DNA of 63,069 nucleotides, the filler included, from Reticulomyxa filosa (Eukaryota > Protista > Foraminifera), in the NCBI GenBank assembly GCA_000512085.1. It is 21 parts of 21 records of this genome, joined end to end, with 100 filler letters (N's around TTAATTAATTAA, not from the genome) between each part and the next. Parts side by side here need not be neighbours in the genome. Positions count along the whole stretch, not along the records: positions 28,921 to 38,957 come from ASPP01027723.1; 20 more parts are not named here. One strand, 5' to 3'. This document shows, one piece after another, positions 1 through 63,069 of the stretch; positions within the stretch are counted from its first letter, which is position 1, and each line of letters begins with the position of its first letter. The notes beneath the pieces are model-generated. The model worked only from the letters and a program-made list of their open reading frames with translations. It was not told where the DNA came from and made no database searches. The translations under genes were made by a program, and so were the position numbers.

Positions 1-192
1 ATATGATAATACAATTCGTTTTTGGGATATTCGATCAAATAAGAATCAATTGTACATATCAAAGTAGACAATAGACAAGATAATGAAATATCTTGTCTTA
101 AATTTGCGTCATTGAAGAAAATATTAAAAGATGATTATAATGTTCATTTATGTTATGCTTCAAAAAAAGGTTAAATATATATTTGGGGATAA
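1..192 (+). pseudogene. 3' end of a WD40-repeat gene, disrupted
   Basis: YDNTIRFWDIRSNKNQLYI, then a frameshift to IKVDNRQDNEISCLKF...LCYASKKG*IYIWG*. It matches the family C-terminus (GPIRIWG) but has a frameshift and an in-frame TAA. Confidence 0.8.
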
Positions 193-1255
193 ATCATATA
201 GATTATCTTTTTCAATTAATTATTTGGTTTTTTCTTTTTGTGCAGCATTTGATTGGATTGAAAATAAAACTAATTAATAAAATCATTCTAAGTATGAAAA
301 AGATGCCAAATTTAATTAATGATACAAAAACATTTGTAAGATTATTTAATTATTGAACAAATGAAATTAAAAAATAAAAAAGAACATAAACAATAAGTTT
401 AAAATGCAAAAAAAGATCTTCAAAAAAATATAAAATTGACTCTTTGTTTTTTTAATATTTTATTTGATAAAGAAAAGATTTATTTAATTGTTGTTTTTGC
501 TTGACTATTTTTTTTATTTTTGAAAAGTTTGTATCACAATTGTTATTAGTGTTGTATTGCAGCGAGTGCATTAATCGTTGACTTTGTTGTACTAATTTTT
601 AATCAAAATTTCAATTTTTTCATTTTGTTGCATTAACATTTGATGTTGCTTATCCAACTCACTCATTAGTTGATTTTTTCGTATCGACTGTTGAATTTGT
701 TGCATCGACTGTTGGATTTGTTGCAACAAGTCTTGACTTTGTTGAAACATGTTCGTGTCATCATTGTTAAAAATCTCTGACACTATTGTATTACCTTCTG
801 TACTGGCATTGTCCAAATCGTCATGTATTTCATTATTTTTACTTTCATCAAACGATAGCTCGTGCTTTCTCTTTCTTCGTCGTATTCTAATTTTTTTCGA
901 AGTTGTTTTCTTTTTTTATCTGGACCAGATCCATCATTAGATTCAGGTGTTGATACCTTTAAAAAATGTGGATCTATTGTTTCACCTTCATATACTTCTC
1001 CATTTGTTGTTTGATATATTTTATCATTTCACTATCGGATCTATAATAGTCCTTCATCTTTATAACAGAACTCTTACGCGTGCGAAGTTGTGAAGGAAGA
1101 CAATATGAGTGACGAAAATCTTTACATTGTGTTTTTATACAAGTACAGTAAGTAGGCCCTTGTGAGCAAAATAGCTCAACGGCAATTATTATATTTTTAT
1201 TGCATTTAAACCTACAGTAGATTGCAAAAAAAACCGCCATACCTAAATGGCACTA

Positions 1256-1355
1256 NNNNNNNNNNNNNNNNNNNNNNNNNNNNNNNNNNNNNNNNNNNNT
1301 TAATTAATTAANNNNNNNNNNNNNNNNNNNNNNNNNNNNNNNNNNNNNNNNNNNN
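1256..1355. other. Artificial contig linker (44N-TTAATTAATTAA-44N), first of 20
   Basis: The same 100-bp unit, with stops in all six frames, occurs at 1256, 3111, 8130, 9947, 11654, 19321, 23127, 24729, 26182, 27377, 28821, 38958, 40122, 42786, 45558, 47330, 48430, 51323, 54263 and 60451. Sequences on either side are unrelated. Confidence 0.98.
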
Positions 1356-1687
1356 CAAAATTGAGTATATCGTGCCTAGTTTTTAATATTAAGCTAAGAT
1401 GAGTTAATGATTAAAACTAAAATTAAATAATTGTTATTTGAATTTTTACTATTTCTTTTAATTTCGAGCCGAGGAACAGTAAAATTAACAAGGTGAAACT
1501 TTTTGTTTCAAAAAAAGTTCAGTTCAATATAAGTAAAAATAACAATTATTGAAAATCAACAACAAAGATCTTGTCTCTTAAATTGTGGTCAACATAAACC
1601 AAGACAACTGTTGCATTGAAGTAAGCAAACTATCTATGAAACCACATTATGTAACCTTTTTTTTGACAAAATTTTTTTTTTGGCAGT

Positions 1688-2742
1688 ATGCCTGAACTTT
1701 GCGCAGACCTTGAAGTACCTCCACGTTTACTTGGAACGTCTATACTTCTTCTTACTGTATTAGTAGTGGCAGAAATTTTTTGTTGCACGTACAGCTTTTA
1801 TCATTTGTGGAAACCAGAGAATGTACATCCGATTCTCCGAATTACATGCTTATTTTATCACGTGGCTGTATTGATAATGTTATGTGCAGAATGTTTTTAC
1901 TTTATCGGTATAGGACAGAATTGGTGGATCCATGCTGTTCCAGTTTGTCAAATATTATTTTTTATTATTTCTTCACTGTTTGTGTTAGCATATGGAGCTG
2001 GAGTATTTTTTTGGCTGAAAAGATTAGGTTTGGTATTATATATGTATTGCGTACTTATGTGTATGTATAATGTGTATAAATATTATTGTCAGTGATTGTA
2101 TTTGAGAACTCATTATTTGGAATTAAAAGAAATTTTCTTTGGGGATTATATTCGGCAATGATATTAATGGTAGTTGTTACTATAGGATTAAGTTGTTGGC
2201 TTGCATCCGATGCTGGATGTTTGCAGTATTTCAGTGCTAAAGATTTTGCTCTAACTTATCCTTCAACTGGTGAAGTGAATGGGAAAAAAGTGTTTTGGAC
2301 ATGTCGTCGTGCTTTACTACCTTTTTATATAACCTCTGCAACTGGAATTGGTACTGTAAGTATATTAAATATCACTATTGGTTATATGTACATTACAAGA
2401 ATGATTCAAACTGCGCGTATGGTGCATAGAAATGAGGAAATTGATCTTGCACATGTTGGAGCTAATCAATCCAATCATGAAATTTCAAAAGAGACAATGA
2501 GAATACTTGACCATGTTAAGAAATGTGGTATTATTGCTTTAACCAGTATTACTGTCTCTCTTATCTCATTCGCAACTACATGGGGCTCTTCGACTATTTT
2601 TTTTATTTATTTTGACTGTTTTCTCAACAGCGTTTTGATGCTGAGCAGTTTCACTTTTGGAGAAAATATATTCCATTTTTGTTTTGGTTGTTGTAACAAG
2701 CCATCTGAATTATTACTAAGTAAAATTATCAAAGACACATAA
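1688..2742 (+). CDS. Orphan multi-pass (about 7TM, GPCR-like) membrane protein; exons 1688-2027 and 2093-2742
   Basis: GT-AG intron 2028-2092 joins the two ORFs in frame (WLKRL-VIVFENS). About seven hydrophobic segments, extracellular Cys residues and a C-terminal FCFGCC motif. Confidence 0.7.
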
Positions 2743-3210
2743 ATTTTTTTTTTTTTTTTTTTTTTTTTGTGCGTGTAAATCTCTTTAAATACAATTTAAC
2801 AAAAAGCATTTTGTCAGGACCTACATCACGTTGAATATGCAAAAAAAAAAAAGTTTTAGAAAAGCGGTTCCATAATTTGAGGTTTCGACTTTCCGCACAA
2901 CACTTCCTTTTTTATATTTCGGATAATATTCAACCTTTGAAAGCAACAAAAAAAATTTTAAATTGGAATAGTATTAAAAGAAATAAAAATGGGAAAAAAA
3001 ACAATAAAGTTCCTAAATTAAAATTGCAAGAAATTCTGTGATAGTATTTTAAAAAAATTAAATGTCTGTTTTCATGAAGCAAATCGATTTCTTCACTGTA
3101 AAAAAATTTTNNNNNNNNNNNNNNNNNNNNNNNNNNNNNNNNNNNNNNNNNNNNTTAATTAATTAANNNNNNNNNNNNNNNNNNNNNNNNNNNNNNNNNN
3201 NNNNNNNNNN

Positions 3211-3537
3211 TAAAACAATATCTTATGATGATTTTCTCCGTGAAAAATCAATATTTAGACCTAATTTTTTATTTTAAAAATATCTACAAATCTTTTAGTT
3301 TTTAAATATGATAATAACTTTTTTTTTTGTTGAATGAAATCAACATTTTTTCAAATAATTTTTGAAAATTCTGCGAGAATGCGTATCATTTGCACTTTTA
3401 TCAAAAATTAAGAAATTTTCAAATTTTTTTGTTTACATTTTAGAAATATCCAAGTCGCGTAGATATTTTTTAAAAATTAGGTCTAAATGTTGATTTTTCA
3501 TAGAGAAAATCAATTATCATCATAAGATATCGTTTTA
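3211..3537. mobile_element. MITE-like element with ~78-bp imperfect terminal inverted repeats
   Basis: 3211-3287 is the reverse complement of 3459-3537, apart from small indels and a few mismatches. The interior is non-coding. The left arm abuts the contig start. Confidence 0.65.
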
Positions 3538-5763
3538 GGCGTTCAGTTTTCTTTGCAACATACTGTATTTCAGTTTCTTTCGTTTTACGAAATCAATATT
3601 TTCTTCTTAGTAAACACATCTAGTATTACAGATAGTGTACCACTACTATCAGCAGACGTCCCACATAGGTGAGTTATCTCACAATTCGTCGACAAAATCG
3701 TTTCTTCGACCAGCAATGAGAGTCTGGAAGCAGTGTCGCGAGTACGACATGTCTCCAAGGTATCCAACAATTGAAGATAGTCAAGCGACATATTGCTATA
3801 GTGTAATACTAGTGACACTACATTGTCCCATCGTGCAAACTTTTTGTAATATTTTTTGAAAAATGTATCATGTTTGCTGTTGATTTTTACATTTATCAGT
3901 AAGAAAGTACATTATCAAGAGTTATCAGTGATCTTAATTTAGTTTTTACATTTTTTGACCAAACTTGAGAATTTGATTTATTAGAAATAATTACAATAAT
4001 AATTATGTCGAAATTTTTGTTGAGTTAATCAGTCGATTGTTCGAATTTTACGTTGGTTTCTTTTCAAAATTTTGAGATACTAATTTATAGATTAGCAATA
4101 CAAATCAACACAACGGTTATCTTTAAACAAAAAATCGATTTATAGCTTTCTTTGTTTTAATATCTTTAAATGTCCAACTTTAAACCTTCTAATAGAAATT
4201 TGAGTAACATTTTTATTATTTATTAATATATTATTTGATAATTCTTTTCTTCAAATAATTGCATAACGTTATATGTAAGCATTTATATGATTTACAGGCT
4301 TTGAAGCTGTATTAATTATTTCAAAAAAAAAAAGTATTATAAGACATGATAAAAAATTGTTATATAACAGTTTTTGAAACATTAAAGTAAATGTATCAGA
4401 CATATGAATATTGATAATATAAATTTAAAAAACTACTTTCGAATGTTGACATATTATAACTCGTACAAATGATGCAACATAATGTAATGTTGGTTTATAC
4501 AAAATGATGATAGATATAATTACAAAGAATTCGCGTATGTAGAATAAATATCACAAAGGTGTTATAAAACAGTTAGAGTAGGTACTATCGACAAAATAAG
4601 CATTATTTAATAAAATAGATTTAATATTCAAATTGCTAGCTATTTAATATTAACTACTAAATCTTATGATATGGAATGGAGCAAGGAGAAAAAAGTTTTG
4701 AACTTGATTAATAAAAAGTATTTAGTGGACGCAAAAAAAGATAAAATAAAAGAATTAGTATCTGTTAGGATAATATTAATTTTGCATTCTTTATTCTTTC
4801 ATCTTTTATACTAAATCTAGCTATGCAGATTAGTTAATAAGTTAAGCAGTTTTTATATTTAAGAATTTGCTATATTTGATTTACAGAACAATGTAAATTT
4901 TGATGTATAAAAAACATTTGATTGAAATTTTTATTTTTTTTTGTTAAAACAAAAAATGTAAACATACAAACACACAATAAAATTGTCGATCATTAGCACA
5001 CAAATGATCGAAGTCATTTCATTATGAAACACTTGCCAGTATTTCACAACGCCACTTATGTTAAACAACATGATGCGAATTTACGAACACGACAAAAAAA
5101 AATCTTAAAAAAGCAAACATTCTCAAGTCAAAAACATGTGCGTTGGAGTGATCACATTCAACAATTTTTTTGTTGAGCAATCAACTTTTTGGTGGATGTA
5201 AACTTGATTATGCTGGTAGTCAGTCGGTCGCAAAAAAAAAACCCCGTACAAACACTTGCACAAAAAATTTTTTAAAAAGTGATATCTACACATCCAGTGA
5301 TCAAAAACTTATTTGGTTTTCAATAAAAATGTAGAGAAACATGAAAAATAATGAATATTTTTTTCCATTTTTAAAAACTTAAAGATCGTTCGATATGACC
5401 TTATTCGTTTTATTTTGCTTTTTTCTAATACCATTTTAATTTCTCATGAATAAAATTGTAATTTTGCAGAGGTTCATCTTAGAGGATTTTTTTTGTTTGA
5501 TTATGTTTGTATCCTTTTAATCTTTATTTTCTTCATCGGCACGTTAAACAAAAATTATTGCGTTTTATTACAATGAAATTTTTTTACTTTTAATTTTCAC
5601 TGACATTGTCATTTTTTTTTTGAAAAGAAATAACAATACACAAACAACTTTGAAAAATAAGTGTAGAATTTCAGGAGAAGAAAATTTCAAATTAAGCAAG
5701 ATTTTATTCGTTTCATTTCACTGTTAAAGCGTCCAGACTGCGAAATAAAATAAAAAAACGTAT

Positions 5764-7998
5764 TTATCCCCAAACACGAATGATTCCGTTTCTTGAACCA
5801 TAACATATATTGATGTCACAGACATCTTTGTTGCTTTTTTTGTTCTTTTCTTTATCTTTCAATGGAGAAAATTGAAGAGAGCATACCCCATCATCTTCTT
5901 CATCTCCTTTAATCACATACAATTCATTCTTGTTTGATCGAATATCCCAAAAACGAATTGTATTATCCAATGATCCAGAACATATAACATTTTTGTAACT
6001 GACTATATCGCCAAATACAAATGGTAAGTATTCAACAGTCATGACTGACATTTTGTGTCCTTTGAACACTTGAATTTGTTGACTAGACCGAATATCCCAC
6101 AAACGAATGTTAGTATCGTCTGACCCAGATAATATTGTATTTAATAAATCATTTGATCCATATTTTACACTCCTCACAGCGCCTTCATGTCCTTTGAAAA
6201 CAATTAATTGTTTGGTTGTCTCAATATCCCAAATTCGAATAGACTTATCAAATGATCCAGAGCAAATGGTATATCCATTACCACCAATCACACCAATACC
6301 ATTACTTTTATTATTATCATTTTTGTTATGATTGCTTTGTAATGGCGAAAGCGCTACACACCAAACACAATTCGTATGCTCTTTGAAGACAAACAATGAT
6401 TTAGATGTCTCAACGTCCCACAAGCGAAAGGTATTGTCACGAGATGCAGAGCACAAATATCTACCATTATTAAATGCTGAAAATTCAATCCATAGACAGG
6501 ACCTTCATGTTTAACAAACATCCGAAGTTGTTTGTTATTTTTAGTGTCCCAAAAATGAATAGCTTTGTCATCTGCCGAAGAACAAATAACATTGCGATGA
6601 TGATTACGATAATGATATGGTGAAAATTTCACACAATAGACAGTACAATGATATCCATTAAACACTTTCATTTGTTTGTCAGTTTTTATATCCCATAAAC
6701 GAACAGTGCCATCATTTGAACCAGAGCAAAGGTATTGATTACCATCGAATGTTGAATAATCAATACTATATACAATATTCTTGTGTCCAGTGAAGGTCTT
6801 GATGCACCTGACAGAGCGAAACAAATTGAGATCAAAGGGAGATGATTGGTCCGATTTCGATGTTGGCAATTCATCATTGCTTTTGCTTTCTTTTTGTTCA
6901 GTGTCATTTTTTTCTTGCATTTTCTTGACTATATCTTCTTTTTCCAAAATTATTGCTTGCATTTCCTGTCTCACTTTTTTAATTTCTTCATTTTTCAATT
7001 CGATTTCCTTTTTTAGTTTTTCCTATTCGTTTGAGCAAAGTTTGCTATTTGGTCATTGCTTGTTTAAAATTCTTTATTATGTGTGTTTTTAAATATATAT
7101 AACAAAAATGAAAGAAATACATGAGCAAAATTTGAATTTGTGATGGCAAGTTCTTGTTCCAATAATTTTTGTTGTAATATTGTGTTTTCCTTAAATAACT
7201 TTGAAATTTCTTCATCTTTTTTGATATTTGACTGATTAATACATTTCAATTGCACGTTTTCCCAATTTGAATAGTTTTGGTATTGTTCAATTTTGCGAAA
7301 TAATTTTTATTTTTTTTTTTATTTTTTGGAGAAAAAAAGAGAACCGAGTTAACTTCTTGAAGTTCAATAGTGTGTTCCAACAGTTCAATCTTTTTCGTAA
7401 CTAAATCAAAATGATTCCGCATTTGCTCAATCAAATGACTTTCTAATGCATACCTTGGACATGAATGATTACATCCCAATTTTTTAAACCAACAATCTAC
7501 CAATTGCAAAGAACACGAGTTATCCAAATGATCTTTCAAATCCTTGATTCTTCCTTTAAATTTGCACATCTCCACTCGTTGAGTCATTTTCCTTCCTTCA
7601 CTTCCACTCAATGTTTGCGAGTGTTGATGGAACTGTCGCGGACACATCACATCTAGTTCATTGATTTGTCGTTGCAATGTCCGGGCTCTATAGAATTGGC
7701 AATCACTGTGAGCTTGGACAGGACAAGTATTATTATTGTGTTTGAGGAATTGTATTAAACAATTCGTCCCAACGATTAATGACTCATCCATGTCATCATG
7801 TTCAGGACAAATAATTTCAACCGCATCATTTGCAACTTGTTTGCAAATCAAACAAATAAAATGGCTTATTTGTTTTTGTGAATTCAACTGTAAAACCCAT
7901 TCCCTATCAAAACACGACGTGAAGAAAGTGTCACTTTCTTCAGTTGTAAGTATTTCTTTCTTTTTTTCATCTCCCATTTTGTTCACGCTTAATGTTTT
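5764..7998 (-). CDS. RING/TRAF-type zinc finger + coiled coil + WD40 protein (frameshifted, possibly a pseudogene)
   Basis: ICLICKQVAN...CPEH...C...CPVQAHSDC and C-x-F-x-G/CWFKKLGCNH zinc motifs, followed by WD repeats. Two introns lie between ~7025 and ~7352. There is a 1-nt frameshift near 6490 (YG/IEFS), and the first intron has no clear AG acceptor. Confidence 0.8.
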
Positions 7999-8028
7999 CA
8001 TTTGCTTTGTTTTTAGTATATACATATA

Positions 8029-8077
<49 letters not shown>

Positions 8078-10046
8078 TTTGTTCCCTTTTGTCCTTTTTA
8101 TTTTTTTTTTTTTTTTTAGGTTTTAAAAANNNNNNNNNNNNNNNNNNNNNNNNNNNNNNNNNNNNNNNNNNNNTTAATTAATTAANNNNNNNNNNNNNNN
8201 NNNNNNNNNNNNNNNNNNNNNNNNNNNNNTCGTGTGGATTATTTTGTCCCATTTGTTAGCTATGTTTGAAGGGGGGAGATGTCAGTGAGGCCTCTCCTAT
8301 CACCAAGCTGTTGTTTGGGTGTTATGTGGACAAAGCACTTGTTGAAGAGAAGGAGGCCCGGTCAAACGAATCTGGATTTAACGTCATTTCTAAATCAAAG
8401 ATAATATATGGGTTATTGATTTATTACTTTTTTTTGTTCTTGAAAGGGGAAGAGGGAACAACGGTTTTTGTCAAAACAGTAAATCGTTTGAAAAGAGTAT
8501 TATTACTACGATGCACACAGACCAATTTCGACTTAAAATCTCTCTTTTTAAGCTTATCTTCATATATTACGATTATTTTAATTTTCAGTAAAAAATCTAA
8601 TTTGTGGATATTGCATACAAGTCGCTTTGTTCAGTATGTGGTAATTTGCAATGACTTTAGTTTACCTTAATAAAAAACTCATAATTGCAATATATATGTT
8701 TGTCAATCGATCAGCTCACATATTGGTTAGCTCACATTATTTGAAGATATTTCTTTATTCTTACAATTTGCATTGCAAGTGGTTGTAAAGGATTTTTCAT
8801 CTTTTTTTTTGTGTTGTATTCTATTTTGCAGAAAAATAAACACATACAATGCCACTTTATGAAATAATCAGTTTTCTTCATGAAAAACAAACCTTAAAAT
8901 TAATTTTTTTGGTAAATATTATTTAAAATTTTTATTTTAATATTACTTTTTTCACGTGTATTCGTTTTTTAATGCTATTATAATTTAAAATTGTTTTTTT
9001 GTTGGAAGCTATCCATAAATTTTAAGGGGCACACAAAAATAGATCATAATGCTACATTTTATGTCTTCAGTTTTTTTAAGCATACTGTAGAATTTTTAAA
9101 TTGAGTTTAAAGTAAATTTATTGTATAAACCGAATATTAAATGAATTTTGTGTAGCCTTAAATATATGGTAAATTGAGTTGATATCGATTTTATCATAAT
9201 GATTATAACATTTGTCAATATGATCACAATGTTATTACATGTAATCAAAACCTTCAATGTTCAATTCAAAGTAAACAAACTCATATTTGAATTGAAGAAT
9301 CAAATGGACATAAAGAGATATTTGTTAGCTTGTTCTTTTGCAATCTACCTTTTAATGTCATCCTGAATATTAGATTGTTAGAATAAGTACTGGATGATAA
9401 ACAAGTGCGTGATTGTAATGTAAATCACAAATTATGATCTATATTAATTCTGAAGTTAAATCAAACAATTTCTACTTATTATTTAAGTAATAAGCCACAC
9501 TAAATTCTATCACCATTTCTAGCACTTACTACACGAATACCACTGATTTGTCACTTTACATTGTCAGATTATCATGCTGTTTCCATGAGAAGTGGGAAAT
9601 TTTTTGGGGATTGTTTGAAGCAAAAAAAAACTAAAAATGAAAATAGCTTTAACACGCAACCCCAAAACTGGTCATTCCGGCCAGTGAAAGTGTGCAATTT
9701 GTTCATATTTACACGAAGTAACGATATTTTAAAAGATGTCAATCAGAACAAGAGCTCAAGAAGGGGAACCGTGAAGGTAGACTAGTGAGGCAGTAAAGGC
9801 AACTCAACAATTTTTGAATATGAACTTTGAGGAACTTAATATCGTCGTGTATGCCGCCGTTTTTCAAAATACACTTCCACACAACAAAGTTTTTTACACG
9901 ACCGACTTCACGGGTTCAGTCCTGGCTTTTAAAATTTTATAAAAAANNNNNNNNNNNNNNNNNNNNNNNNNNNNNNNNNNNNNNNNNNNNTTAATTAATT
10001 AANNNNNNNNNNNNNNNNNNNNNNNNNNNNNNNNNNNNNNNNNNNN

Positions 10047-10190
10047 TTCAAAAACCTGCTGAAAGACAAGGCCATCACCGAGGACGAAGAGCGCCGCGGC
10101 CAGGACGAAATCCAGAAGCTGACCGACAAGTACACTGCCGAAATCGACAAGGCGCTGGCCGCCAAAGAAGCCGAACTGATGGCTGTATAA
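10047..10190 (+). CDS. frr: Ribosome recycling factor, 3' end (bacterial)
   Basis: [47 protein letters not shown]; sits upstream of uppS as in the conserved operon. Confidence 0.93.
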
Positions 10191-10200
10191 GGGGCGTCCC

Positions 10201-10951
10201 TTGTTTGCAAGTTCAACACAGGATGTGCCGGAGGCGCGTGCCGTGCCTCGGCACATTGCCATCATCATGGATGGCAACGGCCGCTGGGCCAAGAAGCGCT
10301 TCCTGCCACGCGTAGCCGGTCACAAGCGCGGCCTGGACGCTGTGCGTGATACCGTCAAGGCCTGCTCGGAGCGTGGGGGTGGAATTCCTCACCCTGTTTG
10401 CGTTTTCCACCGAAAACTGGCGTCGCCCGGAAGAGGAAGTCAGCTTCCTGATGGAGCTGTTCTTCGTGGCGCTGGAGCGCGAAGTCGAGCGCCTGCACCG
10501 CAACAACATCCGCTTGAAAGTGGTGGGCGCGCGTGAACGCTTTTCGCCAGCCATCCTGGCCCGTATTGACGCCGCAGAGTCACTGACGGCGGGCAATACC
10601 GGGCTGACACTGACCATCGCCGCCGATTACGGTGGCCGCTGGGACGTGCTGCAGGCGGTGAATGGTTTGCTGGCCAAGGGGGTGACGCAGATTGCAGAGG
10701 CCGACATTGCGGCCAACCTGTCTACTGCGTACGCGCCGGAGCCCGACCTGTTCATCCGCACCGGCGGCGAACAGCGCATCAGCAACTTCCTGTTGTGGCA
10801 GCTGGCGTACAGCGAGCTGTACTTTACCGACCTGCTGTGGCCGGATTTTGGCGCGAGGCCCTGACCGCTGCGCTGGACTCCTTTGCTGCCCGCGAGCGCC
10901 GTTTCGGCCGTCACCAGCGAGCAGTTGCCCGAAGCGCAACGCCGAGGCTGA
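10201..10951 (+). CDS. uppS: Undecaprenyl diphosphate synthase (apparent sequencing frameshifts at ~10376, ~10853, ~10912)
   Basis: Motifs [46 protein letters not shown] and RERRFG. TTG start preceded by an AAGGGG RBS. Confidence 0.95.
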
Positions 10952-10954
10952 TTC

Positions 10955-11653
10955 ATGCTCAAGACCCGTATCATCACGGCGCTGGTCCTGCTTCCTTTGA
11001 TGCTGGCCGCGCTGTTCTTTTTTCCGCCCGCTGCCTGGCGGCCTTTTCCTGGCTGATCATCGTGCTGGCCATGTGGGAGTACGCCCGCATGGCCGCCATC
11101 CGTGGCATGCAGCAATGGCTGTATCTGGGGGGTAGCACGCTGTTGGCCGCGGCCGCCTGGTTCAGCGGTTTCGTGCCGGACGGCACCATGATGGCCATCT
11201 CGCTGCTGGTCTGGCTGGTACTGGCACCGCTGTGGCTGCGCAAGCGCTGGGCCATTCCGGGGGGCGTGCCGGCCATGGTGCTGGGCTGGTTGCTGATGTT
11301 TCCGGCGTGGTTTGCTTTTCTGGCCTGGCACCCGGACAGCTCGGCGGTCAGCGGCAAGCAGCTGCTGGCGGTGATGGGCCTGGTATGGGTGGCCGACGTG
11401 GCGGCCTACTTTGCCGGCAAAGCGTTCGGCAAACACAAGCTGGCACCGGCCATCAGCCCGGGTAAAAGCTGGGAAGGTGTCGTCGGTGCCGTCATCGGCG
11501 TGGCGGCTTACGTGTGGCTGGTGAATGATCTGGGCTGGCTGAACATCCCGCTGCCGCTGGTACTGCTGCTGCCGCTGGCGCTGGGCCTGACTGCGGTCAG
11601 CGTGGTAGGGGACCTGCTCGAGTCCTGGTTCAAGCGCAGTGCCGGCATCAAGG
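10955..11653 (+). CDS. cdsA: Phosphatidate cytidylyltransferase (3' truncated; frameshift ~11038)
   Basis: MLKTRIITAL start; motifs DVAAYFAGKAFGKHKLAPAISPGKSWEG and GDLLESWFKRSAGIK. Confidence 0.93.
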
Positions 11654-11755
11654 NNNNNNNNNNNNNNNNNNNNNNNNNNNNNNNNNNNNNNNNNNNNTTA
11701 ATTAATTAANNNNNNNNNNNNNNNNNNNNNNNNNNNNNNNNNNNNNNNNNNNNTT

Positions 11756-12193
11756 GCATCGCATTTACAAACTTATTTTGAACAACTCTTAAAGTGTCCT
11801 TATTCGTCATATCCTTCTGCTCTGATTGACGGCCAACAAAATGATAAGAAAGACAAAATCCCCAAAATCAACCAAGTTGTAAATCAAATCCTCACAAAGT
11901 ACAAAACGCAAATGCAACAGAAAGAATTGACAATTGAAGAAGAAGACAATGAACTCATTATCGAATACTTAAATGTTGCTTGTGAAACATGCTGGCCCAT
12001 GGTATTACAAGATCATGTTTTATCATTTTGGCCCCCTGAATTCAAACCCACACAACCTGTCGCTTTTGAGGACGACAAACATACTGTGGTGTTTGGATCT
12101 AACAAAAAATCCACACAAGTTCAATATTTTGTTTGGCCGTCTATCCAACGCGACGGTATTCTCTTAGATTGCAAAGTATTTGTTATGAAGTAA
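11756..12193 (+). CDS. 3' end of a protein with a MIEAP-like C-terminal domain
   Basis: Frame is open from the contig start. YLNVACETCWPMVLQD...FEDDKH...VQYFVWPSI...DG resembles the CW-M--QDP / YVVWPAL pattern of MIEAP-like domains. Confidence 0.45.
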   Translation, partial: ASHLQTYFEQLLKCPYSSYPSALIDGQQNDKKDKIPKINQVVNQILTKYKTQMQQKELTIEEEDNELIIEYLNVACETCWPMVLQDHVLSFWPPEFKPTQPVAFEDDKHTVVFGSNKKSTQVQYFVWPSIQRDGILLDCKVFVMK

Positions 12194-12406
12194 AACACTA
12201 ATTTTTTTCTCAATTTATATTAGTTTTGTTATAAATTGCTTTATCAGTCTATTTTAACAAGACTATGTTTTTGCAAATGTGTCAAAAGATATTACCGTTG
12301 AAACTGTTGAACTAAAATTCTCTGCGCATTTGTTAATTAACGTCTAATAATTTTATTATCAAATATAAATAAAATCTAAAACGGCTCTTCAGCAAGAAAC
12401 AATTCA

Positions 12407-13956
12407 ATGCGTTTGACAGTTGATTTAGTTCGTTGGGCGGACGTGTATATAAACGCCATAAGACAACATGAAGTAAACCTTCGTAGTTATCAAATTCCAC
12501 TGATTGAGAACTTGGCAATACTTGAAGACCAATATGATTCCATTGATTTAAGCGACAACTCCATTGAAACCTTGGAGAACTTTACGCTAATGCCACGACT
12601 GAAAAGTTTATTATTTCACAACAACAAAATCCGCAAAATCGCCAAAGGCTTAGGGAAAGATTTGCCCAACTTAGAAAATCTGATGTTGTCCAACAATCAC
12701 ATACAAACAGTTAAAAATTATAATAATATTTATTCTTCCTTCTCATATTCTTATTTTTTAAAACTTTTGTAAGATACAACTCAATCAATTACATATCATA
12801 CACAACAACAAAAACAAAAGTTGTCGGATTTGGAAGGAATAGCCGAGTTGAAGAGTTTAATCCGAGTGAATTTATTGGGCAACCCAGTGATGAAAGAGCG
12901 AAACTATCGTTTGTGGGTAATTGCACACTTGCCACATCTGCGAATGCTTGATTTCCAAAAAGTCAAAACTTCGGTCAGTTTATTTTATCTGCTTTCTTTT
13001 GCTTTGTGGACAAAACAATCTCGGTGTCCCTTATAACTTTGTCCTCTTTTTTTTTTCGGAGCTTTTTCCCCTTTTCAAATTTTTTTTTTTTTGAAAAGCA
13101 AAGTGCGACCCCTTTCCAAAAAAAATGTGCCAACTTTTTTGCTGACAATGCTTTTTATCAGTAAAATCGATTTTTTTGATGTTGTTGTAGAATACAAAGA
13201 AAAGTGATTTTGTTTTTTCTTTTCTCTTTTTATGATCAAAGCTGTTCAGTGAAAATTGAAAAAAAAACACAAATGACAGGGCAAATGAAGATAGCATCCG
13301 TAAAAGTGTCGTGTGTCAAAGGTATCCATAAACTGAGTGGCTTGTGCCCAAATTGTGAATTTAACATTCCCAAAAAAATTAATGAATAACTAAACAAAAG
13401 TAAATTGAAACTAATCCCAAACACAATTCGTAAAATGTGGCTCTTCAAAATCATTTGCTTTTTTTGATTATACAAAAATGAAACTTGAGAGAAGAAAGAA
13501 AAAACGACAAACTTTGAAACTTGTTGTTGGTAAAATAAACATAAATAGGAAAGAAATGAAGCGTACGCCATGTTTCCAAATGAAAAAAAAAAATTACAAG
13601 GGCAGAAGAAAAAAAAACAAAATGAGAAAAAAAAATCGAAAGCGAATGAAAACAAACAATCTGCAAAAAATTTACAAGATACAACAATTCCTGTTCAAGT
13701 CAATGGACAGACTGAACACAACAAAATGGATGTTGATAAGGATGGTGATATTGAAATGAAACACGAGGCCAACCAAGATCATATCACTTATCCAAGCGCT
13801 CGGTTGGCTTTCACCGAACAACAAAGACACTTATTAGCACAAGCTATATTGAATGCGAAAACTGCAGAAGAAGCAGATAGACTGGAAAAAATTTTGGAGT
13901 CAGGGCAAATTCCATCAGAAGGATTAGAAGAGTTTTTAAAACAAACAGCTCCATGA
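12407..13956 (+). CDS. SNRPA1: U2 snRNP protein A'; exons 12407-12709, 12821-12973, 13549-13956
   Basis: MRLT start, IPLIENL, DQYDSIDLSDN LRRs, LRRcap (GNPV...NYRLWVIAHLPHLRMLDFQKVK) and C-terminal AILNAKTAEEADRLEKILESG. Both GT-AG introns are in frame. Confidence 0.92.
13279..13349 (+). ncRNA. Candidate intronic box C/D snoRNA
   Basis: Lies in the unusually long (575-nt) intron 2 of U2A'. Terminal stem GGGCA/TGCCC, box C-like ATGAAGA (13285-13291) and box D CTGA (13333-13336). Confidence 0.3.
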
Positions 13957-14423
13957 TAAAAAAAACATTAAAGAATAAAAGAAAGATTATTGATTTTTTT
14001 TCCAGTTATCATTATTTGTTGTTTAATTTTTAAAAAATACTGGTAAATGACGAGAACCCACGTTTGTTCGTTCTTTTCAAAAAAATAAGTGAAAAAGTCT
14101 CTTTGCTTCAAATATTATATTCACTTTTAAGGTATTATAACAGCCGTATTAATTAGCTTTTCATAAACTATCAAAAACTTTTTCCGCTATTGCATTTGTT
14201 AAAAGCTAATGGATGAAAAACTCAGAAAATATTAATTATGAACAAACTAAACTATATTGGTAGTTGAAAATGTATGTAAATGGTTCAATAAAAAAATTTG
14301 TGAAATTTAATTTGAAAATGAGAGAAAGAATGTATTTTGTCTTAAAAATGAAACTAAAATAATGATACATTTAATCGTCTTTGAGTTGAAAATTCAAAAG
14401 TTTGTTGAAATGTAAAGGTCATT

Positions 14424-17400
14424 TCACATTTTTTTGAGCAATTCACTTTGAGTCAATGACTTCAGTTCTCTTTGACGCGTTTGCATAACGACACTAATTT
14501 CAACTTTTTCTTTCCAAAGTGACAATAAGTGTCCACTTCTATTCTTTGCTGAAACAAAGCCACTTTTAACATTTTCGCGTTGTATTTCATCGGAAATTGT
14601 TAAATGCATAATTACAGGGCCTTTTGTAAATTTGGTACCATAAATAATACTGACCATATCAGTGGACTGAGAATTTGTTTCAATCACACTTACTCTTTGT
14701 CTTTCTTTTCTTTTTCCTTTTCTTTTTCTTTCTCTTTTTCTTTTTCCCTTTCTCTTTCTTTTTCTTTATCTTTATCCTTGTCCTTTTCTCGTTCTTTTTC
14801 TTTTTCTTTGTCTTTTTCTTTTTCTTCCTCTTTTATTTCTTGATCAATACCACTCAAACCGCCTAATTCCCCCATTGCAGAAGCATCTCCAGCGACAACA
14901 CTAGATTTGGGAGGGTTAGTATTTTCACTTTCATTAGAATAGAAATACTCCAATTCTCGTTCGTTTTTGTCTGAAGCAAGAAGAGCGAGCCCAACAGATG
15001 ATATATCTTTCTTTTCTTTGTCTTTGTCCTTTTCTTTTTCCTTTTCCTTTTCTTCCACTTTTACAAATTCGGCCTCAACAATGATTACATCATTATGTAC
15101 TCTTGTACGGGTGAAAGGCCAATCTACGCTTTCTTTCGCTACATCGGCATCTTTTTCGTCGACAAATACCAGTCCTGCAGTGGTCACAATAAGCACACAC
15201 TCTTTCGTGCGTTTGCCAAGCACATCTTTGTTTTTAATGATTTTTCGAATTAACAATGCATTGGCATGGGTGATATATTCTTCACCGCGATGTCTGCATT
15301 CCAATCGATACTTGAGTGAGGAGTATTCCAAACATTGAAATGGGTTTTGTTTCAGATTCAATTTCCGTTCGATCTTTTCATGATTAGGGCCGGTATTGGC
15401 TGCTAATCCTTTGGAAGTTGCGCTGACTAAATCGAGTGCTCCAGAAATGGGCTTGGTAAACGCACCTACCAAACCTGTTCCCATGCCTTTAAGAAATCCC
15501 CATGCACCGTCTTCTCGAAGACCTCGAGAAGGATTGCTCACAACTCCACTTAATCCCCCAATTACAGACTGCGAAAATGAGACAACTCCGGAAGCCAGTC
15601 CGCTTGTGACCGAGTCTGGAGCGGAGGTACGTATGGCGTGACGAGACTGTGTATAAGGATCGTCGGTGGCCAACCGCTCCAAATTTCTGGCCATGGAGTC
15701 ACTAAACGTGGATACACTGGTAAACGTGCCTTCGCTGACATGTTGTACCAACGCCAAAAAGCCTCGCCCGATTCCCCAGAAGAACGCCTGCGGTCCGTCG
15801 TGTAAACTGGACATTGGGATCGACACGAGATCGCGAAATCCGGAGCCAACGGACTCAACAAATTGAGTTGGATTTCCCAACAAATTCAACGATCCCATCA
15901 CTACAGGAGATCGCAAAAATATATCAGCCAAATACGCAGCGGACAGTTCATGCAATAAATGATCCGGAGCGCATTGAACATTCGACAAATTGACAGGTTG
16001 CAGCACCAAAGGAGCCTTGCCCACGCCGACGAATACTGGGATCTCCGACACTGACACAGACAATCGCAACACGATTTCGCTGACATTACACGAGTGAATA
16101 AACAAACGCGGCCGTGTCACAGACCAAATCAACTGGGTAAACTCTTCATCGACGCCTGTTTCTTTTCGAATCCATTCGTTCCAGCTGCGTCTATTTGGCT
16201 TGATGCATTTTCGGACAGAGCCACTCGTTTTGTCGAAGACGGCCCTTCCAGAGACAGAGAAAAGTTTGGAGTCCGCACGTACAATGCAGTCCGCAACAAA
16301 GTAAACAGCCGCAACACAATGGTATCGGACGTGTTTACCAGGAAAGGATGTACGTATACGGATATGAGTCGAAAATCTGGAAAATGTCCATCAATGTCCG
16401 CATCAGCTTGGGTCCCATCAATATGCCATGTAGATGCGTCGATATGATCAACAGGAGACTGCCACACGCAAGTAATCATAAGTTTGGTATCTTTGGAGCG
16501 CCAATGTTTTTTTTATGCGTCGGATCAAAGCACGCCATGACAGGGAACTCGGGTCGCATGTGTTGATCGTCCAATTGGAATGACTCGAGTTTGATATTGA
16601 TAGAGGTTTGACAGCACAAGGAATACGAGGAGGTGTCGATAGGAGGGAGCGGGTTAACAGCAGGAGGTGATGCCGTCAATGAGGGCCTTGGACTGGAATA
16701 CGAATGAACTGTGGGTTTTGATTTGAAATGCGTAGTTGTCGTCGGCCATTGCTCTTGTTTGTGTTTGGAGTAATCAATGGTCAAATTGCGCAAATAACCA
16801 TTGGCCAGTTCGCAAATGTCGCGAGCATTTTCCTCTTGTAATCGTACGCTGATGGATCGAAAGCAAACACGAATCGACTGAGACTCCATTTTGCGAGGTT
16901 TGGAGTGGACCTGCGTGGCACCCCATGTCCTTTCATCTTGGAGGGATGTCCATGCCAAAGAGCGGGAATTACTTCCACCACGTGCGTGGCACGGCGAACA
17001 AGTACGCGGACATTCAATAGCAAGTCGTTGGCAGTGTTGTCATTGTTGTTTTTCTTTTGCAGCATAATGACCTTGGACCACCCATGACGCAATGGAATGC
17101 CTTCGGAGGACTTGTATCCACCCACGCCAAAGTCAATGTAACCGGGACGAGATTCTTTTCAAAGATCTTTTCTTCGTCGGCCCACTCTTCGACTGTCTTT
17201 GCAGTAATGTCACTTTCGCTCATGTGTTGGGTATGACCAGAAGAAGAAGAAGAAGAGGCGGTGGAGATAGAGGGGAAAAGGTCCCTCCATTGATTGCCAT
17301 CGCTCCTCCAATCGAAGGCACTGCTTTGACGAGGGGCGATTTGATGGAATATCCACTTTTCTTCCTTTTGCTCTTCGTTTGGCGTGCGACAAAAGTTGAG

Positions 17401-19178
17401 CGTGTGGTCGGTGTCATTGCGAATGAGACAAGGAGGCTGGCCACAGCGAAACAATACCGTGTGCACGACATTGCGATGCAATATCGTGACAAATGAAATC
17501 AAGTCCTCAAAATTCTTTGTCGTGTTCTTCACGATCACATGTCTTCGTCCTCGACTCATTGAACTTGGAATGAACAATTGATTCGACCAATCCCATTCTT
17601 CCCCTTCTCCTTCTTCTTCTTCTTTCTTCTTTTTCTTCTTTTTTTCTTCTTTTTTTTCTTCTTGATTGTTCAAAGACAACTTGCGTTTCGATTCAAACTT
17701 TATTCGAACGGCGCTGCTCACAACCGGACGAGACTCGGTCGGGTCGATACGTACACGCCAATGACACAGTGTAGCAAAGGAGTCGCGTTCGACGCGGACA
17801 ACTGCATTGGAGTCTAAATCCGTCAAAGGGACGGCCTCGTTGGATTGAGGGACCATGCCACAAGGCCACAAGAGGACGGCACGGCCCATTCGATTGTGCA
17901 GGATATGCTTTGGACGAATCGATAGTACTGTGCATTGTTCGGTCACATCCACCGTCACTACGCACACGGTGAGATAGTTATCTTTTCCTTTCATTTGCAC
18001 CTGATAGCTTTTGCCATGCTCGCAGGGGCCGATGCTCCCTACTTTCGACCAGTACTGCATCGCGTCTTTGTCTACGCCTTCCAATGCGATTTGCATTGAC
18101 TTTATCCAGTCTGTCGACCAAAACACGGATTCGCTCGAACGAGGGTTTACTATTGTCACGAATGGATGGCCACTATCTATCGACCCTGGTCCCGATACCG
18201 ATGTCGATACCAATCCTGATCCCGATATCGACCCTGGTCCTGATCCTGATCCTGATCCTAATCCTGATGATAATCCCGACAACACTCGTGCCCACAAACG
18301 ATGTTCGGTCAGGTTTTCAATGCGATACGTGCAATGGACCGAGAAGCAAAGTGTGGATTGCTTCATGTCTTGAGCGTTGACTTTGTACAGTGGCAGCCAA
18401 TGGCCGTCTTTACGGTACTTGGATGAAGATACTTTCACAGTCCTTTTAGACAATACGATTGCAATGACACGTTGGTCGCTTTTTCAATGGGCACGATTGG
18501 GTATTTTGCGCGCTCGCTCTCGCTGCCGAAAAAACAATCGGTGCTTTGCTGGTATACTACCACGTACTCGCCATTTCGATTGTCGTGGCCATTGCTTGGC
18601 TTCGACGGAGCTCCCATTGGCTCTGTGTTTTCTTTGTCAGTCATCAGTGCTGTTTTCTCGTCTTCCAGATCCAATGAGTTTTCCGAATTCATATTTGCAC
18701 TGACGTTACTGATATTATTGGTATTGGTATTGGTATTGGTATTGGTATTGACATTGACATTGGCATTGACATTAGAATTGATATTGGAGTTGGCATTGAT
18801 ATTTGCATTGGCATTGGCAATTATGTTGTTGTTGTTGTTGTTATTGACATTAGAATTGATGTTGACATTGATATTGGTATTTGTGTTGGGGGCAGAGTCA
18901 TCCAATCCGCTTTTGCCTCGATTCCCAACGGATGGAGACGGAGGCAGAGTATTAGCCTCCAATTCTCCTTTTCGAATATCTTGGAAGCGACATCCAAATG
19001 ACACACAATCCTCGCGAAACAATGTCGGCTTCAAACTCATGACGGCAACTCCAGGGCGGTTTTCGACACATAGCACCACTCGATGGTCCACTTCACTCTT
19101 CAGGTCAGGGAGAATCAAACACGACAGACATTCCTTGGGACGAATCAAAAATCCATTTTCTCGAACATAGGCATGCAT
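14424..19178 (-). CDS. VPS13: VPS13-family lipid transfer protein, C-terminal part, VPS13B-like (several 1-nt frameshifts)
   Basis: GSLNLLGNP, GIGRGFLALVQHVSEGTFTS...MARNLERL and GFLKGMGTGLVGAFTKPISGALDLVS are VPS13_C/ATG2_C motifs. VAB-like repeats lie upstream and a PH-like end downstream. Confidence 0.85.
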
Positions 19179-19470
19179 TTCGACATTGGGTATATCTATT
19201 ATATTGCTATTGTTATTGCTATTGTTACTATTCGCATTACTATTGTTATTATTATTATTATTATTATTATTGTTATTACTATTGTTATTGCTATTGCTAT
19301 TGATATTATTAATGTTATTGNNNNNNNNNNNNNNNNNNNNNNNNNNNNNNNNNNNNNNNNNNNNTTAATTAATTAANNNNNNNNNNNNNNNNNNNNNNNN
19401 NNNNNNNNNNNNNNNNNNNNTTTTTTTTTTTTTTTTGTATGTGTTGAAAAACAAATAAAATCACGCAAAA

Positions 19471-19794
19471 ATGACAGCTTCAGATATGTGGGCGATTGGA
19501 GTGGTTACATTTGAGTTACTGACTCGAAAGAAATGCTTTGCCTGCGACGAAAACGAGGAAAAAATTAAACGACGCATTTTGCGCAATGATTGGAGTTTCC
19601 CAATGGTTAATGATTACCGCGAAAAAAATGTAGCGGAAGAGTGTAGATTGTCGCCTTTGGCAAAACATTTTGTTCATTCTTTGTTGGCGAAAGACCCTGC
19701 ACACCGATTGTCAGCTACAAAGGCGCTAGTTCATCCTTGGTTTGCTCAGTCTATTGCTTCTGTGCGAAGTAATGATCAAGGATTACCGGAATAA
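19471..19794 (+). CDS. Ser/Thr protein kinase (CAMK-like), last exon
   Basis: SDMWAIGVVTFELL (subdomain IX) and LSPLAKHFVHSLLAKDPAHRLSATKALVHPWF (subdomain XI). Confidence 0.85.
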   Translation: MTASDMWAIGVVTFELLTRKKCFACDENEEKIKRRILRNDWSFPMVNDYREKNVAEECRLSPLAKHFVHSLLAKDPAHRLSATKALVHPWFAQSIASVRSNDQGLPE

Positions 19795-20558
19795 AACAAG
19801 TTTTTGCTACCTTCCCAATGAAACTTTTTTGATCATTGAAATTTGATAGCATGTTTTTTTTTTTCGGTTTGTGGATAACTTGCGTTTTTCTAGGTGTTTT
19901 TTTGGTGCAAGGAATAAATTTCGTTTTGTATTGTTTTAGAATTTTTGTTTGACGGCGCGACTTATAAACTTTATTTTGGTTGTGTATTAACTGTTTTTTC
20001 AATTTATTTTTTTTGCCTATTGGTCTATTGGAATGTATCGAACTCCAACGAAGTATAAATAGATCAAGGCCAGTAGTTTGAATGTGCTACAATCTTTAGC
20101 TTATGAAGCAATTGAATGTATTTTGACTGAGGCAATATTTGCGACGGTGATTCATTTCTATATTATTAGCTTATTGTGGATTTTGTTTTGTAGATTGTCT
20201 TATGCTCGGTTAAAACTTGCTGCAATGTTTGTCTTTTTTATTTTTGAACAAAGTTATGTGGCAAAAAAAGACCACCTAGCATCCAAACACTTATGGGATA
20301 CGTCTGAAAAACAATATATTTTGGGGGAAAAAAAAGTTTGACGGTCCTACGTTGCCTTCCTACAAAATAAATAATGGCTAAATATCTACAACCCAAGCTT
20401 TTTGAATAATTTATTGGCTAATGAGGTAAATTTAGTGCATCCATGTCGAAACGCAATGCGGAAAATAACATTTTTATATTTGTAAACCCAAAAACATAAT
20501 TTTTACAACGACAAAGAACAGAATAATGTTCGAGTTGAAGCGATAGAAGGAAAGCATT

Positions 20559-22053
20559 CTAAGGTATCTTGGGTTGTGCCTTGGCCCACTTTTCAAATGT
20601 CTGTTGAAAAGAAATGTATTGAACATGTGAGGAAAAAGAACAAAGCGAAAGGTAACATAATAAATTCTGGAGAATTAACTTTAGTTTTTTGAAATCTTGT
20701 GAAGGGATCTCTCAGATTTGTGTAAACTTCTGCCAAACTTCTATCAATAGCATTTAGGATATTGTGGACCAGCTTGATTGGCATGTCTTCAATGTTATCT
20801 TTGACAGCAGCGGACATCATGTTCTTGCTCAAAGCTTTCTGAGAAGGTTTCAGATCATTCCCTTTGCCCATAAAATAGACAGTGATGGAGCGCAAGTTTT
20901 GAAAACTCGGACGTGAAGGTTGCTTGGGAGTCAGGTTGTTGTTACGTACAGTTAAATGCATTGTATCCTTTATAATCGTATTATCTTTGTGAAAGGTGGT
21001 ATCCAAATGTTGTGGATCGTTATCACTCGTATTACCACTGTCTCGATACGTGTTCACAGCCAATTCGTCATCCGTCATTTTATGGTCACTTGATTGTTTG
21101 TCATCCGTCGTATTGGTATGATTCGAAAAAACATCATCGAGTTTTTTTTGGTTGCCACTGACTGTCACATCAGAACGCATGTGAACAAGTTCAGTTGGTT
21201 TATGTATGTCATGAGGAGTTGGGTTCGAATCTTGCTGTTTTTGTGAGGACTGACGTAATGCAAGCTCCGGATCAGGACTTTTCTCTCTATTGCCAAGAGT
21301 CAATGTCGTCGCTTCTCCATTGGTCACCGCAGCCACACCTGCGCCCGGTGAGGCGCTCATTGTCCTGGAACGACTTGTGTTATTCTTTTCCTCTTCTTCT
21401 TTTTTCAGCGTATTACTCGATTTGCCACCCAAAATATCTTTTTTCTCTGTCACTATTTTTTCAGGAACACTTGCGTGCACTTCATCATTTGTACGTTGGG
21501 TGTCAATCCCCGAAAAGTTGGAGCGGCCAGTGACATTTTCAAACTTGTCTTCCAATTCACTCAGTTCTTTGTCGATTATTTTATCATTATTGGATGGATG
21601 GGGCTCCGATGGGTCAGGCGTCGCCGAGATTTTTCTTGGTACAGCTGGTCACAAGGTGGTAAAATTATAAAATTAAATACATGTACAAACATGCATCACA
21701 TACATTATATGCATACGTACACGCACGTGCACAGACAAACATACTCACTAATTGGTATATCCATTCTTGAGTTCCTGGCAAAAAAGTCGTCTTGATTACT
21801 GTGACTGGTACTACCTTGTATCGTCATTTCAACAATGCCGTCCGTTTCTTCGTCTGGATAACCCGAGTCATCCACATTGATCGTGGAATGTTGCATATGC
21901 GAGGATGCCAACAGTTTCGTTTCATTGTGGTTTATCGTCACTTCCGACGCTTGACCTCCGTCTCTTGTGTCCATGATCGTTTCCAATGTGGTCGAATTTT
22001 TTCCAATTCTTACTGTGTATTGATCTGCTTGCGGGACTTCTAATACGTGCATC

Positions 22054-22089
<36 letters not shown>

Positions 22090-23058
22090 TCCCCGTTCTT
22101 TGTAGCTTTGCCCTTTTCAAAAAAAAAAAGGGAGTAAGAACGTACCTCATGCTTCTGGGGATGTTTCATATTGACAGGATTGAGGAGAAGAGTGTCAAGA
22201 GTAGCTGCACGCTTTCGTTGTGAATTGGGATGAAGATTTCCAGCGCTGTGTTTGTTCATGGCGGATCCGATGGAACGATTTCTCTTGTGATCAGGATGAT
22301 GAAGAGAATTGGGATCAGAATCGACCTTCGTGTTGGGATATTGATTAAACTGTGATTTCAACTTTTGATTGTCTTTTTTTTTCAAGGATTGATTTTGGTC
22401 CGTCTTTTCATTAGCAATCTTGTTACTATTGCCATTGTCATTGCTATTGTTATTGTTATTGTTATTACTGCTGCTTTTGCTCGTAGCATTCTCATTCTGT
22501 TGCGTGTTGGCATCCTCATGTTTCGCTTGTGGATGAAGACTGGGCGGTTTTTCTTTGGTATCGCGAATGGACAGTTTGTGATGTGTTTCAATATGTTTTT
22601 GCTGCAATGAAGACGCTGACGTTTTTGGAGAGCGCAATCCTGCAACTCCAAGATTGAACTTTTTGTCTTCCTTGGCCATTTGCTGCTGCTGCTGCTCGGA
22701 TATGGTGGCAGGTATGGAGTTATTCCCCGAGGAGGGACGAAGGCTATTTGGAATAGGAGATCCTCCCATCCATTCCGCAGGCTCATTCACTGAGGGCTCA
22801 ATGATATCGTCACGACTGTCACTATCGAGCGTAATACCCAAATAATGGCACACTTCAACGTATACTTCACGGCATCTCGAACGTTGTTCCCAGCTGATGT
22901 TTATCTGCGCAGGCGCCGACAGGTAGTGTCCATCGTCAATATATTTCTCATACAACGCAAGATATCGCAGGCCTACCGTAGGGAATTGCGATATTATCCG
23001 AGATTCTGGAAGTCCTTTGGGCAAAGGAAACAACATCGTATTGTCGCAGGCTTTCGGG
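20559..23058 (-). CDS. RGS-domain protein, 5' truncated; exons 22146-23058, 21749-22055, 20680-21644, 20559-20600
   Basis: LYEKYIDDG...SAPAQINIS and AIDRSLAEVYTNLRDPFTRFQKTKTFEKW match the two halves of an RGS box. A long low-complexity insert separates them. GT-AG introns are in frame. Confidence 0.7.
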
Positions 23059-24283
23059 CTGTTTACATTTTTATGTATGCATATTACATAATATATACAT
23101 ATACATATACATATATATATATATATNNNNNNNNNNNNNNNNNNNNNNNNNNNNNNNNNNNNNNNNNNNNTTAATTAATTAANNNNNNNNNNNNNNNNNN
23201 NNNNNNNNNNNNNNNNNNNNNNNNNNCAAAGTTCTTCTTTTCGTAAAAAATATATCAATGATATATTTCAATAGAAATCTTTTTTTTTTTTTTTTTGTCA
23301 TTATTTTTTGTTCAAACACTTTTTTTAAATTCAAGTTTTGGTATTTATTTTTAATCCAAAAAAAAAATATACACAAATGTTTTAATTCAATTTTTTCCAT
23401 CTTTTTTTATTATTGAAAAATTTCACATATGACTTTAAAACGATCATCACCTTGGTATAATTTAAGTGAAAGGAAATTATGAAATATAAATATTCGTTTT
23501 GTAGTAGGACGTTTAAACAAAGATTATTCTTAAAGGAATATATTTCAACATGTCGAAGAGCAATTGAAAGCAGAGACTTGTGGAAAGGAAACAAAAGAAG
23601 CATTAACAGCTTTATTTCAGGCACTAGAGGTGGATACAGCAATAAAAAATAATGCAACTCTGCAAACAAGCTTACAAAGTAAGGAAGAAGTGTCCGCAAA
23701 TTGTTACGTTGGGAAAAACAGGACCTTATACAACTGCCAAATGCGCATATGAAAGTCAATACTTAGGAACAGATTGCACTACGTTTGATTCTTACGCAAA
23801 AAATCATTTACTGGGAGATATGGGCAAGAGTTTCTATAGTGGATTTACATTCCACTTTGGCTTGACGTGCTGGAAATGTTTTTTGAAAAGTTGGCTATGC
23901 TGTGATTGAAATTGAAGAAATTAGAATTGGTAAATCAAATATTTCAATGGCTGTTCAAGAGAATAAATGTAAATGGTAAAAGGCAATCAGGAGATGGCAT
24001 TCCAAAGACTCTTTGTGTTTTCATTAGAAAAAGGAATGAAACTGGTTATCATCTTATAAAACACTCATATTGATGCAAATGAAAAAACTGTGCAAAAACG
24101 TGGAACAACCAAGAACAACAAAGGCCATTGCCTTGCAATATTCAAATATTCAAATTACATTATACACAACACAAATATTTTTTGAGAATATTCCAAGCAA
24201 AAAATACTTTCTCAAATATTCAAACGATATTTAAAAAAAAAAGAGAAAAAAGAGATTATAACAAACAAACAAACAAAAAAATA

Positions 24284-24728
24284 TTAAGTAGTATTAGGTG
24301 AAGCCACTTGTGATTTAGAATGACTAATACTAACACTTTGTGATTGAGTTGCTTGGTGAGTGGCAGCAGGTACTTCATAATCCTCTTCTTTACCTTCACT
24401 TATAGCAGGTGGAGGATTGTGTTTAGAGCCAGACAAAGTCTGTTGCATCAAAGCACCCAATGCTTTACTGGTGTCACGACGATGCAATGCACGGGTCATT
24501 TTGGTGGTTCCCATGGAATGATCAAATTGTCCCCATCGAAGTGAGACGGTATCGCATTTGGGCTCAATATTATCTTTCACAGCCCGAACAGCGTCAGGAA
24601 TATTTTTGTAAACCCTCAATTTTGAAGCATTATAATTTAATTCCAAAACGACCAAATGAGGAGACATTAAAGCGGCATACATGTTGGAGGCGGAAGACGA
24701 TACAGCATCATCAGATTTCTTTATGTTT
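24284..24728 (-). CDS. 3' end of a hypothetical protein
   Basis: Frame is open from the contig edge to the stop at 24284 and has coding-like composition. RVYKNIPDAV weakly resembles the end of a STAS domain. Confidence 0.45.
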
Positions 24729-24828
24729 NNNNNNNNNNNNNNNNNNNNNNNNNNNNNNNNNNNNNNNNNNNNTTAATTAATTAANNNNNNNNNNNNNNNN
24801 NNNNNNNNNNNNNNNNNNNNNNNNNNNN

Positions 24829-25623
24829 TTATTACTCTGTAATGGTGAAATATCCACACATCGAACACAACCTTCATGTCCTTTGAGCGCATGCAATGAT
24901 TTGGATGTTTCAATATCCCATAAACAAATAGTTTTATCTTCAGATCCAGAACATAAATATCTACCACCATTAAATGGTGAAAATTCAATTCCACCAACCC
25001 AACCTGTGTGTCCATTAAATATTTTTAATTGCTTATTATCTTTAAAATCCCAAAAACGAATGGTTGTGTCAACTGATGCAGAACAAATAACATTACGACA
25101 ATAATTATGATAATAATACTGTGAAAATTTCACGCAGGCTACAGCATTTGAATGTCCATCAAATGATTGAGTTTGTTTGTTGTTACGTAAATTCCATACA
25201 CGAACTGTGTTATCAGATGATCCAGAACAAATGAATTGATCATCATTCAATATTGAATAATCAATACTCCACACAGTATTGGTATGTCCAGCAAATGTAT
25301 TGATTAATTTGGATGATGAAAGAAATGCACCAAATATGAAGACCGTACTTGCCTATGTTAAAATTATAAGTATGGATATATATTTGTGATTGAATTAAAA
25401 TAAAAAACATAACATAGTTGACAACAATTTTGTCAAAATCATGAATCCATCCGAGTTTAATGTGTAATATCCGAATCCAATGTTGAATAATGACTTGAAT
25501 CTCTTCTCTTAACTGAAATAAATATGATAAGTATAATAAAAAAACTAAAAACAATTAGATTGAAATGAAGTTTACCAATGCTGGTCGTGTTGAAGGTTGT
25601 TTTTCATTAATATGAGCCGCCAT
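24829..25623 (-). CDS. WD40-repeat protein, 5' part
   Basis: Short first exon MAAHINEKQPSTRPAL, then the 99-nt exon 25414-25512, then WD repeats (GHTNTVWSIDYS...SGSSDNTVRVWN). Confidence 0.85.
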
Positions 25624-25947
25624 TCGTTATTTTTTCTTTTGAATTAGTTTTAGATGATGGTGAGATGAAAAATGTTTGAACTTTTTTTCTCTCAAGATTA
25701 ATGAAGGGGTTGTCAAAAACACTGAGGAAAATATTTGTATGTCAATACAAACTGAAGATATCATTAACTTTTATTTTATTTTCAAAATGATCTCAAAGAT
25801 ATCAAATTTATGAATATAAATAATGTTATTTTGAAATAATTTATAGTGAACACAAATGTTTGAATTTTTTTTTCAAGCAACAAAGTAAGACCAGTTCTTG
25901 CATTTAATCAATTCAAATAAGTTTAATATCATTTTTACAAAAATAAA

Positions 25948-26181
25948 TTATCCCCAAATACGAATAGGACCATTGCCTGAACCATAACATAACTTCAAAT
26001 TATATGTTCCATTCTTTGCATCTTTGCTGCTCTTCTCTTTCTTTTTCAATCCAATAAATTTAAGACAACATATTCCAATATCTTCTTTCTCATTTCCTTT
26101 GATGATATACAATTCATTCTTATTTGATCGAATATCCCAAAAACGAATTGTATTATCATATGATCCAGAACATATCACATT
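25948..26181 (-). CDS. WD40-repeat protein, 3' end (tandem paralog)
   Basis: ICSGSYDNTIRFWDIRSNKNELY...LCYGSGNGPIRIWG*. Confidence 0.85.
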   Translation of the reverse strand, partial: NVICSGSYDNTIRFWDIRSNKNELYIIKGNEKEDIGICCLKFIGLKKKEKSSKDAKNGTYNLKLCYGSGNGPIRIWG

Positions 26182-26289
26182 NNNNNNNNNNNNNNNNNNN
26201 NNNNNNNNNNNNNNNNNNNNNNNNNTTAATTAATTAANNNNNNNNNNNNNNNNNNNNNNNNNNNNNNNNNNNNNNNNNNNNTTTTTTAA

Positions 26290-26460
26290 ACAATTATGAA
26301 AGATTTAATAAAAAACCAAAATGATGTTTAACTACAATATTTATATATATATATTTTTTTTTTTAAATTATTTCTGAGTGTTTTTTTTTCATGAAGAAAA
26401 TCAATCATCTATATAAGGTGCCATTTTAAATGCCAACTTTACTTTACATTTTTACTATAT
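26290..26460. repeat. Dispersed repeat, homologous to 42180-42350
   Basis: Shared blocks TAATAAAAAACCAAAATGAT, TTTTTTCATG-AGAAAATCAAT-ATCTATATAA-GTGC and CAACTTTACTTT-CATT. Confidence 0.65.
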
Positions 26461-26599
26461 TACAAGTTGGTAAACTATGATGTTCAATAAACTGAAACGT
26501 ATTTAGATCAAACACACTAAATTATATTGTATATAATTGATAATAACAATTGATTGCTATACAATAATTTTCTTTATATCTTACAATGATAATTGAATG

Positions 26600-27047
26600 A
26601 TTGTGATTATATGTGGAACCCATTGATTGTAATTGTTTAATCCATTTGATTTGTTTGATATATCTAATATATTACTACAAATACTTACATATTTCATTAC
26701 AAATGTATGCTTATTACTTTCATGTAGACCAGGTTTAAAAGACAACAAAGTGATTTGATTACTGTCTTTATTTTTTAATTGTCTTTATTCACCAATTTCA
26801 CTACACAGTGCAATGTAATTAAACATGACTTGGATACTCACAGATAAACTTATTCATAAGAATAACAAGCTCTTTGCTCATAACCTCCACAAATGAGGAG
26901 TTCGTGTTTGTGTAACACACATTGAGATTGCCAAAGTGGAGTTGGCAACTCCTTCAAAGTTTGAAAGGGAGTACTAAGATGTCCACTTTGCTTAGTTTGT
27001 TCAATTTCTCTTTCAGGAGAGTTTTGTGTTGTAGTTTGATTGGCCAT
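26600..27047 (-). pseudogene. Kelch-like repeat gene remnant
   Basis: FQTLKELPTPLWQSQCVLHKHELLICGG...RACYSY matches the 31539 gene, followed by a deletion, frameshifts and stops. Confidence 0.8.
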
Positions 27048-29223
27048 GTTGTTAATGTTAAGAAACTTTTTTAAAAAAGATGAGGTGGCTTTATCCTTTT
27101 TTGAGAAAACAAAAATATTTTACATTGACATTTTTTATTTGCACATAATTTGAGCAATGAAAATTGAAATACATGAAAGATTGAATTATTGTATCGAGAA
27201 CTTTCAGTGAAAAAATAATACTATTTATCAACTATTGTTTGTGACAATCTTGTATCTTTTTTGAAATAATGAAAGTATCGGAAACACGGATGATGTTCAC
27301 CACTAGTTTTTTGTTCTAAAACTTTTTATAAAGTTATGGAACATTCTGAAAAAAAAAAAAAATTTGGCAAAAAAAANNNNNNNNNNNNNNNNNNNNNNNN
27401 NNNNNNNNNNNNNNNNNNNNTTAATTAATTAANNNNNNNNNNNNNNNNNNNNNNNNNNNNNNNNNNNNNNNNNNNNAGGTGGCATTTTAGGTGTCAACTT
27501 TCTTTTTTATCTTACTGTACGTTCTTATTTAATTTACAAATTTTTTTGATTTTGTCACGTATTTGTTCTTTTTGTCGTTTTTGAATCAATATAGTCTCTT
27601 CGATTGAACAGGCAATGTTATACTTTTGTATATACCTTTTATATTTTGCGATATCTTCTTCACTTCTTTTTTCCCATTTGTTCTTTTTCTTAGAAGCTGA
27701 AGAAATTTTTTGTTGTATTGTGTATGGTGTTGGCACGCTGCTTCTAAATTTGTTCTATCGTTTTTTCTTCAATCTGTAAATTATATATACATTTTTTTTA
27801 ATAATAATATAATATAAAGCGAACCATAATCTTTGCTTTCAATGATAATAAGTTTTTAATATTATCTGTATTAAGTTGGATTTTGTGTAATGATTTTTTC
27901 TTATATTTCATTGAAATTTTTACATTACAATTTTAATGTGATGTACAAATGACTTTGAATGATTATTAGTTTGGTATCTTTTTATCAAAGCAATTATGTA
28001 TACTTTTTTTCTTTAGAATAATATAATTTTGCAAAATTTTTATTTTTTACAAATGTGATTGCTTTGCCTTTCTTGGAAGGGAAAAAAAATACTTATTACG
28101 TGACATAGTTGTACCAAAAGTCGTCTAGAGAAAAAGCACACTACCAAGTGACTGCCAGTAGTGATCTTTGATTTTGGCGTTTCTATTTATTATATCGTGT
28201 GTCATATGTCGCTTTTATCATTAAAAAGTTGCCACTTATATGTTAAATCGTTTACAAAATATTTTTTATAAAAACACATTTATTTTTGTCCTAAATCATT
28301 CTAAATACAGCACCCAAATCAAAGAAAATTTGTATATGAAAAAAATCAAAAAATTCTATCAACAATTGCAATAAAACAAAATTATCGAATATTAGTTTAA
28401 TCGTTTGCTACATTGATTACATTCAAACTTTTTCTCTACATTTTTAGTATAAATGTGTCCGTCATAGTTTGATCTGCTGGTAAACTTAATGAAAAATTTT
28501 TAAAGAAAAAAAATTAACTTGCTGCAATACGTACACACACACGCATCATTTGTATAAGGCTATAAAGCTATGACAGTACTATATTTTCTTTTATTCATTA
28601 AACATAAATATAGTCAAAACATCTATTTTGTCATGATATTATAGTTATCATCGTTAAACTCAAAAGTTATATTTGATAGATTCCAATTTGGATTTTTGTT
28701 CAGCACTTAAAACTTACATACATTGCTCATTTTCAATTTTTTCAATAGATAATCCAATGTGACTTTGAAATTACTTTTTAAAAACAATTGAAAAAACAAA
28801 CACTTAAAATAATCTCAATTNNNNNNNNNNNNNNNNNNNNNNNNNNNNNNNNNNNNNNNNNNNNTTAATTAATTAANNNNNNNNNNNNNNNNNNNNNNNN
28901 NNNNNNNNNNNNNNNNNNNNAAAAAAAAAAAAAAAAAAAAACTGAATGAACTTCACTAGAACTGAGATAACAAATTCGAGTTAATTGTTGTTTTAGTTGA
29001 TTCACAAAAAATCTGGAAAATAATGCACAAATTTTTTTTGTCAATAATGACAATGCATTAGTCTTTTAATTCGAATAACTGCAATTAAAAAATCTATATA
29101 GCCTTTAAAGATATTTAATAATTTTTGTATTAAACAAGTATTGAAATTATTTTTCAAGTCTATTAAATGGCTTTGGATTAATATCTCTGATATCATCTGA
29201 TGATAATTCAATTCCATACTTAA

Positions 29224-29560
29224 TTACAATAATTCTGATATTTGCTGTCTCACAATTTTACTTTTCGAAAATTTGCAATGACCATGCTGTCCAATTGGGC
29301 ATTTTCCATTATTTCCTTTTACATATGTTTCTAAATACTGTCCTCCTATCAAATATGCATACTCTACATTTTCGTGTTCATCACAACATAATTCCATTGT
29401 GTTATTTGTAATTCGTCCGCAAAGATAGCAGAGTAGCGTGTTCATTTTTTTCGAGTCGTTGTCAAAAAAACTCAATCCTTGTTATAGCAACTCGAGAGAA
29501 AAAAGTTTGACTTCTTCTTTTCTTTTTCTGCTTTTTCTTCAGATAATAGTATTAATTTTC
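29224..29560 (-). pseudogene. Degenerate RING/TRAF zinc-finger N-terminus
   Basis: SCYNKD*VFF...LCYLCGRITNNTMELCCDEH...KCPIGQHGHC is homologous to the starts of the genes at ~7998(-) and 34193(+). The conserved Trp codon is TGA and the frame ends early. Confidence 0.7.
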
Positions 29561-29996
29561 CTTTTATGAAATGAAGGGATTTAATATTTATAAAAGGAAT
29601 CGCCGCACACAACAAAAAGTAGTATTTCAAGAAAAAATTATCTATTTTCAATAACAAAATAAATTTGTCCTTCCCACAATACCTTTCTCTGAGAGTTTGT
29701 TGTTTTTAATCGCAAAGAGTAAATAAATACACAACTTTTTCTGAAGTTAGATTTTCTTTCAATATTATCTATTCAAGCTGTTTATAATGGATTATTCGTT
29801 GTTTATATAACAGAATATTACTTCATCTGTTTGCAACAACAGTTAAACAAAATATTTAACGCAACAACTACAAGTCAAACAACAGACCTAAAAAGTTGGA
29901 CAAAAGGACAAGCGAACCAAACTTTTTTCTTATTTGCAAAAATCTATTTGAACAATAAATATTATCTTGATATCCAATTTTCAAGTGTGAAGAGAT

Positions 29997-30881
29997 ATGG
30001 AGAAACGTGTGAATCGACAATTGAAGAAACAATTGGAAGAGCACAAGATATTGGAAGAAGAATTGGAAAAGTTAGAAAACGCAAAGGACCCAAAAGAATC
30101 ATGTGAAGAAGTAATAAAGTTTGTTCAAAATACACCAATGGACCCAATGGTGGACCCAGGTTTGTGATTTTTTTTTTTTTTCTGATAATGATTTTTGGAG
30201 TTCACACAAAAGTATTATAAACTGAACATGCAACATTAAAAAAAAAAAAAAAGAGGCAGAAAGTCCATATAGAGGTCAACCCAACTGTTTCGTTGGTGGA
30301 ACAGAAATATTAGTAAGCAAATCAGGGAAACATAAAAAGATTGAAGAAATGAAAGTAGGTGATGCAATCATATGCTTGGTACCCACGCATGGAGCATTTC
30401 ACGAAAGCGTCGATTGTGACATTAAAGACATACCTAAACATTTGACTGATGCTGTTGTCACAGCTGTTCATAAATCCCTTACTTTTCATATCTGTTCCAT
30501 CCAATATTGCAGTCCATCCAAAGTTTATACATGTATACGTATATTACATATATGTATATGTATATTTTAATTGATGGGTACAATTGTTGGAAATAGAGTG
30601 AGAAAGGTACTATAGAGTGTACAGACAGCCATCCGTTATACGTATACAAAGAGGGGTGGAAAAATGTGAGTGGAGTTGCGAAGCAGCAGTATACGTTTGA
30701 AATTGGCACACTCAAAGTCGGAGATGCACTGTGCTTACAAAGTGGACACTTGGCATACATTACGCACATTCATCGCACGTGCCTCAAAGACCCTGTCACT
30801 GTGTTCAATCTTACTGCCTCCAAAGGGCATACCTTTTTTGCCAATCATATCTTTGTTCATAACAAATGTGTTATTTTATAA
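29997..30881 (+). CDS. G-protein gamma-like subunit fused to a Hint (intein/BIL-like) domain and a C-terminal CaaX box; exons 29997-30159, 30254-30522, 30597-30881 (238 aa)
   Basis: Spliced translation: MEKRVNRQLKKQLEEHKILEEELEKLENAKDPKESCEEVIKFVQNTPMDPMVDPEAESPYRGQPN | CFVGGTEILV...KIEEMKVGD...IECTDSHPLYV...LKVGD...VFNLTASKGHTFFANHIFVHN | KCVIL*. Both introns are GT-AG and in frame. Confidence 0.88.
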
Positions 30882-31538
30882 CACAATACTTGCTTTTTTT
30901 TTTTTTGTCGTTCGTATAATTGGTGAAATAAAACCTAGGATTTTTTTTTTTTTTTAAACTATGCAATAACATTGAGCGTCATCACTATGTGCTGTGTATT
31001 TTGCTTCGAATAGCTTTATTTTTTGGTTTAAAAAAAAAAAGAGCAGGAACAAAGTGATCTTTACCTTGCAATAGATTTATACGTTATTCCTTTGTGTTGG
31101 CCCCCTTTTTAAAAGGAATTCTTCAAAAAAAAACTTGCGAATTTTATATCAATTAATAAAACATACCAAAAGAACAAAGTGAACGTGGTGGAAAGAAAAA
31201 AAGGAGATTTGTTGAATTGAAGTAACTCCAGCTTCTTTTTGTCAGTTCTTCTTTTTAGCTCTGTTTGTTGAATGAATTGTAGATTTAATCCTGGAAGCAT
31301 TACATTATGTGTTGACATTTTGCAAGTATTATTTTTAAAACTGAGTTTTTTTTATTTTTAATCGATAGAATAGAATAAAAATGGTTGTCATCTCAAGATT
31401 TTCTCCTGCGAAGAGATAAAATAAATGAAATTTTGTTTAAATTGGACCTGCACTTATTAGTCAAGCTTTTTTAAAAGAAAGTTTTGCAGTTATTTTTCCT
31501 CCTTTTTTAAAAAAAAAAATTCATTATTAACTAACAAG

Positions 31539-33648
31539 ATGAGTGATCAAATCTTTCAAAGTTTGAATAAACTTCCCACTCCACTTTATAGAGCTCAATG
31601 TGTGTTATACAAACACGAACTCCTCATTTGTGGAGGTGCATATAAAAGAGCTTGCTACTCTTATCATACAATTAAAAATGAATACAAGTTTATATGTGAG
31701 TATCCAGCTGATGTTACATTAGATGGACATTGTGTAGTGAAGCTGACAAATAACAACAATGGAATTACTTTGTTGTCTTTTGGTGGACATTATAAACATA
31801 CATTAATGATGAAATATGTAAGTATTTGGAATAATAAAAATAATTACAATAAATGGATTCCTTTTACTGACAATCAGAATAATCCAATTATCATTGGAAG
31901 AGATAAAGATAGATATGAAGGAGTACGCGCAGTGATTGGTGGAAGTAATAATAACTTGTTATTTATCACTTATTTTAAAAATAATATTAGTATATTTGAT
32001 TTAAATACATTTCAATTTATTAAACATAGCACTTTACAAACTGATAATTGCATCAATTATCATTGCTTTGTATCAAAATCAGAAAATGAGCAAGAAATAA
32101 TGAAAATGAATGAAGAAAAAAAAAAGAAAAATAATAATGAAATGTTGTTATTTTGTAAAAAAACAGGATTATCAATTGAATACAATGAAGATAAAAATAT
32201 TTTTCAATTTTTTAAATTACCTGTTTGTAAAGATATTACATCATTCTATGAGTATGCATAGTGTGTATTAATGGTATTATCTTATTCTTTGGTGGATGGA
32301 ATGGTAGTTTGGGTGATAAATATGTTGTCTCGAAAACAATTTATAAGTATTTAATTCAAGAATATACATGGATTAAATATACACTTACTTTACCTATTCC
32401 ATTACATAATTGTTTTGGGATATTGAATGAAGATAATACTTATATACATGTAATTGGAGGAAATCAGAGTGAAAATACTACAGTATCAATGCATATGAAA
32501 ACAAAGTTGAATCTATGGAGAGATTCTTCACAATTGGTAAGATTTTCTTTTAACTTTTTAAAAACACAAATAAATTGTATACAAAATAATTAATAGTCAA
32601 TAAATGAAATACAATTTATTGTTAAATATTGGACTCGAATTTTAAAGATAAGATTAGGATGGATTGATAATTTTAACAAAACTATTACCAAATATGTTAA
32701 GGAATACCCTTTCACAAAAAAAAAAATTATTGTTTATATATAATCCATGTTTTTAAATAGATAAGAGGTTTGAGATTATTGATGGTTTTACAAACACACA
32801 ACGATGCAGTACGCAATATAACATTTTCTGCAGATGGTCGTAATATGGTTTCGGCATCATATGATAATACTATTCGAATATTAGATGTTTCATCAGGAAA
32901 ACAACTTCAAAATTTTATAGGACATGATAATCGAATATTTGTTGCAAGATTTTCACCAGATGAACATACTATTATTTCATGTTCAAAAGATGACACAATT
33001 CGATTATGGAATATTAATACAGGAACTGAAATAATAGAATTTAAAAAATATTTGAATAATGTATGGGATGTAAACTTTTCACCAGATGGAAAATATATTG
33101 TTGCAGGTTTGGGAGATGGTACAATACGATTATATGATGTAAATTCTGAAATTGAAATAAAACAATTATTAGGACATTCAAAAGGTGTATTGAGTATACA
33201 ATTTTCATCTGATGGTAAAATGATTGTATCATCATCAGTTGATAATACAATTAATCTTTGGAATGTAAAATCTGGTAAAATATTAAAAAAATTTGAAGGA
33301 CATTCTAATTATGTAATGCGTGCAAAATTTTCTCCAGATGATAAATTTATTGTATCATGTTCATGTGATAATACAATTCGAATATGGAATATTGAAACAG
33401 GAATAGAATGGAAAATATTAAAAGGACATTTAGGTATTGTATACGATGTAAAATATTTTCCAGATAGTCAAACAATTATATCATGTTCAGGTGATAGCAC
33501 AATTCGATTATGGAATGTGGAATTAGGAAAGGAAATACAAAAATTTGAAGCATATTCTCGTTGTATGATGTGTGTGGATATTTCTCAAAATGGTAATACA
33601 ATTGCAGTAGGTTCTAGAGACGGTAAAATTCGAATTTGGAGCATATAA
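31539..33648 (+). CDS. Kelch-like repeats + helical exon + WD40 protein (frameshift ~32260)
   Basis: Kelch GG motifs (LLICGG, SFGG, VIGG, FFGG), the 99-nt exon 32597-32695 and seven WD repeats at 32761-33648. Confidence 0.82.
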
Positions 33649-34192
33649 ATTTTTAACATTATGAAGTTTGATACCTTAACAGCTCTTTTTACGAATACAC
33701 ATACATATACAATTTATTCTTATTACGAATTATTGTTGAACAATTAATTGGATCTCTTCTTTTGATTTGTTTAATCACAAATCATAAAAAACAATCAACT
33801 TCCTTTTTTTCTATTTAACTAAAAAAAACTACTTGAAATGAAAAGAATGGAAAAAAGTTATGCGAGAAACAGCAATGTAGAGACCTGAAGATTATGATAT
33901 ACTTGTAGATTACTATAGATAAAAAAAAATGAAACAATAAATGATATTTTTGTCTCAAAGAGAAACAGATATTTGGAAAAAATATTTTCATTTAAAATAT
34001 GCATAAATAAAAAATTTCATTCCTTTTTTATTTGAAAAAAACCAACATACAAGTTTTGTGTTTAATCATTGAAAAACACAAATTAGGTTAAATCTTGTGT
34101 AAAAAGGGTTGACAATTTTTATGCACAGAAACAGTTCAGTTTCAAAAATTCAAATAAATTGAAAAAAGGACAAAAATAATCAACTCAAGATA

Positions 34193-36129
34193 ATGAAACA
34201 AGTAAATGAAAAAAACACAAAAGATGAAATAACTTTGCATTCACTTGAAGACTCCTGCTTTAACAAAGATTGGGTTTTACGGTCATGTCAACAAGAATAT
34301 ATTACACATTTTATTTGTTTGATTTGCAAACAAATTGCAAATAATCCTGTGGAGATAGTGTGTCCACAACACGCAAATATGGATGAATCATTGATTGTTG
34401 GAGAAAATTGTTTAAAACTATTTCTTAAAAACAACAACAACTCTTGTCCAATTCAATCACATGACAACTGTCAGTATTCAAGAAATAATGTTGTACGAAG
34501 ATGTATTGGTGACTTAACAGTAATGTGCATAAGACAATTCGAACAAGAATTAAAGAAATCACATGATACTACATCTGAATTAATTCAATGTAATTTTCAA
34601 GGAAAATTAAAACATTTAAATTCTCATTTAATCAATGAATGTCCTTTACATTTAATTGATTGTTGGTTTAAATCATTTGGTTGTAATCATATCTGTTTCG
34701 ATTATAATTTAAAAAATCATTTAATTACAAATATGAAATTACATTTTGATTTAGTTAATCAATTATTTCAGTCTATGAAACAAGAAATTGAATTGAAAGA
34801 TAATCAAATTAAACAAATGGAAAGAAATTATAAACAAGAGTTACTCAAATATCAAATAGATATTGAAATGATTAAAAAAGATTTCAATCACAAAGAAAAA
34901 CAAATTTTATCTGATTATGAAAAAATAGTTAAAGAATTGGAAGAAAAGAATGATAAATTAACTCGAGATTATGAACAATTAATTCAAAAATTAAATATTG
35001 AACATAAAGAGGAAGAAAAAGAAATTTATAAGCCTTCTATTTCGTTATCATCACCTATTTCTTTTGATTTATTTCGTTCATCATCCAATTAATTAATACA
35101 TTTACTGGACACACTAGCACTGTGTGGAGTATTGATTATTCAATATTTGATGGTGGTCAATTCATTTGTTCTGGGTCAAATGATAACACAGTTCGTGTAT
35201 GGGATGTTAAAAATAACAAGCAAATTCAGTCATTTAATGGACATTCAAATTCTGTGTACGATGTAAAATTTTCACCTTATCATTATTGCAATAATAATCG
35301 TCGTTATGTCATTTGCTCTTCATCATTAGATAAAACAATTTGTTTTTGGGATATCAAAGATAATCAACAATTAAAATTATTAAATGATCACACTCAATGG
35401 GTTGGTGGTATTGAATTTTCACCATTTAATGGTGGTAGATATTTATGTTCTGGATCTGCTGACACTACTATTCGTTTATGGGATGTTGAAACATATAAAT
35501 CATTACATGTTTTCAATGGACATACAAATAATGTTTGGTGTGTTGATATTTCACCATTGCAAAGTAACAATGATAAAAGTAATAGTATTGGTGTGATTGG
35601 TGGTAATGGATATACTATTTGTTCCGGATCATATGATCATACAATTCGAATATGGGATATTGAAACAACTAAACAATTAATTTTGCTCAACGGACATAAA
35701 AATACAGTGTCTGGTGTAAAATATGGACCAAATGAATTAGGAAATACAATATTATCTGGATCATATGATAGTAGTGTTCGTTTATGGGATATTCGATCAG
35801 GTGAACAGATTCAAATGTTCAATGGACGTAAAGATTGGATTTGCGCTATTGAATATTTACCATTTGTAGTAAAAAATATGAAAATTGGTTGTAATGCAAA
35901 TGTAATATGTTTTGGAGAAGATAATACAATCCGTTTTTGGGATATTCGATCAAATAAGAATGAAATATATGTGATTAAAGGTAATCATAAAGAGGATAAC
36001 GGGATAAGATGTCTTAAATTTATGTCATTGAAAAAGAAATCAAAGAATAATGAGAAAACATCAAATGATGCTTGTGGTGCTAATTTATGTTCTGGTTCAA
36101 TTAAAGGACCGATTCGTGTTTGGGGGTAG
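34193..36129 (+). CDS. RING/TRAF zinc finger + coiled coil + WD40 protein, intronless (frameshift ~35088)
   Basis: ICLICKQIANNP...CPQH...CPIQSHDNC and CWFKSFGCNH motifs, then WD repeats. Adding one A at TCCAATTA restores SSKLINTF. Confidence 0.85.
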
Positions 36130-36579
36130 ACTTTTTTTTAATTTTCGTGATTTTGACAAAATTGCATTATGTATTTTACACTTACAAATTATTCAATTTT
36201 GATTTGACCTCTTTTGTTTTTTGATTATTTTTACCCAATTTTTGAGCATATATTGACAGTACATTTTCACAATAAATATATTCCAAAATTTATGTGAATC
36301 ATCAAGATATTGACGATTTGAGTCCAATTTATTCAATCTCAATTTTAAAGCATTTTTTCCAACAATTAACATAATATATTCAATTAATCTTTTCTCATTA
36401 TACACTCTGTTTGCAAATATGGACTTATTTCATTGGCGACAACTGAAAAATTTTTATATTGATAAAAGTGATTACACCTTCATTGGACTTTAAAAAAAAA
36501 GTTCAAATATATATTCATCTTACATCAGCAAAGACTAGCTAAATGAAAAAACAAAATTGAAACAAGGGCCACATTGAGT

Positions 36580-36695
36580 AATGAAATGCAACCAGCATTG
36601 GTAAAGCTACTTGTCTTTGTGTGTTTCTTGATAGTTTTGATATTTATTTATGTTATAGCTCAGCAAAGGGTTCTATTTGTATTTGGGGATATTGG
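36580..36695 (+). pseudogene. Internally deleted WD40 gene remnant
   Basis: First-exon-like MQPAL|GTAAAG lies next to the terminal LCYSSAKGSICIWG motif. Confidence 0.45.
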
Positions 36696-36873
36696 CTAAT
36701 TTATTTTTTTTCAACGAATCAACATGATATATTCAATCATTCATCCATTTTTATTATGTATATTATATTTGCAATATTCTTTAATTTCACACATAAAACG
36801 ATATCATATAAAAAGGAAATAAAACAAGTCCATTTAAAAACAAAATTTCATCAACTTCTTCATTAAAATGTGT

Positions 36874-38230
36874 TCATCCATAAACATAAATTAAACCTGT
36901 GGTTGAACCATAACATAAATTAACGCAATTTAATTTTTGCTCATCGTTATTTACTTGCTTTTTCACTTCCATAAATTTAAGACATCTTACTTCTTCATCT
37001 ACTTTCGCCATATACAATTCATTCTTATTTGATCGAATATCCCAAAAGAGAATTGTTTTATCATATGATCCAGAACATATCACATTTGAATTACCACCAC
37101 TATCATTTATTACAAATGGTGAATATTCAACAGCACATACATAACTTTTATGTTCATTGAACGCTTGAATTTGTTCACTAGATCGAATATCCCACAAACG
37201 AATACTTCTATCCATTGATCCAGATAATATTGTATTTCTTAATTCATTTGATCCATATTTTACACTAGTAATCCAATGTCTGTGTCCTTTGAATACATTC
37301 AATTGCTTGGCAGTTTCAATATCCCATATTTGAATAGTTTTATCATCTGATCCAGAGCAAATACTATATCCACTTCCACCAATCACACCAATATTTTTAC
37401 TTTTATCATTATTGTGATTATTGCTTTGCAATGGTGAAACATCAACACACCAAACACCATCATTATGTCCATTGAAAACATGTAATGATTTTGATGTTTC
37501 AACATCCCATAAACGAATTGTTTTGTCAATAGATCCAGAACACAAATATCTACCACCACTAAATGATGAAAATTCAATACCACAAACACCTTTTGTGTGT
37601 CCATTGAATATTTGTAATTGTTTATTATGTTTGAAATCCCAAAAACGAACGGTATTATCTTCTGATGAAGAGCAAATAACATTTTGACTATTATTATGAT
37701 AATGATATTGTGAAAATCTCACACAATACACAGAATTTGAATGTCCATTAAATGATTGAACTTGTTCGTTGTTATTAAAATCCCATACACGAACTGTTCT
37801 ATCAGATGATCCAGAACAAATGAATTGACCACCGTCAAATGCTAAATAATCAAGGCTTCGTACAATAGTGGTGTGTCCAGTGAATGTATTGAGAAATTTG
37901 AATGATGAACGAAATGTATCAAATATAAAAACAGTATATACCTATATTCAATAAATATTTGAATATTTTTGCTTAATACTAAATGAAAGAAAGAACAAAT
38001 GGACTAACATAATTGACAATGAGTTTGTCAAAATCTTTGATCCATCCTAATTTAATCTTTAATCTTCGAATCCAATACTGAATGATTATTTGGATTTCTT
38101 CTTTTTTCGACTGTCAAACGATAAACAAAAACAAACAACACACAAAAACAAACAATAAAAACATACAGACAACTCGATTTCTGAAAGAAAAAAACTTGAT
38201 CAAAACTTTCATGGCTAAGCTTAAGTTCAT
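36874..38230 (-). CDS. WD40-repeat protein
   Basis: The 102-nt exon 38009-38110 precedes a long WD exon ending LCYGSTTGLIYVYG*. Start codon uncertain. Confidence 0.85.
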
Positions 38231-38620
38231 ACTTTTAACTTTTTATTTACGATACAAGATGAAAAAAAAATTCTTTTGAACTTTTTTTCATTGTCCTTTT
38301 GACCCTTTTTCAATAATACACTTCTTTCTTTTCACGACTAAAGTTTTATCATTTTGTTGTAATTATGTCTATTAAATGTTCATCATAGAAGCGCAATATA
38401 AATTTACTTTGATTTGACAATGAATAAAATACAATAAGGATATTTGTCAGACAATATTTAAACTCGGTTCCAAAAAAAGACAAATTAAAATGCATTTATT
38501 TTTATTTTCCAATTTAAATAATTGCAAACTTCTTTACATTATTTGATAGTCGGTAATTGTGATTAAAAACAAGTTTTTATCACTTCGCAAACATTGTGAA
38601 ATTCAAAAAAACATTTGTGT

Positions 38621-38957
38621 TCATCCCCAAACATTAATTAGACCTTCGGTCAAACCATAAAATAAATTAACTCCGCAATTACCTTTTCTTTTCTTTTTTA
38701 ACATTACAAGTTTAAGACATCGTACTCCAGAATTTTCTTTGATTACATACAATTCATTCTTATTTGATCGAATATCCCAAAAACGAATTGTTTTATCATC
38801 TGATACGGAACATATCACATTTGAACTACTACCAATTTCATTATTATTCGCTATAAATGGTGAATATTCAACAGCATACACAGAATGTGTATGTCCATTG
38901 AACACTTGAATTTGTTGACCAGATCGAATATCCCATAAACGAATACTGAAGTCATTT
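38621..38957 (-). CDS. WD40-repeat protein, 3' end (tandem paralog)
   Basis: IRLWDIRSGQQIQVFNGH...DKTIRFWDIRSNKNELY...INVWG*. Confidence 0.85.
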
Positions 38958-39113
38958 NNNNNNNNNNNNNNNNNNNNNNNNNNNNNNNNNNNNNNNNNNN
39001 NTTAATTAATTAANNNNNNNNNNNNNNNNNNNNNNNNNNNNNNNNNNNNNNNNNNNNAAAAAAAAAAAAAAAAATTGGTTGCAAAAAAAATCTCTTTCTT
39101 GAAATAGATTTAC

Positions 39114-39407
39114 CATTTGGACGTGCTGAGCGTTGACGTCGGCGTCACTATAAATAGCTACTGTCTTCACTCCCAACTCTCTTGCTGTGCGGATAATGCG
39201 ACATGTTATCTCTCCTCGGTTGGCGATCAATATTTTTTCAAACGGCTTCGGCAAATCTCTTTGGATGTGTAAACCACAAGGGGTAATGTAAAACGAAGGC
39301 GCACCCGACGAAAAGGCACACTGCTTGCTCAAAAATTGTGAATAGCGGTTGTTTGATTTAATACATGCATTTTTTATGTTTTTTTGTGATAAAAGAAATC
39401 GGAACAT
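39114..39407 (-). CDS. Mitochondrial biotin-dependent carboxylase alpha subunit (propionyl- or methylcrotonyl-CoA), exon 1
   Basis: Basic presequence, then [43 protein letters not shown], then a GT donor. Confidence 0.88.
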
Positions 39408-40450
39408 CCCTTGATATGACGGGAAAAAGAAAATTTTTTATATCAACAACAAAATTAATTTCCCCCTTACACGGTTACTGATGAACACTTCAACAATGAT
39501 AAGTGTTTTTTTTTATGGACAACCAAGGGTCAGAAAAGAACACGTAATGTCATGTGTGGTGATCTTTGATCACAACAAAACTTAGCTATCGTAATAATAT
39601 TTTTTAATTGAATTTTTAAATGTGCTTTTGAATGTTAGCGAAATTTAATTGATTTTTTCAATGTATTTTTACTTTTGTCGTTTTATAAGGACTTGGCAAT
39701 GATAATTTAATAGCTTAAATTATTTGCATCTACAAAAAAGAAAAATTCAATTATTTTTTTAACCAAAAAAAACGAATTGGTGCCAGAATTAGACCCTTTA
39801 GGAAAATAGTTTCAACACAATTTGCAGTTGAGCCATTAGAATAAGAAAAAAGAAATTTTTGGTACAAATCAATATCAAAAAAAAACACTCCACTTTAAAA
39901 GCAAGACAACAAAAATATCTTTTTTTTTGAAATAGAAAAATGGTAAAGTGTCACACAAAAATATTGAATGACATATACCAAATTTCAATTCTTTGTGTCT
40001 GCTGCTTTTTTGTTTTTTTCTCAAAATGAAGTATCATCCTTGAAATCGAAATTGCGGCCAAAAAGTAGAAAAACAAATTCTAATGCTTTTTTTTTGTACT
40101 GCAAACGTCGTCTGGGTTTTTNNNNNNNNNNNNNNNNNNNNNNNNNNNNNNNNNNNNNNNNNNNNTTAATTAATTAANNNNNNNNNNNNNNNNNNNNNNN
40201 NNNNNNNNNNNNNNNNNNNNNTTTTTTTTTACCATATTGTCCCCGGGGGGGGGGCGAAAAAAAAAAAGACTTTGGAGAATTTGCTCGTTACGTTCCTGCA
40301 CCCTTCTTCCTTGTGTTACAAGTATTGCTGCTCATTACTTGGGCATTTGAGTTTAAGATTCATTTCAATATGTGTTTTGCAAAACAGTGGATCATTTTTC
40401 AATCATTTGATGTTTTTTTTTTTTTTTACTTTTAAAAAAAAAAAAAAAGC

Positions 40451-41504
40451 TTGAATGCGTCAATAAAAAATAAGATAACGGAAGAAAACCAAAACAAGTG
40501 GTATGGAATATTGTTTGCAGTGTCGTTGTCGCTGTTCATTGTGTCAATTGTATTGCTGGCTTTATTCTTTGGATGGTATGCCAACGACTCCGGTTGTACC
40601 ACTCATGAGACATTCATCTCTCTTTCCATTGTCTTTGTTCTCGCCAATGGTGTTGTTTCCATTTGGGCAGGTCAGCTTTTTGTTGTGTGTTGTTTCTTGC
40701 CTTTTCCTGACGAAATAACAACGATTGATTTTATTTTTTTTTTTGTGGAAAGCGCCCGGAACATTCTTTGTGAGTGCACTTGTGAGTGCGTACAGCACAT
40801 TTTTGTGCTTTGCCGCGTTGCAATCGGACAGCAATGAAAACTGCAATCGATACTTCAACAAGCGTAGCACGGCGTCGCTTTGGATTGGAATCATATTTGC
40901 ATTGCTGTCTTTGTGTTACGCTGCATTGACTTCCAACTTGTTGCATAGTCTTGTTGGAGCCAATGGCAATAGCGAAATGAATGAGGCTTTGTTAGATGAC
41001 AAACAAAATGGAGAGAAACAGAAGGAGAGCAACGCCAACGAAAAAGAAGGAGACGAAGAAAGTCAAAACTACACTGAGGAAGCGGAGAAACGATTAGTCG
41101 CTGATAGCAATTACAATGATCTTGAAACTGACAATAAAACGAGTGCAAAGATTGATAATGAAGATTCAATCACTAGTAAGAAAGCAAAACGAGAAGCAGT
41201 GTATTTCCATGTTATTATGACTTTGGCTGCTGGTTACATGGGTTAGTTGCATTCCATGCCTTTTGTTTAATTTTTTTTTTTTTCTCTTTCTCATTTTTTT
41301 GTACTGTGTTAAAATTTGCTCTGTTTTTTTTTGCTGTATAGCAATGCTGTTGACTAACTGGGGATCAAATGAATCTGGGAATTTTACACCACTGGAAGAG
41401 CTTCCTTGTGGGCCAATGTTGCTTGCCAATGGTTGACAGAAGCCCTCTTTTTGTGGACTATGTTGGCACCTAAGCTGTTCCCTTCTCGATTCGACGAATT
41501 GTGA
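40451..41504 (+). CDS. SERINC/TMS1 family membrane protein, 3' part (frameshift ~41383)
   Basis: VSALVSAYSTFLCFAALQS, YFHVIMTLAAGYMAMLLTNW and WANVACQW...LWTMLAPKLFPSR*. Confidence 0.85.
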
Positions 41505-42143
41505 CCACCTTAGAATTAAACCTTTATCCTTTTTTTTTTCCTCCCTTTAACTACTTCTGCTGAACCGTATTAGAAAACTCAGGTAGTGCAACTCCAGGAC
41601 AATTGTTTGTGCTGGAACATTTTTAATTATTGTTTGCGTTTCGTTTTTTGTCTTCTACATTCGACCACGTTGCTGGCGAGGAAACATTAACTACTTAAAT
41701 AGATTTTTATGATCAAGTTGTTTTAAATTCGTACGCATTTCTTTAAAAAAGGTTCATGTTACAATTTTTATAGTTTAAAAGTGGATGGTATAATTGGTAT
41801 TAAAGTGATTGGACCAAAACAAGACGATCAAAATTTGGACACATTTTTTGCGCGAATGTCCGTAAGACATTGTTTATTCCCATCACCCCTTTCTGGATTC
41901 TTTTTTCCCGGCAGAGTTATCTTAGACTCATAATTGGTCACGATCACGTATACATTTCTCAACAAATTGAGCCAACTGCAGTTTTTTCATTGTTTAATGC
42001 TAATCAAATTCACAACATCTTATTCGACAATGACTACGCAACAAAATTGCTGTCCTTGATTTGAACATTTCAAAATATAAAAAACAACAAAAGATATATA
42101 GGCTATTGGAACTCGATAACGAGATGCCTAGAAACAGTAAATA

Positions 42144-42346
42144 TACAGTATAATGCAAAGTAAATGACAAAATATTGATATAATTATAAAAGATGTAATA
42201 AAAAACCAAAATGATATTTAAAAACTACACGATTCGTATATATTTAAAAAAAAATTAAAGTCTTAATGTTGTTTTTTCATGTAGAAAATCAATAATCTAT
42301 ATAAAGTGCAGTTTTATGTGTCAACTTTACTTTGCATTATACTGTA
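42144..42346. mobile_element. Foldback/MITE-like repeat with a perfect 21-bp inverted repeat
   Basis: TACAGTATAATGCAAAGTAAA (42144-42164) is the reverse complement of TTTACTTTGCATTATACTGTA (42326-42346). The interior matches 26290-26460. Confidence 0.6.
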
Positions 42347-42885
42347 GTTTATTTGTTCAGTAAATAGTTTAATTATATAATTTCGATGTCGACAAGGTAC
42401 TCAACCATTTATTCCTTTATGCAATCTTTTTTTTTTAAATTTTTCCATTTGTCCATTTTTTTAAATTATCATATAATAAATAATATCAACATATAATGAA
42501 AAACTGATATAGTCATAGCAATTGAAATGCAATGCAATCACTATCACTATCCCCTTTATATTAAATAATGTCCATTATCACTTTCAAACTCAATTCAACC
42601 AGATCGTATTTATTTTGAATGTAATTCAATTAGAGCCAATGTTGCTCGACAAATCCTCAATGATAAGACACATAAGCTACCAAATTCATCGAATACCATT
42701 TGCCGATTTTCGACAACAAGTTACTCACATTTGCTGTCCAATCCAATAAAATCATGAGAATGTATAACTGATATTCGTTTGTTTTNNNNNNNNNNNNNNN
42801 NNNNNNNNNNNNNNNNNNNNNNNNNNNNNTTAATTAATTAANNNNNNNNNNNNNNNNNNNNNNNNNNNNNNNNNNNNNNNNNNNN

Positions 42886-43789
42886 AAGAAGAAGAAGAAG
42901 AAGAAGAAGAAAAAGAAAAGAATAATAATAATAATAATAATGATGATAATGAAGATGAAAAAATGAATGTTGAAAAGTTCTTGCAGATAAAAAAAAAGGA
43001 ACGAGAGAATAAGAAGAATCGGAATGATAAAAAGAAAAAGAGGAAATATGCAAAGAAGAAAAGTAGAAGGCCCAGAAACAATAGGAGAATTTCAAGAGCT
43101 ATGGGATTCAGTGACTCGGATGAGGACAGTGAAGAGAGAGACCAAAAGCGTGGCCATAGCGACTCCGAAGAAGAAGAAGAAGAAGAAGAAGAAGACGATG
43201 AAGGTGATGAAGACTATGAAAACACTGTTAATAATAAAGACAATAAGGACGATAATAAAAAAAGACATGAGTATATCTTTATTTCTCGGAATATCCGATC
43301 GGTGTTGCGCATGGCTCGTATCGAGTTTCAGTGGATTGTCTCGCAACAACGAATGAACTTGTTAATTTTTTTTTTTTTTTTTTGGATATATATATATATA
43401 TGTATATAATATATATATAATAAATATATGTTTATACATTTAGAATAAAATTTTTTTTTTTTAAAAAAAAAAAAAAAAGGGAGTTTGGAACTTTCCTGAC
43501 AACACAGAAAGAGTCGATGGCTTTGCTGATCAGCATCTGCCACAAACAGAGCAAAGAGTGGTTGGCGCAGTATTTCCCCTTTTTGCTGGAATTGCTGACT
43601 CCGACGCCATTGGACATTCGTCTCGCTTTCGTTCGCCAACACTGCTACGCCGAAGTGCAAAAGATTAATTCCGAAAAAGAAGAAGCCAAAGTTTTGTTTG
43701 CAAGTGATTGCTTTAGAGACAGAGAGAGAGAGAGACAATATGTGATGAATGCAAAGTATTAATGAATTCATTGTCATCTAACTAAGTTA

Positions 43790-43820
<31 letters not shown>

Positions 43821-44766
43821 GATGAAGAAAAGGGCATTAGAATCAAAGAAGACAGAATTAGCGTCATCTATGATCATGCAATCCCAAGCAAGTCAAGTCA
43901 CAACAATTGCATCAGCTCTATCGTCCACTACAACATCAGCAGCTCCAACTCCAACTCCAACTTTATCAACTCCAAATCCATCAACTGTAACTTCAACTCC
44001 ATCAGTTATAAATCCGAATCCATCACTTGCAAGTCCAGTATTGGAGGAAGCAAAGCCCAATATAAATGCAAATGCAAATGCAAATACAAATACAAATACA
44101 AATACAAATACAAATGCCAATGCAAGTAACAAAGACAATACGAAGAGTGACCAGCAGAAGCAAGAACAAACGCAGTTGCAAAGTAATAATGTTGAGATGT
44201 TGCGATTGCTTCAAACAGAACAGCAGAGACTCCATGAGGCAGTTGAACGCAGAAAAATAGAGGAAGAAGAAGCACGCAAAATAGCCGAAGAAGAAGCACG
44301 CAAAAAAGCCGAAGAAGAAGCACGCAAAAGAGCCGAAGAAGCAGCATGCAAAAAAGCCGAAGAAGCAGCACGCAAAAAAGCCGAAGAAGAAGCACGCAAA
44401 AAGCCGAAGAAGCAGAAGCACGCAAACTAGCGGAAGAACAAGCACGCAGAAGAGCCGAAGAAGCAGAAGCACGCAAACTAGCGGAAGAACAAGCACGCAA
44501 AAGAGAGGAAGAACAAGCGCGCAGACTAGCGGAAGAACAAGCACGCAAAAGAGAGGAAGAAAGGAGAATCGAGAATGAGCGCAAGAGATTTAGGCATCTT
44601 TTCGTCGACGATGAAGACGATTACGGCCCTACAAACCAAGTTTACACCGATACCGTTGTTATATACCGCACACTATCGGTCGAAGATATGGTTTCTTCCA
44701 CTCAAACCGCAAACAGTAATGCTGTTGTCCCTCGCCATATCAATGTATATACATATACAATATATG

Positions 44767-44800
<34 letters not shown>

Positions 44801-45557
44801 AAAGGCGAATGAACTATTGCTAAAATCATTGATGAAACAAGTGAACAAAATATCTGCGGTGCAGTTGCACAAGGGATTGAAAATCGCGTACGACAACGAG
44901 CCTGGCGTTGGCCAAGGCCCGTTGCGCGAGTTTTTGACCTTTTTATCCGAGCTTCTGTTTGTCCATCAAACGCATCACTTATTTCAATTGTCTCCGGATT
45001 TGAAGAGTATCCATATCACGCCTATTCAACTCTTGTCACAGCACTTGTCCTTGCCAGCCATTCATAAGTTATATATATGTATATATATGTATATATATAT
45101 TTGTGCAATCAATTCTAATGCATTACTATTTTTATTTTTATTTTTTAAAAAAGATACTACAAATTTGTGGGCAAGTTTTTGGGATTGAGTCTAATCAACG
45201 GCGTGCCCATCGGAGTGAAACTGTCAAATGGCATTTTGAAGTATTTGTTGGGACAAGAGAAAGACTTGAATTGGACCGACTTGGAACACTTTGACGAAAA
45301 GATGTTCCACACATTTCAAGGATGGATGGACAACACTCCCAATCAAGAATTTCAAATGCATCAAACCTATGGTCTGCATTTTGTCATTTACGACGACGTC
45401 TCCAAGAGCGAGGTCTTGCTATGCGAACACGGCGATCAAATCCAACTGACAGATCAAAACAAACAACGCTACGTCCGTTTGTATACAAAACACAGACTGA
45501 CTCTAAATGTCACCTCGCAATTGCAGAGTCTGCAAAAGGGGTTTTGGAGTCTATTCC
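42886..45557 (+). CDS. HECT E3 ubiquitin ligase, internal fragment with an E/K/R-rich repeat
   Basis: KIAYDNEPGVGQGPLREF, GKFLGLSLING, DLEHFD and LCEHGDQIQLTDQNKQRYV...QLQSLQKGFW are HECT N-lobe motifs. Multi-exon. Confidence 0.85.
44250..44580 (+). repeat. Coding tandem repeat (24-27 nt) encoding AEEEARKK-like units
   Basis: Repeated GCCGAAGAAGAAGCACGCAAA units. One copy at ~44400 has 5 A where the neighbours have 6. Confidence 0.85.
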
Positions 45558-45729
45558 NNNNNNNNNNNNNNNNNNNNNNNNNNNNNNNNNNNNNNNNNNN
45601 NTTAATTAATTAANNNNNNNNNNNNNNNNNNNNNNNNNNNNNNNNNNNNNNNNNNNNGTTTGTTATTTTATATAAATAATAATAATAATAATAATAATAA
45701 TGAAAAAAAAAAAAAAACATAAATAAATA

Positions 45730-47310
45730 AAAGAAAGGAGAGTTTGCACCCAACTCAAAGTATCCAAGGACGATGTTAAAGTATTGGACAGAGGAGGTTG
45801 CGAAGGACTAGTTATGTTCGGAGGAGAGCCGCTTATAAGCAAGCCGCTTGGACGTGCTGTCGTCGGGCACACACTCATTTCGCTACTTACATTGCTGCAT
45901 GGCACTTGCGTTATGTTTGCGTCTTTTTTTTTTTTTTTTTTGCAATGTATCGACACACACACACACTATCGGGTTCAAACCAATCCTTTTCTTACGTAAT
46001 TCCTTTTTTTTTTTTTTTTTATATTAATCAAATAGACAAACAAACAGACAAACAGCTTAAAAGCAGTTTTTGTCCCATAATTGCAAAGCGTTGACAAGGA
46101 GAGACGAATGCTATTTTTTTCAATCACATTTTTTTTAAAAAAAAAAAATTTTATTAAAAAAAATAAATAAATAAAGTGAAAAGATATAACATCTCCAAAC
46201 AACAGCTACCGTGCCATCCGAAAGCTCCGTGCAAGACGCATTTTCATTTTTGCCTGAAAAACGACTGATTTGGGTGACTGGTCCCAGTTTTGCGGGTGCC
46301 GAGTCAAAAAACTATTTCATATTGTGTCTCGTGGATGTTTTAAAAAACTACTTTTTGTCTGGTATCTAGTTAAACCCCTTTTTAAAAAAAAAAAAAAAGA
46401 AGGCATAAAAATAACTTGTCCAAAGATATCAGATTGAGTGCCACTATATGCAGTCCACACGACCAAGAAAGTTGCGTTCTAGGCAAAAACACGATTCATT
46501 TGTTGTGTGAACCATACACAATCTCAGCCAATTTTGTTTTTGAAACAAGCAAAACAAACTGGCGCAGAAACAACGCTTGGGGAAAGATGAGTTCCAAGGA
46601 GATTACACGTGATGCAAAAGGAGTGCGAGGTGAGGGTGATATGAGATGCATACACATGGATTTGCGCTACGTCATGACAATTGGAACATTGCAAAAAAAA
46701 AAAAAAAAAACATTTACATATATGTACATATATATGTATATGTATGTGTATATCTTCTGCCTCTCTTCTCTTCTCTTCTCTCTTGCGAGCAAATAAAAAA
46801 AACACGTACGATGAAGTACATTGCCATTATAACCAGTCCATGTCAACATAAGAGTATCATTAGGTCCGACTGCCAATTTGCTATTGTCTTGCCACAAACC
46901 AGTAGTGGCGTTGACCACATACGGTTGTTGAGAGATAGTGCCATTGGTTGTTATCTCGCAAAGCGCTATATTCGAAGATTGCTATTTCATATAATTATTA
47001 TTATTTATTATTATTATTATTGTTATTGCTGTGATCATTGGGATTAACAATGCTATAGATATATTATTTATGCTGTTAATATGTGTGTTTTGTTCGAAAG
47101 GAATCAATCACCTGCATTCCCTCCGTCAACGTCCATGACACGAAAAATCCAGTGCCTTGTCTTTTCGCAGCAATAGCAGGATTACTTCCCTTTTTGTTGC
47201 TATTGTTGTAAATTTGATATGTGTTTGCCGTCGTTATTGATGTCTTCAGCTGTGTCCTGGTCAAACCCATAAATGCGATTCCTATTTCACAAAACTCAAC
47301 TTTGTCATGC
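45730..47310 (-). CDS. Multi-exon, probably extracellular protein fragment with V-x-W repeats
   Basis: Exon peptides PAIAAKRQGTGFFVSWT, YVVNATTGLWQDNSKLAVGPNDTLMLTWTG, NATFLVVWTAYSGTQSDIFGQ and CTELSDGTVAVVW; many N-x-S/T sequons. Confidence 0.45.
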
Positions 47311-47509
47311 TTTTTTTTTTTTTTTTTTTNNNNNNNNNNNNNNNNNNNNNNNNNNNNNNNNNNNNNNNNNNNNTTAATTAATTAANNNNNNNNNNNNNNN
47401 NNNNNNNNNNNNNNNNNNNNNNNNNNNNNTTTTTTTTTTTTTTTTTTTATAATAATAATGCAGGTTGAGATTGTCACAATGAAATAACAAATAACAAACA
47501 AAATTGTAG

Positions 47510-48429
47510 AGGCCCAAAGGATGGAGTGAAGTTGGCGACATTGTTGACGTATACAGTTAAGTCTTCGTCGTTGAAAGTGTGCAAACGGAGAGAACAAAAT
47601 GAAAAAACAAAACAAAACAATAATCCAAATAAAATAAAAAAATAAAGTGGGCGAAGGAAGAGTGAGAATTTGGGCTACGTTGTTCGGTGGTACGTTTGTG
47701 ATGCACTGCCATTTCCTTCAACACGAAGATCTTGGAGGTAAGAGGTGTCTTACACTTTTTTCCCCTTCCTTTGCTATCCTCTTTCCCTTTTATTCCGTCA
47801 ATCAAAAAAAAAAAACAAAAAAAAAACAAAAAAATACAACACCAATAACAATCATAATGGCAATAATAATAATAATAACAAATAATAATAATAGCAATGG
47901 GGACGATCAAAATAAAAGGGGGTTGTGATGCAAATTGGGGCAATTATGACTCGACGAAGAGTTGCGGATACAAACAAATCCAACAAACTCAGTGCAAGAC
48001 AGCGAGCCCGACAAGCTTTCCCACTGTGTCGCCGACGACAAGCAAGCCCACAACAAATCCAACAAAGACCCCGACGCGAAAGCCGACTCAAATTCCAACG
48101 AAAATTCCAACACGAAAGCCGACTCAACATCCAACGAAGCAACCAACGAAGCAGCCAACAAAGCAACCAACGAAGCAACCAACGAAGCGACCAACGAAGC
48201 AACCAACAAAACAACCAACGAAGCAACCTACAAAGCAGCCAACGAAACAGCCGACATATGCACCGACAAAAAGGCCAACGAGTGCGCCAACAAAAAGGCC
48301 GACATATGCACCGACGAATAAGCCAACGGATGTCCCCACGAACAGGCCAACAAATAAGCCAACAAATGAGCCAACAAACTCTCCGACAGATGCACCGACA
48401 AATAAGCCAACAAACTTGCCCACATGGCA
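47510..48429 (+). CDS. Multicopper oxidase, C-terminal cupredoxin domain plus a Pro/Thr stalk
   Basis: Splicing intron 47738-47894 gives FGGTFVMHCHFLQHEDLG-AMG, the HCH-x3-H-E-D-x-G-x-M copper motif. PTKQ repeats follow. Confidence 0.82.
48000..48427 (+). repeat. 12-nt coding repeat (PTKQ/PTNK, PT-repeat)
   Basis: Tandem CCAACGAAGCAA-like units. Confidence 0.9.
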
Positions 48430-48559
48430 NNNNNNNNNNNNNNNNNNNNNNNNNNNNNNNNNNNNNNNNNNNNTTAATTAATTAANNNNNNNNNNNNNNN
48501 NNNNNNNNNNNNNNNNNNNNNNNNNNNNNTTTTTTTTTTCGCAAAGTCTTTCTTTCGGA

Positions 48560-50400
48560 TCTTGATGCTGCCAGACACGAAGCTTATCAAAAAAGAAATA
48601 TTATCCACGATTGAACTGTGACAATTTTTTTTTCAAATATTCCAGTGCCATCTTATGGATCGATAATTTCTAAATACGACGTCCACTCTATCGTCCTTGT
48701 AATGATGAACACACTTTGGTGTTGGATAATGGCCGTGATTAAAAATTTCTGCGTCCATCGTCATGGTGCTCATTCGACAACATTCAAATTGGCAATTTAA
48801 TAATTGAAGATACCATTCGTATTTTCTTTTTCACGATTGGGATATTCGCTCTTAATTGCAATGATTCAACGATTTTTGATTATGCCAAAGTCACTGCAAG
48901 ATTCACAATTTAAAATCACGTCAACTCGAATCCAATTAGACTTGACGACATGCACTTCATTATCCTCCAAGTTCTGTGATAATGCAATCAATACAAACTA
49001 TTGCGTCGCGTCCAACACGCCGTATGTAATTCACAGTCAACCTGGAGATCATCACTTCAAGAGTCGATTGCCTTGCGTATGTCGAATAAGCGCTGATGAT
49101 CTTTGCCGAATCTAAACCAGAAAATACGAATAATTCTTTCTCTCTATCTCTCTCTATCTTTTTACCATCATTATTGCCTATGCCACTCGTGAGCTCACCA
49201 TTCCTCCCATCAGCAGCACACAGATGACTACTACAAAGCCAAGTTGCGAATATGCGCACAGTTACGACCAATTTTAACATGTTTATAGTCAGCATCTTTT
49301 CTATAACAAACTAGTTTCACTTGTTGGTTGGGATCTGTAAATATGTGAAGGTAGTGCATGTCTGGAAACGCAAAGTCTACTAAGTGTGGTTGTGCACTGG
49401 ATCTTCACACCTGCGAGTGTAAATCTGCATACTTTTTTTTTAACAGGTCCAACGAGATATTGTTTCAATATTCTCTTCTTTCTCTTCGTCATCATCACTA
49501 TTTTCATCACATTACTCTTTTTGGTTGCCAATGTATTTACGGATTTTCGCAAAACTCCTCCACCAATTTGGATCAATCTCACATGGAATATTCTAATAAT
49601 GCAGTGGTTTTCTCGATTGCCGGAACAACTTCCACGTTCTTTTCTTATCGATTTCTATCTCTTCTCTGCTGCCGTTGCGACGTCATCTTTTATACTTTGC
49701 GCGTACCACTCTCTTTCTTTTTTATTCTTCTTGGTTAGCTTTCTTTCGTCGTCTGGCACCAAGATCCAACTTTCTTGTACTGATCTTTGTAAATCTTGTC
49801 CAACGTTCCACGAGAGCGGATGGACTCCGTACTTGAAAGGAATAGCCTTCCTTGTGATTAGAAACACACTTTGCACGAACGTTTCCAGTATATCCAATGC
49901 TTCTATTTACGATTTAATGAAGCAAGGAGCTGTTCTTTTTTTTTTCATTCTTGGGCGTATTCGTGCGAAAGATTACTATCATTAGCTTATGCACGACCAA
50001 AATCCAATTCGCGAATGTGCGTACGCACACGACCAGTTTTTGCACAAGTAATTAGCGCCATTTTATGACAGCATAGCGTCCCTTGTTTGTTGGAACCTGT
50101 AAATCGTATTTGGACGCACTCTTTGAAGATGATTGTTGGATTGGCACCGCGCCATAGACTTATGTGAACCTATATTGATTGACAAGTTGAGTAAGTATTT
50201 CCTGATAACTTCAACGCTTTGCTCTTCATCAACTTCCACTTCTTCTGCAGTCTTGCGACATCACAACGTCGATATCGTTTCACTTTGCGCGATATCAACA
50301 CTACTTCATTTTTTTCATTCTTGGCAAACTTGCTTTCGTCGGCTGCACAATATTCACAATAATAATAAAACCTTGAGTTGCGCCACGCGACGTACACTGC
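48560..50400 (-). mobile_element. Possible heavily decayed non-LTR retrotransposon fragment
   Basis: Elevated GC, no introns and no long ORF. Short minus-strand peptides such as NDIDVVMSQD and SDDLQV resemble AP-endonuclease motifs. Confidence 0.3.
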
Positions 50401-51577
50401 ACATTGTCTTTTTCTTTTTTTCTTATTTTTCTTCATCTTCTCTTTCATCCCCCAATATTTCCACTTATGTTTTTTTCTTATCTTTTTTATTTTTATCATT
50501 TTTATCTTTTTCTATATTTTCTATTTTTAATCTTTTTTCCATTTCAATTGCAATTTTTTTTTCATTTTCAACATTTTCATTTTTTTTTATCATTCTTTTT
50601 ATTTTTTTCTATTTTCTCATTATTTTTCCTAAATAAAAATTTTTATATATTTTTTTCCACTTTATTTTGCACTTTTTTTCCCCACTTTTCCCAACCTTTC
50701 CCACGATATTTTCCAACCCCCTTCAAATAGAAATACAAAAAATAAAAATCAATGAACAAAAACTTCCAATTTTTTCATTTAAAAAAAACTTTCGCTAGGA
50801 GCTCAAAGCTCTAATTCCAATTCCTATAATGTTTTCCTTTGCACGATGAGGACAAACATTTTTTTTTATGGGGGCATGCCTATTCAGACACAAATATACA
50901 TTTTATTAAAAAAATAAATAAACAAATAGATAAATAAAAAACCTTTCAATTGTTTTTTGACGCGGGGATGGCTTCAACCCCAACATTTTCTTTGGATTGA
51001 AGGGACGTATAAATTTTTTATTTTTTTTTTGAAGAGGGCTGCAGCTGTAATTGAAAAAACACATAATGTCATATGCAAAAAAAGAAAAAAAAAGAAAAAT
51101 ATATTTAACAAACCATGATTTCTCCTTGTGGAGACGGAGGGCCTTGCCCATTTTCTTTTTTCTTTTGTTAAAGGATGCACAGCACCCGAACAAAAAAGCC
51201 ATTTTTTTTAAAAGTATACGGCTGTTGAACAACAAGACACTTTTTTTTTAAGTTGAAATTATTTTGAAAAAATAAAACAAAAGACATACAAGTGAAAGAG
51301 GGTGCAATCACCCTAATTACGANNNNNNNNNNNNNNNNNNNNNNNNNNNNNNNNNNNNNNNNNNNNTTAATTAATTAANNNNNNNNNNNNNNNNNNNNNN
51401 NNNNNNNNNNNNNNNNNNNNNNTTCCATTTTTATAATCAAAATGTGCCACTAAACATTAAACAAAATATTTAAATTTACAACAATTGTAGATTTTAATAG
51501 CTTGATCATTCATTTCAAATTCAACAAAGCCAAAAAATTCTGGAAAGAGGGACTTGTACAATAGATAATCTTATATC

Positions 51578-52724
51578 ATGTCAAAAGAAGAGGTCAGCTT
51601 TATTGAAGCATCAGAAGAAGATGACTCTGCCTCCGCTTCAGCAGAGCGTCATAATGACATTGAGTGCCAAAACGCGTTGCTGGACAAGGCATTGGAAGAA
51701 GCGTTTGGCAGCTATCTGGAAACAAAAAACAAGGAGGAAAGTGGGAACAAGAAGAACACAAAGGCGAGCACAGTGATTGAGGACAATGATGACATCAAAG
51801 AAATCCAAAACGAGGAAGAAGAAGGACAACAACAAAGAGAATAAATGGAAGCAGACATTGGCAAATTGATAGCAAAAAAGAGCAGTATAAAAATCCCTTG
51901 GAAGAAGGGAACACCAAAGATGATAAAGAAAGGAGAGACAATACCGCGATTGGAGAGCTTGAAAGCACAGCAGCAAAGCAAGATAAGCCAAGTAAAGCGA
52001 GTGCACGTGATGCTAAACAGCTGCAAAAGCTTTCGCATATGAAACATGCTATTATCATGGAGCGACCAAGATGTGCACAACGTGTTCAGCTGTTTCGGCG
52101 AGGTCAGCAGATACCAAATCACCGACAAGAAAGGTCGTGCGACTGCAAAAGAGGGCTCGCTATGTTAAAAAAAAAGACACCTTCTTTTTTTTTTTTACAC
52201 GACAACTCCAACAGCGACACACCGACCATGTTTCCGCTGATCTATCCATCTTGAATCACTTTGCCATCCTCACCTTCACATTATCAAAGTCTGTTCGAGC
52301 TGCGATGTATTTTGACTCGTCCACTTTTGTGTAGCCCTTTTATCAGGGGTCCATTTTATTAGACAGTTTGTTTTGTTTAAAAAAAAAAATGTTACGTATA
52401 CATATATGTATGTGTATATATAGCTGTGAACTTTTTTTTTTTAAAGAAATATTGTCCGAATATGAACACTCACGTCCAAAGAACTTGACCGAAATGGAAC
52501 AACAAACGAATAAATTCATGTTTGAGTTTGATCGGCTGACGGCGCTGCGACCCAAACAGTACAAAGAAAATACACTGCATCGCGTGCGTGGCTGGATTCA
52601 AACGAAAGGAGAAGACGGGTTCAAAATGATTCATTATCCGTTCACATTTTTGCGGAAGAAGTATCGCAGTGTCGATTTGCTTAACAGCAAAGAGCTGGTC
52701 GATACGAAAAAAGAGAAATTTTAA
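51578..52724 (+). CDS. RRP7-like rRNA processing protein (RRM + RRP7 region; frameshifted)
   Basis: WSDQDVHNVFSCFGEV and HFAILTF form an RRM. YEHSRP...EQQTNKFMFEFD...EDGFKMI matches the Rrp7 pattern. Confidence 0.5.
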
Positions 52725-53119
52725 ACCTACTTAATTCATTCGCTTGTATTAATTTTTTTGTTTGTTATTTTGGAATTGCTGTGTCATCGCAATCTTTCGA
52801 TGATGCAAACAAAAAAAATGGACATTTTAGAATCGTGGACTTTTATTCGCAAGTAATAATCTTATAATACAATTTTGTCATCTTTCATTATACTGCAATA
52901 CTTCTCATTACTTCGCACACATCTATTTGTACAACATATTCAAATGTAATATTGCATACAAATTGTCGGCAACAATTCATTTGTAATGCATTACATGCAC
53001 TTTTGCACAACACGATTTCACATAAGTGTAAGAATGTGATAAGTTAGCATGTGTAATAAATGTATGTATACACATGTACATTTAATCAATTTTTTTTGGA
53101 ATCAGTGTTAAATAAATTT

Positions 53120-54262
53120 GTCTAATACATGCTCCGCAGCGCCGATTTGTAAGAAGATAACCAGTTTGATATCCAAGTATTTGGCGTCATAGTGCGCACG
53201 TGTTGCACGATCGAAACTATATTTGTTCATCAACATTTAATTTGCCGTGTATATGAATATATAAATAAATATATATATTTGGATATACCCAAATTTGGAA
53301 AGCTTAAAGCTGACAAAATGTTTATATGAAAAGAAAAAAGCTGAGACTGACTCGTGGTTTGTCTTTAAGCAAAACACAATCGCCCACTTCGAAGAATACT
53401 TCTTCATTGTGATTGCCGTTCTCCAATCGTTTGACAATTGTCTCCCTTGTAACAAACAGGCCATGACCTTTTGTTGAATGCGTCCAATTTAATACTGAAC
53501 CTGTCGTCTTCCACAAAATGGAATTTTCCAATGTATTTGATTACACCTGTAAAAAGTCAACAGATTGTTTTTTTAAGCTGTCAAAAATCGGTATGCAATT
53601 CAACGTGTACGTATGTTTAAAAAAAAACATGTTTTGTATTGTTAGTTAATTCAACTATATTACTAACGACATAGTCACGAGCAATTGAGTAGTAAGGGTT
53701 ATTATAGTAATTCCTTTTATGATCTTGCACTTGCCAGATCATTGATGATTCATTCACGTCATTATTGTCTACAAGTGTGTCGTCGTCAGCGAGCCGACGA
53801 TTGTGAGTGGTAAAATAACCTTTTGTGATTTGGTCCAATGCAACTTTGTTTACAAGTTCATTTGAAAAGATATGCGAAGGAGCCGGTTCGTAGTGTCTCT
53901 TTGTCGCAATGCTGTCTTCATTCTGTTTGTCCAGCTGCGCAACATTCTCAGAATCTGTTATCATTGTCATTGGTTCTTTTGTCAGTTTCAAGATACCTCT
54001 CTCTTGGAGTATGCTGTGCTGCGGTCTTGACGCATACTCAGCCGTCGCTGTAGCGTTTCTGCCACTGATTGCAATTGTGGTGTCATTGTCTTTCTTTTCG
54101 AGGATACCTTTTTTCATTAACTCTGCCTTGGAAAATCTTGACTTCAAAAACAATTGCAAACTTTTTTCGATGTTTATCAAGTTTACTTCTTTTCACTGTT
54201 GAGGATTCTATGGGAGAGTCCTTTTTTTTAATTGTGTCTTTTTGATAAGAGACCAGAGCTTC
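53120..54262 (-). CDS. RPEL-repeat protein with degenerate CAP-Gly-like repeats (possibly a pseudogene)
   Basis: SLQLFLKSRFSKAELMKKGIL and SRPQHSILQERGIL are RPEL-like. GVIKYIGKFHF...IKLD, GHGLFV and FEVGDCVLL are CAP-Gly-like, with frameshifts. Confidence 0.5.
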
Positions 54263-54363
54263 NNNNNNNNNNNNNNNNNNNNNNNNNNNNNNNNNNNNNN
54301 NNNNNNTTAATTAATTAANNNNNNNNNNNNNNNNNNNNNNNNNNNNNNNNNNNNNNNNNNNNT

Positions 54364-55000
54364 TGATACTCCTCGAAGCAGGACATATCTATTCATTTCA
54401 GGATTGGTCACTGCTTCTTCACGCTTTTTCTTTGTTCAGCAGTGACATGTTATCGAAACAATAATTGACAAAAAAATAAGAAAATGGTGAATACACACAC
54501 GATTTTTACAATATTCAACTATTTATAAAAAAATTTTATATACTAATAAAAGATTTTCAAGTAGTAGAAAAAAGTTTATTCTTTTGCTAGCTTTTCTTGT
54601 TACTTCAAGATTCTTATCGAAAATTCTTGAACGTCTTGTCGCAAAATTTCGAATGTTAAAAGTTGTTTAAATGAATTTTTTTTGACAGTCCGCAATGCTT
54701 ACATACTTTGCTTCTTGTGCATTCACTAGCAATATTGCTTGAAATGCGATTTTAGTCTTGATTTCCCTTTGCCGAATGGTCCCACTTTCACCATTGAATA
54801 TCCAATCTGAATGTCATTGTCTTTCAATATCTTAACAGCATCTTCAGTCTTGGATAGCAGCACCTTAACAATTGGCATCTTATTAAATCTTTTAACTTTT
54901 GTATTTAGTATCCATAATCTTCCAATGTCTCCTTGATTTTGACTTCGCTTTCGCGAGCTGATACTCCTCGAAGCAGGACATATCTATTCACTTCACTTCA
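54364..55000 (-). mobile_element. Decayed LINE ORF1 (gag-like) fragment, partly duplicated
   Basis: YVLLRGVSARESEVKIKETLEDYGY*...KRFNKMPIVKV...IQIGYSMVKV...HFKQ and IASECTRSKVCKHCG (knuckle remnants). A 32-bp direct repeat lies at 54364-54395 and 54959-54990. Confidence 0.55.
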
Positions 55001-56297
55001 AAATTTTTTTTTGTTCAACGATAAGTGTCAAATCTTAGCTGCCTTACATGACAATCATTAGCGTGTTTGTACACATGAATTGTCGTCGAACTTACATTTT
55101 GTATCATATTTGATCTATATAATGCAACTTGAAATGCTGAAGATTCATATATTCCCAATGCCGCCATGCGTGCTAGTATTTATTTCACTAGTGACAGATA
55201 TTTTCGGAAGTACAGTTAACATATCTGACTGTTTACCATTAAATTAATTCTTGAACTGATTCCATATGGGGTATTTTGTCCAGCATTGCTTGCAGTATAG
55301 CCTATTATGGCAAAAACACCTTGCTTCGGCCGTTCGATCACTTTCACAAGCATTGTTATCAGCTAGTGTGCTTCTGTTTTGACCGATGTTCAGTAGAAGT
55401 TACACGACCTTCTGAGTCCTGCAAAACACCTGTCATTTGTTTAAGGCAATCAAGGTTCGACCTTCTCCTGCAAGCCTCTAGTTTCCAGTAAAAGGGTCAC
55501 TATCACAGTTAATGCCTTTCAGTTAAAAGGGCACCTGTTCTAAAAAATAGAACACAGTATGTATAATACATTAATGTCTAGAAGCAATTCTTGGACATTT
55601 GTCCACCAATTGCGACGTATTCATCGTATCGAAAGCATTCTATCAAGAAATGATCTACAGTTTCTTCCTCTTTACATCAAATACAATCAGGTAAATCTGA
55701 TCTTTGGATATTATATAAATAATCAATGCAATACAATTTTCTCAAATGATTTTGCATCCATCATGTTAGACATAAAATAACGTGGCATTGTCTGTTCTAT
55801 TGCTATATGAGAAGTGATTTAATCAATAATTATTCAGAAATGCCTCTGCTCATTTAAAATCTTGTATACCAATACAAAATTATGTACACTGAATAGACCT
55901 AACTATATGATATATTTGTGATATATCTTCAAATCTTCTTGTCTTCATCGAAATTCAGTTGTGAAATAGCATTAACTGTGTCAACATCATTTGTAAATAT
56001 CGATCAGCAAACATTCCACATTGAATGTGTTGATGAATCACCGTTGGTATATCATTACTGATAATATGAACAACGTTGAGAATAAAGCATATCATTATAT
56101 GCCTTTTTAAAATAAAAATAGTCAATAATGACCTTGAAAAGTATACAGTAGAAAAAAAAGCGCTATCTAAAATATCATTGCATGGAAATACCGATCTTCT
56201 CCATGAAAAACTATTTTCTTTTATTGTAACAAATTTCTCATTATAAAATAAGTGTGTACAACTTTGTGCAAAGAAAAAATTTTACTAGATACAAAAG

Positions 56298-59200
56298 ATG
56301 GAAGATGAAAAAAATGAGAAAGCAGATGTGGAAAAGAAAGAAATTGTGTTGATTTCGAAAGGATATGCTGTCATAGAAGCGTTTTTGAAGGTATTACTAC
56401 GTCTTAAATGAAAACACTTTCTTTTTTAAAGAAAACAGTAACAATGATCTATATTAAAATAGTGCAGTATAAAGGTCGAACTTGATCTAAATGATGAGAA
56501 ATGGGAAGACTTGAGATGCGAAACAGGTGATGAAATGGAATGCACATACACCATAGATGAAAATAATACAGTAATAGTAAAAGAAATGAAATTTCCAAAA
56601 TTATATTCTGGAAGAGTGCATGTATCAAGCAAGGAATCAATAGTGGAAGTTGTCCCTTCCTCCACTTATCCAAGTGGAAAGTGTGAAAGAGTACGTGTTG
56701 ATAAGAAACAAAAAAATTCAATATGTCATATGCTTTATAATTTTGGAGCCAGTTTTTATATGTTGGTTTAAGTAATACATTGATTACTATTTAATAATAG
56801 ATAGTATTATGGAAAGCAGAAGAGAGCTCAAAAAAGGAGATTAATCCAAGAGAAGGAGATATAATAAAATTTCGGTTGCGATTTGTAAATAATGAATGGC
56901 ATCCCAAAGATCTGAAAATAGCACCACACAATCCACCGTTTTGTTTTTTTTTTTTGTTGAAAAAAATGTATACAATTATATAATGTATCTATTTTTTAAT
57001 GTTGAATTGAATGTAGCCGACAAATGAAAATAATTCCACTTTCGGGCAGTGTGATGTGGAAACTAGAACAATGGAAGGAATGCATTGACAACTGCAGCAG
57101 TTTGTTTGTTTGTTTTTTTTAAATGAAAAGCAAAGACTTGTTTGTCTTCACATATTTGTGCAACAATTATTAGGAACACCCGGAGACAGTTGTGATTTAA
57201 GTGCCATCAAAGAAGTCGTGGAGAAGTGTTTGGAATGTAAATGTAAAATACCACAAGAGATTTTGGACAGATTGGCAGAGGAATCTCTCCAACAAAAACA
57301 TTCAACAGAAGTGCCACAATTACAGCACATTGTGCAAAAATTTCAAGAATTGACCGAAGACAAGGACACAAAATCTTTATTGAAAGAATGCACACAAATT
57401 GTTATTCATTGTGATCATCGATCTGACCAGCCTTTGGACAGTGATGAAAAATCAAACATTTTAGATACCACCACAAGACAAACACGACCTTTTCGAATCT
57501 ATGCTTTTGTGGCAGAAATGGATCAACCTACTATTTCTTTTTTAGAGGATAGAAAAAGTCAGTTGTTTTTTAAAAAAAGAATGTGAAAAAAATGTCACTC
57601 ATTTTTTTATTTTTATTTTAATGGATTTGTTCAATATACAACAATGTCAGAGCATCGCTTGGAAAGGATTGGTGACAATACCTTCTTTGGAGACTTTCAA
57701 GTAGAAAAGGATAGTGTATTTGATATTCAATTACACTGCAATAGTACACGTATGTATGATGTGATGGACGACTGTCATATTTATGTACCAAGAGAAAGAG
57801 TGCCAATTGCATTTGAAAACAACTTGTTAAATCACTTAGTGAACAACGTCACAGATGATTCATCCTTGGAGTTTGCACTTTACGCAATAACTGATATTAA
57901 CCAGGTGCTTCGGAAAGTGTTGCCGAGGTTGGTCAATTCTATTATTGAAACTATCACGAAAGAGTTGGAGAAATCAAAGATTGATTTAAAATCAGTTTTA
58001 ATCTTTTTTTTTTTAAAATTAAAATAACATATATTTAACTAAAGCGAATGAAGGGGTGATGGTGGTGGCGATGGGAAAAGGTCTTTCAATATATACTGGT
58101 ACGCACTCTTGCAGAATCGATTAGTCGAAATGTGACATTGCCAGCAAACCAATTATCACCTTGGCACTTATTTGTTGCTGTCCAATGTCTCTATCAAAAC
58201 AAAGGCAAACAAAAGAATGAGACTGTTTGCAAAGTGTTGAAAAGTGATTTGAGGGAACATTTCCATCGAAGACTGCCCAAATTACACTACTTATATCTCC
58301 TCCCATGTGTTAACTATTTGTTATTGTTCAGTGATGACAACACTGTAATAAGCGACTTTCGCAATCGACGTGAAGAAGGTGATGGTTCTGAATGGAAGTC
58401 TGAACACCTTGACAAAAGAATCCACTCCGTCTTGGAAACGGATTTCAGCCTTCGCATTTTGGGAAACAGTGCGATTGCACAACAACAGCAACACCACACG
58501 GAAGCCTATGTAATCGAATTATTACAACACCACTCAACAGAAAGCCATTTATGTCAATCTGTTTTGGACTTTCTATTTGAGCAAAGTGAAGAGATATGGA
58601 AGAATATTTGTCAATCGGATAATGGCGACAAATGTTGGCAAGTTATGTGCATCGCATTTCAAAATGATTTTTCGATGTGGAATAAATTTATTGAGCGACT
58701 TCAAATTGTTAATATTTTTGAAGATGACAAAGTTCGAGTCACTTTTTTCAAGAATTTCAATGTCAATGGCACATTTCAACAATTGGTGACAATCTCATCT
58801 GAGCAACTCTTGAATTTCTTTGATTTTATCCAAACGCAAAAAAATATGTAATATATCCTTTTTTTTTTTTGTCTTCATTGGATGAACATAGTCTAAAGTC
58901 AAAAAAATTACAAACAATAATAATAAAAAAAACCCAGTTGGAAAAGTGATGATGATTTGATGGAGACAATCGGACGATACATTGACAAAATATTTTATTG
59001 CAAAGAAATACTGTCATGTTTAATTGACATCCTTTGGAATGTTTTGTCAATTTTTATTTTATTTTATTTGAATGAGACAAACCATGTAAACTGTTTTTTG
59101 TTTTATTTAAAAAGAGGGTTTCATTAGAAGACGAAACGGTTAGTGAAACAGTTAGTGACAAGGTGATTGAATTAACCAAACGATTATTGGATAACCTTCG

Positions 59201-60450
59201 AACAAAACATAATAAGAAACAGTCAGAGTTGGAGCTATCTTTGCAAGTTTGGATTCAACTGTTCAATCACAAAATCAATCAAGGTGTCAATCAATGGACT
59301 AGGTTACTGACAGAGTCATTGAAAACATGGTTTAGTGCTGATTATTTCGATGGGTTAGCTCCCATCAATTGCTATCATCGCAAAGCGTTATGGTTGTTGA
59401 CAGACTCACGATTGAATCTTTTACCTGATTCATGTCGCAAAGCATTTGAAAAATGTTTGGAGTCCAATTCAGAACATTTTGAATTTAACAAAGAATGTTG
59501 GACTGACAAAAATCGTAACCAGCTAGGGCAATGTATTGGTAAATCACCTTGGGACTTGTCGGAATGGAATTCGTTTTTATCACTAATTTTCAAAGACTCG
59601 ATACAGCAGTTTACTTTTGTAATGATTAAGATAACACAATATAATCTTTGATGTTGTTGCCATTTGATAGAGAAATGCTTCCATCTGATGATCATATTGA
59701 TGAAAAAGAAGAAAAAATTTCCAATGAATCCATATCAATACAAATGGACATATTGATTACTCAATTGCGAAGGTGTATTTTATACATTGAATGGAAAGAT
59801 ATTATCATCAAACATCAAAATATAAAGATTCTCAAGGAAAAATGGGAGTATATACAAGTCACAATGAAAAGATTAATCAATGCAATAAAAGAAAACAAAA
59901 CTAACTTTACACTTTGTGAACTCCTCAAGTCAAAGAAAAATGAGACATATATCAAAGAAGTAGCTGGAGATTCATTTGATCAACAAGCATGGTCAGCAAC
60001 AATCGAAAAGTTTGACAAATTCAAAAAATGTGATATTATTCTCCGACAGCTTTTATCTCTAAACTATTTAGAAAAAGTTCCGAGTGATTTGAAGTTACTA
60101 CATGAATTTCTAAAAGATCCAAGGAATTGTTATATTTCCAACGCCGAACTACAATTTGAAAATGAAATGAAATTGTTGGAGTGCTTCCAAGATGAGCTTC
60201 GGACAATGATTAATCGAGAACAAAATCAAGCATTTCGCATTAAATGGAATAATTGCAAGGCAAAATTCCAGAATTTGGAACGTTTAAAAATGAAAGTTCA
60301 ATCCAATCAATCGGAACTAATACCAGATTTAGAAAAGCAATTGTCTCATTTTGTTGAAAAGACAGACAAAAAAACAACCCGAAGGATAATGACAGCATGG
60401 AGACATGTGGCAAAAAGAAAAAACAAAGTTGAAACGCAGCCATCAAAATT
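56298..60450 (+). CDS. Large multi-exon hypothetical protein, 3' truncated
   Basis: A series of same-strand ORFs separated by short GT-AG introns, largely helical in composition. No family securely recognised. Confidence 0.6.
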
Positions 60451-60556
60451 NNNNNNNNNNNNNNNNNNNNNNNNNNNNNNNNNNNNNNNNNNNNTTAATT
60501 AATTAANNNNNNNNNNNNNNNNNNNNNNNNNNNNNNNNNNNNNNNNNNNNGGGTTT

Positions 60557-62107
60557 TTAAAAAACCCGGAAATTCAAACCCTTTCGGTTCCAACAAATCT
60601 CAGTCAACGCAAGTGCCGACGAAAACAGCTTTTGCGCTTCTTTGAATTGTTTTGCCTTTTGACATATACAGCCTGCGAAGATGTACGAGTCCACACATTT
60701 GTCCCACATCACCCCTGCATCAAATCTGTCCAGCAGTGGATTTTTTGTTGCCATTTCCATTTCACGTCCATTGAATGTGCACAAAAACCGATGGATCATG
60801 CGCACATACCCCAATGCGACGAAGCAAAACTGGTACGATTTTTGTAGACTTGGCAAGTGGTAGTATTTTTGTGCTGTGGCGCAAGCATTCGGCAAAAAAA
60901 AAAAAAACGTGAACACATAAATAAATAAATAAATAAATAAAAATAAAAATATATATGCATATATGTATATATATATATTTATATATATTTAAATTGTAAA
61001 TAAAAAGAAAAGAAACCAATAAAATAAGCGGCATAAAACAATTGAACATAATCACGACACCCAATGGCTTGAATATCAAACATGTCCAATGCCCGAATGT
61101 ATTGTTCGGTTTCGCTAGTCACGTCCATCAGTTGCCTCCAATGTTTTCCGCTCTCTTCGTTGTCTGCTTTTGTGTGATTTAAATGTTTGAACGCCTCATT
61201 GTTTCGCGGCGATAGAAACTCCAGTATTTTTTTATTGTTTAAATACAGAGTTTGTAAATATTCCATCTGTTTTTTTTTTTTTTTTTTTATTGTTGTTGTT
61301 ATTTCCATTGTTATTGATCAATAAACAAATCAATATACATATACATATATATGTATAATGTATATATAAACCAATGTTAACTGTTCCCTCCATTGAACTT
61401 GAAACAAAGGAACCTGATTGGATGTTGATATCGGAATCGATTTTATTGGATTTGAATGAGTTTGAATTACCATCTTTTTTTTTTTGAAAAATGGCCCGAA
61501 GTATTTCTTGTTCGTGTTCTTCCTGTCTTTGCCCTTGTTGATGTGATTGCTTCTTTTCTTTGTCATGGAGAGAGTGTGGAAACAACCAAGAAGAACCGGC
61601 TCTTATTTCTTCTTCTTTTTCGTCTCTCTTGTTCATATATGGGTTATGACAACGCGACATCATTTTATTGGAATCATTCAACATAACCATCGATGCTCTT
61701 CTTGTATTTTCATTTCCATCGCTTTCCTCTGTTACATTCATGTTCATGTTCATGTTCATGTTTATGTTCATATTCATATCCATATTCATGTTCATATTGG
61801 TGTTCGACGACTTTGGCTTCATTCGCGACGACAGAGATGGAATGGGATGTGTGTCGACCAATTCGCGATTATTGCAAAGCAGATTGGACAAATAATGTTT
61901 CCAATGAGTCGGCAGCGAATGGGCCCCCTCTGTGCACATTTGTTTTGGATTGGAGGATGTGTCCAGCAGTCCTCGTGGTTGGACAGCAGAGTCACTGCAG
62001 GTGGAAAATGCAGAGGGATACATTTGTCCGCAGTTGCTGTTATTATCATTGTCATTATTATTGTTATTGTTATTGTTATTAATATTCTTATCTTTGTTAT
62101 CAATATT

Positions 62108-62148
<41 letters not shown>

Positions 62149-62940
62149 CAATATTGTCATTGTCATTAATATTGTAATTGTTATTTCTATTCTCATTGTT
62201 GTTGTTGTTGTTGTTGGATTGATGGTGATGATTGGATTCCTCCATATCACTTCCCAACCATTTAGGCTTGGCGCTGGTACGTGCCAAAGCGCTTTGCATG
62301 TCATTCTCCAAGTTCAGAGTGTTCTTTGTGGATGTCCAATTGTCCAACCACATGCGATTGAAATTGGCAGGAACACTCCAAAAGTCGTCCGGCAGTCCCA
62401 CGTTGGCCATTCTAACTTGGTCTGTCCATGCCCCGTCCCGTTCCACAGGAGATGCACCGTCACTCCATTGCATCGGTCTGCTATCGTCTTTCGTCTTGTC
62501 CTTACTCTTGTCTTTATTACGGCCGCGTCCATTCAACACATGGCTTGTGTGTTCATGTTTCTCTTGGTCATTCGATCCGTTTTTATTCTCTTGTCGTAGC
62601 GTCATTATATCTTTCAGTTCGTGATACTTTTTATTTTTTTTAATTTTGGATGAAGATAGGAAGAGATGAAATCAAGTGAGTGAATAAATTAGATATACAA
62701 ATATATAGATATATGTATGTATGTATGTATGTATGTATATCGTATATCCTTTCAACACAAAGCAAATGAAACTGATTTCCCCAAGACATCTCTCGCCCAG
62801 AATGTCAAAACGTCTTTGGCCTTTGGAAAGCCAATTTTGAAGTGTTTCATTATTGCGCGAATTGATGGCAATTGTTGGCAATTTTCCGAGTAAATCTTAT
62901 TCAATTCTTTGAAGTAAATACTCCAATCTTCCAACTGCGG
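60557..62940 (-). CDS. Multi-exon hypothetical protein with Asn-rich low-complexity and TPR-like helical parts
   Basis: Long ORF 61232-62605 with poly-N and (NM)n tracts. Downstream exons include AGCICQKAKQFKEAQKLFSSAL. Confidence 0.5.
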
Positions 62941-63069
62941 AGGGATTCGCTTTTCATTTTTTATTTATTTTTTTTATTTTTATTTTTATTTTTTATGATA
63001 CGATATATATTATGTCAATGTTTGATGTGTATATATTTATATGTAATATGTGTGTGTGTGTGTATGTAG

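Follow-up and report, generated by a model that had tools for sequence, protein, structure and literature searches.

A three-exon gene in the Reticulomyxa filosa genome

The window analyzed here is a stretch of 63,069 nucleotides, filler included, that joins 21 parts of the genome assembly of the foraminifer Reticulomyxa filosa (GCA_000512085.1). Within the part at 28921-38957, the 10,037-bp contig ASPP01027723.1, a gene at positions 29997-30881 encodes a putative G-protein gamma (G-gamma)-like N-terminal part, a Hint domain and a short C-terminal tail that ends in a CaaX box. The features of the gene, all on the plus strand, are as follows.

29997-30159, + strand: exon 1, which opens with the start codon and covers 54 codons and 1 nt of the N-terminal part (translation, tblastn)
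30160-30259, + strand: intron 1, GT..AG, 100 nt, phase 1, 24% GC
30260-30522, + strand: exon 2, whole (translation)
30260-30285, + strand: start of exon 2, encoding the end of the N-terminal part, E-SPYRGQPN (translation, alignment A1)
30286-30522, + strand: rest of exon 2, encoding the N-terminal half of the Hint domain with block A, CFVGGTEI (Pfam, tblastn)
30286-30288, + strand: codon of Hint Cys1, catalytic by motif, in block A
30523-30596, + strand: intron 2, GT..AG, 74 nt, phase 0, 23% GC, inside the Hint domain
30597-30881, + strand: exon 3, whole (translation)
30597-30863, + strand: part of exon 3 encoding the C-terminal half of the Hint domain, with block B, block F/G (HTFFANHIFVHN) and His-Asn
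30621-30632, + strand: block B, T-D-S-H, with Thr at 30621-30623 and His at 30630-30632
30858-30863, + strand: terminal His-Asn of the Hint domain (translation)
30864-30881, + strand: C-terminal tail, with Lys +1 at 30864-30866, the CaaX box CVIL at 30867-30878 and the stop codon

The coding sequence of 711 nt specifies 236 residues that consist of a 63-residue N-terminal part, a 168-residue Hint domain (Cys64 to Asn231) and the tail KCVIL; removal of the Hint domain leaves 68 residues. Exon 1 encodes the coiled-coil helix, the second helix and the DPM motif of the G-gamma-like part, and the SPY motif that follows at the start of exon 2 lines up with the NPF motif of related proteins in alignment A1. 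Intron 1 falls within the N-terminal part and intron 2 within the Hint domain, and the exon borders are thus not the domain borders. On these points the preliminary description of the locus, which had equated the three exons with three domain segments and had counted 65 residues in the N-terminal part and 70 in the product lacking the Hint domain, is corrected. Its Hint motifs (Cys1, the GD motif, T-D-S-H, block F/G and His-Asn) and the terminal KCVIL are all present, and its positions for Cys1 (30286) and for His-Asn (30858-30863) are exact.

Several lines of evidence converge on the three-exon structure that had been described for 29997-30881. The exons were searched one by one, with P0002 and other natural full-length homologues standing in for the spliced protein. 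When two uninterrupted homologues are compared with the contig by tblastn, exactly three collinear matches are obtained, in three frames (29997-30155, 30283-30507 and 30597-30878). The exon 1 match is 79% identical to residues 1-53 of P0002 and P0153, the match of the Hint half in exon 2 is 71% identical, and the homologous open reading frames run unbroken across the position of intron 1. The base composition agrees with the model, given that the exons contain 37-42% GC compared with about 27% in the flanks, and intron 1 contains 24% compared with 37-38% in its flanking exons. Reading through intron 2 meets an in-frame stop and a change of frame. Finally, at least two R. filosa paralogues, L004 (ASPP01028993.1) and L005 (ASPP01018754.1), have introns at both of the same places, with the first interruption after DPMPD(T) and the second inside the Hint domain. 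A further exon 1 is carried by L006 at a contig end. By sequence comparison, the three-exon gene is a real, conserved protist gene.

The GenBank model of the locus, ETO05852.1 (P0001, 294 aa, annotated as "YD repeat protein"), shares its C-terminal sequence with the 236-residue model. It is wrong, as it takes the upstream region in a different frame and misses a portion of the Hint domain. The GenBank models of the R. filosa paralogues are also wrong, and several gene models of this organism, labeled "YD repeat protein" or "hypothetical", need correcting. Two more partial R. filosa entries are matched by P0004. The neighboring WD40 genes are generic, with a WD40_Gbeta match below its cut-off.

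The Hint domain and its family

The Hint domain is genuine. In Pfam searches of the separate exons, each of which holds half a domain, the Hint-family matches stay below threshold (22.5 against 27.7 for PT-HINT). The Hom_end_hint and Hint matches start at Cys1 in exon 2, and the PT-HINT and Intein_splicing matches reach the last profile positions in exon 3. The full-length homologues P0002 and P0025 exceed the PT-HINT threshold. The AlphaFold2 model of P0002 has a mean pLDDT of 76 (values of 78-95 prevail in the Hint core), and a Foldseek search of the PDB with this model gives 64 Hint matches at E<=0.001. The best is the BIL2 domain of Tetrahymena thermophila BUBL1 (6y75/6tmm; E 2e-13, TM 0.86 by target, 28% identity), and the second-best is the BIL domain of Clostridium thermocellum (2lwy; TM 0.88 by target). 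Classic inteins come next, and Hedgehog structures appear at ranks 31 and 33. By sequence, BIL2 is the sole PDB match (E 5e-8). An Atlas fold search returns generic Hint clusters only and no fusion cluster.

The domain combines the fold, block A Cys1 and block B TxxH of the Hint superfamily with features of the BIL/BUBL type, namely a terminal His-Asn, a +1 residue that is not a nucleophile and known BIL domains as its closest matches. A quick tree that covers 135 related Hint domains puts the 21 domains of the family in one clade with an SH-like support of 81. The sister group, whose support is weak (35), includes Tetrahymena BUBL domains, and Hint-ubiquitin domains of the foraminifer Nonionella stella are also among the nearest rows. 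We assign the domain to the BIL/BUBL type by these features, and the conserved catalytic residues suggest that it is capable of autoprocessing.

Two better-known Hint classes were considered and rejected. A canonical intein is ruled out, given that the +1 residue, which should be Cys, Ser or Thr, is Lys in the R. filosa locus protein and in 15 full-length relatives. Classic transesterification is impossible because of this lysine. The family does resemble class 1 mini-inteins in its Hint fold, Cys1, block B TxxH and terminal His-Asn, and in that the domain lies within a host protein from which its excision would restore a normal-looking product. Unlike these inteins, it has an invariant +1 Lys, no homing endonuclease and a host other than a replication or repair enzyme. 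The description of the domain as intein-like therefore survives for the Hint fold (PT-HINT in homologues, Foldseek E 2e-13) and fails for classic intein splicing. A Hedgehog/Hog domain is likewise ruled out. The Hint fold is shared, and in both systems thioester chemistry would decide the lipid status of an N-terminal signaling part, as is established for Hedgehog and proposed here for R. filosa. However, Hog lacks a terminal His-Asn and has a sterol-recognition region, whereas the Hint domains of the R. filosa family end in His-Asn, are followed by only 5-11 residues (K-CaaL alone at the R. filosa locus) and have no such region.

The BIL domains of the Tetrahymena BUBL (BIL-ubiquitin-like) polyubiquitin loci (6Y75/6TMM) are the closest solved structures and come, like R. 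filosa, from a eukaryote of the SAR supergroup. They share Cys1, TxxH, a terminal (F)FANG..HN and the absence of Cys, Ser or Thr at +1. The family differs from them in its N-extein, which in R. filosa is a helical G-gamma-like domain of about 62 residues rather than a ubiquitin fold, in its C-extein, a Lys-CaaL lipidation peptide of 5-11 residues, and in its single Hint domain per protein in place of the BUBL array. A Hint-ubiquitin array also occurs in N. stella, with Hint domains related to the R. filosa family. The A-type BIL domain of C. thermocellum (2LWY) is similar in its His-Asn end and in needing no +1 nucleophile, and domains of this type are reported to cut themselves. Unlike the bacterial hosts of this type, which are variable secreted or surface proteins, the R. 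filosa host is a putative conserved cytosolic eukaryotic signaling subunit.

The family extends well beyond R. filosa. When 1.84 billion representatives are searched exhaustively by HMMER with exon 3, 437 proteins are retrieved at E<=0.001; among the best 150 of these matches, 10 end in His-Asn-Lys, 0-4 residues and CaaL. A word-based profile search brought in additional members. At least 17 full-length relatives of 238-272 residues are encoded by uninterrupted open reading frames and follow a common plan of an N-terminal part of about 62 residues, a Hint domain from Cys1 to His-Asn, Lys, 0-5 residues and CaaL. Because the architecture recurs in at least 20 proteins, it is not due to chance. 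The relatives are found on contigs that hold one gene each, measure about 0.9-1.3 kb and have 23-54% GC; their sources are several JGI samples and two SRA runs. The open reading frame of P0159 is identical in six independent samples, and four of these contigs stop at nearly one 3' position, which fits transcript-derived contigs.

Although some of the 15 aligned full-length members are only about 30% identical, the catalytic residues and the tail landmarks do not vary. In all 15, Cys63 (Cys1), Thr150, His153, His233-Asn234, Lys235 (+1) and Cys240 of the CaaX box are invariant (P0002 numbering), and every one of these residues is present in the R. filosa locus copy. The placement of the Hint domain just ahead of the CaaX box, as first described for the locus, is thus conserved in divergent relatives together with an invariant catalytic apparatus. 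All tails end in CaaL and measure 5-11 residues after His-Asn; Lys +1 is often followed by Gly, and an additional Cys lies upstream in many members. The dN is 0.10-0.30 with saturated dS, and dN/dS is 0.06-0.17 where computable. On these estimates, the family is under purifying selection.

The G-gamma-like N-terminal part

The N-terminal part is probably a G-gamma subunit, as judged from profile matches, motifs and layout. The G-protein gamma family (PF00631, GGL) is the top Pfam match for exon 1 alone (E 8e-4), although its 19.8 bits lie below the gathering score of 27.1 bits, and it is also the top match for P0155 (E 0.004). Among the relatives, PF00631 is matched by the N-terminal parts of eight out of 16 (E 0.004-10), always below threshold and always in the same register (profile positions 5-59). 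The most divergent subfamilies (P0025, P0069 and P0164) have no PF00631 match. In PDB searches with family profiles A2 and A5, G-gamma-T1 is found at E 0.59 and 0.18, respectively, behind SRN2; aligned with G-gamma-T1, the profile stays collinear from the coiled coil over the Cys-x-Glu-Val helix and DPL/DPM to NPF. The match to G-gamma is lost with profile A3, which covers the C-terminal half alone. A phmmer search of the PDB with exon 1 gives coiled-coil noise only, and an ESM Atlas feature search with residues 1-62 of P0002 gives no usable match.

The layout agrees with the assignment. In the AlphaFold model of P0002, the N-terminal part forms helices at residues 2-28 and 32-45 and then runs on in an extended stretch, and two helices with such a stretch behind them are the layout of G-gamma. 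With its 63-residue N-terminal part, DPM and NPF/SPY motifs and KCVIL tail, the locus protein parallels a G-gamma of about 65 residues that has a coiled-coil helix and a second helix, DP(L/M), NP(F) and a CaaL end. A tail of Lys, Gly, an extra Cys and CaaL also resembles G-gamma tails such as ...KGGCVIS. The departures from an ordinary G-gamma are the 168-residue Hint domain ahead of the CaaX box and the sub-threshold Pfam scores. The original claim of G-gamma identity is accordingly supported, though weakly, by motifs and layout and falls short of the PF00631 gathering score. The Pfam comparison that had been suggested for the spliced protein has a similarly divided outcome, with G-gamma first but sub-threshold for exon 1, and Hint sub-threshold for each exon but above threshold in full-length homologues.

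A search for orthologues with and without the insertion had also been suggested. Relatives with the Hint domain are found, in the R. filosa paralogues and in at least 17 full-length relatives. In contrast, profile searches of proteins of 34-108 residues (E<=0.01 or E<=10), which depend on shared 5-residue words, detect no close relatives lacking the Hint domain and no canonical G-gammas. This negative result is weak because short open reading frames are often not called as genes.

Self-processing and the lipid anchor

What would a BIL/BUBL-type domain accomplish between a signaling subunit and its prenylation signal? Hint domains are known for splicing housekeeping enzymes, for the cholesterylation of Hedgehog, for the release of bacterial toxins and for ubiquitin-like conjugation in ciliates. 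The arrangement of the R. filosa gene suggests that self-processing controls whether the G-gamma-like subunit keeps its membrane anchor. We tentatively propose, as a reading with a real though by no means assured chance of being correct, that the gene encodes a G-gamma-like subunit with a BIL/BUBL-type Hint domain between its NPF-like motif and K-CaaL, and that self-processing yields a lipid-anchored subunit.

The proposed reaction would proceed in four steps. First, the CaaL cysteine of the precursor would be geranylgeranylated by GGTase-I, which prenylates CaaX boxes ending in Leu. Second, Cys64 (Cys1) would form a thioester from its peptide bond with Asn63. Third, cyclization at His-Asn231 would free the tail from the Hint domain. 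Fourth, an amine of the invariant Lys232 would capture the G-gamma carbonyl. This amine could be the epsilon-amine of Lys232, as reported for Tetrahymena BUBL BIL2, or its newly formed alpha-amine, set free on Asn cyclization, whose aminolysis has reportedly been proposed for the C. thermocellum BIL domain. For the latter, the title of Dassa et al. 2004 (J Biol Chem 279:32001) reports splicing in the absence of a C'-flanking nucleophile. Either route would produce a lipid-anchored G-gamma of about 68 residues and a free Hint domain of about 19 kDa, and by both routes the anchor would reach the subunit only through self-processing.

Which amine acts as the acceptor is a narrower question. Without ATP, BIL2 links the C-terminus of its N-extein to a C-extein lysine by an isopeptide bond (PMC8616854). 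By analogy, the epsilon-amine of Lys +1 could be the acceptor in R. filosa, in which case the C-terminus of the G-gamma-like part would be joined to prenylated K-CaaL through a branched anchor, by a natural 'expressed protein ligation'. Since BIL2 is Zn-responsive, this step could be conditional, in which case foraminifera would have a regulated one-way switch for bringing G-beta-gamma to the membrane. We regard this specific chemistry as doubtful. In the wider Hint subfamily, which includes prokaryotic tandem arrays (...VHNKGGCF...), His-Asn is followed by Lys in 89 and by Arg in 20 of 128 domains. Because a basic +1 residue is a general trait of this subfamily, Lys +1 need not be a nucleophile, and it may instead serve Asn cyclization.

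The same subfamily trait, together with one review according to which A-type BIL domains cleave themselves but do not ligate (PMC7765530), makes cleavage or transfer without re-ligation a serious rival. Here the prenylated Hint domain would be a membrane-bound dispenser, and the CaaL anchor would stay with the Hint domain rather than with the mature subunit. The thioester could then undergo hydrolysis, which would set free a soluble G-gamma or G-beta-gamma that has no lipid, or it could react with an outside amine or hydroxyl, with BUBL as the model for a lysine on another protein and Hedgehog for a lipid or sterol. The conserved Cys1, TxxH and His-Asn are compatible with such an outcome, as is the Arg at +1 in related domains. 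However, Lys +1 is strictly invariant in the family although the tail otherwise varies, the tail has no sterol-recognition region, and the searches of 34-108-residue proteins, a size range in which open reading frames often go uncalled, yield no relative without a Hint domain that would supply an anchored G-gamma. We consider cleavage or transfer without re-ligation unlikely, if worth serious attention.

It is also improbable, in our judgment, that the N-terminal part is not a G-gamma but an unrelated coiled-coil cargo on a BUBL-like conjugation module with a chance prenylation signal. All PF00631 scores are sub-threshold, the coiled-coil families DivIC, Mis12 and SRN2 score in the same range as G-gamma, and the profile search among short proteins gave no G-gamma, as would suit such a cargo. 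Against it, the PF00631 register is always the same and the family ranks first for two members; moreover, DP(M/L), NP(F/W/Y), a length of about 62 residues, two helices and CaaL together make up the G-gamma layout, which no other family explains.

An inactive Hint domain, which would make the full 236-residue protein a G-gamma that carries a globular spacer ahead of its anchor, would account for a precursor that keeps its CaaL tail whether processed or not. Yet the residues for the N-S acyl shift and Asn cyclization are invariant across members of about 30% identity under purifying selection, and an inert spacer is very unlikely because it would not need invariant catalytic residues. An assembly or annotation artefact or a pseudogene, to which the highly fragmented R. 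filosa assembly (PMC5784254) and the wrong GenBank models of the locus and its paralogues might point, is essentially refuted by the intact frames of all three exons, the shared intron positions of the paralogues and the many uninterrupted homologues from independent samples.

The preliminary description knew of no Hint-containing G-gamma, and our survey of the full-text literature agrees, as it found neither a G-gamma linked to a Hint or intein domain nor a discussion of inteins in Reticulomyxa. Judged by its sequence, the domain is a new BIL/BUBL member, and its placement between a G-gamma-like subunit and a prenylation signal would be a new use of Hint. If lysine ligation occurs as proposed, BIL-type ligation would be extended past ubiquitin-like cargo, and the family would provide a compact natural module to attach lipidated peptides to proteins. 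If the domain processes itself, self-processing would connect or disconnect the lipid anchor on which every G-beta-gamma dimer depends, and lipidation enzymes would not be the sole deciders of its presence. The R. filosa family would thereby reveal a previously unseen control point in G-protein signaling.

Neighbourhood of the gene and of its paralogue

The gene, which encodes a G-gamma-like N-terminal part, a Hint domain and a KCVIL tail, is surrounded in the window by the following features.

Neighbours of the gene in the window
29224-29475, minus strand: Cys/His-rich ORF of 83 aa, just upstream of the gene and on the opposite strand
31539-32593: Kelch-like gene downstream of the gene, split into two ORFs
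32770-33648: 7-blade WD40 gene, after the Kelch-like gene
34193-36129: further WD40 ORF (35122-36129) with the ORF that precedes it
36874-37731, minus strand: further WD40 ORF
38621-38905, minus strand: further WD40 ORF

Genes of the Kelch and WD40 types likewise lie next to the paralogue on contig L004 (at 42-2448), in an orientation relative to the paralogue that differs from the window. This common neighbourhood may represent a segmental duplication. The three further WD40 ORFs are of one repeated type. Their WD40_Gbeta scores fall under the threshold, and they are therefore generic WD40 proteins rather than G-beta subunits. The ORF that precedes the WD40 ORF at 35122-36129 gives a weak, below-threshold match to a TRAF-type zinc finger (E 8e-4), and the two probably form one gene with an intron. 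The 83-aa ORF, which has no match in Pfam, is perhaps one exon of a longer gene that the edge of the piece truncates.

GenBank models of the locus and its paralogues

ETO05852.1 (294 aa, 'YD repeat protein'), the GenBank model of the locus at 29831-30881, is mis-predicted, as are the models of the paralogues on contigs L004 and L005 and of the further exon 1 on L006 (P0160 'YD repeat protein', P0166 RFI_21520 and P0169 RFI_03450). The G-gamma-like part is hidden in these models because upstream frames are wrong or introns are read through.

Relatives of the Hint domain

The first two thirds of the Hint domains, from directly after Cys1 onward, are matched by Pfam AXH (PF08517), the ataxin-1/HBP1 module (window 30597-30878; homologues P0002, P0010 and P0069). 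The Pfam gathering score is passed in three homologues, at up to 49.6 bits. Given that AXH is also annotated together with Hint families in ESM Atlas clusters, these profile matches suggest that AXH either cross-hits the Hint fold or is related to it.

Many related proteins consist of three to six head-to-tail Hint domains (P0005-P0009, P0014-P0020 and other exon 3 search matches) joined by K-G-(G) linkers, as in ...VHNKGGCF.... The named sources are Mucilaginibacter and two MAGs, one from Flavobacteriales and one from Nanoarchaeota. In the foraminifer Nonionella stella (P0011, EukProt), the ubiquitin units of a polyubiquitin alternate with related Hint domains, and at the junction HN is followed by S/A-MQIFVKT. 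Discussion of the BIL-ubiquitin-like (BUBL) arrangement has so far concerned ciliates; the foraminiferal protein has this layout, as in Tetrahymena BUBL1 (P0029 and P0042 alongside).
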